Assembly (NCBI GenBank): GCA_963662265.2
Contig: CAXXHA010000029.1
Span: forward strand, 96,001-160,000
DNA length: 64,000 nucleotides
Direction of reading: 5' to 3'
Origin: Spirochaetia bacterium
GTDB taxonomy: Bacteria > Spirochaetota > Spirochaetia > CADAEX01
Part shown: one piece after another, positions 1 through 64,000 of the stretch
How positions within the stretch are numbered: the first letter of the stretch is position 1
Layout of the letters: each line of letters begins with the position of its first letter
Made by a program: the position numbers and the translations under genes
Notes under the pieces: generated by a model
Told to the model about the DNA's origin: nothing
The model's input: only the letters and a program-made list of their open reading frames with translations
Database searches by the model: none

Positions 1-318
1 AGCAAATCGCTGAATGGAATTATCGATAATATCAAGGATCTGATTAAAGGTTCATATGTAATTACTTCTTCTGTAAATAATCTGTCCAATTCAAATAATG
101 ATGTGAATACAGCTCTTGAAATTATGGAAAAAAGCATAGACAGCGGCAAAAAAAGCATAGAGGATATAAACAGATCAGTGAGTGTCACAAAAGAGCATAT
201 CTCCTTTCTGCAGAAATTGGGAAATGATATTGTTGACCAGTCTTCAGGGCTTAAGGAAATCGGATCTGAAAATATTGACCAGATAAAAATACTGAATACT
301 GAAATGGAAAAAATATGA
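1..318 (+). CDS. 3' fragment of a coiled-coil protein, probably a methyl-accepting chemotaxis protein (5'-truncated by the window edge)
   Basis: Frame is open from base 1 to TGA at 316-318; heptad-like Ser/Asn/Ile/Glu pattern typical of MCP signalling-domain C-termini. Confidence 0.45.
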   Translation, partial: SKSLNGIIDNIKDLIKGSYVITSSVNNLSNSNNDVNTALEIMEKSIDSGKKSIEDINRSVSVTKEHISFLQKLGNDIVDQSSGLKEIGSENIDQIKILNTEMEKI

Positions 319-338
319 TGAATGATAAAATAAATATC

Positions 339-367
339 TTGCAAAATATATCAGCAGGTTTCAGAAT
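339..367 (+). promoter_or_regulatory. sigma70-like promoter, probably giving a leaderless mRNA
   Basis: TTGCAA(339-344)-17 nt-CAGAAT(362-367), 6 nt before ATG 374, no Shine-Dalgarno. Confidence 0.4.
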
Positions 368-373
368 AGAAAT

Positions 374-1543
374 ATGAGTAAAATTAAAAAAACTATATCA
401 TTTCTGGTATTAAGCTTAATCTTAACTTCAGCTGCATACAGCGATAACATAAGCGCTGCTTTTCTCTCCATAGAAAATATGAACAGGAATCCCGGCTATG
501 ATTATCTTCAGGGAATAGTTGAAGGTCTTTTTCTTTACGACATGTCTTCATCTGAAGGACTTTCGTTAACCGAAAGATCTGATCTTGAAAATATACTTTT
601 TGAACAGAAACTTAAACTGAGCGGAATAGTTGATGACAAGGATGCCAGCATGGCTGTCGGAAAAATGGTAGGAGCTGATTATCTTTTGAGCGGCAGCTAT
701 GTGTTTCTAGGGGAAGATCTTCTGATAAATATGAAGGCTGTAAATGTTGTTACAGGTAAAACAACTGCTTTCTCTGCCAGGGGATATACGGAAAATACTG
801 TTCATGAAATATCGGAGCAGGTGCTTTTCGCATTGACAGGAAATGCTGTTACTCTTGTTTCAGATTCCGGTAAACGGTCAATAATTTCCATGAGGGATGA
901 AAGTCCGGGATCTGTACATCTGTTTTCATTTATTCATGACGCGGAAATATTTCTCGATGATGAGTTTATCGGTTATACAACAGGAAACGGCAGAACTGCA
1001 ATTATTCATGATGATATTTCCCCGGGTATTCATAAAATAAGAACACATCTTGGTAACGAATTTGGTGTTATTGAACTGCCGGAATTCAATTTCAGGGACT
1101 GGGAAGAGGAATTTGAAGTGAAACCGGGGAAAAAGGTGATTCTCCGCGACGGGACACGGCATTTCAATGATCTGATTTATAAACATCTGTATATAATCTG
1201 GGAAGGATTTAAAATTGTCAAAAAAGATACAATACCTGTTCAGAGAATGCATGAAAAATTCTTTACAGACAGGACAGGCAGGGAAATACCTGTAGAACTT
1301 GTAATTAACTGCAAACCTTCCGGTGATTTTTATATGTTTTATATTACTGTTGTATATAACGGCAAAGATTATGATTATGAAATTGAACCGGAAAAAGGGA
1401 AAGACACTGTTTTTGAGAAAGATATAGAAAAGATAAGAGTTAAAATTAAAATTAATGACAGATATAAAGGACGGTATGAAGTTGATTACTCTGTGAAGCG
1501 GACTGATATCTGGCAGAATATGTTCAGGGAAGAAAATAACTGA
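374..1543 (+). CDS. Exported CsgG/FlgO/TolB-N-like domain protein with a PEGA-like domain
   Basis: Signal peptide; 'LTERSDLENILFEQKL...VGKMVGADYLLSGS' CsgG-like motif; 'AEIFLDDEFIGYT...ISPGIHKI' PEGA-like motif. Confidence 0.7.
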   Translation: MSKIKKTISFLVLSLILTSAAYSDNISAAFLSIENMNRNPGYDYLQGIVEGLFLYDMSSSEGLSLTERSDLENILFEQKLKLSGIVDDKDASMAVGKMVGADYLLSGSYVFLGEDLLINMKAVNVVTGKTTAFSARGYTENTVHEISEQVLFALTGNAVTLVSDSGKRSIISMRDESPGSVHLFSFIHDAEIFLDDEFIGYTTGNGRTAIIHDDISPGIHKIRTHLGNEFGVIELPEFNFRDWEEEFEVKPGKKVILRDGTRHFNDLIYKHLYIIWEGFKIVKKDTIPVQRMHEKFFTDRTGREIPVELVINCKPSGDFYMFYITVVYNGKDYDYEIEPEKGKDTVFEKDIEKIRVKIKINDRYKGRYEVDYSVKRTDIWQNMFREENN

Positions 1544-1610
1544 TAACAGATTTATGAAAAGTTAATCAGACCAATTAATAATAATTAAACATAATTGCCG
1601 GGGGAGGGTC

Positions 1611-2336
1611 ATGGATACAGTAATAGTTTTCTCGGATAATCTTTATCTGGATGATTTCAATGGAATTAAAATAAAAAAGGTTTTTTCAAAGGAAGAACTT
1701 GCACATGCACTTGTTACAGATGAATACATAAGATGTATTGTAGCTGAAATCCCCGAGATTTCTGATGAATATTTCGGTTTCTTCAACTCTGTAAAAATCA
1801 ACTTTCCAATGCTTGAAGGGGTAATTCTGACGCCTGAGTCTGATAAAACAATACACGGCTTCAGTTTTATTGATGCAGACAAAGATGATTATAAAGAATC
1901 CTTAAAAAGATTTATAAATAATGCTGAAAACAGAAATAAAAGGGGTGCAAACAGGTTTTCATGGCCTCTGAAAGCATGGTTTTCCGAAAATGATATCGAG
2001 TGGAACGAACTTGAAATATTTTCTGTAAGTTCAGGCGGGGCATATCTTAAGACTGATATGATTTTCCCCGGGGGAGGAAGCCGGGGCAAGATAAGGATTA
2101 ATTTTGCAAATTTCTCACTCGAAAGTGAATGCGAGGTAATTGATTCTCAGTCCCGGTCAAGTAATTATCCTTTCGGATTCAGTATAAAATTCACATCTCT
2201 TACCAATGAGGGGAAAATAGTTCTTGATAACCTTGTAAATGATGCAGTTATAAGGATCCTTATGGAACCTGAAGCAGAACCGGAAATCCCGTCACTCGGT
2301 GGGAGTGACCTGACCCCTGATTTTACATTTTTCTGA
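1611..2336 (+). CDS. PilZ-domain protein with a degenerate receiver-like N-terminus
   Basis: RxxxR motif (RGANR), then SxSxGG (SVSSGG) and a beta-rich C-terminal half ending 'GFSIKF'. Confidence 0.75.
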   Translation: MDTVIVFSDNLYLDDFNGIKIKKVFSKEELAHALVTDEYIRCIVAEIPEISDEYFGFFNSVKINFPMLEGVILTPESDKTIHGFSFIDADKDDYKESLKRFINNAENRNKRGANRFSWPLKAWFSENDIEWNELEIFSVSSGGAYLKTDMIFPGGGSRGKIRINFANFSLESECEVIDSQSRSSNYPFGFSIKFTSLTNEGKIVLDNLVNDAVIRILMEPEAEPEIPSLGGSDLTPDFTFF

Positions 2337-2463
2337 TAAATATTGTTTTGTTTGTTTAAATACTGTAAAAAACAACATAAATGTGTATATAAACTTAAAA
2401 AAATTATCCAAATATTAAAAATTAATTAATCTGATACTAATACTGATTCTTTATTAATATAGT

Positions 2464-4869
2464 ATGAGAAATGAAAATAATAAAAGATCAAAGGCAGATC
2501 TTCATATTCACAGTAAATATTCAAATCATCCATCAGAATGGTTTCTCCGCAGAATTGGTGCACATGAGAGCTATGTTGAACCTGAGCTGATTTACAGAAA
2601 CTGCAAAAAAAAGGGGATGGATTTTGTTACGATTTCCGACCATAACAGCATAGACGGCGCACTTGAAATTGCCCACTATCCTGATACATTTATATCAAGC
2701 GAACTGACTACTTATTTTCCTGAAAACAGAGCCAAGGTTCACTGCCTTGTTTTTAATATTACAGAAAAGCAGTTTGCAGAGCTGAATTTAGTCAGGAAAA
2801 ATATTTATGATCTCAGGGAGTATATTTTAGAAAATGATATTCTATACAGTGTAGCGCATCCTCTTTTCCGGGTTGACGGACTTCTTACTGAAGAACAGTT
2901 TGAAAAACTTGCAGTTCTTTTCAACAGGTTTGAAGGAATAAATGGTTCCCGTAAACCTGCTGCTTGTGAGACTGCTTCGAAAATACTCTATAACCTTGAT
3001 GAAAATGGATTATTCAAACTGGCAGAAAAGCACGGAATTGAGCCGTTAGGTGAAAGTCCATGGGTAAAGACATTTACAGGCGGCAGTGATGATCACAGCG
3101 GACTTTTTCTGGCTGATGCCTATACTGAGACGCCCGAGTCTACATCTGTTGAAACTTTTCTTGATAACATAAGATGTGGGAGACATTATCCGGGCGGGGA
3201 ACATGGATCAAGTATTCTACTTGCTACAAGTCTTATTCAGATTGCGTACAGTTATTATAAAGACAAATTTTCTGAGAAAAATAACGGATTTAATGTTATC
3301 GGTGCTATATTTTCAAATATTATAAAAAATGAAGATAAATCATGTAAAAGAAATATCTTAACTGGATCTGTAAGAAAAATAATAAACCCGATTATTATGC
3401 ATAAAAATGAGCTGTCGGAAACTGAAAGATTCATTATCCGGGAATTTAGAAAAGTAATTACTGATGAAAAAAAACTTAAAAAAACAGGTTTGTCTGAATC
3501 TATGTCTGTAACTGAACGGAGATTCAAGTTTATAACAAGGGCTGGACATCAGCTGTCATACGTGTTTATTCAAAAATTTTTAAATAAAATCAGGAAAGGA
3601 CATTTAATCGGGGCTGTTGAATCTATTGCTTCTCTTTCTCCTGTAGCAATTGGATTTGCACCATACCTTACATCATTCACTACTCAGCATAAAGATTCCG
3701 ATTTTCTGAAAAAAATTGCAGAAAGACATTGTGTGTCCGTAAGTAAAAAGAAGAAAAGAAAAAAAGCATGGTTTACCGATACAATAAATGATCTGAATGG
3801 AGTCTCCAGGACAATCAGGAATGTATCAGAAATAGCATTTGATATGGATTATCCGCTTACTGTTTTCACTTCTACAGACAGTGGAGTAGAATGTAGCTAT
3901 GATTTAAAGAAATTCAAGCCTGTAGGGAAATTCAGCCTGGATGATTATCCTGACCAGGAAATAGTATTTCCCCCATATCTTGAAATACTTAAAGAACTTG
4001 AAGATGGTGATTATGAAGAAATTATTGTATCTACACCTGGACCAATGGGGCTGGTTGCAGTCGCAGCATCAGTTCTTTTTAATCTGCCTATTTCCGGTAT
4101 CTATCATACTGATTTTCCCAGGTATATAGAAAACTGGACAGATGATCCAGGCATGGGGGAATTGGCAATAAAATATATGCAGTGGTTCTACTCTCGGATG
4201 AAAATAATATATGTCCCTACAAATACATATCTTAAGCAGCTCGAAGAAATCGGATTCCGGAAGGAACAGCTTAAAGTCATGAAAAGGGGAGTTGACATGA
4301 AAAAATTCAGTCCGCTTTACAGGGATCCTGATTTCTGGAAAAGATACGGATTAAATAAACGAATTACCTATTTATATGTTGGAAGGATTTCAAGAGAAAA
4401 AAATCTTGATACACTTTTTAAAGCAGCTGAAGTAATTGAAAAAAAAGGTCTTGATTTTCAGATTGCTGTTGTAGGTAGCGGACCTGATGAAGATATGTAC
4501 ATGAAAATGACAGAAGGCAAAGACAATATAGTTTTTACAGGAAGGTTAGACGGGATTGAACTGTCAAGAGCTTATGCAAGTTCTGATATATTTGTATTTC
4601 CCAGTACGACTGATACTTTTGGTAATGTTGTTCTTGAAGCAAACGCAAGCGGGCTTCCCGCTGTTGTTTCAGACAAAGGGGGGCCCGGTGAAATAATAAG
4701 CAGACATGGTTCCGGTATTATCGCAGAATCAAATTCAAAAGATAGTTTTGCTGAAGCCATGATTGAGCTTGCTGTTGACAGTCAGGAATATAATGAACTT
4801 AAAAAAAAGTCTATAGTTAATGCATCTGAAAACAGATGGGACAGTGTTGTTGAAGTCCTGTTTGCCTGA
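2464..4869 (+). CDS. PHP-domain / family-4 glycosyltransferase fusion
   Basis: PHP motifs DLHIHS, ISDHN, AHP, GGSDDH; GT4 motifs YVGRISREKN, FVFPSTTDTFGNVVLEA. Confidence 0.85.
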   Translation: MRNENNKRSKADLHIHSKYSNHPSEWFLRRIGAHESYVEPELIYRNCKKKGMDFVTISDHNSIDGALEIAHYPDTFISSELTTYFPENRAKVHCLVFNITEKQFAELNLVRKNIYDLREYILENDILYSVAHPLFRVDGLLTEEQFEKLAVLFNRFEGINGSRKPAACETASKILYNLDENGLFKLAEKHGIEPLGESPWVKTFTGGSDDHSGLFLADAYTETPESTSVETFLDNIRCGRHYPGGEHGSSILLATSLIQIAYSYYKDKFSEKNNGFNVIGAIFSNIIKNEDKSCKRNILTGSVRKIINPIIMHKNELSETERFIIREFRKVITDEKKLKKTGLSESMSVTERRFKFITRAGHQLSYVFIQKFLNKIRKGHLIGAVESIASLSPVAIGFAPYLTSFTTQHKDSDFLKKIAERHCVSVSKKKKRKKAWFTDTINDLNGVSRTIRNVSEIAFDMDYPLTVFTSTDSGVECSYDLKKFKPVGKFSLDDYPDQEIVFPPYLEILKELEDGDYEEIIVSTPGPMGLVAVAASVLFNLPISGIYHTDFPRYIENWTDDPGMGELAIKYMQWFYSRMKIIYVPTNTYLKQLEEIGFRKEQLKVMKRGVDMKKFSPLYRDPDFWKRYGLNKRITYLYVGRISREKNLDTLFKAAEVIEKKGLDFQIAVVGSGPDEDMYMKMTEGKDNIVFTGRLDGIELSRAYASSDIFVFPSTTDTFGNVVLEANASGLPAVVSDKGGPGEIISRHGSGIIAESNSKDSFAEAMIELAVDSQEYNELKKKSIVNASENRWDSVVEVLFA

Positions 4870-5091
4870 ACTATAAATTATTTGGAATTCGAATCATTGA
4901 CAAATGATTAAAGTATTTATAGCAAAATATCTTGAGAATTAACGTTTTTATGTTTCAGCATAATTTAAAAATTATAATTAAAAAATTATAGTAAGAATAA
5001 AGTGAAAAAATAAAGTTAATTTATATTTAAAAAATATAATGAAGAAAATACTAATAATTGAAAACTAATAAATGACCGATAAAAAGAAATC

Positions 5092-5120
5092 TTTACAATT
5101 TAAATATCACCGGATATAAT
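5092..5120 (+). promoter_or_regulatory. sigma70-like promoter for the MFS gene
   Basis: TTTACA(5092-5097)-17 nt-TATAAT(5115-5120). Confidence 0.65.
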
Positions 5121-5126
5121 TTCCAT

Positions 5127-5339
5127 CTGGAAGTTTATTCCAATCTGGATTCTAATCTGGCTGAAAAGAAGCTGAAAATGCTTGAAAAGTCACGGGATCC
5201 TGGCAACATTATCAGCAGAATACTCTTTATGTTGGTATCCGAATTATATTTCGGATTATTTGCCGGGTTGATATGATGTTTCTTTATCAGTCTCGTGATG
5301 TTCTGTTGGTAATATAATTTAAAATAAGGATTTTATATT
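5127..5339 (+). promoter_or_regulatory. Long structured 5' leader (candidate cis-regulatory RNA or attenuator)
   Basis: Several complementary segments with G-U pairs favouring the + strand: 5190-5198/5290-5298, 5199-5206/5260-5267, 5208-5222/5299-5313, hairpin 5237-5256. Confidence 0.5.
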
Positions 5340-6553
5340 ATGAAAACAGAATGTCTGATGAAAAATATCGGCAAAAACTATATATTTACCCTCTTTTTCT
5401 ACCTGAACCTTACAAGAGGTGTCTGGATGATATATCTGGCATACAGGGGATTTTCACTTCTTGAGCTGGGTATTTTCGAAGGTGTGTTTCATATAACATC
5501 ATTTCTCATGGAAGTGCCTACAGGTGTTGTCGCAGACCTCTGGGGAAGAAAAAACAAGCCGTTTATGCGGAAGAATAATGTTTTTTCTGAGTCTTTTAAT
5601 AATGTACTATTCAGGCAGTTTCATTCTCCAGGCTGCCGGTTTCGCGTTCTGCGCGATAGGTTACAACCTTGAATCTGGAGCAGGAGAGGCTCTTGTCTAT
5701 GATTCAATGCTTTTATCAGGCGAAAAGGAAAATTATAAAAAAGTTGCAGGGAAACAGGAACTGATTTTACAGAGCGCTTTTATAATATCATACCTTGCAG
5801 GAGGCTACCTTGCTGTAAGGAGTTATTTTTCAGTTTTTTTTATATCTGCATTATTTACAGCATTATCATTCATTGTTGCGCTTACTTTTCATGAACCGGT
5901 TTTCAATGATAAGAAGACAGGCCTGAAATTCAGCATCAAAGATATATTAAGGTCAATGATTTCACAGACAGCTGAGAGTATATCTGTGATAAAAAAAAGG
6001 CCCAGGATTGCCATGTTTATCCTTTTTTCAGAAATTATATTCACTTTTATTGTCTGTCTTTTCTTTTATCTTCAGAATTTCTGGAAAGGAGAGGGAAAGA
6101 GTGAATTTTATATCGGTATTGTTTATGCTGTATCTGCATTAACAGCAGGAGTCACTGCCTTCAAAGCGCCTGTGATAGAAAAAAAAAATCGGAGAGAAGG
6201 GAGTCCTGATTTTCATGCCTGTTGCACTTGTTGTCTGCCTGTGGGGAGTTGCACTTACAGATTACAAGGAGATATTTTATATATCTACCGGAATTATAGA
6301 GGGAATACTTGTAGTTGCGATAAGCGATTACATAAACAGGCTGATTCCCAGTGAAACAAGGGCAACTGTTCTATCTTTTCAGAGCATGGTCTTCAGTTTT
6401 TTCATGATTATAGCCTTTCCTTTAGTCGGGTGGATTGGGGACAGGTATTCCTTGAGTAATGCTTTCGCTGTTATGGCAGCTGTCGGGACAGTTATATTGA
6501 TCCTGTTTATCTTTTTCAGACAGAATGAAAAAAATATGAAAAATGAAGTATAA
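5340..6553 (+). CDS. MFS transporter (~403 aa), split by two +1 homopolymer frameshifts (probable sequencing errors, or a pseudogene)
   Basis: ORFs 5340-5672, 5524-6354 and 6215-6553 join into one MFS (EVPTGVVADLWGRKTS motif A) after removing one A at ~5549-5554 and one A at ~6179-6188. Confidence 0.8.
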
Positions 6554-6571
6554 AAATGCTGACGTTAAAAT

Positions 6572-8218
6572 TTGATTAATCATGAAAGTGATAATATTCT
6601 TTTTATCATGGGTGGAGATAGTATATCAAATTCTGTCAACAGAGTTTTCAAAGTAATCGGTCTGATTTTTATATTCGGAGGAATTTACACCGGTATTTTT
6701 GAGATATCAAACATACCGGATGTAATATCTGTTTCAGGAACTGTCAATAAAATCTCTGTAAAACGGCAGAGGCCGCTGGGATTTGAGAATATTCCTGTTG
6801 AAACAGATAATCCTGAATATGATGACTTCCCTTTATACATAAGAACGACTCTTTCAGTTACATATGAATATGACAGAAAAAAATACAGCAGCAATGTTTT
6901 TCTTGATGGAGAAAGCGGAAATATTAATAAAGGGATGGAAATCCCGCTTTTCATAATATCGGAAGAACCGGATATCCCTTATATAAATGAACCTGTAAAT
7001 ACCAAAAAGGAACTTCAGAACAGTATAATTATCATGTCGGCAATGTCTTTGATGGGGCTTGCTCTTTTTCTTGTTTCATTCTTCTCTGTCAGAAGCGCTT
7101 TAAATAATCAAAGAAAGGAAATTGAAACTCTTAAAGAAAAAATAGAAAGAATCCATTTAGAGAGGGAGAAAGGGACAGATATAATTACCAGAAACAAATC
7201 AGGCGGTAGTATCCTGATTGGAATAATAATGACACTGCTTGGTGCTGTACTGACTTTATCCATGGCAAACATGCTATTTTTTGAAAACGGTTTTAGCCTG
7301 GAGATGAAATTTGAGTTTTTCCCTTTTATTCTGGGTATAGGACTTTTATACATAGGACTATGTGAATTTAATAAAAATATAATAATTATCTATTCAGACA
7401 GGGTTTTTATAGAAAAGAGAAATATCATATCACGCAGTAGGGTTGAAGTTGATATGAATGAATTTCTCGGTATTGGGGAATATATTACAGCAACAGTACG
7501 GGAAAGCAGGGTGAAACGGGAAATATATCATGAACATTATCTTTATCATGAGAATACTGATATTTCCGGAATTGTATTTGCAAAGCTTCCTGATAACGAT
7601 GACTACAGGGGTAAAATAAATAAAATCAGCGAAATACTTAAAATGCCTCTTGTTCTTTTTGATAACGATGAAATCAAACTGGATTATCCTGACAGCATGA
7701 AACAATATGATGATGTAAAAAAGGAGATAGAAGACCCTTTCAAAAGAAGTTATGCAAGCCAGCGTGATTTCAGGTCAAAATACCTGAAAATACTATATGG
7801 TCAGAAAGACTTTGCTGTTGAAAGAAGTTATAAGACAGCAATTCTCTGGGGATTGGGAGTATTTGCAACAGGAGCTGCTTTATCAATTTTAAGCAGATCT
7901 GCGGTTATCATGCTGCCGCTGGGTATGATAGGTGCAATATTTACAGGAATCGGGCTTAAGAGGGATCTTCTTTATATAACAGAAGGGGAGATTGTGCTTG
8001 AACTTTATTTTGCAGGAAGAATATACAGCAGGAAAAAAATAATGCTGGGAAGAATAGAGAATATTATTTCAGGTTCAGATATAAGAAGAAATATGGCGGA
8101 TTCTCTTCAGATTTTATCAGACAGCGATGAAATACTTTTCGGGCAGGCATTAAAGCATGAAGAACTTGAGTGGATTAAAGACAAGATACTGGAGTATGTT
8201 CATAAATACAGAAATTGA
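6572..8218 (+). CDS. Hypothetical multi-pass membrane protein (DUF3592-like N-terminal module, then two TM-hairpin + bPH-like modules); start may be ATG 6608
   Basis: 548-aa ORF with three pairs of hydrophobic segments; 'VSGTV...LSVTYEYDRKKY' resembles DUF3592. Confidence 0.55.
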   Translation: MINHESDNILFIMGGDSISNSVNRVFKVIGLIFIFGGIYTGIFEISNIPDVISVSGTVNKISVKRQRPLGFENIPVETDNPEYDDFPLYIRTTLSVTYEYDRKKYSSNVFLDGESGNINKGMEIPLFIISEEPDIPYINEPVNTKKELQNSIIIMSAMSLMGLALFLVSFFSVRSALNNQRKEIETLKEKIERIHLEREKGTDIITRNKSGGSILIGIIMTLLGAVLTLSMANMLFFENGFSLEMKFEFFPFILGIGLLYIGLCEFNKNIIIIYSDRVFIEKRNIISRSRVEVDMNEFLGIGEYITATVRESRVKREIYHEHYLYHENTDISGIVFAKLPDNDDYRGKINKISEILKMPLVLFDNDEIKLDYPDSMKQYDDVKKEIEDPFKRSYASQRDFRSKYLKILYGQKDFAVERSYKTAILWGLGVFATGAALSILSRSAVIMLPLGMIGAIFTGIGLKRDLLYITEGEIVLELYFAGRIYSRKKIMLGRIENIISGSDIRRNMADSLQILSDSDEILFGQALKHEELEWIKDKILEYVHKYRN

Positions 8219-8409
8219 AGTATTGGAGATAATAGATTTATTGTCTCTGGGGAAGGTATAATATACAGATAAAAACATGAAAAAACTTGAAAAAATTGCT
8301 TAATTGACTGATCCGGATATAGAAATTTTAGCTTATTCTATGTATTTTATTTGCTGTTCAGAAAACATAATCGATAAAGAAGAAGCGAATAAGAAAGAAG
8401 GAGAAGGAC

Positions 8410-8877
8410 ATGAAACGGGTTACAGCTGTCATGATATTGATAGTCGTAATATTACCGCTGTGGGCAGAGGATTTTGGCAAACCGATGGAAAGGTATGCAA
8501 TTTCAAGTGAATTCGGCTACAGGAAGAATCCTATGGGAGGTCTTGAAGGAGATATGAGACTTCATAAGGGTGTGGATCTTGTAGGACCCTATAATTCACC
8601 TATAAAAGCCGTAAAATCAGGTGTGGTTGTTGAACACTGGCCAGCACCTAACGGATATTTTAAAGGCCATCCGGTATACGGGGGTCTTGTAGTAATTGAA
8701 CATTCAGAAGGCTTTTTTACTCTATACGCACATTTTAAAGATACATTTGTCAAAGAGGGGCAGAGAGTGAAAAAGGGGGATATACTCGGGATACAGGGTG
8801 CTACCGGTATGGCTACAGGAGATCACCTCCACTTTGAAGTCATTACAAACCCTCTTGATTTTGTCGAAAAAAAATAG
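8410..8877 (+). CDS. M23 family metallopeptidase, exported
   Basis: Signal peptide; ISSEFGYR, HKGVD and HLHFE zinc-binding motifs. Confidence 0.9.
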   Translation: MKRVTAVMILIVVILPLWAEDFGKPMERYAISSEFGYRKNPMGGLEGDMRLHKGVDLVGPYNSPIKAVKSGVVVEHWPAPNGYFKGHPVYGGLVVIEHSEGFFTLYAHFKDTFVKEGQRVKKGDILGIQGATGMATGDHLHFEVITNPLDFVEKK

Positions 8878-8975
8878 CTGTCTATTCAATAATACATTTG
8901 TATAAAAACAGAAATAATATTTGAAAAACTTGAGCAGTGGTATATTTGATCAGAAATAATTTTTGTTAAAATAAG

Positions 8976-9015
8976 AAAGGGGCTTTCCAGTTACTGATTG
9001 GAAAGCCCCTTTTTT
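8976..9015. terminator. Bidirectional intrinsic terminator
   Basis: AAAGGGGCTTTCCA...TGGAAAGCCCCTTT stem with flanking A/T runs between convergent genes. Confidence 0.85.
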
Positions 9016-9019
9016 ATAT

Positions 9020-10942
9020 TTATTCAAGAGAATCAAGAGTCTGAAAAACCTGGTTCACATTATCCATCAGGTATTCAGCCTTGGCCGAATGTTCACTCAT
9101 TTGAAATTCTGTTTCTTTTGAATTCTGTACAAGACTGTTTATTGTTTCGTTTATTGAGCTGCTTATATCATTTGCCTTCATCTGCATTGAATTGATGAGT
9201 TCGACTTTATCTTTTAAATCAGTCATAAGGCTGATAATTTCCGTAACGGAATTTTTACTTTCCTTTACATTATATTCAGTTTTGTCTGCAAGTTTTTTAA
9301 CTTCACGGGCAATTACGGAAAATCCTTTTCCTGCAGATCCTGCCCTGGCAGCTTCGATTGACGCGTTGAAGCCGAGAAGATTTATCTGGGCTGCAATATT
9401 AACTATATCAAAAAGTATTTTTTCGATGGAATCTGCACTGCTTCTCAGTTTTTCAAGTTCCTTTGTTATTAAATGACTTTTATTTTTTGAATCATCTATG
9501 CTCTGGTGCAGGTTGATAAAATCGTCATTTATCTGATTGAGTTTGTTGTCATTTTTCTGTGCATTTATTGAAGAGGCTGAAACAAATTTTGTAAGGCTTC
9601 TTATACTGTCCATGCTGTCTATCCAGAGTTTGTCTTTTATTTTATTTATCTGGATAACCTGGTTTATGGAACGCTTAAGAAAAAACTCTTTGAAAGCTGA
9701 ATATTTCTGAATAAAACTGTCAATATATTCATCCCTGAAATTGTTATCAGGCTTAACTTCGTAAAACATCAGTGCTGTAAGAGTCTGGTTTATATTGACT
9801 CCGAGAAGCTCTCCGAATGTGGAAAAACCTGATACCGGAATTTTACTGAAAGTATTTACTCTTGAAAGGCTGCTGCTGTTGAAAAGGCGCCTTAATATAC
9901 AGTCATTGAAGAGCCCCCCCAGCAGAACACCGTCTTTGTTCCTGGAAAAATCTTCAAAATCTCTTTCAATGGAATTTACAAAATCTGTATGCTTTACAAG
10001 AACAAGTTCATCTCCGAAGAAAATATCACAGTAAAAATGTATTTTTCTTTCTTTGAAATCTATATCTGATATTGAACGGACATAAATATCATTGTTGATT
10101 TTAATTGCAAAACTGAAATCATTCAGTTTATTGAGGAGTTCTCCTTCCATGCAGTTGAAATATTGACATAATTCTTTTATTGCATCTGTAATTTCACCTG
10201 TTTTATTATTGATAATGCTTTTAATATAACGCTGAGCAGGATTAGCATGCGCAACTGTAATTTTATATGGTGTTTCCTCGAAATTCTGAGATTTTAATAC
10301 ACCCAGCCTGATATTGTCCTGAAAATTTATAAGTGTTACTACAGCCTTATTCTGGACAGTTTTTTCATTGTTGAAAATATAGGTGTTCTGGAAATCCAGT
10401 TTTCCCCCTGCAGAACCACCTATTGTAAGGCATGGTATTTTTTCAGAATTATACAGAGCTTCCATATAGAAACTTTCACTTCTCGAAAGGCCGTCTATGA
10501 GTGTATATGCGACACAGTGCCTGTAGTCAAGGCTGAAGGAAGGATTGAATGTTTTAAATTCTTTTTCTATTAAAGGTATTCTCCTGTCAGGAGGAAGATC
10601 AGGATCAAAAAGATCAATTGTATGTATATCTGTGTCTTTTATTATTTTATCAGTAAAACACTGAAGTACTATTGTTTTCCTGTTTTCATCTGCAACGTGA
10701 TAAAGTTTTAAAGGTTCAGACCTGTTAAAGCTGCATAGCTCTCCTGCTGTTGATGTGAGTATTATTTTACTGCTGCCGGCCAGTGTTTTAAGTTTATAGG
10801 CCGTATCTGAGAAATCAAGATCAGGAGATAAAAATCCTATTACAAGCTTTACATTATCCGGAATAATACTGTTTGCTGTATCCGAATTTAAATCATCTAG
10901 ATTAAGCTTAATGTTGATAATGTGGGAATTCTGATTATCCAT
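9020..10942 (-). CDS. Soluble methyl-accepting chemotaxis protein with N-terminal FIST (NosP-type) domains
   Basis: FIST motifs STAGEL, LIDGLS, GGSAG, DCILRR, GFSTFGE; MCP signature QINLLGFNASIEAARAG..GKGFSVIAREVKKLA; no TM helices. Confidence 0.9.
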   Translation of the reverse strand: MDNQNSHIINIKLNLDDLNSDTANSIIPDNVKLVIGFLSPDLDFSDTAYKLKTLAGSSKIILTSTAGELCSFNRSEPLKLYHVADENRKTIVLQCFTDKIIKDTDIHTIDLFDPDLPPDRRIPLIEKEFKTFNPSFSLDYRHCVAYTLIDGLSRSESFYMEALYNSEKIPCLTIGGSAGGKLDFQNTYIFNNEKTVQNKAVVTLINFQDNIRLGVLKSQNFEETPYKITVAHANPAQRYIKSIINNKTGEITDAIKELCQYFNCMEGELLNKLNDFSFAIKINNDIYVRSISDIDFKERKIHFYCDIFFGDELVLVKHTDFVNSIERDFEDFSRNKDGVLLGGLFNDCILRRLFNSSSLSRVNTFSKIPVSGFSTFGELLGVNINQTLTALMFYEVKPDNNFRDEYIDSFIQKYSAFKEFFLKRSINQVIQINKIKDKLWIDSMDSIRSLTKFVSASSINAQKNDNKLNQINDDFINLHQSIDDSKNKSHLITKELEKLRSSADSIEKILFDIVNIAAQINLLGFNASIEAARAGSAGKGFSVIAREVKKLADKTEYNVKESKNSVTEIISLMTDLKDKVELINSMQMKANDISSSINETINSLVQNSKETEFQMSEHSAKAEYLMDNVNQVFQTLDSLE

Positions 10943-11139
10943 AATAAAACCTTTTTAAGTACAAAAATTATATCACAGCAGTTTTATTTCAGCAGCCGCA
11001 AATATAGTCTAAATATCGATTCAAAATAATGTCATAAAATAATGGTTTAATATTCAACAACATAAATAAACCTGAGATTATAACAATACTATACAATATA
11101 GATAAAATACAGTTTTTTTTGAAAGAAAGTTATGGGAAA

Positions 11140-13107
11140 TCAGCTAAGCTGTTTGATTACATCTTTTCTTGTTTTTTCTATTAAATCCCTGTCTTTGAAT
11201 ATATCTGCAATTTTAAAATCAAGAAAACCTGTCTGCCTTGTTCCTGTGACTTCACCTGGACCTCTAAGCTTTAAATCCTCTTCAGCAATAATGAAACCGT
11301 CATTGTTTTCTTTTATGATTTTAAGTCTTCTCGCAGATATTTCTGAAAGATTCCTGTCAAAAACCAGAAATGCGTACGATTTGTAAGTACTTCTTCCGAT
11401 TCTCCCCCTGAGCTGATGAAGTGATGAAAGGCCGAAACGTTCTGCATGTTCTATGACCATGCAGGTAGCTTTTTTGACATCAACACCAACCTCGACAACA
11501 CTGGTTGCTACCAGGACTTTTATCTCTCCACAGGAAAAAAGCTCCATTGTTTTTTCCTTTTCATCTTCAGGGATACGGGAATGGATAAGTGCGCATCTGT
11601 ATTGAGGAAAAATATTTTCAGATATATCTCTGTACATGGTTTCAGCATCCTTGAGATCAAGTTTTTCAGATTCCCCGATAAGAGGATAAACAAAATATGC
11701 CTGGAACCCCGAATCAAGTTCGTTTTTCACGAAATCATATACCTTGTACATGTTTTCACTGTAAGCGCTGTGTGTTTTTACAGGGACACGGCCGGACGGC
11801 ATTGTCCTGATAGTCGAAATATCCATGTCACCCATTATTGTTATTTCAAGAGTTCTGGGGATGGGGGTGGCACTCATCATTATTGTATCAATATTCCTGC
11901 CCTTTCTGAAAAGCCTTTCCCTCTGCTTAACACCGAATTTATGTTCCTCGTCGACAATAGCAAGGGCCAGGTTTTTGAATTTTACAGGAGAGGAGAGAAG
12001 TGCATGGGTACCGATTATTAAATTAACCTCTCCCGTTTCCAGTGATTCCAGCAGAAGCTTTCTTTTTCCTGCAGGTATTTTCCCGCTGAGGAAAGCTATG
12101 TTAATCCCTGTACCTTCAAAAAGCCTTGCAGCATTCATACTGTGCTGTTTTGCAAGAAGCTCGGTTGGTGCCATGAATGCAGCCTGGTAACCTGATTCAA
12201 TATAGGGGAGTGCTGCAAGGAGCCCTGCGAGAGTCTTACCGCAGCCAGTGTCCCCCTGTATTATTCTTGACATGCAGGTGTCAGATATTGAGTCTTTATA
12301 AATTTCCTCTATGACATTTACCTGATCTTCAGTCAGTTTGAAGGGGAGGGAATCTGTAATTTTTTTCTGAAGTTCCCGGGGCAGTTTCCTTGGTTTTCTC
12401 TTAGTTTTTTCCCTTTGAAGCCTGTTTTTTATAACAGATTCCTGAAAGATGTAAAGCTCCTCATACTTAAGAGTTTTTAGAGCTTTATCAAGAATCTCTT
12501 CAGATTCAGGGAAATGGATATTTAAAATTGCTTCATTCTTATCAAGAAGATTGTTTTCCTTTATAAGGCTGGAAGGAAGATAATTGCTGCTGTATTTCCC
12601 GTATATTTCAAGTGCTGATGCAGCAGCTTTTCTCATGAAATTCTGCGAGAGGTTTGAAGTGAGCGGATAAACAGGAAGAATGGTGTTGAATTTGGAAGGT
12701 TTCTGCGAAAAAGGTTCATAATCGAAATTTGAGCTCTGTATTTCGTTGTACCTGACAGTAAATGTTCCGTGAACAAAGAATTTTTTCCCGATAAGGAGGG
12801 AGTTTGAAAGAAAACTTCTTCCGAAGCAGATCAGATATGCTGTTGCGCTCTGGTCTTTTATTTCAACTTTCAGAGTCCTGTTTTTACCGAAACCGAAATA
12901 CTGATGATCAGTTACTTCACATACAGTGTTCAGTTCGAGTACTTGGTTTTCTGATAGTACAACCTCTTTAAGATGTGTAAACCTGTTTCTGAATTCATAT
13001 TTCCTGGGATAGTAGGAGAGAATATCTTCTGCAGAAGTTATTCCTGCTTCTTTCAGGTTTCTGGCAGAAGCAGGACCAATCCCTTTAAGGTTTTTTAAAG
13101 AGGACAT
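11140..13107 (-). CDS. recG: ATP-dependent DNA helicase RecG
   Basis: LKGIGP N-terminus, QGDTGCGKT, APTELLA, DEEHKFG, MSATPIPRT, HQLRGRIGR, LRGPGE. Confidence 0.97.
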   Translation of the reverse strand: MSSLKNLKGIGPASARNLKEAGITSAEDILSYYPRKYEFRNRFTHLKEVVLSENQVLELNTVCEVTDHQYFGFGKNRTLKVEIKDQSATAYLICFGRSFLSNSLLIGKKFFVHGTFTVRYNEIQSSNFDYEPFSQKPSKFNTILPVYPLTSNLSQNFMRKAAASALEIYGKYSSNYLPSSLIKENNLLDKNEAILNIHFPESEEILDKALKTLKYEELYIFQESVIKNRLQREKTKRKPRKLPRELQKKITDSLPFKLTEDQVNVIEEIYKDSISDTCMSRIIQGDTGCGKTLAGLLAALPYIESGYQAAFMAPTELLAKQHSMNAARLFEGTGINIAFLSGKIPAGKRKLLLESLETGEVNLIIGTHALLSSPVKFKNLALAIVDEEHKFGVKQRERLFRKGRNIDTIMMSATPIPRTLEITIMGDMDISTIRTMPSGRVPVKTHSAYSENMYKVYDFVKNELDSGFQAYFVYPLIGESEKLDLKDAETMYRDISENIFPQYRCALIHSRIPEDEKEKTMELFSCGEIKVLVATSVVEVGVDVKKATCMVIEHAERFGLSSLHQLRGRIGRSTYKSYAFLVFDRNLSEISARRLKIIKENNDGFIIAEEDLKLRGPGEVTGTRQTGFLDFKIADIFKDRDLIEKTRKDVIKQLS

Positions 13108-13115
13108 TTATTTAA

Positions 13116-13703
13116 CTAGAAAGGGAGCTTTGGAAGATATTCGATTATATATTTCATAATAAAGCTTCCTGCAAGTTTTACAGCTATCATTTCCGCGCAT
13201 AATATCATTAAGTTTGTCTGGTAGCCTGTCGCTGCATTTTTTACAAAGAGGGCAGCTGCCTTTGATGCCAGGGGCACAAGAATGGAATCAAGGCCGCTTG
13301 CAAACGGAGAAAAAGTATTTGTGCTTACAAGAAGCATTATAAGCCTGATAAAAATGAATATAATGAAAAAAGTAAGAAGTGATGAGAAAGCATGCCAGAC
13401 TGATGACAGGATAACACCAAGTATGATGCCCACTGTAATTCTGCCGTAGCTTCCTATCATGTTGAGAATATTGCTTGCTATTACAAGAACTGTAATTGCG
13501 ACAATTGGTGAAAAATCCACCTGCCCGAGTCTCAGATTCAGTTTTCTGAAATAATTCAGATAAGGATCGCAGACTTTTGCCAGAAAATTCCTGGGATCAT
13601 TTGCATATTGTGTTGAAAACCAGGTCATGACAATTCTTATTATGATAAGAAGCATATAAATTGAAATTGTTCCGCTCAGAAGATCTGTAATGTTTTTAGC
13701 CAT
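13116..13703 (-). CDS. YggT family membrane protein
   Basis: 'IRIVMTWF...CDPYLNYFRK...VDFSPIVA' YggT motif, duplicated domain. Confidence 0.85.
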   Translation of the reverse strand: MAKNITDLLSGTISIYMLLIIIRIVMTWFSTQYANDPRNFLAKVCDPYLNYFRKLNLRLGQVDFSPIVAITVLVIASNILNMIGSYGRITVGIILGVILSSVWHAFSSLLTFFIIFIFIRLIMLLVSTNTFSPFASGLDSILVPLASKAAALFVKNAATGYQTNLMILCAEMIAVKLAGSFIMKYIIEYLPKLPF

Positions 13704-13724
13704 TATTTACCTCATATTTATTAT

Positions 13725-16700
13725 TTATTCTTTCCATACAGAGCTTATAAAATTGTATTTCTGCTCTGCTGCTCTGATAACTTCATCAGAAGATGAAAGG
13801 TTAAGCTGTGTAGGTGTTCTAAGGACAGTTATTTTTTTACCCTCTTTGACATGTATAAATGTTGTGCAGGGGCCTGAATTCTCAAGCAGAAAAGATTTGA
13901 ACGAATCAAGGTTTTCCTGATTAAAGCTGCCGTCGAAGGCAAAATGTACTTCCTTGAAAGTTGCTTCCTTCATATCATCCGGGTTTATAACATCTTCACA
14001 AAGAAGTTTAGGTTCATGACTTCTCTTGTCAGCTTTTACAGTGAAGCCAAGCACCTTGTCCTCTTCCAGAAGATATCTGAACCTTGACCAGGTATGGGAA
14101 AAAAATACTACAGTGATTTCACCCTCGAAAGTTTCAATAACTATGGTACCCATCTGTTTGCCGGCTTTTGTAGTAAATTCCCTGATTGTTTTTATCGCCC
14201 CCAGAACAGTATATTTCTTATCTGCCGATGCTTTTTCAAATTCATTGACTTTAAGAGTAACACATCTGTCGCATATTTTCTTATAGTTTTTTAAGGGATG
14301 ACCTGAAAAATAGAAGCCGAGGTTTTCCTTCTCGAAATTGAGAAGTTCCTTTTCCGGCCACTCAGGAACATGTTCAAGTTCAACCTCCGGAAGTTCCTCG
14401 TTGTTTTCCCCCCCGAAAAGGGAAGTCTGTCCGAATTTCCTGCTCTCCTGTTCCCTTGATGCGCTTTCCACCAGTAGATCAAGGTTGTGAAAAAGGAGTG
14501 CTCTTCCAGGCTCGATACTGTCAAAAAGTCCTGATTTAATCAGTGTTTCAAGAACTTTTTTATTCACCACTCTAAGGTCTGATCTGTCCAGAAGGTCTTT
14601 GAGATTTTTAAAGTCTCCACCCTCATTTTTTTCCCTTACTATTTCATCTACAGCAGCCGAACCCACATTTTTTATACCTATAAGACCGTAGACAATTCTG
14701 CCCTCTGAAACAGTAAAATATTTTTCAGAAAGGTTTATATCTGGCGGAAGCATCTCTATTCCCATCTGCTTTGCTTCCGCTATATATTCTGCCATTTTCT
14801 CTGTATCCCTGATCTCATTTGTCAGGTTGGCAGCCATAAATTCTGCAGGGTAGTTGGCTTTCAGGTATGCAGTCTGGTATGCAAGTACAGAATATGCTGC
14901 TGCATGCGATTTATTGAAACCGTAGCCTGCAAACGGCTCAAGCATGTCAAAGATATCAGATGCATGTTTTTCATTATATCCCTTTTCAACAGCACCTTTC
15001 AGGAATTCGATTTTCATCTTTTCCATTTCCTTGACTTTTTTCTTACCCATTGCACGCCTCAGGATATCTGCTTTACCGAGTGAAAATCCCCCGATAATCT
15101 GGGCAACTTTCATTACCTGTTCCTGGTATACAATGACTCCGTATGTAGGTTTAAGAACTTCTTCAAGTGATGGGTCCGGATATTTGATTTTTGACGGATC
15201 TTTCTTTGATTCAATAAACTGGGGAATATTTGCCATCGGGCCCGGTCTGTAGAGTGCATTCAATGCAATGAGGTCCTCAATACTTTCAGGCTGGGCATCT
15301 TTCAGGATTTTCTGCATACCTGCACTTTCAAACTGGAATATACAGGCGCTTTTTCCCTCTCCCAGCATCTTGAATGTCGCTTCATCATCTTCAGGGATTT
15401 TTGAAATATCAAAATCTATTCCCCGTTTTTTAATCAGGTTTTCTGTATTTTTGATAAGGGTCAGAGTCTTCAGTCCCAGAAAGTCCATCTTGACAAGGCC
15501 GCAGTCTTCGAGAAGGTCCATTGTAAACTGTGTTGATACAGCACCTGTCTTGGGATCCTTGTAGAGGGGAACATACTTTGTAAGCTCTTCCTTACCTATT
15601 ACAATACCTGCCGCATGAAGGGATGAGTGCCTGTTGAGGCCTTCAAGATATTTTGAAATAGTTATCAGCTTCTCATAGACTCCGCCTCTCTGAATAATCT
15701 TCTGAAGCTCCTCTTCCTGTTCTATAGCATCCTTGAGCTTCTTAACGTCAGGGGGAACCATTTTCGTTATTGCATTTGATTCATCAAAAGGAATATCAAG
15801 AACCCTTGCAACATCCTTCAGTACAGCCTTTGTCTTCAATGTACCGAATGTTATAATCTGGCCGACACGCTCTGAGCCGTATTTACGTGTTACATAATCA
15901 ATGACTTCCTGTCTTCTTTCGAAGCAGAAGTCGATATCAAAGTCAGGCATGCTGACTCTTTCTGGATTCAGGAATCTCTCGAAAAGAAGATCATATTTGA
16001 ACGGATCAATATCTGTGATAGTCATGGCATAGGCTATAAGAGATCCTGCACCTGAACCTCTTCCCGGTCCTACCGGTATATCATGTTCTTTTGCCCAGTG
16101 GATAAAGTCCCATACAATAAGGAAATACCCTGTGAATCCCATTGAAATAATAATATCAAGTTCGAATTCAGCCCGCTTTTCTATTTTCCCGGTTATTTCA
16201 CCGTACCTGTCCTTGAGACCTTCATAGGTGATATGCCTGAGGTATTCATCCGGATCTGCAAACTGCTCAGGAATGTCGAAATCGGGAAGAAGGGGCCCCG
16301 GAAGCTCAATTTCAAGTTCACAAAGCTCTGCAACCCTGTTGGTATTTTCAATTGCCTCCGGTACATGGCTGAAAATTGACATCATTGTGTCGGGATCTTT
16401 CATGTAAAACTCTTTCTTATCAAAGACTAGCCGTCCTGAATCTGTGAGTTTTTTCTGAGTACCGATACATATCAGTATTTCCTGTGCTTCAGCTTCCTCT
16501 TTTGTAATGTAATGAATATCATTTGTGGCAATTAGAGGAATTCCTGTTTTTTCTGATATTCTTATAAGCCCCTCATTTGCTATTTTCTGCTCAGGAATAC
16601 CGTGGTCCTGAAGTTCCAGGTAGTAATGGTCTTTTCCGAAAAGCTCCTGGTATTCGAGAGCTTTTTTCTCAGCCTCATCCTCCTTGCCCTGAATAACAAG

Positions 16701-17138
16701 CTGGGGAATAAGCCCTGCAATACATGCTGATGAACAGATAAGTCCCTCTGAATGCTTCTTCATTGTATCGAAGTCGATTCTGGGTTTGTAGTAGAAACCG
16801 TCTGTAAATGCAATTGAAGCAAGCTTCATGAGGTTTGAATAGCCGGTACTGTTTTTAGCTATGAGAATCAGGTGATGGTATTTGTTTCCTTTTTCATTGC
16901 CGCTTTTTACAAGCATGGAACCGGGCGCAACATAGAATTCACATCCTATAATAGGTTTAATACCTTTCTTTTTGCATTCCATATAGAAACGGAGTACACC
17001 GAACATGTTGCCGTGGTCTGTTATAGCAAGAGCTTTCATTCCCTGCTCGACAGCAGTATCCACAAGTCTTGGAATGTTTGCCGCGCCGTCGAGTAATGAA
17101 AAGTCTGTATGATTGTGTAGATGAACGAAATCTGTCAT
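13725..17138 (-). CDS. dnaE: DNA polymerase III alpha subunit
   Basis: FVHLHNHTDFSLLDG PHP domain, GPGRGSGAGS, MPDFDIDF, FAGYGFNKSH; no intein. Confidence 0.98.
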   Translation of the reverse strand: MTDFVHLHNHTDFSLLDGAANIPRLVDTAVEQGMKALAITDHGNMFGVLRFYMECKKKGIKPIIGCEFYVAPGSMLVKSGNEKGNKYHHLILIAKNSTGYSNLMKLASIAFTDGFYYKPRIDFDTMKKHSEGLICSSACIAGLIPQLVIQGKEDEAEKKALEYQELFGKDHYYLELQDHGIPEQKIANEGLIRISEKTGIPLIATNDIHYITKEEAEAQEILICIGTQKKLTDSGRLVFDKKEFYMKDPDTMMSIFSHVPEAIENTNRVAELCELEIELPGPLLPDFDIPEQFADPDEYLRHITYEGLKDRYGEITGKIEKRAEFELDIIISMGFTGYFLIVWDFIHWAKEHDIPVGPGRGSGAGSLIAYAMTITDIDPFKYDLLFERFLNPERVSMPDFDIDFCFERRQEVIDYVTRKYGSERVGQIITFGTLKTKAVLKDVARVLDIPFDESNAITKMVPPDVKKLKDAIEQEEELQKIIQRGGVYEKLITISKYLEGLNRHSSLHAAGIVIGKEELTKYVPLYKDPKTGAVSTQFTMDLLEDCGLVKMDFLGLKTLTLIKNTENLIKKRGIDFDISKIPEDDEATFKMLGEGKSACIFQFESAGMQKILKDAQPESIEDLIALNALYRPGPMANIPQFIESKKDPSKIKYPDPSLEEVLKPTYGVIVYQEQVMKVAQIIGGFSLGKADILRRAMGKKKVKEMEKMKIEFLKGAVEKGYNEKHASDIFDMLEPFAGYGFNKSHAAAYSVLAYQTAYLKANYPAEFMAANLTNEIRDTEKMAEYIAEAKQMGIEMLPPDINLSEKYFTVSEGRIVYGLIGIKNVGSAAVDEIVREKNEGGDFKNLKDLLDRSDLRVVNKKVLETLIKSGLFDSIEPGRALLFHNLDLLVESASREQESRKFGQTSLFGGENNEELPEVELEHVPEWPEKELLNFEKENLGFYFSGHPLKNYKKICDRCVTLKVNEFEKASADKKYTVLGAIKTIREFTTKAGKQMGTIVIETFEGEITVVFFSHTWSRFRYLLEEDKVLGFTVKADKRSHEPKLLCEDVINPDDMKEATFKEVHFAFDGSFNQENLDSFKSFLLENSGPCTTFIHVKEGKKITVLRTPTQLNLSSSDEVIRAAEQKYNFISSVWKE

Positions 17139-17420
17139 TGTTTTCCTTTTAATACTGATTAAATATAACTTATTTCAAATATACTTGTAAACTGATTTCC
17201 TGCATTTGAATGTCTGATATGGAACCTTAATGCTGAAAACATTTTAAAGCTGATTGATATGCTTTTGGTTAAACATTGAAATACCTGTAAAGTATTAACT
17301 GCTTGTTAAATCTTTTTCCTGCTGGTATTATTAAATATTTGATACAGAGATAAAAAAACTTGCCAATTATTTATACAGCAGACTGGTAATTCAGTGCTGC
17401 ACTGTATTACAGGAGAAAAA

Positions 17421-17765
17421 ATGCTTCAGCTTATCGGACGACAGAAATGTAAAAATACAAAAAAAGCGGAAAGATTCCTCAAGGAAAGAAATATAGATTT
17501 CCACTTTCTTGATTTAAACAGGAAGGAGCTTTCCGCTGGTGAACTCAGAAATATATGCAGATTTATCGATCCTGAAGATCTTATTAACAAGGAATCGCCG
17601 GAATACAGGAAAAAAGGGTATGAATACATGGAGTATGATGCTTCAGAAGAGATTCTTGAGAACCAGAAGCTTATCAGGACACCTGTTTTAAGAACAGATT
17701 TCGGAGCATTTGCAGGATTTTCAGAGAGTGAATATAAAAAAATAGCAGAAAAGGTTAAAAAATGA
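17421..17765 (+). CDS. ArsC/Spx (YffB-like) family thioredoxin-fold protein
   Basis: AGGAG before ATG 17421; 'KCKNTKKAERFLKER' and 'LIRTPVLR' motifs; CxxT rather than CxxC at the active site. Confidence 0.85.
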   Translation: MLQLIGRQKCKNTKKAERFLKERNIDFHFLDLNRKELSAGELRNICRFIDPEDLINKESPEYRKKGYEYMEYDASEEILENQKLIRTPVLRTDFGAFAGFSESEYKKIAEKVKK

Positions 17766-19030
17766 GAAATGAAAAGAACATCCCGTATATTGATTCTGAA
17801 ATAGGAAAGCTTGAAGAAGTTATTATTCATTCGCCTGGGGAAGAAATAGAGGTAATGACTCCGCAGACAGCGGAAAAACTGCTTTACAATGATATTCTTC
17901 CGCTTTTAGTTGTGGAGAAAGAGCATAATGTTCTTAAAGATTTTCTTAAGACTATTTCAAATGTGGTAGATGTGCGTGATGTTCTCTGTTCCCTTTCTGA
18001 AAACAAAGAGGCAAGAAAAACAATAATTGATGGAATAGAGGGAGGCAGTTCGCTTCCTGCAAGGCTTGATGAGCTTGAAGGGCTTGAATCTGATGAATTC
18101 TGCAGGATCCTTATAGAGGGGCTTAAAAGCAGAAAATCAACATTGAGTTCATTTCTGTCTGAGGAGGAATTTGATTATTTTCCTCTGCCTAACCTGTATT
18201 TTACAAGAGATTCTGCCATGGTTTTCAGGAACCTCGGTATTGCTGGTACCATGGCATACAAGGTCAGAAAATCTGAAAGCCTTCTGATGAAAACTATTTT
18301 CAGCAGTTACTACAAGCTTCCTGAAGAGCGAATCCTTTTCTACAATAATTCACTTATGGATAAGAAGGTTTCACTTGAGGGGGGAGATTTCCTGGTTTTT
18401 AACAGAAACACCCTTATAATAGGATTATCTGAAAGAACAAGTCCCGATGCTGTGGATCTTCTCCTTGAAAGACTTAAAAAGAAAATAGATGAACATATTA
18501 CTGTTTACTGCGTAATACTGCCCCGGAAGAGGGCAACAATACACCTTGATATGGTTTTTAATATAATCAACAGGAATGAAGTTCTTGTATATGAACCCTA
18601 TATATGCGGAGTTAATAAGCTCAGGTTTATAAAAATCACAACCGGAAGTTCGGGAAGCATAAAAATTAAAGAGATAGACAGCCTTCTGGGCGACCTTGAA
18701 AAGTCGGGATACATAATGAATCCTGTTTTCTGCGGAGGAGAAGATCCTATAAGACAGCAGCGTGAACAGTGGATGAGCGGAAATAACTTTTTCGCGTTTG
18801 AGCCCGGGAAAATAATAGGTTATGACTGTAATGCCGCTACACTGGAATCTCTTGAAAAATCGGGATATGCTGTGAAACCTGCTGAAATATTTATTGACGG
18901 CAGGGACAGTACTGATAACTACAGCAAGCTTGCAGTTACAATACCTGGTACAGAACTTGCCAGAGGCGGGGGCGGAGTCAGGTGTATGACAATGCCGGTA
19001 AGAAGGTCTCGAATTGACAGTATGGGATAG
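17762..19030 (+). CDS. arcA: Arginine deiminase
   Basis: SEIGKL..VIIHSPGEE, PNLYFTRD, LEGGD, HLD, ELARGGGGVRCMTMP (catalytic Cys). Confidence 0.9.
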   Translation: MRNEKNIPYIDSEIGKLEEVIIHSPGEEIEVMTPQTAEKLLYNDILPLLVVEKEHNVLKDFLKTISNVVDVRDVLCSLSENKEARKTIIDGIEGGSSLPARLDELEGLESDEFCRILIEGLKSRKSTLSSFLSEEEFDYFPLPNLYFTRDSAMVFRNLGIAGTMAYKVRKSESLLMKTIFSSYYKLPEERILFYNNSLMDKKVSLEGGDFLVFNRNTLIIGLSERTSPDAVDLLLERLKKKIDEHITVYCVILPRKRATIHLDMVFNIINRNEVLVYEPYICGVNKLRFIKITTGSSGSIKIKEIDSLLGDLEKSGYIMNPVFCGGEDPIRQQREQWMSGNNFFAFEPGKIIGYDCNAATLESLEKSGYAVKPAEIFIDGRDSTDNYSKLAVTIPGTELARGGGGVRCMTMPVRRSRIDSMG

Positions 19031-19043
19031 GTTTTAATTTATA

Positions 19044-19847
19044 ATGATCAGATATGCAGTGTTAGGCAGCGGTTCATCGGCAAATTCATATATAATTCAG
19101 TATGAACCATCGTTGGATAAAGAGACTACAATTACTGTTGTAATTGATAACGGTTTTTCTCTTCGTGAATTTACAAGAAGATCTGAATCAGCAGGATTCA
19201 ATCCTGCTGATATTGATTTTCTGTTCCTGACCCATGATCATGCAGATCATATAAAGGGGATAGGAAAGCTTTCGGAAAAATACAGAATACCTGTTGTAAT
19301 GAGCAGGGAAGCATCACTTAGCAATTCACATCTTGAAAGAATCCATGAATCGCTTGTTGTTGAAGAGGGAAGGGAATATTCCTACAACAGTCTTAATTTT
19401 TCCGTGTTCAGGACATTTCATGACTCAGCCGGTTCTGTTGGATACAGTTTCAACATACAGGGGAAAATATTTACAATAATCACAGATACAGGTGTGATAA
19501 CAGAAGAGATGGAAAAACATGCCTCTGTTTCCGATGTTCTTTTCCTGGAGGCAAACTACTGCCCTGATATGCTTGAAAACGGACCATATCCATGGTTTCT
19601 TAAAAACAGGATAGCCTCAGACCACGGGCATCTTTCAAACAATGATGCTGTTGAATTTATCGAAAAACTTCACAGTACAGAAAAAAAGGACAGGAAGATA
19701 TATCTCTGCCATCTATCAGATAAAAACAACTGCCCTGATAAGCTTGAATCACTTGTAAGAGAACGGTTAGGCGGAAATCCTGAAATTGACTGCAGAATAT
19801 GCAGAAAAGGGGAGACTGTGGAGGGTATTCCTGTTAAAATTAAATAA
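19044..19847 (+). CDS. MBL-fold metallo-hydrolase (YycJ/WalJ-like)
   Basis: LGSGSSAN, THDHADH, TDTG, EANY, GHLSN, LCHLS. Confidence 0.9.
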   Translation: MIRYAVLGSGSSANSYIIQYEPSLDKETTITVVIDNGFSLREFTRRSESAGFNPADIDFLFLTHDHADHIKGIGKLSEKYRIPVVMSREASLSNSHLERIHESLVVEEGREYSYNSLNFSVFRTFHDSAGSVGYSFNIQGKIFTIITDTGVITEEMEKHASVSDVLFLEANYCPDMLENGPYPWFLKNRIASDHGHLSNNDAVEFIEKLHSTEKKDRKIYLCHLSDKNNCPDKLESLVRERLGGNPEIDCRICRKGETVEGIPVKIK

Positions 19848-19857
19848 GGGGGATATG

Positions 19858-20409
19858 ATGAGTAAAAAAATATTAACTGTTCTGGCTGAAGGATTTGAAG
19901 AGATTGAAGCAGTAACACCTGTAGATCTTATGAAAAGGGCAGGTATTATTGTTGAGACAAGCGGAATAAAAGGTATTGATGTCTCAGGCTCTCATGATAT
20001 TTCTTTTATTGCAGATCATTCATTTGATGAAATATCTGATACCTATGATGGAATCTTTATTCCGGGGGGAATGCCCGGGTCCAGGAATATTGCAGAATGC
20101 AGGCCTGTAATGGAACTCATAAAAACAATGTATGGCGAAGGAAAGCTTGTATGTGCAATATGCGCAGCACCTGCTGTTGTACTTAATAAAACAGGAATTC
20201 TTGCAGGTAAAAAAGCTACATGCTATCCCGGTTTTGAAAAAGAGTTTGATGTAGATGTTGAATTTACCGAAGAGCGGGTCGTTGTGGACGGCAATGTAAT
20301 TACTTCCCGCGGCGCAGGTACTGCAGCGGATTTTTCACACGCTCTTATTGAGTATCTTATAGACAGGGAAACAGCAGACAAGGTACTTAAAGCGACCCTT
20401 TACATGTAG
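19858..20409 (+). CDS. DJ-1/PfpI (YajL/ThiJ) family protein
   Basis: GFEEIE, IPGGMPG, AICAAP (nucleophile Cys), ITSRGAGTA; start taken after GGGGG RBS. Confidence 0.92.
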   Translation: MSKKILTVLAEGFEEIEAVTPVDLMKRAGIIVETSGIKGIDVSGSHDISFIADHSFDEISDTYDGIFIPGGMPGSRNIAECRPVMELIKTMYGEGKLVCAICAAPAVVLNKTGILAGKKATCYPGFEKEFDVDVEFTEERVVVDGNVITSRGAGTAADFSHALIEYLIDRETADKVLKATLYM

Positions 20410-20522
20410 CAGTAATATTGGGGATAATTTCCCCGAAGATCTTTTTTTAAATATCAAAAGAGAACAATTTCATTGAAAAATGAAGATTGCAGATAAAATA
20501 TATTAAACAGATATATCCAATT

Positions 20523-20563
20523 AAAAACCGCTGAAACCTGAATGGAATCAGCGGTTTTATTTT
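20523..20563 (+). terminator. Intrinsic terminator after the DJ-1 gene
   Basis: AAAACCGCTGA...TCAGCGGTTTT followed by a T-rich tail. Confidence 0.75.
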
Positions 20564-20596
20564 ACCCTGTTTACAGCAGCAAACTTCAGGGAAGGC

Positions 20597-20633
20597 AAAA
20601 AAAACGCTGCAGCCTCAATGAGGAGCAGCGTTT
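20597..20633 (-). terminator. Intrinsic terminator for ackA
   Basis: AAACGCTGC...GCAGCGTTT stem with an A-run on the left (U-tail on the minus strand). Confidence 0.75.
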
Positions 20634-20685
20634 CCCGTATTGTGAAGTGTGCTTATTACACTAACAGTACAGATTAATCCATAAC

Positions 20686-22029
20686 TTAAGCTTTTTTACC
20701 TTTTACAGTAATATCTTTAAGACCTGGAAACTTTTTAACATCTTTAGCAGATGATTCAATTCGTGCATGATTTTCATATGCAGGATCCTGGAAACTGTAT
20801 TTGAAGTTTGTGTGTACATCATATGTTCCGTCAAGAAGAGCTTTTGTGTCTTCTGTCATTACAAGTTCTTCATCTGTGGGAATTACAAATACCTTGATTT
20901 TTGAATCAGGAGCTGTAATTTCTGTTTCGAGGTACTTGGACATTGAGTTTTTGTTTTTTTCCGGATCAATCTTGATTCCGAACTCTTCTAGTCCTTCAGT
21001 TGCAAGAAGCCTTGTAACAGGTCCTCTTTCACCAACACCTGCTGTAAATACAATAGCATCTACTCTGCCGAGTGCGAATGAGTAAGCACCGATGTATTTT
21101 CTGATTCTGTAAGATTCCATTTCCTGTGCCAGAATAGCTCTTTCATTGCCTTCTTCAGCAGCAATTTCAATGTCTCTTCTGTCAGTCCATTTTTCTGTAA
21201 TACCGAGAACGCCGCATTTTTTGTTGAGTGTAGTTTCCATTTCTGAAGGAGCCATTCCTGTTTTGTTCATCATGAAGAAAGGAATAGCAGGATCCATGTC
21301 GCCGCTTCGTGTTCCCATTACAAGACCTTCGAGAGGTGTGAGACCCATTGATGTGTCATAAGACTGACCGTTCTTAACTGCATTGATACTTGAACCGTTA
21401 CCGATGTGAGCAATAATAACATTTGTTTCAAATGGATCCTTGCCGAGAAGAGCAGCAGCTCTTTTTGCTGTGTAGAGGAATGAAGTTCCATGGAAACCAT
21501 ATCTTCTCACACCGTATTTCTTGTACCATTCATATGGTGTTGCATAAAGGAATGATTTGTTAGGCATTGTCTGGTGCCATGCAGTATCCATGATTGCACA
21601 GTGAGGTACATCTGGAAGTTCTGCCTGAGCAGCTTTGATACCTATGATGTTCGCAGGGTTGTGAAGAGGTGCAAGGTCAGAGATTTCTTCAAAGCTCTTG
21701 ATTACCTCATCATCAATAAGAACTGATTTGTTGAATTTTTCTCCGCCGTGTACAACTCTGTGACCAACAGCTTTAATATCGCTGATAGCATTGATTGCAG
21801 CAACTTCCTTATCAACAAGAGTATTCATAATCAGGTCGATTGCTTCTTTGTGAGTAGGACAGTCATGTTCAAGAACATATTCCTCTTTTCCTGGTGTCTG
21901 ATTTTTAATTACAGAATTTGCAGCTGCAATTCTTTCTACAATACCTGTTGCAAGGACAGCTTTTTTGTCCCAGTCATATACCTGGTATTTCAGTGATGAA
22001 CTACCGCAGTTTAATACGAGAATTATCAA
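20686..22029 (-). CDS. ackA: Acetate kinase
   Basis: LVLNCGSSSLK, GHRVVHGG, APLHNP, RRYGFHGTS, TSMGLTPLEG, IPTDEE; TTG start after GGAGG. Confidence 0.97.
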   Translation of the reverse strand: MIILVLNCGSSSLKYQVYDWDKKAVLATGIVERIAAANSVIKNQTPGKEEYVLEHDCPTHKEAIDLIMNTLVDKEVAAINAISDIKAVGHRVVHGGEKFNKSVLIDDEVIKSFEEISDLAPLHNPANIIGIKAAQAELPDVPHCAIMDTAWHQTMPNKSFLYATPYEWYKKYGVRRYGFHGTSFLYTAKRAAALLGKDPFETNVIIAHIGNGSSINAVKNGQSYDTSMGLTPLEGLVMGTRSGDMDPAIPFFMMNKTGMAPSEMETTLNKKCGVLGITEKWTDRRDIEIAAEEGNERAILAQEMESYRIRKYIGAYSFALGRVDAIVFTAGVGERGPVTRLLATEGLEEFGIKIDPEKNKNSMSKYLETEITAPDSKIKVFVIPTDEELVMTEDTKALLDGTYDVHTNFKYSFQDPAYENHARIESSAKDVKKFPGLKDITVKGKKA

Positions 22030-22226
22030 AATTTTCCTCCGGAAATTATTATATGTAAGGTTAATGTTACCTCTTTTAAACTAATTTATCATTAAATAGA
22101 AAAAAAAGACAATATTCATGATGCTTAAAAAGCTTATGCTGGTGTTAAAATTGCTTTTTTGTCTGATAAATACCCGGTTGAATTAATTGATGAAGTAGTT
22201 GATATCAATCACCGGTAAAGAGATAT

Positions 22227-23633
22227 GTGAAAATTAAATACTTTATAACAATACTTTTATTTACATTATCTGTTTCTGAAATCTGCGGACAGGAAAAAAT
22301 ATCATGCAATATCAGGACCAGCAATAATGCATTAACATGTTTAAAAGATGAAAAACCGGGAGAATTTTTAAGGGAAAGAGCATCTTTTGAAATTGAGGAA
22401 AATTATTCAAATATAACCGGCTATTCGGGAAAAATATCCTGTGATTATATGAAATACAGAATTACAGTCATGGATTTCAGGGATGATCCTTCAGGAAAAA
22501 AGGAGGATAAAACTGTTTACAGCTTCTACTCACCAGTAATTTCTGCAGGCCGTTTCAGAAAGAAAGGTTTGTACAGGGAAATAACAAATCCATCTTCATG
22601 GTATGCAGGTTCTGAAACTTATACTGACTTCTCTGAACTTGCAGAAGACTGTACTCTGAACAGAAACGGAAAATGGGGTATTATTCTATCGCCCTGTAAC
22701 AATATTACAGCATATGCATCTGCCGATGAGAATGATGATTACAGGATAATCGAAAAAGGGGGAGGCCTGTCTTTCTCTATGCCTGATGAAACTCATATTA
22801 CAGCTGTTATATCTGAATCAATTTATGATGAAACATCGGATGACAGCTGGTACAGAAACAGAAATTATCAGTACGGGTATAAAATATGCAACAGCGCTGT
22901 TCAGATATCCCGGAAAACAGGATTTTTAATCAATTCATTTTCAGCAGGTATATCGTATGGAAAATGTTTTAAAACCGGTAAATACTTTCGGTATCATCCT
23001 TCTGCAGACCTGGGTCCCCTGATGCTTTTCTTCCTTGTATCGTGGTCAGACTGCAGTTACAGAAAGCCATTCCGGGGTTATCCCTCTGTAAAGCTGAGGC
23101 GCGGATTTAAAGGGGAATATGAGGTATGTAAATATATCAATATTGAAGCTGGATATAATATTGATATTTACCACCCTGAATACCTTTCTGATATTAAAAA
23201 CAGGAAAGGAGAGAAAATGTTTGTAAAGATGGAATATGATAACGACCTGTTTGTTTTCTCCCCCTATGCAGAAAGGAATAACTGTATTGAAGCAGAGGAA
23301 TACATAAGCAAGGATTGTTTCGGATGCAGAACAGGTATAAGGGGGGATTTTATAGGGTTCGGTTTTAATCCTGAATACATTTACATGCAGAAAAAACCTG
23401 TATCGAGAAAAGCTGTATATGATTGTTATCTGACAGATGGAACAATTAAAGTTGATTTGTGCTGCCGGAGGACTGAGAATGAAAAAATTGAAAACCTTGT
23501 GAAGGGGAAGCTGAGTTTTACATCTGAAAAAATAAAAATATACTCAGCAGGTGAATATGAAACTGTTGATGAGAATGGGGTGAATCTGAAATCTGTTTTC
23601 CGCTTCTCAGCGGGGGGGGGACTGAACTGGTGA
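22227..23633 (+). CDS. Hypothetical exported protein, possible outer-membrane beta-barrel
   Basis: Signal peptide, alternating aromatic/polar strands, C-terminal 'FRFSAGGGLNW'. Confidence 0.5.
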   Translation: MKIKYFITILLFTLSVSEICGQEKISCNIRTSNNALTCLKDEKPGEFLRERASFEIEENYSNITGYSGKISCDYMKYRITVMDFRDDPSGKKEDKTVYSFYSPVISAGRFRKKGLYREITNPSSWYAGSETYTDFSELAEDCTLNRNGKWGIILSPCNNITAYASADENDDYRIIEKGGGLSFSMPDETHITAVISESIYDETSDDSWYRNRNYQYGYKICNSAVQISRKTGFLINSFSAGISYGKCFKTGKYFRYHPSADLGPLMLFFLVSWSDCSYRKPFRGYPSVKLRRGFKGEYEVCKYINIEAGYNIDIYHPEYLSDIKNRKGEKMFVKMEYDNDLFVFSPYAERNNCIEAEEYISKDCFGCRTGIRGDFIGFGFNPEYIYMQKKPVSRKAVYDCYLTDGTIKVDLCCRRTENEKIENLVKGKLSFTSEKIKIYSAGEYETVDENGVNLKSVFRFSAGGGLNW

Positions 23634-24980
23634 TTATATATTCAGAAAGAATTTTGCTGATTCAAAATAAATTGTCAGACCGAATATATCGATTACTGTA
23701 GCCATTAGAGGCCCGGACATTACAGTAGGATCATATCCCATCCTGTGAATAAGAAGAGGTGCAAGCGCCCCTACAAGGCTTGAGAATATAACAACAAAGC
23801 ACAATGATATTGATATTGCTGCTGCCTGAAAAAGCTGTATACCCGGCGGCAGAAACATTCCCCTTGCCAGAATCACAAGTCCTGTTCCGAGTCCCATAAT
23901 AAGCCCTACAGATATCTCCTTAAGCATTATTACCCATATATCCTTGAAATGGATCTCTTCAGTCGCAAGCCCCCTGATCATCAGGGTTGATGACTGGTTT
24001 CCGGAATTACCACCTGTCTGGGTAATGACAGGCATAAACATGAAAAGAAAGGCAGCGCCGATAATAATATCTTCATAGTGATGAAGCACATTTGTAGTTA
24101 TTGTTCCGAAAAGGAGGAGTATTATCAGCCACGGTATCCTCTTTTTCACGAGACCTATTATTGATGTTTCAAGGTAGGGGAGTGAATCTCCGCCCATGGC
24201 TCCCATTTTATAGAGGTCCTCTGTCTGTTCCTCCCTGATTACATCAATTACATCATCAAAAGTAATAATACCCAGAAGTACATTGTTTTCATCAACTACC
24301 GGCATGGCAAGCAGGTTATAGGTTTCAAGTGTTTTTGCTACCTCTTCCTGGTCAGTTTCTTCACGTACAGAAATTATATCCCTCTCCATGATATCTGCAA
24401 TAAGCTGATCATCTTCCGATGCAAGGATTTCCCTTAGCGAAACAACGCCTATCAGCCTTTTGAGCTGGTCCACTACATAGAAGTAGTAGACAGTTTCTAT
24501 CTCTTCCATTCCCGAACGGACAAAGTTAAGTGCCTGTTTGACTTTTATAGTGGGTTTTATTGCAATATAACGGGGGGTCATCAGACCTGCAGCATCATCT
24601 TCATCAAACCTCAACAGGAAGAGGGACTCTTTTTTTGCCTCATTGGAAAGGTTTTCCCAGACAGATTTTCTGACATCAGATGAAACAGACTGTATAAAGT
24701 CTACAAGGTCATCAGGTTCCATTTCATTTAAAAGCTGCTTGATTGATTCTTCTGTCAGTTCCTCGAGAATTCTTTCCTGTTCCTTGTAGGAGAGAGCGTT
24801 AATAAGGTCAACTTTCATCTCAAGGTTCAGGTTTTTAAATACAACAATGGATTCCTCGTCACTGAAATTATCCCAGTTTTCAATAAGATCCTGGAGAGAC
24901 CATTCCTCCAGAAGGTTTTTGATCTCGTCCGGTTTGAGGAGATTAATGTATTCTTTAATATTCTGAATCTTGTTTATCAT
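23634..24980 (-). CDS. mgtE: Magnesium transporter MgtE
   Basis: MgtE-N plus CBS pair (AAGLMT), RIPWL, TGGNSGNQ, DPTVMSGPLMATVID. Confidence 0.96.
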   Translation of the reverse strand: MINKIQNIKEYINLLKPDEIKNLLEEWSLQDLIENWDNFSDEESIVVFKNLNLEMKVDLINALSYKEQERILEELTEESIKQLLNEMEPDDLVDFIQSVSSDVRKSVWENLSNEAKKESLFLLRFDEDDAAGLMTPRYIAIKPTIKVKQALNFVRSGMEEIETVYYFYVVDQLKRLIGVVSLREILASEDDQLIADIMERDIISVREETDQEEVAKTLETYNLLAMPVVDENNVLLGIITFDDVIDVIREEQTEDLYKMGAMGGDSLPYLETSIIGLVKKRIPWLIILLLFGTITTNVLHHYEDIIIGAAFLFMFMPVITQTGGNSGNQSSTLMIRGLATEEIHFKDIWVIMLKEISVGLIMGLGTGLVILARGMFLPPGIQLFQAAAISISLCFVVIFSSLVGALAPLLIHRMGYDPTVMSGPLMATVIDIFGLTIYFESAKFFLNI

Positions 24981-25981
24981 TTTACCTCCTCATCAACATA
25001 AATCACTTCTCTTTCAAGCTGAAATCCGTAAGTGTTGAAAACCCTGTCTGATACATAATCTATAAGCTTTTTTATGTCCTTTGCTGATGCATTTCCCTTG
25101 TTGACAATAATATTTGCGTGTTTTTCCGATACTGCCGCGTCTCCTACAGAATAACCCCGGAGTCCGAGCCTGTCGATTATCCTGCCTGTCGGTTCGCCGA
25201 AATCCCTGTTATTCTTGAAAACCGAACCTGCACATGGATAAAGGTAATGCCCTTTAGACTTTCTTTCCTCTTTATATGAAAACATTTTTTCGCTGAGGTC
25301 AGGTGATGATGATTTTTTCAGAGAAAACAGGGCATCTGTTATTATAACATTTTTATTCTGAAACGGGGATTTTTTATAGGCAAAGTCATTGCTGCAGAAT
25401 AAATATTCCTTCTTATAAGAATTTTCATCAATATAGCACACAGTCTTAATTCTTTCTGATATTGATACTCCGTAGCACCTTGCATTCATATATATACTGC
25501 CGCCCACAAAACCGGGCATGCCGTAGAAATTCTCAAGACCCTCAAGACCTTTCAGAGTACAGAGTTTTGCAAGACTGCTTATCCTGACACCTGCAGCTGC
25601 TCTGATTACAACTTCATCATTCTTAAGGCTGTCTGCCTGATGTGATGACTCTTCTGAAGTCTCAGGGCTGAAATCACTTTCACGTTTTTCCCCTGGCCTG
25701 GTTATAATATCAAAGGAATTCAAAAGCGAAGTATCAAGAATTATACCCCTGTATCCCCTGTCAGAAAAAAGAATGTTTGCTCCCTCTCCAAGCGGGTACA
25801 GCGGTATATTTTCACAATCAGTAATTTTTTTGATATGAATTATATCTTCAGATGATTTTACCCTTACATATGCATCTGCATTTCCCCCGATTTTAAAGGT
25901 TGAATGCTCTGATAAAGGTTCATCAAAGAGGATTTCACTGTCAATATTGATTTTATTGAATAATTTTCGTAAACTTTTCAC
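24977..25981 (-). CDS. murB: UDP-N-acetylenolpyruvoylglucosamine reductase
   Basis: HSTFKIGGNA, LGEGANIL, GMPGFVGGSIYMNA, AGSVFKN, HANIIVN. Confidence 0.95.
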   Translation of the reverse strand: MKSLRKLFNKINIDSEILFDEPLSEHSTFKIGGNADAYVRVKSSEDIIHIKKITDCENIPLYPLGEGANILFSDRGYRGIILDTSLLNSFDIITRPGEKRESDFSPETSEESSHQADSLKNDEVVIRAAAGVRISSLAKLCTLKGLEGLENFYGMPGFVGGSIYMNARCYGVSISERIKTVCYIDENSYKKEYLFCSNDFAYKKSPFQNKNVIITDALFSLKKSSSPDLSEKMFSYKEERKSKGHYLYPCAGSVFKNNRDFGEPTGRIIDRLGLRGYSVGDAAVSEKHANIIVNKGNASAKDIKKLIDYVSDRVFNTYGFQLEREVIYVDEEVK

Positions 25982-26059
25982 ATTGCTAATGATACTTATT
26001 AATAAAATAAGTTTCCATATATTATTTTAATTATCTTGATTTTTACAGGGAGTTTTTAA

Positions 26060-27475
26060 GTGGCTTTAAAACTATACAATACTATGGGCAGATCAATGCA
26101 GGATTTCAAACCTATCGATGAATCAGAAGTGGGACTCTACGGATGCGGACCGACTGTCTATAACTACGCTCATATAGGAAACCTTAAAACTTATGTTTTT
26201 GAAGATCTTTTAAGAAGGACTCTCGAATACCTTGGTTACAATGTCAAACATGTTATGAATATAACAGATGTCGGGCACCTTACTGATGATGCTGATGACG
26301 GTGAGGACAAAATGGAAAAAAGCGCACGTGAAACAGGCAGGACTGTCTGGGAAATTGCAGAGTTTTTTACCAGGGCTTTCTTTGATGATACAAAAAAACT
26401 CAATATTCTCACTCCCCATGTAAGCTGTAAGGCAACTGAACATATTCAGGATATGATTGATCTTATCAAGACTCTTGAAGACAGGGGATTTACCTATGAA
26501 GCAGGTGGAAATATCTATTTTTCCATTGACAAGTTTCCCGATTACGGAAAACTGGCACTCCTTGACAGGCAGAAGCTTTCTGCAGGTGCAAGAATAGAAG
26601 TTGACAGCAACAAGAAGAATCCCCATGACTTTGTACTCTGGTTTACAAATTCGAAATTTGAAAATCACGCAATGCTCTGGGACTCTCCATGGGGGAAGGG
26701 ATATCCAGGCTGGCACATTGAATGCAGTGCTATGAGCAGAAGATATCTGGGGGATCAGTTTGATATACACTGCGGCGGCATTGACCATGTAAATATCCAT
26801 CATACAAATGAAATAGCACAGACAGAGGCTGCTACAGGTAAGAAATGGGTTAATTACTGGCTTCACGGGGAGTTTCTGGTAATGAACAAGGCAAAAATGG
26901 CAAAATCTGCAGGTAATTTTCTCACACTTGCTGTTCTTGAGGAAAAGGGATATAACCCCCTCGATTACAGATATTTCTGCCTGGGCGGTCATTACAGAAG
27001 CCAGCTCCAGTTCAGCTGGGAGTCGCTTGACAGTGCAAAGACTGCCAGAAACAACCTTGTAGAGAAGGTGAGAAATCTGCTTGAAAAAGGAAAGAAAGCA
27101 GATATATCAAATATAGGCAGTGCGGCGGGAAAATATTGTGAGGATTTCAGAAACAGTATTAATGATGATCTGAACCTGCCGAAAGCTCTTGCTGTTGTAT
27201 GGACACTTTTAAAGGACAAAGAGATATCAGAAGATGAAAAACTCACTCTGATTCTTGATTTTGACCGTGTTCTGGGGCTTGATCTTGAGAATACAGCATC
27301 TGCCGAAGAAAAGGCTGATGATGTGGATCAGAAAGTTCTTGATCTTATTGAAGAACGAGCCGAAGCAAGAAAAAACAGGGATTTTGCGAAGTCAGATGAA
27401 ATCAGAGATACGCTGAAAGAGATGGGTATTGAGATAAAAGACACTGCTGACGGAACAAAATGGAAAAAAATGTAA
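26060..27475 (+). CDS. cysS: Cysteinyl-tRNA synthetase
   Basis: CGPTVY, HIGN, PGWHIECSAM, KMAKS. Confidence 0.98.
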   Translation: MALKLYNTMGRSMQDFKPIDESEVGLYGCGPTVYNYAHIGNLKTYVFEDLLRRTLEYLGYNVKHVMNITDVGHLTDDADDGEDKMEKSARETGRTVWEIAEFFTRAFFDDTKKLNILTPHVSCKATEHIQDMIDLIKTLEDRGFTYEAGGNIYFSIDKFPDYGKLALLDRQKLSAGARIEVDSNKKNPHDFVLWFTNSKFENHAMLWDSPWGKGYPGWHIECSAMSRRYLGDQFDIHCGGIDHVNIHHTNEIAQTEAATGKKWVNYWLHGEFLVMNKAKMAKSAGNFLTLAVLEEKGYNPLDYRYFCLGGHYRSQLQFSWESLDSAKTARNNLVEKVRNLLEKGKKADISNIGSAAGKYCEDFRNSINDDLNLPKALAVVWTLLKDKEISEDEKLTLILDFDRVLGLDLENTASAEEKADDVDQKVLDLIEERAEARKNRDFAKSDEIRDTLKEMGIEIKDTADGTKWKKM

Positions 27476-27497
27476 CTTAAACAGTTTGAAGTTGTTT
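27471..27497 (+). promoter_or_regulatory. ECF-type promoter, probably autoregulatory and leaderless
   Basis: TGTAAC(27471-27476)-16 nt-TGTTT(27493-27497), 5 nt before the sigma ATG; overlaps the cysS stop codon. Confidence 0.5.
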
Positions 27498-27502
27498 ACT
27501 AT

Positions 27503-28027
27503 ATGAAAAAATTGGATGATACGCAGTCATTTGAGCAGCTGTACAATGAAGTTTTTCCGATTGTATACCGGGTTTCCTATCATATCACAGGGGATTCGGG
27601 TGCTGCTGAAGATATCTGCCAGGAAGCATTTATAAAATATTACAACAGGCCTGTGCCGCTGCCCTCAATGAATGATGCTAAATACTGGCTTATCAGGGTG
27701 GTTAAAAATTTATCATTCAATTACGGGAAAAGAGAAAAGAGAAAACTTAAAGTTTTTGACAAAATAAAAAATGAACCCTATTATTCTGATGAAACAGGGG
27801 AAAAGGAAATTTTAAAGAAAGAAACTAAAGAGACAGTGAACAGACTTCTTGAACAACTGCCTGAAAAATTAAAAGCTCCTCTTGTACTGCGTGAATTCAG
27901 CGGTCTTAATTATAAAGAAATATCAAAAGTGCTTGGAATCAGTGAAAGTAATGTTAAAGTGCGTATATTCAGAGCACGGGAGAATATTCAAAAGATGATT
28001 GATAAAGGAGATATATATGTGCCCTGA
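27503..28027 (+). CDS. ECF RNA polymerase sigma factor
   Basis: AEDICQEAF, WLIRVVKN region 2; LREFSGLNYKEIS..LGISESNVKVRIFRAR region 4. Confidence 0.95.
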   Translation: MKKLDDTQSFEQLYNEVFPIVYRVSYHITGDSGAAEDICQEAFIKYYNRPVPLPSMNDAKYWLIRVVKNLSFNYGKREKRKLKVFDKIKNEPYYSDETGEKEILKKETKETVNRLLEQLPEKLKAPLVLREFSGLNYKEISKVLGISESNVKVRIFRARENIQKMIDKGDIYVP

Positions 28028-28538
28028 CCGGGAAACTCTTTCTGCCTTTTATGACAATGAAGTTGAGGGGAAATTCAGCATTACAATAGAAAATCACATT
28101 GAGGAATGCAATAAATGCCGGAAGGACCTGTCAGTAATGGAATCTGCCAGCACTCTTTTCAGCAATGCTCTTGATGAGAAAGATATACCTGTAAAAGCTG
28201 TCTGGGGAAATATTCAGAGTGAACTTGACAGGAAAAACAGACCAGATATCTGGCACAGGAAAATAAATATTCCGCTTCCTCTTCTGGCAGCTGCATCATT
28301 TCTGGTTATTATGATAACAGCTCTTCTTTCAACACTGTTATTTAATTCCTACGGAAATGACTACAGAAATTTTACTGTATCAGAAGCTGTAAATATAAAT
28401 AATGATAATCAGTATCATATTCTGAACAATGATCAGACTGTTCAGGTGGAACTTCAGCTTCCAGCTGATGCTTTTTTTCAGATCAGCGGTACTCCGCAGC
28501 TGATAAGGAAAGTTGATTATCTTCAGGCTAATGAATAA
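28017..28538 (+). CDS. Zinc-binding (ZAS/zf-HC2) membrane anti-sigma factor
   Basis: MCPD..LSAFYD..HIEECNKC (HxxxCxxC), one TM helix; AAGGAG RBS; overlaps the sigma gene end. Confidence 0.88.
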   Translation: MCPDRETLSAFYDNEVEGKFSITIENHIEECNKCRKDLSVMESASTLFSNALDEKDIPVKAVWGNIQSELDRKNRPDIWHRKINIPLPLLAAASFLVIMITALLSTLLFNSYGNDYRNFTVSEAVNINNDNQYHILNNDQTVQVELQLPADAFFQISGTPQLIRKVDYLQANE

Positions 28539-28553
28539 CAGGATCTGTTTGAA

Positions 28554-29153
28554 ATGATTAAGCGTGCTTTTCTTATAACTTTTATTCAGCTGGCAGTTTT
28601 ATCAGTTATAACTGCTGAAGATATTGTTTCTGAAAAAATTAATCTGCAGCAGAATAATTCTACAACCATTATTTCAGAAGGTTCAGATAAATCCGGAAAA
28701 GAAACAGAACAGAAAAATACAGAAAGGTTTTATGATATAAAAATAAACCTTAAGATACTTGATGATGAAAAAAAGGAACTGGTAAATACTGACTGGAAAC
28801 TTTCAACACTTTCAGGCAAACCTGTGTCAATTCATCTGAAAGGAAATAATTTATATATTAAAGCTGACATGACTCCATATTATGCTGACAGGAAATCAAT
28901 ACTTCTCTTGACACAGGCAAATGTTAAACTGAAACCTGTTGATTCAGAGGTCAGCAAGTTTTATTCAACTGTAAATTCACTGCCGATTAAACTGGGAGAG
29001 AAGGCGTTATTTTTCCCTCTTGGCCTTTTAAATGAAAAAATGGAAAATATTTCCTCCTGTGTACTTGAAATTGAAGTCCAGCCTTATGATAATATCGAAA
29101 GCATAAATGAACCGGGGAGTGAACAGGTTGGGAAAACAATTAAAAAAGAATAA
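28554..29153 (+). CDS. Exported hypothetical protein in the ECF operon
   Basis: Signal peptide, beta-rich domain, co-oriented within the operon. Confidence 0.65.
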   Translation: MIKRAFLITFIQLAVLSVITAEDIVSEKINLQQNNSTTIISEGSDKSGKETEQKNTERFYDIKINLKILDDEKKELVNTDWKLSTLSGKPVSIHLKGNNLYIKADMTPYYADRKSILLLTQANVKLKPVDSEVSKFYSTVNSLPIKLGEKALFFPLGLLNEKMENISSCVLEIEVQPYDNIESINEPGSEQVGKTIKKE

Positions 29154-30837
29154 GTCTCACAGAATAAGAAAAATAATAAAATCATCGGGATTTGTTCCTG
29201 TACTACTCTTTATCGTTATATATGCTGTTTATGCTGTCAGTTCATATTACAGCAGTCCTTCACCAATAATTGATCATATTACTCCGGAAATAGGTTATCC
29301 GGGAGATGTCCTTGAAATATCAGGCCATCATTTCGGAGTTCCTGACAGAAAAATATCACGAAGCATTGTTATGAAGCCTACAGGATCATCAGTCTATATT
29401 GCGAAAAACAGACTTGTGCTGTCGGATTTTATTTACTGGTCAGATGAAAAAATCAGGGTGCGAATACCGGCCGAGACTGAATCAGGGCCTTTATGGATTG
29501 AAACGAAAAACGGAACTTCAAATGAAATTATATTTACGAACCGGAGGGAAATACCCCAGATACTGTCAGGACCGGTTGATCCTGGTCAGCCTTATATTTC
29601 CGGAATAGAACCGCTTAACGGGAGTGTGGGGGATGTTATAACAATAAGCGGAATGAATTTCGGCCTTGAAAAAGAAAACAGTTCTGTTGAATTTACCCTG
29701 ACAGCCCCGGTAAATATCAATAGAACAGAAATTACCGGTAACCCTGAAATAAAAGCATCAGATCTTGACTTTGATTATATAAGCTGGACTGACAATGAAG
29801 TAAAGGTGAAAGTTCCTGATGGAGCTACATCAGGAAAAATGCAGCTGAATACAGACAGGGGAAAAAGTAATTCCATATATTTTGAACTCAATGAAAACAC
29901 CGGTACAAAGAGTTATGAACAGAAGCGCGGTTATCAGATTAAATATGATGTAAATGTAAATATAATAAAGGCTTCTGATGGAAACAGCCTTGCGTTCTGG
30001 ATACCCGGTTTAACTGATACTCCTGAACAGAGGAATATTGAATATGAGAGAAATCTGACTCCTGAACTTGAGAATTACAACGGTACAATGCTTTACAGGT
30101 TTTTCAATCTGAGGGACGGGGACAGAAAAAATATACAGCATACAGTCTGGTTTGAGAGATATGAGTTTAAAACACGAGTTAATTCAAAAAAAGTAAGCTG
30201 GGATTATGATGAGGATTCAAAGTTTTTCAAGGAATATACAAAGGAAGATGATCTTTTAAAAGTTAATGATGAAAGAATTGATTTAATATACAAGAAAATT
30301 TCCCGCTCTTCAAACCCGTACCTGAAGGCGAAACTGATATACAACTATGTAAGGCGGATAAAATTTGCATATAGTCCCGGCGGAAAAGATGTAATAGACA
30401 ACTTTAATCTCGGAACAGGCGATTCATTTACCTATGCGCTGATATTTACTACACTGGCCAGAAAGGCTGGTCTTCCTTCACGTCCTGTTGCAGGATACCT
30501 TGTTTATGATGACAAGAGGGTTGTAAAGCATTTCTGGAGTGAGTTTTACATAAATAATTACGGCTGGATTCCTGTAGACCCTGCTCTGGGTGATGGTGCC
30601 AGGTTCGGGGATATGCCAGAGGTAGAAAATCCTGCTGAATATTATTTCGGAAACATTGACAGCCGGCATATATCATTTTCAAAAGGTATAATCTCAATAC
30701 CGTTTATTGCTCCTTACGGAAAAACAGTTCACAAGAACAAGATGTTCTCCCTTCAGAAATCTTATGAAGAGGTTTCAGGTAATATAGAGAATTATAAATC
30801 AGACTGGAATGATATAAAAATAGTAGAGTGGTGGTAA
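29107..30837 (+). CDS. Membrane-anchored IPT/TIG-repeat protein with a transglutaminase-like domain (start may be TTG 29128)
   Basis: N-terminal TM; two IPT domains (PIIDHITP..GYPGDVLEISG, PYISGIEP..GSVGDVITISG); TGc motif GDS..ALIFTTLARKAGLPSR..HFWSEFY..GWIPVDP. Confidence 0.85.
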   Translation: MNRGVNRLGKQLKKNKSHRIRKIIKSSGFVPVLLFIVIYAVYAVSSYYSSPSPIIDHITPEIGYPGDVLEISGHHFGVPDRKISRSIVMKPTGSSVYIAKNRLVLSDFIYWSDEKIRVRIPAETESGPLWIETKNGTSNEIIFTNRREIPQILSGPVDPGQPYISGIEPLNGSVGDVITISGMNFGLEKENSSVEFTLTAPVNINRTEITGNPEIKASDLDFDYISWTDNEVKVKVPDGATSGKMQLNTDRGKSNSIYFELNENTGTKSYEQKRGYQIKYDVNVNIIKASDGNSLAFWIPGLTDTPEQRNIEYERNLTPELENYNGTMLYRFFNLRDGDRKNIQHTVWFERYEFKTRVNSKKVSWDYDEDSKFFKEYTKEDDLLKVNDERIDLIYKKISRSSNPYLKAKLIYNYVRRIKFAYSPGGKDVIDNFNLGTGDSFTYALIFTTLARKAGLPSRPVAGYLVYDDKRVVKHFWSEFYINNYGWIPVDPALGDGARFGDMPEVENPAEYYFGNIDSRHISFSKGIISIPFIAPYGKTVHKNKMFSLQKSYEEVSGNIENYKSDWNDIKIVEWW

Positions 30838-30963
30838 TTCTGCTGTTTCTAATGGGAATTTCTGCCGAGAAAAAAATATCAACAGTTTGCTGAAATATTT
30901 TATCTGTAATTTTATGCAGATCAGATCATCAGGGAATTATTTGTGTGACTTCAAGTATTTTCG

Positions 30964-31008
30964 TTGACAAAGATTACAGCAGGCGAATATAATTTATTAC
31001 GTAATAAA
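30964..31008 (+). promoter_or_regulatory. Consensus sigma70 promoter with a palindromic operator at the transcription start
   Basis: TTGACA(30964-30969)-18 nt-TATAAT(30988-30993); perfect palindrome TTTATTACGTAATAAA at 30993-31008. Confidence 0.7.
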
Positions 31009-31024
31009 AAGTACCGGGAGAAAT

Positions 31025-32260
31025 ATGAATAATCCTCTACAGCTATCACTCGTAAATTTCAAGAAAGGTGCCTATATAATTGTTGAAGGGAAGCAGAAAG
31101 CTTCAAATTTCTTCATCGTAAGGACAGGTAAAGTACTTATAAGCAGAGAATTTGAAGTTGTTGAAGAACAGGATGGAAATATACTGGGACCTGGCGATTT
31201 CTTCGGTGTAGTTTCCACAATGTCATCTCACAGTCATATAGAAAATGCACAGGCTCTTACTGATGTTTCAATGATTGCTGTACAAAAAGACCAGTATGGA
31301 TTCCTCATTGAACGGAATACTCCAATTGCGATGAAAATAGTAATGAGTTTCTCCAGGAAAATGAGATATCTTGATGAGGCGCTTACAAGACTAACTCTGA
31401 AAAGCACAGGGGAAGAGGATCCTGAACATCTTTTCAAGGTGGCAGAATATTACGCGAGAAAAAGCCTTTACAATTACGCATATTTTGCCTATTACCAGTA
31501 TATAAAATGCTGTACTACCGGACAGAACATTTCAACAGCCAAGGAAAGAATGGCTAAAATCAAACCATATGCTACAAATGTTATTCTTGAAGAAAACAAT
31601 GAAGTAACACGGTTCTATCCCAAGGATACTATGATCTTTTCTGAGAGCCAGACTGGCCAGGAACTTTATATTATACAGAAAGGCAGTGTTAAAATTACAA
31701 AAATTGTTAATGACAATGAAATTCTGATTGCAATTCTGAAAGCAGGGGATATTTTCGGAGAAATGTCGCTTCTTGAAAACAAGCCAAGATCTGCATCTGC
31801 AATAGCATATGAAGATACAGTGATGATGGCTGTAAACAAGGTTAATTTCCAGCGTATGGTAAGTCAGCAGCCTCAGATGATTACCCGTCTTACCCAGCTG
31901 CTAGCGGAAAGAATATGGTTCAGCTACAAACAGCTTGAAAATACGCAGATCAGCAACCCGCTGGGAAGGCTGTTTGATGCACTTTTTATCCAGCTTGAGA
32001 AGTCCAGGGTCAATGTTGCACCTAAAACCGGTTTTACTTTCTCAATGGGGCCGAAAGAACTCATCGAAATGGTAGGTTTTACAAAAGAGGATTCTGAGAG
32101 TCTTTTGAAGGAACTTTTTGCTAACAGCAAAATATCTATCCAGGACAACAAGATAAGAACTTCCGATACCGAGGAAATATCCAAACAGGCGAATTACTTC
32201 AGGAAAATGGAGAAGATCGAACAGTCACGACGTAAGAGTTCTATTATGTCCGGTTTCTGA
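31025..32260 (+). CDS. Tandem cyclic-nucleotide-binding domain (Crp/Fnr-like) protein with a central TPR-like linker
   Basis: Two cNMP domains (FFIVRTGKV..GPGDFFG; LYIIQKGSV..GDIFGEMSLLENKPRSASA). Confidence 0.9.
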   Translation: MNNPLQLSLVNFKKGAYIIVEGKQKASNFFIVRTGKVLISREFEVVEEQDGNILGPGDFFGVVSTMSSHSHIENAQALTDVSMIAVQKDQYGFLIERNTPIAMKIVMSFSRKMRYLDEALTRLTLKSTGEEDPEHLFKVAEYYARKSLYNYAYFAYYQYIKCCTTGQNISTAKERMAKIKPYATNVILEENNEVTRFYPKDTMIFSESQTGQELYIIQKGSVKITKIVNDNEILIAILKAGDIFGEMSLLENKPRSASAIAYEDTVMMAVNKVNFQRMVSQQPQMITRLTQLLAERIWFSYKQLENTQISNPLGRLFDALFIQLEKSRVNVAPKTGFTFSMGPKELIEMVGFTKEDSESLLKELFANSKISIQDNKIRTSDTEEISKQANYFRKMEKIEQSRRKSSIMSGF

Positions 32261-32351
32261 TTTTTGCTGAAATGATATATCTTAAATCAATTGAAATAAT
32301 TACTACGCAAAAACACAACAGTATCCCGAAGGGCCTGTCCGGTTTCTGATT
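32247..32351 (+). repeat. 16-bp direct repeat duplicating the 3' end of the cNMP gene
   Basis: TGTCCGGTTTCTGATT at 32247-32262 and 32336-32351. Confidence 0.6.
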
Positions 32352-32483
32352 ATCGCTGCTTTGTAATATTCTTAAACATAAAAAAGAATTACAACTGAAA
32401 AACATCGGATGGAAAAGACCTGTTTATGTGAAAATGAGTTTATATCTGCATGCTGATTCTCATGAAAAAATAAATTGATGAAA

Positions 32484-33185
32484 TTATCTCAGTGGCGGGA
32501 AATTGGAAATATCTCCTGCTGAAATTGATATTTCACTGTATACTTTCTTGTATTTCACAATCTGCTGAAGTCCCCCTTTGCTTTCAAGGGGGAAAATAAT
32601 TTCACCCAGCGATTTGAGGATATCGAAAAAGGTAGGTGAAACCTGCTGTACTGAACCATGGATGAAAATTGCATCAAACGGCCCGTATCCCTGGAAAGCA
32701 TCAGCTGCTGAACCGTAAAAAATATTTATATTGTTGTATTTGTCCTCAAGGAGGGTATCGTAGAGATCTTCCTTTGTTGTGTCTGTTTCTATCAGATATA
32801 CATTATCATAAAAATATGAAAAAAGTGCTGCTGCATAACCTGCATTGTTCCCTATAATCAGGACTTTCTCTTTTTCCCTTGTATCAAACATATTCAGTGC
32901 CTTCACTATATCAGATACCGGAGGTATTTTTTTCCCGTTGGAAAGGGGAACAGCAGTCTCTGTATATGTGTATTTCCTGAATCGTTCAGGGATAAAGTAT
33001 TCCCTGTCTATAAGCTCAATAGAATAGAGGAGTTTTCTGTCCCTTATACCCTGGTTTTCTTTTAAATAATCTATAAGCTGGGCCCTTTTTTCATTCATGC
33101 TTTCACCTGATACCTGTGAAAAGGTTAAAGCAGCTGAGCATGAGTATAATAGCAGTATAAAAAGAAAGCCTTTCAGATTTTTCAT
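32484..33185 (-). CDS. pcm: Protein-L-isoaspartate O-methyltransferase-like protein with a signal peptide (degenerate)
   Basis: IDREYFIP, KVLIIGNNAGYAAA (degenerate motif I), GPFDAI. Confidence 0.75.
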   Translation of the reverse strand: MKNLKGFLFILLLYSCSAALTFSQVSGESMNEKRAQLIDYLKENQGIRDRKLLYSIELIDREYFIPERFRKYTYTETAVPLSNGKKIPPVSDIVKALNMFDTREKEKVLIIGNNAGYAAALFSYFYDNVYLIETDTTKEDLYDTLLEDKYNNINIFYGSAADAFQGYGPFDAIFIHGSVQQVSPTFFDILKSLGEIIFPLESKGGLQQIVKYKKVYSEISISAGDISNFPPLR

Positions 33186-33282
33186 GAAATCAATATATCA
33201 TAAACAGTTTTTTTATTGAATCACTGTTCTTAATTTGATAATATATCGCGATACCGGTAAATACCCAGGAGGAAATACTCAA

Positions 33283-35931
33283 ATGAACGCAATTGAACTT
33301 GAAAAAACGTATAATCCGAAAGATTTTGAAGACAGGATTTATGAATCATGGATGGAGAACAAGGAATTCTCCCCGAAAGACGATAACGGAAAAAATCCTT
33401 TCACAATAGTCATTCCTCCTCCAAATGTCACAGGTGTCCTTCATATGGGACACGGATTAAATAACTCTCTTCAGGATATTCTTATCCGTTACTACAGAAT
33501 GTGCGGAAACCCTACACTCTGGCTTCCGGGAACAGACCATGCAGGTATTGCAACTCAGAATGTTGTGGAAAAGAGACTTCTTAAAGAGGGCAAATCACGG
33601 CATGACCTTGGAAGAGAAAAATTCCTTGAAAAAACATGGGAAGTTAAAGAGGAACATCATAATATAATAAAGAAGCAGCTTGAGAAAATCGGCTCATCAT
33701 GTGACTGGGACAGAGAAAGGTTTACAATGGATGAGGGCTTGAGTGAAGCTGTAAGGGAAGTTTTTGTAACGCTCTATGAAAGAGGTCTTATCTACAAGGG
33801 TAACTACCTTGTAAACTGGTGCTCTTCATGCGGTACTGCGCTTGCAGACGATGAAGTTGAACACCAGGAAATAGAGGGTAAGATGTACCATTACTACTAT
33901 CCTCTCTCTGACGGATCAGACAAACTTGAAATAGCCACTACTAGACCTGAAACAATGCTTGGTGATACATGTGTAGCTGTAAATCCCGAAGATGACAGAT
34001 ATAAAAAATATGTCGGAAAGATGGTTAAACTGCCTCTTACATCAAGGGAGATTCCTGTAATTGCAGACTCCTATGTTGATATGGAATTCGGTACAGGTGT
34101 TGTGAAAATTACTCCTGCCCATGACCCCAATGACTGGGAAATCAGTGAAAGACATAATCTTGAAAAAATAAATATTCTTACTGAAGACGGAAAACTTAAT
34201 AACAATGTCCCTGAAAAATACAGGGGTATGACACCTCTTGATGCAAGAAAGGCTGTTATCGAAGATCTTAAAGAGCAGGGACTCTACATAAAGGATAGAG
34301 TTCATCCTCACCAGGTTGGCCACTGCTACAGGTGTGACACTGTAATTGAGCCTTTCATGTCGGAACAGTGGTTTGTAAAAATGAAGCCTCTTGCTGAAAA
34401 GGCTCTCTCAGCATGGAGAAACGGTGAAGTTGAATTCTATCCAAAGAGATGGGAAAACACATACAAGCACTGGCTTGAAAATATCAGAGACTGGTGTATT
34501 TCAAGGCAGCTCTGGTGGGGGCACAGAATTCCTGTATGGCACTGCAAAGACTGCGGCGAGATGATTGTTGCAAGAAAAGATCCGGATAAGTGTCCCAAAT
34601 GTTCATCAACAAACCTCAGGCAGGAGGATGATGTACTTGATACATGGTTTTCTTCATGGCTCTGGCCTTTCTCAACTCTCGGATGGCCTGAAAATACTGA
34701 TGATATGAAGAAATTCTTCCCTACATCAACACTTGTAACTGCCTATGATATTATCTTTTTCTGGGTAGCCAGGATGATTATGGCAAGTCTCGAGTTTACA
34801 GGACAGGTTCCATTCAAGGATATTTATATTCACGGACTTGTAAGGGCTAAAGACGGGAGGAAAATGTCCAAGTCTCTCGGCAACGGAATCGACCCTCTTG
34901 ATGTAGTTGAAGAATACGGAGCAGATGCATTCAAGTTTACACTTGCTTTCCTTGCTGCTCAGGGACAGGATATTCTCATTGATATGGAATCATTCAAATT
35001 CGGGTCCAAGTTTGCAAACAAGATCTGGAATGCTTCCAGGTATCTTCTGATGAATATTGAGGGAAGAAACCTTATTGAATTCGATAAAATTGAAAAGAAC
35101 TCAACTGATAAATGGATACTGAACCAGCTTAACGAAGCAGTTGCAGGTGTTGAAAAAGCAATGAAATCATACAGATTTAATGATGCGGCAAAAGCTGTAT
35201 ACGAGTTTTTCTGGAACGATTTCTGCGACTGGTATGTTGAAGCTTCCAAGCTTTCTCTCTATTCAGACAGTGATGAAGAGAAGGACAGGGGTATTTCAAT
35301 ACTTATTCATATACTTAATGATTCACTTAAGCTTCTTCATCCTTTTGTTCCGTTTATTACAGAGGAGATTTACCAGAAACTTCCTCTCAATGAAGGCAGT
35401 ATTGTAAATGCTTACTATCCTGAATATAAAGAGGAAAACAAGGACACTGAGCTTGCATCAAACTTTTCATCCCTCCAGGAGCTTATCAAGGCTGTAAGAA
35501 CCATGAGAAGTGAGTTCCAGGTTGCACCATCAAAGAAAATAAAGATGTTTATCTGTCCTGATGAGGGATTCAGGGCGGCTTCTTTCTTTGAAGAGCAGAC
35601 AGAGCTTATCAAGTTCCTTGTTGCAGCATCAGAAATTGAATTTATTTCATCGAAACCTGAGGAAAAGGGATTTATTCCAGTTGCAGGAAACGGGTTCGAA
35701 GTATATGTATCGCTCAAGGATGTGATTGATATTCCGAAGGAAATTGCAAAGCTTAAGAAAGATATTGAAAAACAGGAGAAACTCCTGAAACGGACAGAAG
35801 GAAAGCTCAGTAATCCTTCATTCCTCGACAAGGCTCCTGCTGAAATTATTGAAAAGGAAAAAGCTGCCAAAGAGGAAATGAGTCAGATGATTGACAAGAT
35901 GAAGCAGAACCTCAAGGAGCTTTCTGAGTAA
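33283..35931 (+). CDS. valS: Valyl-tRNA synthetase
   Basis: PPPNVTGVLHMGH, DHAGIATQ, ATTRPET, WCISRQLWWGHRIP, KMSKS; start after AGGAGG. Confidence 0.98.
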   Translation: MNAIELEKTYNPKDFEDRIYESWMENKEFSPKDDNGKNPFTIVIPPPNVTGVLHMGHGLNNSLQDILIRYYRMCGNPTLWLPGTDHAGIATQNVVEKRLLKEGKSRHDLGREKFLEKTWEVKEEHHNIIKKQLEKIGSSCDWDRERFTMDEGLSEAVREVFVTLYERGLIYKGNYLVNWCSSCGTALADDEVEHQEIEGKMYHYYYPLSDGSDKLEIATTRPETMLGDTCVAVNPEDDRYKKYVGKMVKLPLTSREIPVIADSYVDMEFGTGVVKITPAHDPNDWEISERHNLEKINILTEDGKLNNNVPEKYRGMTPLDARKAVIEDLKEQGLYIKDRVHPHQVGHCYRCDTVIEPFMSEQWFVKMKPLAEKALSAWRNGEVEFYPKRWENTYKHWLENIRDWCISRQLWWGHRIPVWHCKDCGEMIVARKDPDKCPKCSSTNLRQEDDVLDTWFSSWLWPFSTLGWPENTDDMKKFFPTSTLVTAYDIIFFWVARMIMASLEFTGQVPFKDIYIHGLVRAKDGRKMSKSLGNGIDPLDVVEEYGADAFKFTLAFLAAQGQDILIDMESFKFGSKFANKIWNASRYLLMNIEGRNLIEFDKIEKNSTDKWILNQLNEAVAGVEKAMKSYRFNDAAKAVYEFFWNDFCDWYVEASKLSLYSDSDEEKDRGISILIHILNDSLKLLHPFVPFITEEIYQKLPLNEGSIVNAYYPEYKEENKDTELASNFSSLQELIKAVRTMRSEFQVAPSKKIKMFICPDEGFRAASFFEEQTELIKFLVAASEIEFISSKPEEKGFIPVAGNGFEVYVSLKDVIDIPKEIAKLKKDIEKQEKLLKRTEGKLSNPSFLDKAPAEIIEKEKAAKEEMSQMIDKMKQNLKELSE

Positions 35932-35969
35932 TTTCTTCGTGAAATAAGATATAAAAGGAAAAAATGTAA

Positions 35970-37691
35970 ATGAGATTAAGCAGATATTTTCTAAGAACAT
36001 ATAAGGAAGCTCCCAGGGATGCCCAGACACCCAGTCATATACTCATGCACCGGGCAGGGATGATACAGAAACTGACAAGCGGTATTTATAATTATCTGCC
36101 GCTTGCCTGGAAGACTATCAAAAAAATTGAGGCAATTATCAGGGAGGAACTCGACAGGAGAGACTGCCAGGAAGTTCTGATGCCTGCAGTCCAACCTTCT
36201 GATCTCTGGGAGGAAAGCGGCAGATGGAACTACTACGGACCTGAACTTCTCCGTTTCAAGGACAGGAAAAATGCAGATTACTGTCTGGGTCCTACTCACG
36301 AAGAGGTAATTACAGACATGGTCAGAAGGAATATCAATTCCTACAAGCAGCTTCCTGTAAACCTCTACCAGATTCAGACAAAATTCCGTGACGAGATAAG
36401 ACCCCGGTTTGGTTTAATGAGAGGCCGGGAATTCATAATGAAAGATGCGTACAGCTTTGATACTGATGATGAAGAGTCAAAGAAGAGCTACCAGAAGATG
36501 TATGAGGCATATACAGATATATTCACCCGGTGCGGTCTCAGGTTCAAGGCTGTCGATGCTGCTACAGGAGCAATCGGGGGCGATATGTCTCACGAGTTCC
36601 AGGTGCTTGCGGAAACAGGGGAGGATGAAATACTTTCCTGCTCAAAATGCAAATATGCCGCAAATGTGGAAAAAGCTGTAACTGTACGGGATATTAAAAA
36701 ACCTGCTGATGCTGGTAAGTGTGAAGTCAGTGAAGTTCATACTCCCGGTGCAAAAACTATTGATGAGATTACTGATTTCCTCAAGAAATCAGCAGACCAC
36801 ATGATTAAGACTCTTATCTATCTTATTGATGATGAACCTGTTGCAGTTCTTGTAAGGGGAGACCTTGAAGCGAATGAAGCCAAAGTTCAGTCATCTCTCG
36901 GCGCAAGCGCTGTCTTTCCGGCAGATGAAGAAACAGTAAAGAACGTTACTGGAGCCGAGGTAGGATTTGCAGGACCATTGAATCTTAAAGAGGATATAAA
37001 AATACTTGTCGATGAGCAGCTTTATGCATATACCGACATGGTTTGCGGCGCAAACAAGACTGATTATCACCTTACAGGTATTGATCCTGAAAGAGATATA
37101 AAGCCGTTTAAAGTTGGAGATTTCACTTTTGCTCATCCCGGAGAAAAATGTCCGCACTGTGAAGGGACTCTCGAATCATACAGGGGAATCGAGGTGGGAC
37201 AGGTATTTTTCCTGGGTGATAAATATTCAAAGGCTATGAACTGTAATTATCTTGACCGGAACGGCAAGGAAAAACCCATTGTCATGGGCTGCTATGGAAT
37301 AGGTGTAGGAAGAACAATGGCAGCTGCAGTTGAGCAGAACCATGATGAATACGGTATTAAATGGCCGGCAGCAATAGCTCCTTTCGAAGCAGTTGTTCTG
37401 CCTCTCCAGTCAAACAAGGAAGAGGTGATGGATCTTGCTGAAAAATTCTACTCAGAGCTTCAGGCTGCGGGAATAGATACAGCTATTGATGACAGGAAAG
37501 AGAGAGCAGGTTTCAAGATGAATGATGCAGACCTTATCGGATATCCATTGCAGCTGATTATCGGAGCAAAGATGATTGAGCAGGGCCTTGTAGAGATAAA
37601 GGAAAGATCAACAGGTGAGAAGAGGGAAGTGAAGATTGAAGATGCTGTAAACGAGATAACTTCTAATCTTGCAAAACTCAAGAATCAATAA
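35970..37691 (+). CDS. proS: Prolyl-tRNA synthetase (bacterial type with INS editing domain)
   Basis: LGPTHEE, FRDEIRPRFGLMRGREF, IEVGQVF, MGCYGIG. Confidence 0.98.
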   Translation: MRLSRYFLRTYKEAPRDAQTPSHILMHRAGMIQKLTSGIYNYLPLAWKTIKKIEAIIREELDRRDCQEVLMPAVQPSDLWEESGRWNYYGPELLRFKDRKNADYCLGPTHEEVITDMVRRNINSYKQLPVNLYQIQTKFRDEIRPRFGLMRGREFIMKDAYSFDTDDEESKKSYQKMYEAYTDIFTRCGLRFKAVDAATGAIGGDMSHEFQVLAETGEDEILSCSKCKYAANVEKAVTVRDIKKPADAGKCEVSEVHTPGAKTIDEITDFLKKSADHMIKTLIYLIDDEPVAVLVRGDLEANEAKVQSSLGASAVFPADEETVKNVTGAEVGFAGPLNLKEDIKILVDEQLYAYTDMVCGANKTDYHLTGIDPERDIKPFKVGDFTFAHPGEKCPHCEGTLESYRGIEVGQVFFLGDKYSKAMNCNYLDRNGKEKPIVMGCYGIGVGRTMAAAVEQNHDEYGIKWPAAIAPFEAVVLPLQSNKEEVMDLAEKFYSELQAAGIDTAIDDRKERAGFKMNDADLIGYPLQLIIGAKMIEQGLVEIKERSTGEKREVKIEDAVNEITSNLAKLKNQ

Positions 37692-37841
37692 AATATGTGT
37701 CTGTCCTGATTTGAAGCAGAAAAAGTTAATGAAGCAAACTGTTGAGCATTTTTCAGGACTGTATGAATGAAAATTAAAAGCTGATGTTTTCTGAAATTTA
37801 AATATCAGCCAACCGGCTGTATTATGCAGCTGTTTATATAT

Positions 37842-37882
37842 AAAAGGCGGAGAATCTTTGATGATTTTCCGCCGTTTTTTTT
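37842..37882. terminator. Intrinsic terminator after proS (possibly bidirectional)
   Basis: GGCGGAGAATC...GATTTTCCGCC stem plus T8. Confidence 0.8.
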
Positions 37883-38055
37883 ATTGTAAAATATTTGTTG
37901 AAGCCAGAATACTGATTCTGTTTGCAAGGTTAATTGAAAAAACATATAACATATTTTGTTTACATGAAATATTATTTTTGACAAAATCATTGTCAACGAA
38001 ATAATCTAAGCGCTGAACAGATAAACAAAATTACAAGTTTTTTTATCATATCAGG

Positions 38056-38937
38056 TCAGCTGTCAATCCCCCTGCGGTCAGATGTATTGAATTTCACTTC
38101 AGCCTTGTCAAAGCCGGGGTATCCTGTTCTGAATACTGCCTTGCCGTCAAAGTTCATGTTAAGTTTTCTTCCGCTGATTGCAGATTTTATAAGTTCAAGA
38201 CCTACTTCTGCAGGATTTACTGAAATTGGCAGTGTTATCCTGTTTTCCCCGTTTTCCTTGAAATCTGTGCTTGTGCGGGACATCCCTTTTCCCCATGTTA
38301 CAGTATTGACCTTGAAATCATAATCAATGGAATCAAGTGAAAGTGAGAAGTTATTCCTGTTTCTTATGCGCAATACAAGTTCCAGCTCGCTCTTGAACGG
38401 ATTAAGGCTTTTCAGGTTGAGGCTGTCAATTGCAATTTCCGGAAGCTTCACTGCGGGAAAAGATCCTTCATGTTCAACCGGAAAAGAAGCTTTGCCGAAA
38501 ACAGGCAGATCAAATGTGAAAACATTTTTGATTTTATAGGCAATCTGATCTTTTCCCTTTATATCTCCATACATGCTGTAAAGGTCTTTATATGTGAGAG
38601 TAACGGGAAGTTTTATAACACTCCTGTCATCAGGTTCAATTCTAAGAGGCTCTTTTGTTTCACCCTTGATAAGGGAATTCCCCTCAATTTCAAGATCATA
38701 GGCATATCCTGCCATTTCGACACCGACAGAATTCGGATTATCAACATTAAATGAGAAATCAAGAGTTATATCCTGGAAACTGATATCTGATATTTCAGCC
38801 TTGTCAAAAGATACTTTAGGTTCCTTGAATATGTTTTCAAGTGTTGCACAGGAAAATAGAAATAAACCTGTTATTGCAATAACAGAAATAATAATTATAT
38901 TTTTTAGCTGTTTGTTATTAATCATTATTAACCTCAT
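38056..38937 (-). CDS. Lipoprotein with two LEA type 2 (WHy) domains
   Basis: Lipobox FLFSC; VDNPNSV and IRNRNNF LEA_2 motifs; start uncertain (38994/38937/38925). Confidence 0.85.
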   Translation of the reverse strand: MRLIMINNKQLKNIIIISVIAITGLFLFSCATLENIFKEPKVSFDKAEISDISFQDITLDFSFNVDNPNSVGVEMAGYAYDLEIEGNSLIKGETKEPLRIEPDDRSVIKLPVTLTYKDLYSMYGDIKGKDQIAYKIKNVFTFDLPVFGKASFPVEHEGSFPAVKLPEIAIDSLNLKSLNPFKSELELVLRIRNRNNFSLSLDSIDYDFKVNTVTWGKGMSRTSTDFKENGENRITLPISVNPAEVGLELIKSAISGRKLNMNFDGKAVFRTGYPGFDKAEVKFNTSDRRGIDS

Positions 38938-38990
38938 AATTTTTGATCTGGTATGTATTATAACCCGAAAAATGAATAAATAATAAGTAT

Positions 38991-40859
38991 TCATTTAATA
39001 TCAGTAATTAAATATTCTTCAAGCTTCTCAAGCCTCATCGACTTTGCATAATACCATCCCTGAACAGTTGTGCAGTGTTTCCCCTTGAGATAATTTAGCT
39101 GGAATTCGTTTTCAACCCCTTCTGCCGTAACTTCAATTCCCATTGAATTACCCATTGAAATAACTGCATCTATTATCGGGTAACTGCTCCTGTCAGCTCC
39201 TTCTGAAATTGAATCAACAAAAGTCTTGTCAATTTTCAGGTTATGTATATCCATTTTAAGAAGGTAGCTGAGGCTTGAATAGCCTGTCCCGAAATCATCG
39301 ATTGCTATTCTGAATCCCATTTCTGTCAATTCCTGGATATTCTGGAGAAGAACAGGATCGTTATCCAGCTGAAAACGTTCAGTAACTTCAAATTCAATCA
39401 GGGGGGGGCTGCAGCCGGAAAGTGAAAGTTCTCTTGAAATGAAGTGGATAAAAGTGCTGTCTTTAAGGTCGTGAATTGAAAGGTTTACTGCAAATGTGAA
39501 TTTTTTATCTTGCGGTTTAAAATGCGCCCTGTCTGAAAACACTTTCCTTATTATCCATTTGGTGAGATTTCTGATAATACCGCTTTCCTCGGCAGCCGGA
39601 ATAAAATCTCCCGGTGATACTATGCCGAGTTCCGGGTTAATCCACCTTATGAGGGCTTCAGCGCTGCAGCATCTGTTTTCGCTGATGCATATTTTCGGCT
39701 GGTATTCCATGTGAAATTCACTGTCAAATTCAGATTTATGAAGAGCCTCTGTAAGCCTGTAGATATACTGTTCCTTCATGACAGATTTCTTGTCATGATA
39801 GAGGATATCTCCCGGAGATTTTGATTTTTTATCAAAAAGAGATATCAGGTTGCCTGTAAGCTGGGAAACTGTTGATCCTTCATGAGGAAACCTTGAAACA
39901 GCAATTGCATAGTTTACATAAACATTCCTGTTATTAATCCTGTATACCCTGGATAAGTCTTTAAGCAGAGATGAACATAAAAAATCAAGAGATTTCTTTT
40001 CGGAAATATCGGCGCTTATCATGAAAACTGATCCGCTCCATCTGCCAGAAATATCAGAGCCTGATGAAATTATCCGTTTTGCAGCCTCTTTAAGCACCAT
40101 GTCGCAGTTTTCAGTTCCAATATTATTATTGAGGTTGTTGAAATTCAGTATTTCAATTCCGATAAGACTGAAATATTTATCTGTTAATTTGTTTGCGAAA
40201 CATTTTGTTTTAAGCAGCTGTTCAAGATTACTCCTGTTGGGAAGCCCTGTTATCTGATCTGTAAATGCGAGGTTTATAAGTGATCTTATTACCTTCCTTA
40301 TACAGATAATAGTTGCTGTACTGAGAAGTCCTGAAACAATTATTATAAAGGTAAAAGAAATTCTGTAGTCATAATTATTGAAAAATGATTCTTCCGGGAA
40401 TCCTCCTGCGGCGATTCTTATTACAGTTCCTGCTGCAATAAGCAGGGGCAGTAAAACTCCGAATCTGAAATCAAGAATAAGATAAAAAATAGGGATAATC
40501 GCGAAAATTACCAGGGGCCCCCAAACTGGAAATCCTCCAAGATTGATTATTTCGCCGGCTGCAAGAATTAAAATCCCAGATACAATAATAATCTGGGGCG
40601 GGTAGAGGTTTCTTGTTGCAAGAAAAACAGGAGTTGCTGAAACAAATAAGGCAGCAGATGTATAAAACATTATTTTTATGATGAGTGTATCTGCCGGAAT
40701 AAGAAATAATCTGTATGGTAAAGATAAAAAAAGGGCTGTACAGGATATTATATATATAATCAGAAGCCTGATTTTTGATAGCAGGGGTATAGTATTCCTG
40801 TCTTTTTTTATAAAGAAAAAGAAATCATATAATTTAATTAATTTTTCCCTTTCTGTCAT
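38991..40859 (-). CDS. Membrane-bound EAL phosphodiesterase with a degenerate GGDEF domain
   Basis: About 5-6 TMs; D.ITGLPNR then RWSGSVF in place of GGDEF; YQPK, EALIRW, DDFGTGYSSL, LKID, AEGVE, QGW. Confidence 0.9.
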   Translation of the reverse strand: MTEREKLIKLYDFFFFIKKDRNTIPLLSKIRLLIIYIISCTALFLSLPYRLFLIPADTLIIKIMFYTSAALFVSATPVFLATRNLYPPQIIIVSGILILAAGEIINLGGFPVWGPLVIFAIIPIFYLILDFRFGVLLPLLIAAGTVIRIAAGGFPEESFFNNYDYRISFTFIIIVSGLLSTATIICIRKVIRSLINLAFTDQITGLPNRSNLEQLLKTKCFANKLTDKYFSLIGIEILNFNNLNNNIGTENCDMVLKEAAKRIISSGSDISGRWSGSVFMISADISEKKSLDFLCSSLLKDLSRVYRINNRNVYVNYAIAVSRFPHEGSTVSQLTGNLISLFDKKSKSPGDILYHDKKSVMKEQYIYRLTEALHKSEFDSEFHMEYQPKICISENRCCSAEALIRWINPELGIVSPGDFIPAAEESGIIRNLTKWIIRKVFSDRAHFKPQDKKFTFAVNLSIHDLKDSTFIHFISRELSLSGCSPPLIEFEVTERFQLDNDPVLLQNIQELTEMGFRIAIDDFGTGYSSLSYLLKMDIHNLKIDKTFVDSISEGADRSSYPIIDAVISMGNSMGIEVTAEGVENEFQLNYLKGKHCTTVQGWYYAKSMRLEKLEEYLITDIK

Positions 40860-40907
40860 ATATCAGATTTTATTATACACAGGGGAAAAATAAAACATAT
40901 TATTTTT

Positions 40908-41501
40908 TTAATTGAGATAATTTCTGATTCCTGAGAATACCATTTCCGCAGATATTGCTGAAAGTATAAGTCCTGTTATTCTGCTCAGTATTGAAAGTCC
41001 TTTTTGCTTAAGTATTTTTTCTATCCATGGTGAAACAAAGAGTGTGAGACCCAGGAAAAATACAGAAAGTCCCAGGGCTGTAAAACCTGTAATATATCCT
41101 TCGGGAGTGCTGAATTCTGAACCAAGTACCATCAGAATACCTGTTGTGCCAGGGCCGACAGTTATTGGAATTGCAAGCGGAACAACAGAGATATCATTTC
41201 CCTCAACAGTTTTGGATTGTGCGCTGTTGCCTCTTACAAGGTCTACCGCGCTTAAAAAGAGTATGGCACCAGCACCGATCCTGAATGCATCTATTGTTAT
41301 GCTGAAAAGGTTGAAAATCGCATTTCCGCCGAAAAATATCACAGTACAGATTACTTCCACTGCAAGTGTTGTTTTAAGGACAAGGACAATCTTTTCTCTG
41401 AATGTATAATCCGATGTATAAGACAGAAACATTGTTACTACAAAAAAAGGTGTAAAGATGAAATACAGCTGCAGAGTCATTGTAATTATTTTATTCAGCA
41501 T
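40908..41501 (-). CDS. MarC family membrane protein
   Basis: FRIGAGAILF, VVPLAIPITVGPG, SRITGLIL. Confidence 0.9.
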   Translation of the reverse strand: MLNKIITMTLQLYFIFTPFFVVTMFLSYTSDYTFREKIVLVLKTTLAVEVICTVIFFGGNAIFNLFSITIDAFRIGAGAILFLSAVDLVRGNSAQSKTVEGNDISVVPLAIPITVGPGTTGILMVLGSEFSTPEGYITGFTALGLSVFFLGLTLFVSPWIEKILKQKGLSILSRITGLILSAISAEMVFSGIRNYLN

Positions 41502-41636
41502 TTATATCCTCCTTTATATTTTAATAACATTAAACTGACCCCTGTATCAATAATACAGGGAAAAAGAGGGAAAATATTTTATTTTCCGATTATAATAAGA
41601 AAGTATAAGTATTATGTGCTGATGGAAAGGGTATTT

Positions 41637-42065
41637 ATGAAAAGAATCAATAAAACACTTGTAATAAAATTTGTCATTATTTCAGTAATTATTTTTACAA
41701 CGGGATCATGTTCTTCTGCAGGATCAGTTCATAAAAAACTGATAGGGAAGTGGAAAGTTGAACTTGCAGAGTTTTCTACAGGGGAAACTGTTAAAGATCC
41801 TGATATGATTATTGAGTTTCTGGATACAGAATATATTGTATATACAAAAGGAGAGGAAAATTTCTCTCTTCATTATCAGGTGAAAAAAGATTATATAAGT
41901 TTTTATCTTGAAACATTCTGGAAAGGTCAGAAGCAGGGGGAAAGGCTTCATTTTGACGGAGATGACAATTTACGTCTTGAGCTGTCTGATGAACTGAATG
42001 GAGTCAGGATTGATCTCAAATACTATCTTGTGAGAATTGTTGAAGATGATTCTGAGGCAAAGTAA
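41637..42065 (+). CDS. Putative lipoprotein, lipocalin-like
   Basis: Lipobox TGSC, 'LIGKWK' motif. Confidence 0.6.
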   Translation: MKRINKTLVIKFVIISVIIFTTGSCSSAGSVHKKLIGKWKVELAEFSTGETVKDPDMIIEFLDTEYIVYTKGEENFSLHYQVKKDYISFYLETFWKGQKQGERLHFDGDDNLRLELSDELNGVRIDLKYYLVRIVEDDSEAK

Positions 42066-42077
42066 TCTGTATATCTA

Positions 42078-42106
42078 TTGATGAAAACCTGTTAAGTAAA
42101 TAAAAT
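42078..42106 (+). promoter_or_regulatory. sigma70-like promoter, probably leaderless
   Basis: TTGATG(42078-42083)-17 nt-TAAAAT(42101-42106), 6 nt before ATG 42113. Confidence 0.55.
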
Positions 42107-42112
42107 GCTGAT

Positions 42113-42466
42113 ATGGCAACAAAAAAAAGAATACTGGATTTTATACTTGGACAGATTGAGATAGAAAGAGACGGTTATATAACATATACAAAGAAATTTG
42201 GTAAATATGTTTTTACTTTCAATGGTGAAATATTTGCCCGTATTGTTGATAAAACACTGTATCTGACGGGAACTAATGCAGGGCGGAATTTTCTGAGAAA
42301 TCCTGTAAAGGGTACTCCGTACAAGAATGCTGATCAGCATTTCATAATTTCTGAAGAACAGTACAGCGACAGTGAATGGTTCAGCACCCTTGTTGATATG
42401 ACTATTGAAGAAATACTTTCAAAAAAACCTTATTTAAAAAGACACAGGCATGATGATGATCTGTAG
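42113..42466 (+). CDS. TfoX/Sxy N-terminal domain protein
   Basis: MAT..LDFILGQ..ITYTKKFGKY..NGEIFARIVDKTLYL..T.AGR..PY pattern. Confidence 0.75.
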   Translation: MATKKRILDFILGQIEIERDGYITYTKKFGKYVFTFNGEIFARIVDKTLYLTGTNAGRNFLRNPVKGTPYKNADQHFIISEEQYSDSEWFSTLVDMTIEEILSKKPYLKRHRHDDDL

Positions 42467-42679
42467 AAAAATATGCAGAATAATAATTCAGAAATATTAT
42501 AACAGATAACATAAAAAAATATTATTTACAAAACAATATATATAAGAAAATGGAATAATATTTCCAAATGAAAATAAAATGAAAAAATAATTGTTGACTG
42601 CTCACTTTTGCTGTTTTAAACTTCCGAAAAAGGTATGAAGAATATAAATTTATTCTCGCCTGTAAAGGAGTTTTTAAAA

Positions 42680-43831
42680 ATGAAAAAAATCTTACTTTTA
42701 ATGCTGGCACTGGTAGTTATTTTTCCTGTGGCTGTTTTTTCCGGCGGCTCAAAAGAAAAGAAAGAAGTTCCTGTAGAGAAGGAAGAACCGGTAGAAGAAT
42801 ATTCCTATGACAAACTGGTTGAACTGGCTAAGGCAGAAGGAGAGCTTGTTGTATATGATACATCAAGCAAGATTGTTCCAATCGGCAAGGCTTTTCAGGA
42901 AAAATACGGCATAACAGTAAAAGCAACAAAGATGAAAAACCCCGAACAGGTTGAGAGAGTAAAAAGGGAAGTTGATGCCGGTAATATCCAGGTTGATGTC
43001 GTCGGTTTGAGTGACGGCCCTATTATTGTGAATGAACTTATTCCGCAGGGATATCTTGAAAACTGGATACCTCCTGATTTCAAGGACAGAATACCAAAAG
43101 AATTCCATTATCCTCTTACTTACCGTGTAGGACAGAAGACTTTCGGATACAACTTTGAATCATATGACAAGTGTCCTGTAACAAATATCTGGCAGCTGAC
43201 AGAACCAGAATGGAAAGGAAAGGTTTTCACCAATGACCCTGCTGCAAACCCGACTCTTCTGGGATTTTTTGTTGCAATGACAAAACCTGAAAATGCGGAA
43301 AAACTTGCTAAAGCATATGAAAAGCTTTACGGGAAAAAAATAATTCTTGAAGAGGAAAATGCGGGATGGGAATTCCTTTTGAGATTGTTCAGAAATAATC
43401 CTGTAATTATGAAGTCTGATGGAGATGTTGCAGAAGCTGTAGGTGCTCCGGGACAGGAAAAAGCTCCTGTAGGATTCTATACTTATGCGAAGCAGAGAGG
43501 CAATGAAGATGGTCTTAAACTGGCAGTAGCTTTTGATATAGCGCCTTTTATCGGATTTGCAAGCGGAACATATGCCAACCCGGTTAAAGGGTGTAAACAT
43601 CCCAATGCTGCAAAACTGTTTGTAAGATTTCTTCTTACAGAAGAAGGTATTAAGCCTCACATGAAGAAAATTGGTGTTTATTCACCGAATCCAGATATTC
43701 CTGTTCACAAGGATGATGATCTTGGATCATGGAATGCATGGAGCAAATACATGATAGTTCTTGATGATGAGCTGACATGGAAAATCGGACAGGATGTTCT
43801 TGATCTCTGGCTGATCACTGTTGGTAAATAA
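42680..43831 (+). CDS. ABC transporter solute-binding protein (Fe3+/AfuA-like family)
   Basis: AAGGAG RBS, 'FSGGSKE' signal, AKAEGELVVY, EWKGK, HPNAAKLFVRFLL; TTGACT-17-TAAACT promoter upstream. Confidence 0.88.
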   Translation: MKKILLLMLALVVIFPVAVFSGGSKEKKEVPVEKEEPVEEYSYDKLVELAKAEGELVVYDTSSKIVPIGKAFQEKYGITVKATKMKNPEQVERVKREVDAGNIQVDVVGLSDGPIIVNELIPQGYLENWIPPDFKDRIPKEFHYPLTYRVGQKTFGYNFESYDKCPVTNIWQLTEPEWKGKVFTNDPAANPTLLGFFVAMTKPENAEKLAKAYEKLYGKKIILEEENAGWEFLLRLFRNNPVIMKSDGDVAEAVGAPGQEKAPVGFYTYAKQRGNEDGLKLAVAFDIAPFIGFASGTYANPVKGCKHPNAAKLFVRFLLTEEGIKPHMKKIGVYSPNPDIPVHKDDDLGSWNAWSKYMIVLDDELTWKIGQDVLDLWLITVGK

Positions 43832-43867
43832 AACCTGATAATTAAACTAAATTAAAGGATCTTTTAT

Positions 43868-45685
43868 ATGTTTTTTCATAAAAACGATCAAAGTCTTGCC
43901 CTGTGGGCAAGACATCGTTATAACAGGCTTCGCAGTGATCCTACACCAATCATTGCTCTGCTTCTTGTTGCAGCACTTACATATCTGGTGCTTGGCCCCC
44001 TTATTGCCCTTGTTACCGAGGGGTTCAGAACCCAGTTCAGGGATGTTGCTCGTATCGGAAGTGAAGAGGGGTCTCTGACATTGTATTATTTTCAGAGAGT
44101 CTTCACATCAAGAATAAGCAAGACAATATTCTGGCTGCCTCTTCAGAGAACACTGATGCTTGCGGTAGTAACCCTGACAGGATCAATCCTTCTCGGTTTT
44201 GTTCTTGCATGGATTCTCGTCAGAACAGACTGTCCAGGATCATCCGCGTTCAGTAAAATGATGATACTTCCATATATCATACCTTCATGGACATTTGCCC
44301 TCGCGTGGATAACAATATTTAAAAACCGGAAAATAGCAGGGTCCATGGGAATTGCAGAAACACTTGGTTTCACGCCACCTGACTGGCTTGCATACGGTTT
44401 TATACCGATTGCAATAACTCTGATGTTCAGTCTTTTTTCATTGTCGTTTTTATTGTTTGCAAGTTCACTTCAGACAGTCGATGTACAGCTTGAAGAATCA
44501 GCAAGGATGGTTGGAACAAAAAGGCATGTAATAATGACAAGAATACTCATGCCTATGCTGCTTCCTGCGCTTATGTCTTCAGGTCTTCTTATTGTATCAA
44601 GAACAATAGGATCTTTCGGAACACCATATCTTCTCGGATCACCAATCAAGTATACGCTTCTGTCCACTACACTCTATGGAGCAGTTCAGAGAAGTGAACA
44701 GGGAATTGCAAGTATTCTGACTCTGGTGATCGTACTTATTGGTATGTCTGCAGTTGCTGTTGATATATTTTTTGTTAAGGAAGCAAGAAGATTTGTTACT
44801 GTTTCTGGAAAAGGATCATTTCAGAACAGACAGAAGCTTGGAGTTTTCAAGTATCCTGTTTATATGTTTGTAGTGGTAATTGTACTGATATCAATAGTAC
44901 TTCCTATTCTTGCGCTTATGATATCAACAGTGTCGTTAAGGATGGGAGTCTTTACTCTGGACAATTTTACACTTGACTACTGGATAGGGAAATCAATACC
45001 AAGGCTTGCAGGGCTGTCAGGAATACTCCGGAATCCTGATGTACTGATGTCTGTTTATAACAGCGTGAGAATTGTTTCTGTTGTAGCGCTTCTTTCAGGA
45101 TGCCTTGGAACATTTATTGGTTATGTTTCAGTAAAATATTCAGGAACAAGGATTGCGTCATATCTGAAACAGCTTTCATTCCTTCCTTACATAATTCCGG
45201 CAATTGGTTTCGGAGCAGCATATCTTACTCTTTTCGCTGTAAGAAGGGGACCGATACCGAGTCTTTACGGAACAATGGGGCTGATAATACTTGCCATGTC
45301 AATCAAATATCTCCCTTTTGCTGCCCGGACCGGAACTGCCGCAATGATGCAGCTGGGTAAAGAGCCGGAAGAGGCTGCTATGATTTGCGGCGCTCCATGG
45401 AGACAGAGATTTTTTAAAATAGTTGTACCAATTCTTAAAAAGACACTTGTTACAGGTATAATCCTTCCTTTCATTTCAGGGATGAAAGAACTTGTTCTTA
45501 TAATTTTCCTTGCAACACCAGGACTTGAAATGATGACTACACAGGTGCTGCGGTATATAGATTATGGATACACACAGATGGCAAATGCTGTAACAGTAGT
45601 TATAGTTTTTGTAATTTTAGTACTTACACTCCTGCTGCAGAAAATTACAGGCAGCGGTATTACCAGCGGATTAAAAGGAAGTTGA
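43868..45685 (+). CDS. ABC transporter permease with two fused TMDs (FbpB/AfuB-like)
   Basis: Two EAA loops (LEESARMVG, PEEAAMICGA). Confidence 0.92.
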   Translation: MFFHKNDQSLALWARHRYNRLRSDPTPIIALLLVAALTYLVLGPLIALVTEGFRTQFRDVARIGSEEGSLTLYYFQRVFTSRISKTIFWLPLQRTLMLAVVTLTGSILLGFVLAWILVRTDCPGSSAFSKMMILPYIIPSWTFALAWITIFKNRKIAGSMGIAETLGFTPPDWLAYGFIPIAITLMFSLFSLSFLLFASSLQTVDVQLEESARMVGTKRHVIMTRILMPMLLPALMSSGLLIVSRTIGSFGTPYLLGSPIKYTLLSTTLYGAVQRSEQGIASILTLVIVLIGMSAVAVDIFFVKEARRFVTVSGKGSFQNRQKLGVFKYPVYMFVVVIVLISIVLPILALMISTVSLRMGVFTLDNFTLDYWIGKSIPRLAGLSGILRNPDVLMSVYNSVRIVSVVALLSGCLGTFIGYVSVKYSGTRIASYLKQLSFLPYIIPAIGFGAAYLTLFAVRRGPIPSLYGTMGLIILAMSIKYLPFAARTGTAAMMQLGKEPEEAAMICGAPWRQRFFKIVVPILKKTLVTGIILPFISGMKELVLIIFLATPGLEMMTTQVLRYIDYGYTQMANAVTVVIVFVILVLTLLLQKITGSGITSGLKGS

Positions 45686-45687
45686 TT

Positions 45688-46773
45688 ATGGCGGAAATAA
45701 AGATAAAAAATCTAGTAAAGAAATTTCACGGAAGTGTTAAAGCAGTTGATTCGTTATCACTAACTATTGAAGATGGGGAATTTGTAAGCTTCCTTGGCCC
45801 ATCCGGCTGCGGAAAAACCACTACGCTGCGTATGCTTGCAGGGCTTGAAGAACCTACATCAGGGGCAATCAGCCTTGATGATACGGTTTTTTATTCATCG
45901 GGAACAGGCGATTATGTTCCGACAGAGAAAAGAAACATGGGCCTGGTTTTTCAGAGCTATGCGTTATGGCCTCATATGACTGTCAGGGACAATATCAAAT
46001 TCGGGCTTGTTCAGCAGAATGTTCCGAAAAATGAACAGAAGGAGAGGATAGATAATGTTCTTAAGCTTCTGCAGATTGAAAACCTCGGAAAGAGGTATTC
46101 ATTCCAGATATCAGGTGGACAGCAGCAGAGGGTTGCTCTTGCAAGAATGCTGGCACTCAGGCCCAATGTTCTTCTTCTTGATGAACCTCTTTCAAACCTC
46201 GATGCTCAGCTTAGAATAGAAATGAGGTCCGAACTGAAAAGACTTCATAAAAAACTCGGCAATACAACAATTTTTGTTACACATGATCAGCTCGAGGCAA
46301 TGACTCTGTCAACAAGGATTGCTGTTATGAGTGAAGGGAAACTTCAGCAGTATGGTACGCCGCTTGAAATATACAGAAAACCTGCAAATCTTTTTGTAGC
46401 GAAGTTTGTTGGAAGTCCTCCTGTAAATATAATAACAAAAGATATATCATCCGGACTCTTTGACTCTGCAATAAAATATCTTAAAGAGTCAGGTCTGGGC
46501 GATGCTGCTGAAAAAACTGTTTATATCGGGCTGCGTCCTGAAAAAACAAAAGTAAATGAGTCTGTAAGCGGAAGCTGGAAAGTTGAAGCGACAGTTGCGG
46601 CCATGCTCCCAACTGGACCTGAATGGATTCTTCAGACAGAGTCTGACAAAACATTTTTTTATTCAAGCATAAGCAAAGACCCTGACTTTGAAGCAGGGGA
46701 TAAATGCAGTATGGAATATCTTAAAGAAGATTTTCTCCTTTTTGACAGGGATGAAAAACGGATAGATTTCTGA
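45688..46773 (+). CDS. ABC transporter ATP-binding protein (FbpC/PotA-like)
   Basis: GPSGCGKTT, FQSYALWPH, ISGGQQQR, LDEPLSNLD. Confidence 0.95.
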   Translation: MAEIKIKNLVKKFHGSVKAVDSLSLTIEDGEFVSFLGPSGCGKTTTLRMLAGLEEPTSGAISLDDTVFYSSGTGDYVPTEKRNMGLVFQSYALWPHMTVRDNIKFGLVQQNVPKNEQKERIDNVLKLLQIENLGKRYSFQISGGQQQRVALARMLALRPNVLLLDEPLSNLDAQLRIEMRSELKRLHKKLGNTTIFVTHDQLEAMTLSTRIAVMSEGKLQQYGTPLEIYRKPANLFVAKFVGSPPVNIITKDISSGLFDSAIKYLKESGLGDAAEKTVYIGLRPEKTKVNESVSGSWKVEATVAAMLPTGPEWILQTESDKTFFYSSISKDPDFEAGDKCSMEYLKEDFLLFDRDEKRIDF

Positions 46774-46888
46774 TTCCGATGATATTTACATTCTTTGAAA
46801 GAAATTATATAGAAATATCTAATAAAATAAAAAATTAACTACCAGCTATGCTGGTAAATCTGGAAGGGTTTTACGGCTCATCCATTAT

Positions 46889-46918
46889 AAAATCCTCCTG
46901 AAATAAAGGGGGATTTTT
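46889..46918 (+). terminator. Intrinsic terminator-like hairpin after the ABC operon
   Basis: AAAATCCTCC...GGGGGATTTTT. Confidence 0.6.
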
Positions 46919-47064
46919 CATCATAAGACAGTTTTTGAAAGTGGATGCAACTTTAACAAATAATAGAAATATTGTATTATCACAGAAATTTTTACATATT
47001 CCGGTTATCAAATAAATATTTATCCGGATATTACTGAATAAAAAATAATTAAGCGGGAAAATAT

Positions 47065-48681
47065 ATGGTAAATGTCTCAGGGTTAAGAGTTACTCTTGGT
47101 GAAAGAGTGCTTTTTAATAATGAAAACTTTCTGATAAGGAAAAATGACAGGATAGGCCTTGTCGGGCCGAACGGTTCGGGGAAATCAACAATATTCAAGG
47201 TTATTACAGGCAGGGAAAAACCTGATGACGGGGTGATAGCTGTTGATCCAGGTACTGTCATAGGGTATTTCAGCCAGGATGTCGGTGAAATGGGGGGAAG
47301 GAGCGCACTTGAAGAGGTTCTTTCCGGCGCAGGTAAAATATCGGAAATCGGGGAGGAACTGGGCAGGATAGAGCATCTTTTTTCAGAGCCCATGGATGAT
47401 GAAGAGATGGACAGGGTGATGAGCAGGTACGGGGAACTACAGGCTGAGTTCCAGGATGCAGGCGGTTATGAACTTGAAACAAATGCGAAGACTATACTTT
47501 CGGGTCTTGGGATAGGTGAAGACAGGTGGGATAATCCTGCCGAGTCTTTCAGCGGAGGCTGGAAGATGAGAATTGAGCTTGCAAAAATACTCCTTTTGAA
47601 TCCTGATCTGTTATTAATTGATGAACCGACAAATCACCTGGATATGGAATCCATAGTGTGGCTTGAAAGCTGGCTCAAGAATTTTAAGGGTGCAATTGTG
47701 ATGACAAGCCATGACAGGGAATTCATGACCAGACTCTGTTCCCGTACCATAGAGACGGCCGCAGGTGCAGTTACAACCTATTCCGGTGATTATGAATTTT
47801 ACCTGAGGGAACGGGAAATACGGCGTGAGCAGCTTATAGCATCTTTCAAAAGGCAGCAGGCAATGCTTGCAAAGGAAGAGGAATTTATTGCCAAATTTGC
47901 AGCCCGGGCATCTCATGCGGCACAGGTACAGTCCAGGGTAAAGACAATTGAAAAAATAGATAGGATTGTTGTTCCGCCGGATCAGAAAATAATGAAGCTG
48001 AAACTTCCTGAATGCAGAAGAAGCGGAGATATTGTTGTAAGCATGGAAAAACTTGCAAAAAGCTGGACAATGAATAACGGGGAAGAACTGAACGTTTTCA
48101 GAGGAATAACTGGTGTTGTTGAAAGACAGAACAAGATAGCTGTTACAGGAGTAAACGGAGCAGGGAAATCAACACTCTTAAAAGTCATAACAGGGCAGAC
48201 TGATGCAACTGAAGGCAGCAGTACTCTCGGCGGAAGTGTGGAAACAGGCTATTTCAGCCAGTATTCTTCTGATATTCTTGACCCTGAAAAGACAATATAT
48301 GAAGAAGTGCATTCAAGGATACCGAATGAGACAAAAGGTTATGTCATGAATCTTCTGGGTTCTTTTCTGTTTTCCGGCGATGATGTTGATAAAAAGATTT
48401 CAGTACTCTCAGGAGGGGAAAAAAGCCGGGTTATGCTTGCTCTTCTTTTCTCACAGCCTCTTAATTTCCTGGTCCTTGATGAGCCTACAAACCATCTTGA
48501 TATTGCAAGCAGGGAGGTGCTTCTGAATGCTCTCAGGGATTTTGAAGGTACTGTAATGGTTGTAAGTCATGACAGGTATTTTCTCAGGAATTTTGTAAAC
48601 CGGGTTTTTGAAATTGATCATGGCAAAATGAATATTTTCGAAGGCGATTATAACTATTACCAGGAAAAGAAAGAGGAATAA
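47065..48681 (+). CDS. ABC-F family ATPase (translation-associated)
   Basis: Two ABC cassettes (GPNGSGKST/FSGGWKMR/DEPTNHLD; GVNGAGKST/LSGGEKSR), no TM domains. Confidence 0.95.
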   Translation: MVNVSGLRVTLGERVLFNNENFLIRKNDRIGLVGPNGSGKSTIFKVITGREKPDDGVIAVDPGTVIGYFSQDVGEMGGRSALEEVLSGAGKISEIGEELGRIEHLFSEPMDDEEMDRVMSRYGELQAEFQDAGGYELETNAKTILSGLGIGEDRWDNPAESFSGGWKMRIELAKILLLNPDLLLIDEPTNHLDMESIVWLESWLKNFKGAIVMTSHDREFMTRLCSRTIETAAGAVTTYSGDYEFYLREREIRREQLIASFKRQQAMLAKEEEFIAKFAARASHAAQVQSRVKTIEKIDRIVVPPDQKIMKLKLPECRRSGDIVVSMEKLAKSWTMNNGEELNVFRGITGVVERQNKIAVTGVNGAGKSTLLKVITGQTDATEGSSTLGGSVETGYFSQYSSDILDPEKTIYEEVHSRIPNETKGYVMNLLGSFLFSGDDVDKKISVLSGGEKSRVMLALLFSQPLNFLVLDEPTNHLDIASREVLLNALRDFEGTVMVVSHDRYFLRNFVNRVFEIDHGKMNIFEGDYNYYQEKKEE

Positions 48682-48838
48682 AACGGATCTGGAAATGTGA
48701 AATAAGCTTTATCAGCATTCTGTATTCAACAACAAATCGAGATATAAAGCATTACATCTTAAAAGACATTTAAATTAAACCCATTATAATAAGCTGATCA
48801 AAAAAACATATTGTATGAAGCCGGGAGTAATACATGAA

Positions 48839-51292
48839 TTAACTGTCATACAGAATATTATGCACTGTTTTAGATAATGTGTAGATTGTATAAGGCTTCT
48901 GAAGAAAAGCGCTTATTCCGAGCTGTATAACTTCCTGTACACGGTTGTCATACTGGAATCCTGATGTTAATATCACTTTTATATCAGGATTTATCTCTTT
49001 CAGAAGGAGATATGCCTCCTTTCCCGACATTTCCGGCATTATCATATCCAGTATAACTGCTTTTATGCTGTTTTTATTTTCCTTGTATATATTCACACCC
49101 TCAAGACCGTTTTTAGCTTCCATGACGCTGTATCCGCATGTTTTAAGAATATCAGAGGCAGTTTTTCTTATGGCTTTTTCATCATCAATAATAAGTATAA
49201 GACCTTCACCACGCAGTCTTTCCTGTTTTATGTCATGATTTATCCCGATGATTTTATCATCAGTCAGAGCGGGAAGATATATATTGAATTTTGATCCGAA
49301 ACCAGGTTCTGAATATACATCGATAAAACCGTCATGCTGTTTGATTATGTTATATACCATGGACAGTCCCAGGCCGCTTCCTTCACCTTTTTTCTTTGTA
49401 GTGAAAAAAGGATTAAATATATTTGATATTGTTACTGAATTCATTCCTACACCTGTGTCTTTGACTGACAGGATGAAATATTTTATGTTTTCCATTGAAG
49501 GATGATTTTTCAGCATATATGAATCAGGGGTTATTTCCTTTACCGACACTGTAAGATCTCCTCCCCAGTGATCATCTTTGTTCCTCATAATTGTCATTGA
49601 ATGTTCTGAGTTGACACAGAAATTAAGAAGCGCCTGTTCCAGTAGATTCGAATCTCCTCTTATAAATGCTGGTTTTTCAGCAGGTATAATATTTATATTT
49701 ACCGATTTATCAAAAGAATTTTTTCCAATCTGTATTACATTATTAACAATTTCATTAAGATCAATTCTGCTGAAAATTATTTCCTGTTTCCTTGACAGTG
49801 CCAGAAGCTGGTTAACCATGTTTGATGCCCTGCTGCTGCATTCATTCATTGTGGATATGTATTCAGTAAGTTGGTCTGTTTCAATTTTTCCGTTATCAGA
49901 AAGGTTGTATTCTATCAGGGAAAGAGTTCCTATAATTCCTCCCAGCATATTATTGAAATCATGGGCAATACCTCCTGCAAGGGTTCCTACAGTCTCCATT
50001 TTCTGAGCCTGCCTGAGCTGTTCATCTGATTTCTGTATCGAATTAATCATGCTTTCCAGAATACTTCCAAGCTCCCTTGTTTCAAGTGTCCCGCTGACAG
50101 GAATATCTGAATTTTCTATACCGTTCTTTTCAATGTTCTGCGCAGCTATCATAAGTTTGTGGAGAGGTTTTGTAAGATTCTGTGAAAGTAAAAGAAGCAA
50201 TGCAGTGATGACACCTATGAAAAAAACTGAGAGGAATATAATATGTTTTGACAGTTTTTTGACAGGTTTTTCTATTTCATCCATATAAATCGATGATGCA
50301 ATATACCAGTCGAGTGGTTTAAAATAAATTATATATGCCTGTTTTCTGAACCGGAAATCGTTTTCAAATCCAGGTTTATCCCATAAATAATAAAAAGGAA
50401 TATCGGAAGTTTCAGATGCTTTAATTAGATCATCGAAAATATTTTTTCCTGTTGCAGGATTAATCATTTTCCTTACATCCTGCCCTTCAAGGGTTGGATG
50501 AATAAGCATGGTATTATCGCCAGTGAAAACATATATATAACCGTTGTCAGCTATTTGTACCTTTGAAAAGGTCTCTTTCAGTTCCTCGAGTACTGCATTT
50601 ATTCTGAGTTCCACATCTTTTTCAATATCATCGATATAGACACCGGTTCCTATAATCCAGTTCCATTTTTTATATAATTTCACATGTGATATTTTAGGCT
50701 GATCAGAAGACAATTCTTCCCCGAGCGGCTTGGGCCACAGGTATTCCACAAATCCTTCACCGGAACTGAGACATATATCAACAATTTCTTGAAAAAGGTT
50801 TTTACCGGAAACTGAAAAAGTATTGAAAACTTCATTGCTTAGTATTGTATTATTCAGTTCAGGCATAACAGGATGCATTATCATCTCTGGAAAAGGTTTT
50901 CCTGTATCATTGATCCAGAAATAGCCAACTCCGTTGTCATACCTGATTTTTTCTATATTTTTTAAAGCTTCAGTTTTTGCCTCTGTTTCTGATAAAACTC
51001 CATCTGAATATTTTTTATAATATGAATCAATGAGGTTGAAAACTATATTTGATATGTTTTTCAATTCTTTCTGTCGTTGTTTTTTCGATATATCTTTCTG
51101 GAAAAGTATGCTCTGATACTGGTTCTGGACGCTTAAAAATATAGAATTTACAAGGTTATGGGCATATTCATTCTGAGATTTAAGAATAGTTCTCTGGGTA
51201 GCAATCTGGACAAGGAAAATCATGATAAACAAAGTAAATATAATTGTTCCAAGTACATAGAATAAGAGTTTTGATCTCAGTGACTTAAACAT
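48839..51292 (-). CDS. Hybrid sensor histidine kinase (Cache_2 x2, HAMP, HisKA, HATPase, REC)
   Basis: GYFWIND..MIMHP, YLWPKP, WIIGTGVY Cache motifs; AGGIAHDFNN; PFFTTK..GSGLGL; ILDMIMP. Confidence 0.95.
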   Translation of the reverse strand: MFKSLRSKLLFYVLGTIIFTLFIMIFLVQIATQRTILKSQNEYAHNLVNSIFLSVQNQYQSILFQKDISKKQRQKELKNISNIVFNLIDSYYKKYSDGVLSETEAKTEALKNIEKIRYDNGVGYFWINDTGKPFPEMIMHPVMPELNNTILSNEVFNTFSVSGKNLFQEIVDICLSSGEGFVEYLWPKPLGEELSSDQPKISHVKLYKKWNWIIGTGVYIDDIEKDVELRINAVLEELKETFSKVQIADNGYIYVFTGDNTMLIHPTLEGQDVRKMINPATGKNIFDDLIKASETSDIPFYYLWDKPGFENDFRFRKQAYIIYFKPLDWYIASSIYMDEIEKPVKKLSKHIIFLSVFFIGVITALLLLLSQNLTKPLHKLMIAAQNIEKNGIENSDIPVSGTLETRELGSILESMINSIQKSDEQLRQAQKMETVGTLAGGIAHDFNNMLGGIIGTLSLIEYNLSDNGKIETDQLTEYISTMNECSSRASNMVNQLLALSRKQEIIFSRIDLNEIVNNVIQIGKNSFDKSVNINIIPAEKPAFIRGDSNLLEQALLNFCVNSEHSMTIMRNKDDHWGGDLTVSVKEITPDSYMLKNHPSMENIKYFILSVKDTGVGMNSVTISNIFNPFFTTKKKGEGSGLGLSMVYNIIKQHDGFIDVYSEPGFGSKFNIYLPALTDDKIIGINHDIKQERLRGEGLILIIDDEKAIRKTASDILKTCGYSVMEAKNGLEGVNIYKENKNSIKAVILDMIMPEMSGKEAYLLLKEINPDIKVILTSGFQYDNRVQEVIQLGISAFLQKPYTIYTLSKTVHNILYDS

Positions 51293-51336
51293 TTCAATCC
51301 CTTCCAGAAGATATATAAGTGTCGAATAAAATATAT

Positions 51337-51461
51337 AAGGGAATCTATAAAAACTATGTTTTTTAATTTTGCATTATTTTATTCTAATTTACTCTCTAGA
51401 TTCTTACGTGATAATAATTTCTTGTATTCCAAAAACATAGTTTTTTCTTATAGATTCCCTT
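51337..51461. mobile_element. MITE-like element with ~25-bp imperfect terminal inverted repeats
   Basis: AAGGGAATCTATAAAAACTATGTTTTT (from 51337) versus AAAAACATAGTTTTTTCTTATAGATTCCCTT (to 51461). Confidence 0.6.
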
Positions 51462-51462
51462 G

Positions 51463-51515
51463 TGGGCAAACGTCTATGGAAAAAACTCGCTTTTGCGAGT
51501 TTTTAGAAGCGCCCA
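51463..51515. repeat. Second related palindromic element (MITE remnant)
   Basis: TGGGC...AAAAACTCGC-TTTT-GCGAGTTTTTAGAAGCGCCCA; the right end resembles the TIR of the adjacent element. Confidence 0.5.
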
Positions 51516-51693
51516 TAAATAATAATAGGTTTTCGGATTGATAAATGCAAATCAAAAAAATAATTGGGCAGTTGCTTTTTTATGAAAAGGTTTGATATTT
51601 ATCATGAAAAAAACTAATTAACATCATGTAAAAATCTCATTTAAATTGAAACAGACTTTGCTGTGTAATATAATTAATTTTAGGAGGTCTGTT

Positions 51694-51891
51694 ATGCTTG
51701 TATCAGTAGAACCAATGGGGGATTTATTCGGCATAAGAATCCCGGGTTATATCATGAAAAAACTTCATATCGGCAACCAGGTGGATCTTGAAGTCCATGA
51801 CCATGATATTCTCATGAAACCTGTAGATACATGGGAAGAAGGAAGTCCTGAACAGATATATAATGAAGCTCCTGAAAACGACTGGCAGTAG
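51694..51891 (+). CDS. Orphan AbrB/MazE/SpoVT-family protein
   Basis: TTGAAA-17-TATAAT promoter (51646-51674), AGGAGG RBS, 'GIRIP..IMKKLHIG..VDLEV....ILMKPV' swapped-hairpin pattern. Confidence 0.75.
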   Translation: MLVSVEPMGDLFGIRIPGYIMKKLHIGNQVDLEVHDHDILMKPVDTWEEGSPEQIYNEAPENDWQ

Positions 51892-52345
51892 AGTTCAGCT
51901 TTTATATTTGTTTCACGCCAGATTGTTTGCAGTGTGATTCTTGTACTTTTGTTTTTTCTGTTTACCTGAAAAAGTTGTTTTTATGATTTCCTGTCTGTAT
52001 TTATGCTGATTAAAGGTTTCACAGCTGTTCAATTATCCGCCGTAACTGGTATGCTGTATGGAAAAATATTTTACGGCGGATTAAATTAAGATATTATCCA
52101 GTTTATAAATATTTCAAGGTAATAAAGGAAAGCCTGAAAATGATCAAAATCAAAAATATGTTTTTATACTGAATACTTTAACCTGTTTATTGATAAGTAT
52201 TAATGCTATAAACTTTAATCAACAACCCCTTTGTCACCAGTTCCGGTGGTACTGGTTTTTTATAAGCTGCGGGATTAGACATGACCTGCGAATAAAGCAG
52301 AATATGAGTTCTGCTTATTTTTTTAATGAAAGGAAGTTCTGTTTT

Positions 52346-52795
52346 ATGGATAATAACTCTGTTTTAAGAAGTCTGCGATATATTCTCAATGCCGATGACA
52401 AGAGGATGACTGAAATATTTTCAGTTCAGGGGAGAAGTCTTGATATATCCAAGGTAAGCAGCATGCTTAAAAAGGAAATTGAAGAAGGATATACAGAGTG
52501 CAGTGATGAACTTCTTATACAGTTTCTTGACAGTCTTATAATTTTAAAAAGAGGTCCCAGGGATTCATCAAAACCGGAACCTAAAAAAGAAATATTAAAT
52601 AATAATCTTATACTGAAAAAACTGAGAATTGCTTTTAATTTTAAAGAAGATGAAATGATCAGAACATTTACCGACGGCGGATATGCTATTGCTAAATCTG
52701 AACTGAGTGCATTTTTCAGGCGGAAGGATCATAAAAACTATAAAGATTGCGGTGATCAGCTTATGAGGAAATTTCTAAAGGGGCTTTCTGTTTAA
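52346..52795 (+). CDS. DUF1456 (YehS) family protein
   Basis: MDNNSVLRSLRYIL, FLDSLI..KRG, NNLILKKLRIAF, ELSAFFRR..HKNYKDCGDQ. Confidence 0.92.
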   Translation: MDNNSVLRSLRYILNADDKRMTEIFSVQGRSLDISKVSSMLKKEIEEGYTECSDELLIQFLDSLIILKRGPRDSSKPEPKKEILNNNLILKKLRIAFNFKEDEMIRTFTDGGYAIAKSELSAFFRRKDHKNYKDCGDQLMRKFLKGLSV

Positions 52796-52800
52796 AAATA

Positions 52801-53652
52801 ATGGATAATTATATCTTTCTTGATACAGATAAAAAAACAGCCGGGTATTTTTCATCTCTGAAACAGAGAGGTATTGAAAAAACAGCAGTAGACCTGGAAG
52901 GGGAGTTTAATCTTCATCATTACGGGGAGCATTTGTGCCTTATACAGATTTATGACGGTGAACAATGTGTAATAATTGATCCGCTGAAAGTTTCTGTATC
53001 GCTGATAAAGAATTTTTTCGAAGACAGTTCAGTTCTTAAAATAATGTATGGCTGTTCCACAGACAGAACACTTCTCTACCGGAAATACGGAATAAGTTTA
53101 AATTCAGTAATGGACCTGTACCTGGCTTCGGAAATCCTCGATTATCAGAAGAAAGGGCTTGATTCGATGCTTGAATATCATTTTATACTGAATAAGAAGA
53201 ATAAAAAGAAATATCAGAAATATAACTGGATGAAGAGGCCTGTTCAAAAAGGAGCCCTCGAATATGCTTCAGAAGATGTTGCATATCTTTTCAAACTCAG
53301 TACTGTACTTATGAAAGAGATGTTTGAAAGGAATCTTATCGAAACATATATTCTGAAAAATAATGAATTGCAGATACGTCCGATTACAGAAGACCCGGTA
53401 CCCGGTATTCTTAAAAAAAGAAGATACAGAAACCTTTCCAAAAAAAGCAAGAAAATATTCCTGAGCCTCTTTGATATGAGGGATAAATATGCGGAAAAAC
53501 TTGACCTGCCGCCAAACAGTGTTTTTTCCAATGATGATTTATTCAGTCTGGCATCCTTTGCTTTAATTCCGGAAAAAACACCTGTTTCATCAAAAATGAA
53601 CAGTAAAATGCGAGAGGATATTTATGATGATATCAGGCGCTGTATAGGATGA
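52801..53652 (+). CDS. rnd: Ribonuclease D (DEDDy 3'-5' exonuclease plus HRDC)
   Basis: AVDLEGE, LCLIQI, NWMKRP, YASEDV, C-terminal HRDC (RDKYAEKLDLPP). Confidence 0.85.
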   Translation: MDNYIFLDTDKKTAGYFSSLKQRGIEKTAVDLEGEFNLHHYGEHLCLIQIYDGEQCVIIDPLKVSVSLIKNFFEDSSVLKIMYGCSTDRTLLYRKYGISLNSVMDLYLASEILDYQKKGLDSMLEYHFILNKKNKKKYQKYNWMKRPVQKGALEYASEDVAYLFKLSTVLMKEMFERNLIETYILKNNELQIRPITEDPVPGILKKRRYRNLSKKSKKIFLSLFDMRDKYAEKLDLPPNSVFSNDDLFSLASFALIPEKTPVSSKMNSKMREDIYDDIRRCIG

Positions 53653-53660
53653 ATTATTTT

Positions 53661-55076
53661 TTACATTTTTTTATGATAATATTCCGCAAATTTAAAATCT
53701 TCTTCCATGATGTGATCTTTAAGCCAGTTGTATAGAAATTCCTCAACATTATCGGAAAAAGCATAATTCCTGTTTCTGTTGAGTTCAATTACTTTCTCTG
53801 AGAGAATTCTGTGTTCTTTTATATGATCTTCGCTGAAGGGATAATCTGTTTCTCTGAAAAGATCTTCCTCATTTGCAAAATGTTCAATTGTAGATTCAAT
53901 CAGCCTGTCATAGTAAACAGTAAGTAGATCCTTGTCATATCCTTTTTTTATTGCTTTTGTAAAATTATCTGTGATTTCAAAAAGATTCTGATGTTCCTCG
54001 TCAATTGCCAGTATTCCTGTGTTGTAATCATCAGACCAGTCGAATAATGATGTTTTTGATCCCAATGAAAATATTTTTGATTTTTCAGAATCATTTACAA
54101 GCAGAAGCAGACTATCATTTTTCTCAAGTACAGTATCTGGTGAAGGATTATTTAATACAGTATTATCCATTTTTTTAAGAACAGGAATGCTTTCAGCTCC
54201 TGTCCTCTTTTTTACATCAGCTACAGTGATTTCCTCATCATTGAAGTGGTTGTATATTTTTAATGTATATCCCATGACTGACATCTGTTTGTAGTCAGAT
54301 GTTTCAATATTTTTATTTTTACTGAATTTCTTTTTAATCTGGTTGGCAATCTGTTCTCCCCCCATCTTAAGAGGATAAACAACCTTGTTTGCTCCTGCTC
54401 TTATCAACCTGTTTTCAATGTCTGATTTGTAACCTCGTGCAATAATAAAAAGATCAGGGTTTAACTCCCTGGCTGCAAGAGATACATACATATTAATGGA
54501 ATCATCACCCATGCTTACAACAATCCCCGATGCTTTTTTTATTCCAGCCTGGATAAGTGTTGAATCATAAGTTGCCTTTCCAATAACTGTCAGATAATTT
54601 CTTTTCTGTGCCCAGGAAGCAGTTTCCTCATTGTTTTCAACAACAACAAAAGGAATATCAGAGTCGTGGAGTGAATATGATATTGAACTTCCTATTCCAC
54701 CGAAACCGCATATAATGTAGTGCCCTTTGAGATTTTTAATTTTTTTAAGCATTTTGCTTTCTCCGAAATATCTTTTAAAGTTGTTTTCAACAAAAGCTCT
54801 TGCCAGCTGTGTTGCAAAAACAGCGGCAGAACCAAGTCCGCAGAAAATAAGAAATACAGTGAATATTCTTCCTGCATCTGACAGCGGTTTTGTTTCGCCG
54901 TATCCCACAGTGGTAATTGATATAGCTGTCATGTAGAAGCTGTCCATAAGTGTCCAGTCTTTCTCAATAAAATAATATCCGAAAGTCCCGGTGCAGAAAA
55001 TTATAATTATGAGTATCAGTATTTTAAATAAATTATATTTTTGTGATTCCATCTTTAATACATTTTCGTCTTTCAT
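53661..55076 (-). CDS. 2-TM K+ channel - RCK (TrkA-N) - bacteriohemerythrin fusion protein
   Basis: Selectivity filter TTVGYG; RCK GxGxxG (CGFGGIG); C-terminal hemerythrin WSDDYNTG..IDEEH, HFANEE, HIKEH, WLKDHIMEED. Confidence 0.93.
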   Translation of the reverse strand: MKDENVLKMESQKYNLFKILILIIIIFCTGTFGYYFIEKDWTLMDSFYMTAISITTVGYGETKPLSDAGRIFTVFLIFCGLGSAAVFATQLARAFVENNFKRYFGESKMLKKIKNLKGHYIICGFGGIGSSISYSLHDSDIPFVVVENNEETASWAQKRNYLTVIGKATYDSTLIQAGIKKASGIVVSMGDDSINMYVSLAARELNPDLFIIARGYKSDIENRLIRAGANKVVYPLKMGGEQIANQIKKKFSKNKNIETSDYKQMSVMGYTLKIYNHFNDEEITVADVKKRTGAESIPVLKKMDNTVLNNPSPDTVLEKNDSLLLLVNDSEKSKIFSLGSKTSLFDWSDDYNTGILAIDEEHQNLFEITDNFTKAIKKGYDKDLLTVYYDRLIESTIEHFANEEDLFRETDYPFSEDHIKEHRILSEKVIELNRNRNYAFSDNVEEFLYNWLKDHIMEEDFKFAEYYHKKM

Positions 55077-55183
55077 GTAAATAAAATTGATAACAATTAT
55101 TATTACAAAAAGTTGTCGTAAATATTCAGTTTTTCTATTAAAATTAGTTAATAATTAAAAAAAACACACTTTCAAGGAAAATT

Positions 55184-57628
55184 ATGATAAAAAAAATATC
55201 AGTATGTTTTTTATATACATTTCTTTTCATATTTTCAACTGTTTCAGTTTATTCAGATGTAGATATAAGCCTTTTATGCCAATCATTATTCAGTGAAGTT
55301 AAAGTACCTATTCTTATTATTGATACTGATACATCTGTAATAGTTGAGCTGAACAAAGCTGCTGTTGATTTTTACGGATATGATTATGATGAAATCAAAG
55401 GTATGAATATCAGTGAAATCAATACAATGAGTGCTGAAGATGTCAATTCGGAAATTAATAATACAGTAAATGAAAAAAGAAATCATTTTATATTCAGGCA
55501 CAGACTTTCTGGGGGAAAAATACGGGATGTAGAAGTTTATTCATCTCCTGTTGAAATCGGGGGGAAAAAATATCTTACATCTTTCATACATGACATAACT
55601 GAAAGAAAAGATATGGAAAATAAACTTAAAGCCAGTGAAGAAAGGGGCGCAATTGCGGAAAGTTTTGCAAGATACGGCAACTGGGTTTTAAATATGAATA
55701 ACGGAAATTTTACCGGTTCCGAAGGGGCAAAAAAAATATTCGGATATGAAGATGATGTTTTTACAATAGCTGAAGTTTATGAGGTAATACTTCCTGAATA
55801 CAGGGAAATGATTGATAGTGCGTTACGAGAACTTGTAAGTTCAGATATTCATTATAATATAAGGTACAAAATAAAGAGGAAAACTGACGGAAGAATAATT
55901 GATATAGCATCGACTGCCAGATATGATCATGATAAAAATACAGTTTTCGGCATTATTCAGGATATAACCGAGGAAACAGCAGCATATGATCTCCTTTATT
56001 TCAGGACCTCTATATTTCTCTCAGTGCTTTTTATTATTCTTTTCATACAGTTTGTAGTAATTGTTTTCTATATCCGGGCCAACAATATGAAAAAAGCTGC
56101 ACAGGCGACTCTGGTTGAGAAATCAAGGGAATTTGACAGGTTTTTCAGCCTGAAATCAGATATTTTATGTGTCTTCGATAAAAACGGATGCCTGATTAAG
56201 ATAAATGAAGCATGTGAGAATCTGATGGGAGTATCTATGGAAGATGCTGTTGAATCTGATATTTATTCATATATTGATACGGATGACAGGGATAAATTTT
56301 CAGCTGCACTTCAAGCAATAACAGAAGATGGAGATACTTCAACTTCGGAAGTTGCTGTTATCAGCAATGATAACGGGAAAAGATATGTAGAGTGGAATAT
56401 AAGCCGTGACAGCGGTTTTTTCTACGGTGTTGCCCGGGATGTGACTGAAAGAAGAATCAATGCTGAAAAGCGGCTGAAAATGGAGAAACAGATACTTCAG
56501 ACTCAGAAACTTGAAAGCCTTGGCGTTCTTGCAGGAGGTATTGCCCATGATTTTAATAACATACTTATGGCAGTTCTCGGCTATACAGAACTTGCACGGA
56601 TGGAAATAAGTTCGGCATCACCTGCATACGGCAATCTCAGGGAAATTGAAGCTGCATCAAAAAAAGCCTCAAGGCTGTGCAGCCAGATGCTTGCATATAC
56701 CGGTTGTGCCTCCTATAACCTTGAAAAGGTTAATATAAATAAACTGATAAATGAAATGATTCATCTTGTAAAAACACTTATAACCAAGAAAGCTGTTCTG
56801 AATTTAAGCCTGGAGGAAAATATATCAGCTATTGACGCAGATCCGTCACAGATAAGCCAGGTGATTATGAATCTTATAATAAACAGTTCTGATGCGATTG
56901 GTGAAAGTAACGGAGTTATTTCAATTTCGACAGGTTCATCTTTTTTTGATGTTGATTATCTGTCGAAAACAACAACATATGAAAATCCTGAACCTGGAAA
57001 ATATGTTTATTTTGAAATTTCCGATACAGGATGCGGTATTTCTTCCGGTGAAGTGGAAAGGGTTTTTGAACCGTTTTATACAACTAAATTTACAGGCAGG
57101 GGACTGGGGCTCGCGGCGGTTCAGGGAATTGTCCGGTCGCATAAAGGTTCAATAAAAGTTTACAGTGAAGAGGGCAAGGGAACCAACTTCAAGGTGATGT
57201 TTCCTGAGGCTGACAACGGTAAGAAAATTTCAGAACCTGATGAAAATGGAGAAAAAAGCAGCTGGAAAGGTTCCGGCACTGTACTGTTTGTTGATGACGA
57301 AGATACTCTTAGATTTCTCGGCTCGGATATGCTGAAGAAACTGGGTTACAATGTTGTAACAGCAATTGACGGAAGTGATGCTGTCCGGAAATACAGGGAA
57401 CTGAAAAGCGAAATTGATTTTGTCATACTTGATCTTACAATGCCTAACATGGACGGCAGCCAGGCTTTGAGTGAAATTAGAAATATAAATAACGATGTTG
57501 ATGTTATTGTTGCAAGCGGATACAGCTATAATGATATTGTTGCAAGATTTTCCGGTAAAAATATTTCCGGAATAATACAGAAACCCTATTCAATGGATAA
57601 AATAAGGGAAATACTTGAAAACATATAA
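55184..57628 (+). CDS. Hybrid sensor histidine kinase (signal/TM, PAS, PAS, TM, PAS, HisKA, HATPase, REC)
   Basis: NKAAVDFYGY and HDITERK PAS/PAC motifs; AGGIAHDFNN; PFYTTKFTGRGLGL; ILDLTMP. Confidence 0.95.
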   Translation: MIKKISVCFLYTFLFIFSTVSVYSDVDISLLCQSLFSEVKVPILIIDTDTSVIVELNKAAVDFYGYDYDEIKGMNISEINTMSAEDVNSEINNTVNEKRNHFIFRHRLSGGKIRDVEVYSSPVEIGGKKYLTSFIHDITERKDMENKLKASEERGAIAESFARYGNWVLNMNNGNFTGSEGAKKIFGYEDDVFTIAEVYEVILPEYREMIDSALRELVSSDIHYNIRYKIKRKTDGRIIDIASTARYDHDKNTVFGIIQDITEETAAYDLLYFRTSIFLSVLFIILFIQFVVIVFYIRANNMKKAAQATLVEKSREFDRFFSLKSDILCVFDKNGCLIKINEACENLMGVSMEDAVESDIYSYIDTDDRDKFSAALQAITEDGDTSTSEVAVISNDNGKRYVEWNISRDSGFFYGVARDVTERRINAEKRLKMEKQILQTQKLESLGVLAGGIAHDFNNILMAVLGYTELARMEISSASPAYGNLREIEAASKKASRLCSQMLAYTGCASYNLEKVNINKLINEMIHLVKTLITKKAVLNLSLEENISAIDADPSQISQVIMNLIINSSDAIGESNGVISISTGSSFFDVDYLSKTTTYENPEPGKYVYFEISDTGCGISSGEVERVFEPFYTTKFTGRGLGLAAVQGIVRSHKGSIKVYSEEGKGTNFKVMFPEADNGKKISEPDENGEKSSWKGSGTVLFVDDEDTLRFLGSDMLKKLGYNVVTAIDGSDAVRKYRELKSEIDFVILDLTMPNMDGSQALSEIRNINNDVDVIVASGYSYNDIVARFSGKNISGIIQKPYSMDKIREILENI

Positions 57629-57721
57629 TCGAGTCTGAAAGAAAAAAATCAGAAAATGATTCACAATTTATTATAACAAAAGAGACTGTATTCTGAATTA
57701 GAATAAAATGATGTAAAATTG

Positions 57722-57748
57722 AAAAACATAGTTTTTAGAGATCCCCTT
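57722..57748. repeat. Solo copy of the MITE-like terminal repeat
   Basis: AAAAACATAGTTTTTAGAGATCCCCTT, closely matching the ends of the element at 51337-51461. Confidence 0.55.
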
Positions 57749-57925
57749 ATATAAACTTCTCACAGAAAATCTGATTTAGTTAGTAGAAATGAATCAGTAG
57801 TCCGGATAACACCCCTTCTTTCTATTGGATAATATTCATTATTAAATTATAATTGAGAAAAATGAAAAAAAGAAAAAATCTGATCATGAAAAACTGTCAG
57901 AAAAATAAATATAGAAGAGAACATA

Positions 57926-59581
57926 ATGAAATTTGAAGAATTCAACATTGATGATGAACTCCTGCGTGGACTGAATGATGCAGGATACACAGAATGTATG
58001 CCGGTGCAGGAACAGACATTGCGGCTTACACTGGAAGGAAAAGATGTAGAAGTTCAGTCGCAGACTGGAACAGGAAAAACCGCAGCATTTTTAATAACAG
58101 TATTTCAGCTGTTTCAGAAAAACAGGGAGAACAGGAGAAAAACACTTATCGTAGTCCCTACAAGGGAACTTGCAGTACAGATAGAGCAGGAAGCTAAGCT
58201 GCTTTCAAAGTATATTGATATAAATATTGTAAGTATTTTCGGCGGTACAGGATACAAAAAACAGGAAGCCCTGATAGAGCAGGGTGCAGATGTTATAATC
58301 GGTACACCGGGGAGGCTCATTGATTTCGGAAAATCAGGTAAAATAAAATTCAGAGAAATAGGTACACTTATTATTGATGAAGCAGACAGGATGTTTGATA
58401 TGGGTTTTATTCCGGATCTCAGGTGGATGATGAGAAAAATGCCGGCAAGAGAACAGCGGAATACAATGCTTTTCAGCGCCACTCTAAACAGCCGTGTAAG
58501 ACAGCTTGCCTGGGAATATATGAATGAACCTGAAGAAATAGAAATTGCTCCGGAAAGTATTACTGTGGAGGAAATAGAGCAGGTTTTATATCATGTTTCC
58601 AAAGAGGAAAAGCTGAAACTGCTGCTTGGGATACTGAATAAGGATAAACCTGAAACAGCGGTGATTTTTATCAACACAAAACAGCATGCTGTAGAGCTTT
58701 CGAAAAGACTGAACCATAACGGATTGAAGTCAAGTTACCTGATGGGAGACATGCCTCAGAAGAAAAGGCTTTCAATTATAAACAGGGTAAAGTCCGGTGA
58801 AATCAAGCTGCTTGTAGCAACAGATGTTGCTGCGAGGGGACTTCATATAAATGATCTTGAGATGGTTTTCAACTATGATCTTCCTGAGGACTGTGAGAAT
58901 TATGTACACAGAATAGGAAGAACTGCCAGGGCAGGAAAAACAGGTAAGGCTGTATCTCTTGCCTGTGAGAAATATGTATTTGCGCTTCCTTCAATTGAAG
59001 AGTATATAAAAATGAAAATTCCGGTTGAGTGGGCTGATGAAGAACTTTACGCGGAAGACCTGAGCGAGGGAATAAGGTTCAGACACGAAAGAAGATCTTC
59101 TTCGGGACGAACTGACAGCAGGAGAACTTCAGGCCGAAGCAGGCGGGGTTCCAACACTCAGCACAGTTCAGGGTATGGAAACAGCAGAAGGACTGACTCG
59201 GGACGGAAAAATACAGAAAGGCAGAATTACAGGAAAGAAAGTCCTGTATCTGACAGCAGTTATACAGACAGCAGAAAAACTGCATCTTCATCCAGATCCG
59301 GTAGAATGGTGAAAAGCGGCAGAAATGAAAACAGGAATGACAGCAGACGTAAAGGATTTTCAGAAAACCAGAAAAACCGTGGGAACTACGGAAACAGGAA
59401 ACGGAATGAAAATAACAGCTTAAGCAGGAAGAATAACCGTTCCTATGAAGATCGAATCAAATATTACAATGAAAAGTACGGTGAGAATATTGCAGTATCA
59501 GATAAGAATGTTTCTGAAAACGACAGCAGAAAAAAATCCGGAAAAAAATCAATTTTAAAGAGAATATTCGGACTTAAATAA
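57926..59581 (+). CDS. DEAD-box RNA helicase (RhlB/RhlE-like) with a long low-complexity C-terminal tail
   Basis: QSQTGTGKT, PTRELA, TPGRL, DEAD, SAT, ARGL, HRIGRTAR. Confidence 0.96.
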   Translation: MKFEEFNIDDELLRGLNDAGYTECMPVQEQTLRLTLEGKDVEVQSQTGTGKTAAFLITVFQLFQKNRENRRKTLIVVPTRELAVQIEQEAKLLSKYIDINIVSIFGGTGYKKQEALIEQGADVIIGTPGRLIDFGKSGKIKFREIGTLIIDEADRMFDMGFIPDLRWMMRKMPAREQRNTMLFSATLNSRVRQLAWEYMNEPEEIEIAPESITVEEIEQVLYHVSKEEKLKLLLGILNKDKPETAVIFINTKQHAVELSKRLNHNGLKSSYLMGDMPQKKRLSIINRVKSGEIKLLVATDVAARGLHINDLEMVFNYDLPEDCENYVHRIGRTARAGKTGKAVSLACEKYVFALPSIEEYIKMKIPVEWADEELYAEDLSEGIRFRHERRSSSGRTDSRRTSGRSRRGSNTQHSSGYGNSRRTDSGRKNTERQNYRKESPVSDSSYTDSRKTASSSRSGRMVKSGRNENRNDSRRKGFSENQKNRGNYGNRKRNENNSLSRKNNRSYEDRIKYYNEKYGENIAVSDKNVSENDSRKKSGKKSILKRIFGLK

Positions 59582-59628
59582 TAAGATTTTTTGTAATTTC
59601 ATTTGTAAGGAGATTGCAGGAAAAAGAT

Positions 59629-59660
59629 AAAACAGCTGATTGTTCAGCTGTTTTTTTTTT
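59629..59660 (+). terminator. Intrinsic terminator
   Basis: AAAACAGCTGA-TTGT-TCAGCTGTTTT plus T-run. Confidence 0.85.
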
Positions 59661-59819
59661 GGAGAAGAACTGAAAATATCAGTGTTTAGATTAAATTATT
59701 ATAATGTGATTGTTCTATGATTTATAATACCTGCTGCTAAAGAATTCAGAAATAATACTGAAAGCTTTGGTATAAATATGTAAAAAAAAGCATCCCGGAG
59801 AGCTGTTTAGCAATAATAA

Positions 59820-59871
59820 TATAAATAAATATGCAGTCTAATTGACTTTTATGCATATTTTTACATATTAT
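59820..59871 (+). promoter_or_regulatory. sigma70 promoter overlapped by tandem ARG-box-like operators
   Basis: TAAAT-N4-ATGCA (59822-59835) and TTGAC-N4-ATGCA (59842-59855), 20-bp period; -35 TTGACT 59842-59847, -10 TATTAT 59866-59871. Confidence 0.55.
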
Positions 59872-59902
59872 GAATCATATTTTTTAAAAAACGGAGAAAT
59901 GA

Positions 59903-60640
59903 ATGAAACTCAGTAAATTGATTATTGCACTGATTATTTCTTTAATTGCGCTCACTGGATGTGCAGAAAAGAAAGAAGCTATTGTTATGGGAACTAATGC
60001 TGCATTCCCGCCATTTGAATTTATCGGCGGAGAATCCGGTGATGAAGTAGTAGGATTTGATGTAGAGATTGCAAAAGAAATTGCAAAAGATCTCGGCGTT
60101 GAACTCAGAATTGAAGATATGGAGTTTGATACACTTCTTACAGCGCTTAATGCAGATAAAATAGATTTTGTTATAGCAGGTATGACAATCAATCCAAAGA
60201 GAGCGGAAAGTGTGAACTTTTCAGAACCTTATTATGAGGCAACACAGGCTGTTATTGTTCAGAAGGGTCAGGATGTGATAAAGGTGATTGATGATCTTAA
60301 AGATAAAAAAATGTCAGTACAGCTTGGTACAACCGGAAATGATATGGCAAGTAAATACACATCAGAAGGTAATATTTCTGCGTTTAACACAGGTTTTGAA
60401 GCTGTAATGGAACTTAAAAACGGAAAGGTTGACTGTCTTATAATTGACCAGCAGCCTGCAATGAATTTTGTAAATAAAAATCCTGAACTTGAAATAATTT
60501 CATTTGATTTTGATCCTGAGTATTATGGTATAGCTATAAAAAAGGATAATAAAGAACTGCTTGATTCTGTTAACAAGACACTTTCAAGACTTAAAGAAAG
60601 CGGTAAATATGATGAACTGCTTTCACAGTTCATGAAATAG
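59903..60640 (+). CDS. Polar/basic amino-acid ABC transporter substrate-binding lipoprotein (SBP family 3)
   Basis: Lipobox LTGC; GTNAAFPPFE, GFDVEIA, AGMTI..KR, VQLGTTG. Confidence 0.95.
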   Translation: MKLSKLIIALIISLIALTGCAEKKEAIVMGTNAAFPPFEFIGGESGDEVVGFDVEIAKEIAKDLGVELRIEDMEFDTLLTALNADKIDFVIAGMTINPKRAESVNFSEPYYEATQAVIVQKGQDVIKVIDDLKDKKMSVQLGTTGNDMASKYTSEGNISAFNTGFEAVMELKNGKVDCLIIDQQPAMNFVNKNPELEIISFDFDPEYYGIAIKKDNKELLDSVNKTLSRLKESGKYDELLSQFMK

Positions 60641-60642
60641 AT

Positions 60643-60742
60643 ACTTGATAAAAACTTGTTTTTATCAAGAGCGACAGAGACTTTCTCGAAGAGAAAGTGC
60701 TCGATAGCGTCATAAAACTTGATAAAAACTTGTTTTTACCAA
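60643..60742. repeat. Intercistronic palindromic repeat unit (REP/BIME-like)
   Basis: Two direct copies of the palindrome CTTGATAAAAAC-TT-GTTTTTA(T/C)CAA flanking a GAGACTTTCTC-GAA-GAGAAAGTGCTC hairpin. Confidence 0.75.
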
Positions 60743-60762
60743 TATTATTATAGGAGACACAT

Positions 60763-61443
60763 TTGTTTGATGCCGTAAAAAGGACTCTAATTGAAGAGCT
60801 TTGGGACGCAGGTCCCAACGGCATAACACTTCTATTTAACGGACTTAAGGTTACCCTTGTGGTAACCTTATTTGCTGTTTTTACAGGTGTTGTGCTGGGT
60901 ACAATTATTGCTCTCATGAGAATGTCCAAAAACAGACTACTCAATCTCACAGCAAGAGGTTACACCGAATTAATAAGAGGAACTCCGGTACTTGTACAGC
61001 TTCTTATTATCTATTTTGTTGTTTTTCAGGCTTTTGATGTAAATAAGACAATGGCTGCAATAATTGCTTTTGGAATTAACTCCGGAGCATATGTTTCAGA
61101 AATTATCAGAGCCGGAATACAGGCTGTTTCGAAGGGACAGATGGAAGCTGCGAGGTCTTTAGGTATGCCCCACAGCATGGCAATGAAAGAGATAATACTT
61201 CCGCAGGCAGTTAAAAATATTCTTCCCGCTCTGGGTAATGAATTTATTGTTCTTCTGAAAGAGACTTCAATAATTGGATTTATCGGTGGGAATGACCTGA
61301 TGAGAGCAGGTAATAAGATAAGAAGTATTACCTATGAGGCGACAATACCGCTTATTGCAACAGCAATCATTTACCTTATACTTACTCTGACCCTTTCACA
61401 TCTTCTTGCAAGGGCTGAAAGGAGGATGAAAAACAGTGATTAA
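60763..61443 (+). CDS. Amino-acid ABC transporter permease
   Basis: [32 protein letters not shown]; TTG start after AGGAG. Confidence 0.95.
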
Positions 61444-62160
61444 AGTAGTCGATCTTCATAAATATTTCGGAAAACTTGAAGTCCTCAGGGGAATTACTGA
61501 AAGTGTTGCACCTGGTGAAGTAATAAGTGTAATAGGTCCTTCAGGAAGCGGAAAGAGTACATTCCTGAGATGTCTGAACCTGCTTGAGGAACCGACCTCG
61601 GGACATATTTTTATCGAAGGGACAGAGTATTACAGATACTGCAACAGATATAAACAAGCTGCGTGAAAAAGTGGGAATGGTTTTTCAGCAGTTTAATCTG
61701 TTTCCCCATAAATCTGTCATGGAAAACATAACTCTTGCACCTGTTAAGCTTGGCAAGATGAGCGTTAAAGAGGCAGAGGATAAAGCTGTAGAACTGCTTG
61801 AACGGGTAGGGCTTTCTGACAAGGTTAATGAATATCCGAACCGGCTTTCCGGTGGACAGAAGCAGAGAGTAGCTATTGCACGTGCTCTTGCAATGAATCC
61901 TGATATCATGCTTTTTGATGAGCCTACAAGCGCACTTGATCCTGAAATGGTAGGTGAAGTACTTGATGTAATAAAGAAGCTGGCATCGGAAGGGATGACA
62001 ATGGTTGTTGTGACCCATGAGATGGGGTTTTGCAAGAGAGGTCAGCAACAGGGTTCTTTTCATTGATGAAGGGGTTATTGTCGAGAACAGGCCTCCTGAA
62101 GAACTGTTCGGGAATCCGCAGAATGAAAGGACAAAGGATTTTCTTTCAAAAGTACTGTAA
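61436..62160 (+). CDS. Amino-acid ABC transporter ATP-binding protein (GlnQ/ArtP-like, 240 aa) with two +1 frameshifts
   Basis: [44 protein letters not shown]; removing one G at ~61619-61621 and one base at ~62024-62031 restores a 240-aa ORF. Confidence 0.88.
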
Positions 62161-62180
62161 AATTATTATAATCATGAAAT

Positions 62181-62211
62181 AAATGCACTTTTTTTAAAGT
62201 GCATTTTTTTT
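62181..62211 (+). terminator. Intrinsic terminator
   Basis: AAATGCACTTT-TTTT-AAAGTGCATTT plus T-run. Confidence 0.75.
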
Positions 62212-62441
62212 AATAAAAAAACTTTAAAAAGTATTTTCAGGGTTGTGTCTAATTAACTGTATTTTTGAGTTTTTAAACAAAGACATTTTTTGTCAGCCAT
62301 CTTGTTGTTGTGAAGAAGTGCAACAAGATCTTCTATTGATGTGAAACAGTGTCTGAACCAAAACAGTTGCAACAAAATAATTACTGAATCAAAAAAGTGT
62401 CTGAATAAAAATAATTACTGATATTCAGAGCCTGCTGTAAC

Positions 62442-63220
62442 TTAATGATTATCAAGTGAACCGATAGGTATTATATGACGCATTGAGCCGTCATTTATAA
62501 TCTTAGCTTCAACACTGTAAACCTCCCTGATCATCTCCGGAGTCAGACTACTGTATCAGGTTCTCCTGATGTGTAAACAGTGCCATCTTTAAGGACTACA
62601 ACATTGTCAGCGTAACGTGAAGCAAGTGAAAGGGAATGAATCGCAACAAGTGTCGTTATCCCCTTATCCTTTGTAACAGCTGAAATCTGTTCAATGATTC
62701 TGAGTTCATTCCTGAGATCAAGACTGCTGGTCGGTTCATCTAGAAGCAGTACTTCAGGAGAGTTGACCAGAGCCTGGGCTATTGAGACAAGCTGTTTCTG
62801 CCCTCCGCTCAATTCATTGATATAACGGGTTGCAAGATGATCAATATTGAGAAGCTTCAGGACTTTCATGACTTTTTCAAGTTCATCATCTCCTACCCGA
62901 AGGGTAAGGTTCTTCAGAAGCCCGAGAAGGACAGCTTCAAATACAGAAATCTGAGCTTTGAATGATGTGTCCTGGGGGAGGTAGCTTATATGTCTGTACA
63001 GATCCCTGCTTTTGACAGATCCACTGTTTCTACTGTGAAATAAGATATTTCCATGTGCTTTTTCAATCCCTGCTATGCACTTAAGAAGCGTGGATTTCCC
63101 TGCAGCATTTGGGCCTATGAGAGCTGTAAGCCTGCCGGGTGGTATATCGAGTGATATATTTCTGAGTACAGGTTTCGATCTGCTGTAAGAAAACTCAAGA
63201 TTTTCAATTGCAACTCTCAC
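62442..63220 (-). CDS. Iron-siderophore/cobalamin-type ABC transporter ATP-binding protein (FepC/BtuD family), frameshifted near the 3' end
   Basis: GTG 63220 after AGGAG; GPNAAGKST, LSGGQKQ, DEPTSSLD; the conserved tail LTPEMIREVYSV lies in another frame after ~62546. Confidence 0.88.
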
Positions 63221-64000
63221 CAGAAACTCCTTTTTGAACGGAGAAGGAGGAAAAGAAGAAAAGGTACTCCTATAAAAGAGGTGATGATTCCAATTGGAAA
63301 AATTGTCCCGGGGATCAATATCTTGCTGAGAATGGAAGAAACTGAAAGGAGGAAAGAACCGCAAAGGATAGATGCGGGGAGAAAGTATCTCTGTTCTTCA
63401 CCTACAAGCATTCTTGCTATGTGCGGGCCTGCAAGACCGACAAAACCTATAGTACCAACAAAGGCAACAACAGATCCTGTAAGTATTGATACAAGTACAA
63501 GAACCCTCAGTCTCAGTCTTTCTACATTTACCCCGAGGCTTTTTGCCTTTGTTTCTCCCAGTCTCAGGGAAGTAAGTTCCCATGCATCCCTGAAAAGGAT
63601 GGGTAATATAGCAAGAAAGATCAGAACTGTAAAGAGAAGTTTAGGCCATGTTGTTTTTGAAAGGCTTCCGAACATCCAGAAGACAATAGCCTGAAGTTCT
63701 TCCTCTGCCGCATAGTATTCAAGCACTGCCATTCCAGCATGAAAAAGGAAAAGAACAGCAATTCCCGCAAGTACCATTGTCTCTGAGCTGAACTTTTTTC
63801 TCCTGGCAAGAACTATGATAAGGATGCTTGTAAGAAGTGAGAAAAAGAAGGCATTCAGCGGGATCAGTAAAGTGGTACCGAGGGGAACTACTCCGACACC
63901 CAGGACTATGGCAAGAGCTGCCCCGAAGCCTGCAGCTGCTGATACACCCAGGGTGTAGGGGCTTGCAAGGGGGTTGTTCAGTATTGTCTGCATCTCAGCC
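63217..64000 (-). CDS. FecCD/BtuC family ABC permease (5'-truncated by the window edge)
   Basis: MQTILNNPLASPYTLG, AKSLGVNV, GTIGFVGL.GPHIAR, PIGIITSFIGVP. Confidence 0.95.
   Translation of the reverse strand, partial: AEMQTILNNPLASPYTLGVSAAAGFGAALAIVLGVGVVPLGTTLLIPLNAFFFSLLTSILIIVLARRKKFSSETMVLAGIAVLFLFHAGMAVLEYYAAEEELQAIVFWMFGSLSKTTWPKLLFTVLIFLAILPILFRDAWELTSLRLGETKAKSLGVNVERLRLRVLVLVSILTGSVVAFVGTIGFVGLAGPHIARMLVGEEQRYFLPASILCGSFLLSVSSILSKILIPGTIFPIGIITSFIGVPFLLFLLLRSKRSFW

What the first reader, a model, noticed from the sequence alone, without database searches (positions are those of the whole stretch)
53661..55076. Candidate O2/redox-gated potassium channel: K+ pore + RCK + intact hemerythrin in one polypeptide
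Seen: residues ~15-100 form a 2-TM pore with the canonical TTVGYG filter. Residues ~115-330 form an RCK domain with the GxGxxG nucleotide motif and a reduced C-lobe. Residues ~345-471 (53661-54044) form a bacteriohemerythrin with all seven di-iron ligands in canonical spacing: H362, H399-xxx-E403, H418-xxx-H422, H455-xxxx-D460. Known: MthK/Kch-type channels are gated by ligand-driven changes in an RCK ring, and hemerythrin domains bind O2 at a di-iron site and serve as O2/redox sensors in chemoreceptors and cyclases. Inference: the iron state could directly gate K+ flux, coupling oxygen exposure to membrane potential in an anaerobe. I know of no characterised channel with this architecture, but could not run a search to confirm that.
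Basis: partly seen in the sequence, partly recalled or inferred. Interest (0 to 1): 0.88.

Follow-up and report, generated by a model that had tools for sequence, protein, structure and literature searches.

The report
Potassium channel fused to hemerythrin sensor
This gene encodes a potassium channel whose cytoplasmic gating domain is followed by an intact iron-containing oxygen/redox sensor domain; the combination recurs in many anaerobic bacteria but has never been studied, so oxygen-controlled gating is plausible and still untested.

Summary
Window 53661-55076 (-) is one 471-aa ORF. It holds a 2-TM K+ pore (TTVGYG), a nucleotide-type RCK domain (GFGGIG, E147) and a C-terminal bacteriohemerythrin with all seven di-iron ligands at the stated residues.

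It is not an assembly chimera:
- Single contigs from two samples span the gene.
- 104 full-length homologues share the architecture, with each ligand kept in 102-104 of 104.
- Carriers are Spirochaetia, Desulfovibrionales, Fibrobacteraceae and Myxococcales assemblies.

On a core tree all 44 sampled fusions fall in one clade (SH-aLRT 97). Their nearest outside relatives carry a response-regulator receiver domain at the same C-terminal site, so this site is a regulatory input slot. The MthK Ca2+ triad is absent. A conserved internal ATG with a Shine-Dalgarno motif predicts a soluble RCK-hemerythrin subunit, as in MthK.

Best reading (0.58): an MthK/GsuK-like channel modulated by the O2/redox state of the di-iron site. 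Against tight coupling:
- The linker is variable (9-35 residues) and modelled with low confidence.
- Hemerythrin has been lost repeatedly, including in the syntenic orthologue of a sister species.

No paper describing the architecture was found. I rate it a new variant of known kinds, interest about 0.66.

The parts
53661..55076 (-). Whole ORF, 471 aa: K+ pore, RCK domain and bacteriohemerythrin. The stop codon is 53661-53663.
55050..55052 (-). Alternative and possibly true start codon, M9. Homologues in the sister species begin at the equivalent residue.
54786..55031 (-). Pore module, residues 16-97: outer TM helix, pore helix, selectivity filter and inner TM helix.
   Evidence: Pfam Ion_trans_2 22-96; hydrophobic segments; helices 2-37, 43-55 and 67-114 in the model; alignment to MthK 21-244
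54897..54914 (-). Selectivity filter TTVGYG, residues 55-60.
   Evidence: in 104 homologues T56 and G58 are kept in 104 of 104, and position 59 is Y in 65 and F in 39
54750..54764 (-). Internal GGAG (54764-54761), 8 nt, then ATG of M109 (54752-54750). This is a predicted internal translation start that would give a soluble RCK-hemerythrin subunit (residues 109-471).
   Evidence: sequence; M109 is Met in 94 of 104; a Shine-Dalgarno core lies upstream in 8 of 9 hemerythrin-fused loci; at this position in 61 related channel loci the codon is ATG in 39, TTG in 13 and GTG in 1
54372..54719 (-). RCK N-lobe (TrkA_N / KTN Rossmann fold), residues 120-235.
   Evidence: Pfam TrkA_N E 4.5e-28; best solved matches GsuK and MthK
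54690..54707 (-). GFGGIG nucleotide-binding loop, residues 124-129. The acidic residue E147 at the end of strand 2 lies at 54636-54638.
   Evidence: G124 104 of 104, G126 95, G129 96, position 147 E or D in 101 of 104
54063..54284 (-). RCK C-lobe (divergent TrkA_C-like), residues 265-338.
   Evidence: weak Pfam TrkA_C E 0.011; strands 270-276, 296-301, 307-309 and 322-328 and helices 285-292 and 329-338; GsuK RCK2 alignment to residue 337
54039..54062 (-). Linker between RCK and hemerythrin, residues 339-346. It is poorly conserved and modelled with low confidence.
   Evidence: pLDDT below 50 at 337-340; the segment between V327 and W347 is 9-35 residues (median 19) in 104 homologues and rich in E and D
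53664..54038 (-). Bacteriohemerythrin domain, residues 347-471: N-terminal loop (W347-S-D-D) plus a four-helix bundle. Ligands are H362, H399, E403, H418, H422, H455 and D460.
   Evidence: end-to-end alignment to DcrH-Hr residues 6-131, E 4.1e-11; each ligand kept in 102-104 of 104

Best explanation
The gene encodes an MthK/GsuK-like, RCK-gated, K+-selective 2-TM channel. Its C-terminus carries a DcrH-type bacteriohemerythrin that acts as a second regulatory input.

Proposed working:
1. Four full-length subunits form the pore.
2. Soluble RCK-hemerythrin subunits, translated from the conserved internal start at M109, probably complete an octameric cytoplasmic gating ring as in MthK. The ring would then carry eight hemerythrin domains.
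3. The RCK Rossmann pocket (GFGGIG plus E147) binds a nucleotide such as NAD(H), ATP or ADP. The MthK Ca2+ site is absent.
4. In the anoxic cytoplasm the di-iron site is diferrous.
5. O2 or another oxidant converts it to oxy and then met. As in DcrH, this orders the hemerythrin N-terminal loop, which here is the segment tethered to the RCK C-lobe.
6. That changes how the hemerythrin packs against the ring and shifts the channel's open probability. Oxygen or redox stress would so be coupled to K+ flux and membrane potential in an anaerobe.

Shown here: the architecture, ligand conservation, a single origin with co-divergence of the fusion, the receiver domain at the same slot in the nearest relatives, the conserved internal start, and the loss of the Ca2+ site.

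Inferred: iron binding, O2 reactivity, any coupling to gating, and its sign. [quoted passage not shown] Confidence in that direction is low.
For: Architecture:
- All three domains pass curated thresholds and all seven ligands are present.
- The hemerythrin part aligns end to end with the O2-sensing domain of DcrH, including the N-terminal loop.
- Its topology matches DcrH: output domain N-terminal, hemerythrin C-terminal.

Purifying selection on the sensor:
- In 104 full-length homologues, H399, H422, H455 and D460 are invariant. H362, E403 and H418 are each kept in 102 of 104, and W347 in 101 of 104.
- Hemerythrin identity to the query falls in step with RCK identity, from 60 to 31% against 66 to 38%.

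One origin:
- All 44 sampled fusion proteins lie in one clade of 64 rows with SH-aLRT 97.

The C-terminal site is a signalling-input slot:
- 10 of 10 longer non-hemerythrin relatives scanned carry a receiver domain starting at residue about 333-350. Four of them also carry Hpt.
- These receiver-type rows branch immediately outside the fusion clade.

Channel core:
- The best solved matches are GsuK (E 2.3e-29), MthK (E 2.7e-22; Foldseek top hit 6oly, E 4.4e-18) and KtrA.
- The filter residues and the GxGxxG loop plus an acidic residue are conserved.
- An internal ATG with a Shine-Dalgarno core is present in 8 of 9 fusion loci.

Precedent:
- Hemerythrin domains control adjacent outputs by O2 or redox state in VcBhr-DGC and Bhr-HD-GYP.
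- DcrH shows a redox-dependent order/disorder change of the N-terminal loop (reviews read).

Ecology:
- The host genome has no COX1 or cytochrome bd match but has rubrerythrins and PFORs.
- Named carriers are Spirochaetia, Desulfovibrio inopinatus, Maridesulfovibrio, Humidesulfovibrio, Fibrobacteria or Fibrobacteraceae, and a Myxococcales MAG.
Against: - There are no biochemical data for any member.
- The linker is variable in length (9-35 residues), acidic and poorly conserved (majority fraction 0.21). It is modelled with pLDDT below 50, and pTM is only 0.50. There is therefore no rigid transmission element of the signalling-helix kind.
- Hemerythrin-less channels are nested at several places inside the fusion clade; the label needs at least 7 changes on starred branches.
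- In two inspected contexts these short forms end at real stop codons with no downstream hemerythrin ORF. One of them is the syntenic orthologue in a sister species, 72% identical. The sensor is therefore dispensable for the channel.
- The fusion is rare. It was found in 0 of 400 other genomes sampled across the phylum and in 2 of 41 close relatives including the window's own genome.
Confidence: 0.58

Rival explanations
1. Iron sensing rather than O2 sensing. The hemerythrin domain is loaded only when labile Fe2+ is available, as proposed for FBXL5, BRUTUS and possibly the P1B-5 ATPases. Channel activity would then report or adjust to cellular iron status.
For: The review read states that it is unclear whether the P1B-5 ATPase hemerythrin senses O2/redox or iron. 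[quoted passage not shown] The abstract of PMC12022348, seen in the listing, describes iron-sensing hemerythrin domains in plant BRUTUS.
Against: The domain has the canonical O2-carrier and DcrH ligand set H-HxxxE-HxxxH-HxxxxD, not the variant P1B-5 set. Its best solved match is the O2-binding DcrH-Hr. No iron-uptake or iron-storage gene is a conserved neighbour in 10 fusion loci. There is no obvious physiological link between K+ conductance and iron.
Confidence: 0.1
2. A sensor of another small oxidant or gas (NO, H2O2) rather than O2 itself.
For: Hemerythrin-like proteins react with NO and H2O2. This comes from the abstracts of PMC8913304, PMC11744678 and PMC4295536 in the listing. Bacterial hemerythrin sensors autoxidise quickly and may be redox sensors more than O2 sensors.
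Against: The NO- and H2O2-reactive examples are mycobacterial hemerythrin-like proteins of a different class. Here the closest structure is the O2-binding DcrH-Hr with a full canonical ligand set. This rival overlaps with the 'redox' half of the main explanation and differs only in the physiological ligand.
Confidence: 0.1
3. No signalling role. The hemerythrin is a passenger that scavenges or buffers O2 near the membrane, protects the channel, or merely adds an oligomerisation or stability module. Gating would be set only by the RCK nucleotide site.
For: The linker is flexible and variable in length, and the relative domain placement is of low confidence. The domain has been lost repeatedly without loss of the channel. 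Single-domain bacterial hemerythrins with protective roles exist (abstract of PMC4257069 in the listing).
Against: The same C-terminal slot holds a receiver domain, a dedicated signalling input, in 10 of 10 scanned relatives. The fusion has been kept with intact ligands across at least four phylum-level groups and down to 31-36% identity. A stoichiometric scavenger tethered to a low-copy channel would have negligible capacity. The genome also has a free-standing hemerythrin gene for such roles.
Confidence: 0.12
4. Artefact: the fusion is an assembly or gene-calling chimera of a K+ channel gene and a neighbouring hemerythrin gene.
For: None found. One contig in run X4 at depth 2.8 has a single-base deletion at 53663, inside the stop codon. 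At that depth it may be an error.
Against: The ORF is uninterrupted. Single contigs in runs X1 and X2 (one sample) and X4 (another sample and study) span the whole 1901-base stretch with 0-1 differences. The same architecture occurs in 104 full-length proteins from several sources and in 9 of the 80 loci kept from named genome records.
Confidence: 0.01

Closest known systems
MthK (Methanothermobacter Ca2+-gated K+ channel; PDB 1lnq, 6oly)
   Same: It has a 2-TM pore with TVGYG followed by one RCK domain per subunit. The sequence match is E 2.7e-22 over residues 17-248, and it is the top Foldseek hit. A conserved internal start codon lies about 15 residues before the first RCK strand. In MthK, by my recollection of the original structure paper, this yields soluble RCK subunits that complete an octameric ring.
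   Different: MthK has GWSES in place of GxGxxG and is gated by Ca2+. Its Ca2+ ligands D184, E210 and E212 (residue numbers recalled; they fit the chain numbering) align to V187, R214 and Y216 here. MthK has no domain after the RCK C-lobe.
GsuK (Geobacter sulfurreducens multi-ligand RCK K+ channel; PDB 4gx0, 4gx1, 4gx2, 4gx5)
   Same: It is the best-scoring solved sequence relative (E 2.3e-29). Its RCK2 (352-555) aligns to residues 121-337, including the glycine loop and the C-lobe. The entry titles show NAD- and ADP-bound forms, which fits a nucleotide-type RCK.
   Different: GsuK has two tandem RCK domains per subunit and no hemerythrin. The channel here has one RCK plus hemerythrin.
DcrH (Desulfovibrio vulgaris chemoreceptor with C-terminal hemerythrin; PDB 2avk, 2awy, 2awc)
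   Same: It is the closest solved hemerythrin domain (E 4.1e-11, aligned 6-131), with an identical ligand pattern and the N-terminal loop motif W-S-(D/E)-D. The topology is the same: hemerythrin at the C-terminus of a membrane signalling protein in an anaerobe. The loop that joins the domains is ordered in the met form and disordered in the deoxy form.
   Different: The output in DcrH is a methyl-accepting chemotaxis signalling domain, not an ion channel. [quoted passage not shown]
VcBhr-DGC and Bhr-HD-GYP (hemerythrin-regulated c-di-GMP enzymes)
   Same: A hemerythrin domain with a canonical ligand set controls a fused output according to the di-iron redox state. The reduced form is the more active one.
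   Different: In these proteins the hemerythrin is N-terminal, the proteins are soluble enzymes, and the output is catalysis rather than ion conduction.
[quoted passage not shown]
   Same: This is the only membrane ion transporter with a C-terminal hemerythrin-type domain named in the 2022 review.
   Different: It is an ATP-driven metal pump, not a channel. Its ligand set is the variant H-HxxxE-HxE-HxxxxD, and its sensing role is unresolved.
Pore-RCK-receiver (and receiver-Hpt) K+ channels, uncharacterised
   Same: The pore and RCK core is the same at 35-47% identity. The extra domain starts at the same place, residue about 333-350, and these proteins are the nearest branches outside the hemerythrin clade.
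   Different: Their input is phosphorylation through a two-component system rather than a metal centre. I found no paper on these either.

Membership tests
RCK-gated 2-TM K+ channels (MthK type) | Two TM helices flanking a pore helix and a TVGYG-type selectivity filter | tested here: met
   Pfam Ion_trans_2 E 9.4e-18; TTVGYG at 55-60 and two hydrophobic segments; helices in the model
RCK-gated 2-TM K+ channels (MthK type) | RCK N-lobe (Rossmann fold) directly after the inner helix | tested here: met
   TrkA_N 120-235, E 4.5e-28; MthK and GsuK alignments
RCK-gated 2-TM K+ channels (MthK type) | RCK C-terminal lobe (TrkA_C) | tested here: inconclusive
   Pfam TrkA_C reaches only 16.1 bits against a cut-off of 27. 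The model has a beta-rich lobe at 265-338, and the GsuK RCK2 alignment runs to residue 337.
RCK-gated 2-TM K+ channels (MthK type) | Internal translation start that supplies soluble RCK subunits for an octameric ring | tested here: met
   At sequence level only. ATG of M109 is preceded by GGAG at 8-nt spacing. Met is kept in 94 of 104. A Shine-Dalgarno core is present in 8 of 9 fusion loci, and a start-capable codon in 53 of 61 related loci. The protein product was not observed.
RCK-gated 2-TM K+ channels (MthK type) | MthK Ca2+-binding triad (D184, E210, E212; numbering recalled) | tested here: not met
   The triad aligns to V187, R214 and Y216. Family frequencies are I/V/L at 187, R 85 and Q 15 at 214, and Y 52 at 216. 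The protein works like MthK in build but is not a Ca2+-gated MthK orthologue.
RCK-gated 2-TM K+ channels (MthK type) | Tetrameric pore with a cytoplasmic gating ring; K+-selective conduction | not testable with these tools
   The full tetramer exceeds the complex-prediction size limit, and there is no electrophysiology.
Nucleotide-binding KTN/RCK domains (KtrA, TrkA, GsuK type) | GxGxxG loop plus an acidic residue at the end of strand 2 | tested here: met
   GFGGIG at 124-129 and E147. G124 is kept in 104 of 104, G126 in 95, G129 in 96, and position 147 is E or D in 101 of 104. Actual ligand binding was not tested.
Bacterial hemerythrin domain-containing sensors (DcrH, Bhr-DGC, Bhr-HD-GYP) | Conserved ligand set H-HxxxE-HxxxH-HxxxxD | tested here: met
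   H362, H399/E403, H418/H422 and H455/D460; each kept in 102-104 of 104 homologues
Bacterial hemerythrin domain-containing sensors (DcrH, Bhr-DGC, Bhr-HD-GYP) | [quoted passage not shown] | tested here: met
   NF033749 92.3 bits against 84; TIGR02481 93.9 against 51.75; four helices in the model; DcrH-Hr alignment 6-131
Bacterial hemerythrin domain-containing sensors (DcrH, Bhr-DGC, Bhr-HD-GYP) | Fusion with a functional domain in one polypeptide (criterion 2 of the review read) | tested here: met
   Single ORF; single contigs across the junction in two samples; 104 homologues
Bacterial hemerythrin domain-containing sensors (DcrH, Bhr-DGC, Bhr-HD-GYP) | Large substrate tunnel, rapid autoxidation, and O2- or redox-dependent output (criteria 3-5) | not testable with these tools
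   These need spectroscopy, a structure and functional assays. I did not evaluate tunnel residues because the review names none.

The most novel reading that the evidence does not exclude
This would be the first ion channel with a built-in non-heme di-iron O2 sensor. O2 entering an anaerobe would oxidise eight hemerythrin domains on the gating ring and switch K+ conductance within seconds. The result would be an electrical signal, a change in membrane potential, that steers motility away from oxygen without going through the chemoreceptor-CheA pathway.

Spirochaetes are the main carriers. Older work reported that membrane potential takes part in chemosensory signalling in Spirochaeta aurantia. 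I saw only the titles of those papers, in a reference list; the papers themselves are not held.

Together with the receiver-domain sister channels, the fusion would define a wider class of 'signal-transduction K+ channels', in which the RCK ring is the output of bacterial sensory modules.
Probability: 0.13. Interest if true: 0.9.

Novelty: new variant of a known kind. Interest (0 to 1): 0.66.

Why it matters
All three modules are well known, but their combination has no described precedent in the literature I could search. O2-sensitive K+ channels of animals sense oxygen indirectly, through heme oxygenase and CO, redox-active cysteines or metabolism. That statement rests on my own knowledge and the review titles. 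A channel carrying its own O2-binding metal centre would be a direct and simple model for gas-to-electrical transduction.

[quoted passage not shown] It would also offer a soluble RCK-hemerythrin ring as a tractable system for the open question of how the di-iron state is passed on to a partner domain. The 2022 review names that question as the next challenge.

For bacterial physiology it makes one idea testable: that anaerobes use K+ conductance and membrane potential as a rapid response to oxygen. Natural hemerythrin-less orthologues, such as the sister species' 334-aa form, provide ready controls.

Tried and rejected
1. Docking of the hemerythrin domain (341-471) on the RCK domain (110-336) with complex prediction. 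Result: 'no answer', score 0.00 against a mark of 0.32. This is no evidence either way.

2. Expression. The look-up of sequencing runs listed no RNA holder. This is no evidence on expression.

3. Conserved gene neighbourhood. An all-against-all comparison of flanking ORFs in the window and 10 fusion loci found no shared neighbour apart from the near-identical pair L016/L017. The divergent PAS-histidine kinase-receiver gene is shared only with the sister species' short form.

4. A Fisher test of 'Met versus Shine-Dalgarno motif' (p = 0.55) was ill-posed. Most non-Met positions turned out to be TTG or GTG, which are themselves start codons. I report the counts instead.

5. Census attempts.
- The phylum sample found no further fusion in 400 genomes.
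- The search for homologous proteins scored only the 8000 candidates sharing most words and listed 120 of 2017 hits.

6. Literature. Searches gave no paper on a hemerythrin-K+ channel or receiver-K+ channel fusion.
- PMC1592074 mentions hemerythrin and TrkA-C only in separate domain lists.
- PMC9388753 has no occurrence of channel, potassium, TrkA or transporter.
- PMC4919030 reports 56 architectures, but only those with 3 or more sequences appear in its Fig 4. The full list is in supplementary S2 Fig, which I could not see, so the architecture may be listed there.
- French et al. 2008 and Bailly et al. 2008 are cited in the review but were not read.

7. The Spirochaeta aurantia membrane-potential papers are not held. 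I saw only their titles.

8. Chimera and artefact reading: rejected.

9. Ca2+ gating by the MthK site: rejected.

10. I did not evaluate the O2 tunnel or pocket residues of the hemerythrin domain.
Full report
OBSERVATION

The window holds one uninterrupted ORF at 53661..55076 on the minus strand, 471 aa.
- Pfam finds Ion_trans_2 (22-96, E 9.4e-18), TrkA_N (120-235, E 4.5e-28) and Hemerythrin (354-465, E 3.8e-10). All are above the curated cut-offs. TrkA_C is a weak match (286-331, E 0.011).
- NCBIfam places residues 344-466 in the bacteriohemerythrin subfamily, NF033749, at 92.3 bits against a cut-off of 84.
It also found two hydrophobic segments.
- An AlphaFold2 model built on 104 homologues has mean pLDDT 89.7 and pTM 0.50. 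It shows the pore helices, a Rossmann-type RCK N-lobe, a beta-rich C-lobe (265-338), a short low-confidence linker (337-340) and a four-helix bundle (356-470).

The C-lobe is divergent rather than clearly reduced. The real start may be M9, where the sister species' proteins begin.

IS THE FUSION REAL AND RECURRENT?

Yes.
- Contigs from two different samples and studies span the whole gene and both flanks in one piece, with 0-1 differences. One further contig covers 53658-55300. The best holder may be the window's own source.
- In the 5.8-billion-protein search, 93 of the 120 listed hits, the query among them, carry the same three Pfam domains.
- I pooled those hits with the representatives search. 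By BLAST with each half of the query, 109 of 262 proteins have both the channel part and the hemerythrin part. Of these, 104 are 420 aa or longer.
- In the exhaustive HMMER search of 1.84 billion 50%-identity representatives, 15 of the 150 listed proteins match through residue 465 or beyond. Two more are fragments that include the hemerythrin part. The family is therefore small but real.
- Names given by sources include Spirochaetes, Spirochaetales or Spirochaetota MAGs, Fibrobacteria, Desulfovibrio sp. and the cultured Desulfovibrio inopinatus. The proteins are labelled 'bacteriohemerythrin', 'voltage-gated potassium channel' or 'hypothetical'.
In 9 of the 80 loci kept, the match extends into the hemerythrin part. 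These are Spirochaetaceae (2), Sediminispirochaeta, Spirochaetia (2), Maridesulfovibrio, Humidesulfovibrio (there split into two ORFs), a Myxococcales MAG and a Fibrobacteraceae MAG.
- The fusion is nevertheless rare. It is in 2 of 41 close relatives including the window's own genome. It is in none of 400 other genomes drawn evenly across the phylum.

CONSERVATION

In the alignment of the 104 full-length fusions (counts):
- H399, H422, H455 and D460 are invariant.
- H362, E403 and H418 are each kept in 102 of 104, and W347 of the N-terminal loop in 101.
- Filter residues T56 and G58 are invariant. Position 59 is Y in 65 and F in 39.
- G124 is invariant, G126 is kept in 95 and G129 in 96. Position 147 is E or D in 101.

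Identity of the hemerythrin part to the query falls in step with that of the RCK part. It goes from 60 to 31% against 66 to 38% over seven homologues of increasing distance. That is what a single old fusion followed by vertical co-divergence would give.

EVOLUTION OF THE ARCHITECTURE

I built a maximum-likelihood tree of the pore and RCK core only.
- Method: 'quick', with SH-aLRT support only.
- Rows: 100. These were 44 of the 104 fusions (the first 14 plus every third), 38 short forms and 18 longer forms labelled receiver-type. Of those 18, 10 were checked by Pfam and 8 were assumed from their length.
- All 44 fusions fall in one clade of 64 rows with support 97.
- The receiver-type channels branch just outside that clade.

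In one search, 10 of 10 scanned longer relatives carry a Response_reg domain starting at residue about 333-350, exactly where hemerythrin sits here. Four of them add an Hpt domain. The C-terminus of this channel family is therefore a slot for signalling inputs. That is the strongest comparative argument that the hemerythrin is regulatory.

Twenty short, hemerythrin-less proteins are nested within the fusion clade at several places. The label needs at least 7 changes on well-supported branches. Some short rows may be truncated gene calls; one is labelled partial. Two contexts I inspected are real.
- In the sister species G001, a 334-aa protein 72% identical to the query ends at a stop codon. 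It lies between the same PAS-kinase gene and the same DUF1456 gene as in the window. Both the hemerythrin coding part and the 3'-5' exonuclease gene (window 52801-53652) are missing there.
- In L019, a 326-aa form is followed directly by an MFS transporter gene.

A second congener, G002, has the full fusion at 65% identity in a different neighbourhood. The simplest reading is one gain followed by repeated loss. The tree is unrooted, so I infer the direction only from the nesting.

WHAT KIND OF CHANNEL IS IT?
- The best solved sequence matches are GsuK (E 2.3e-29; RCK2 aligned to 121-337), MthK (E 2.7e-22; 17-248), KtrA and, for the C-terminus, DcrH-Hr.
- Foldseek ranks full-length MthK first, 6oly at E 4.4e-18.
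- In the MthK alignment, the Ca2+ ligands D184, E210 and E212 align to V187, R214 and Y216. I recall those residue numbers from the literature, and they fit the chain numbering. The family shows I/V/L, R/Q and mostly Y at those positions. MthK-type Ca2+ gating is therefore not expected.
- MthK has GWSES where this protein has GFGGIG. With E147, this is the KTN/RCK nucleotide pocket seen in KtrA and GsuK. The titles of entries 4gx2 and 4gx1 name NAD- and ADP-bound GsuK.

INTERNAL START
- M109 lies 15 residues before the glycine loop and is Met in 94 of 104 fusions.
- Its ATG (54752-54750) is preceded by GGAG at 8-nt spacing.
- A Shine-Dalgarno core (GGAG, GAGG or AGGA) lies 5-16 nt upstream in 8 of 9 hemerythrin-fused loci. 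The ninth has GAGAAG. The motif persists even where the encoded residues differ (W-R-K in L022), which points to selection on the RNA.
- Among 61 distinct related channel loci, the codon at this position is ATG in 39, TTG in 13 and GTG in 1. That makes 53 of 61 start-capable. A Shine-Dalgarno core is present in 47 of 61.
- This matches what I recall for MthK, where an internal Met yields soluble RCK subunits that complete the octameric gating ring. Here the soluble subunit would be RCK-hemerythrin, giving eight sensor domains per channel. The product itself has not been observed.

THE SENSOR DOMAIN
- It aligns end to end with the hemerythrin domain of DcrH (chain residues 6-131, E 4.1e-11). 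All seven ligands are in register, and so is the N-terminal loop motif W-S-(D/E)-D.
- From the 2022 review, sections 4 and 8-10 read: DcrH-Hr binds O2 with a Kd of 0.3 uM. [quoted passage not shown]
- Bacterial hemerythrin sensors share five features: conserved ligands, fusion to a functional domain, a large tunnel, rapid autoxidation, and O2- or redox-dependent output.
- VcBhr-DGC and Bhr-HD-GYP are more active when reduced.
- In the protein here the hemerythrin is C-terminal, as in DcrH. Its redox-sensitive loop is therefore the very segment tied to the RCK C-lobe.

HOST
- The genome is 3.77 Mb and 90.6% complete.
- It has no match to heme-copper oxidase subunit I or to cytochrome bd.
- It has 3 rubrerythrin matches and 4 PFOR matches above cut-off. 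This fits a fermentative anaerobe, although absence in an incomplete assembly is not proof.
- It has only one other hemerythrin gene, a free-standing frame 28% identical to this domain.

MECHANISM AND ITS WEAK POINTS

I commit to an RCK-gated K+ channel with two inputs: a nucleotide at the Rossmann pocket, and the O2/redox state of the di-iron centre acting through the N-terminal loop on the gating ring. I put this at about 0.58.

Points against tight coupling:
- The segment between the last RCK strand and W347 varies from 9 to 35 residues (median 19). It is rich in Glu and Asp and is the least conserved part, with a majority fraction of 0.21.
- The relative domain placement in the model is uncertain, with pTM 0.50.
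- The domain has been lost repeatedly.

State-dependent docking of a tethered domain is therefore more likely than a rigid relay. The sign of the effect cannot be predicted.

Rivals are iron sensing (0.10), another oxidant or gas (0.10), a non-signalling passenger (0.12) and artefact (0.01).

NOVELTY

Eight full-text searches and term look-ups in two hemerythrin papers found no description of a hemerythrin-K+ channel.
- The 2022 review lists only the chemoreceptor, the c-di-GMP enzymes and the P1B-5 ATPase as fused forms.
- The 2016 survey counted 56 architectures, whose full list is in a supplementary figure I could not see.
- The architecture is present in public databases under automatic names, so it is unstudied rather than unseen.

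I class it as a new variant of known kinds: a new output for hemerythrin sensors and a new input for RCK channels.

Noticed in passing
Proteins P0129, P0130, P0134, P0136, P0137, P0148, P0153, P0160, P0179, P0233: The nearest non-hemerythrin relatives are pore-RCK channels with a response-regulator receiver domain at the same C-terminal position. Four also carry an Hpt domain. These would be phosphorylation-controlled K+ channels. I found no paper on them.
   Followed up: partly
window 54750-54764 and the equivalent position in loci L005-L093: The internal start position 15 residues before the RCK glycine loop is ATG in 39, TTG in 13 and GTG in 1 of 61 related channel loci. It usually has a Shine-Dalgarno core upstream. 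Where the residue reads Leu, the codon is mostly the start-capable TTG.
   Followed up: yes
window 52801-53652 (+) compared with L005: A 283-aa 3'-5' exonuclease (DNA_pol_A_exo1, RNase D-like) gene lies between the channel and the DUF1456 gene in the window. It is missing, together with the hemerythrin coding part, at the syntenic locus of sister species G001. One deletion or rearrangement may have removed both.
   Followed up: partly
window 55184-57628 (+) and 48839-51292 (-): Two hybrid sensor kinases flank the region. One has three PAS domains plus HisKA, HATPase and a receiver domain; it is divergent from the channel gene and is conserved next to the short channel in G001. The other has dCache, HAMP, HisKA, HATPase and a receiver domain. 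I did not test for a functional link to the channel.
   Followed up: no
L028 3923-5405 (Humidesulfovibrio MAG): The fusion homologue is split into two ORFs of 221 and 252 aa. This is either a frameshifted pseudogene or an assembly error.
   Followed up: no
L020 3194-5479 (Myxococcales MAG): The open frame holding the fusion homologue is 761 aa, about 270 residues longer at the N-terminus than the match. It may be a real extension or simply an open frame in high-GC DNA.
   Followed up: no
window 53663 and 54420: In runs X4 and X5 (second sample) the gene differs by G>A at 54420. One low-depth X4 contig lacks one base at 53663, inside the stop codon. If real, this would change the C-terminal end; at depth 2.8 it may be an error.
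   Followed up: no
G000 contig C39 69227-69619 (L003, L095): This is the only other hemerythrin gene in the genome. It is free-standing (open frame 159 aa; the 131-aa part scanned matches Pfam Hemerythrin) and is 28% identical to the channel's domain.
   Followed up: partly
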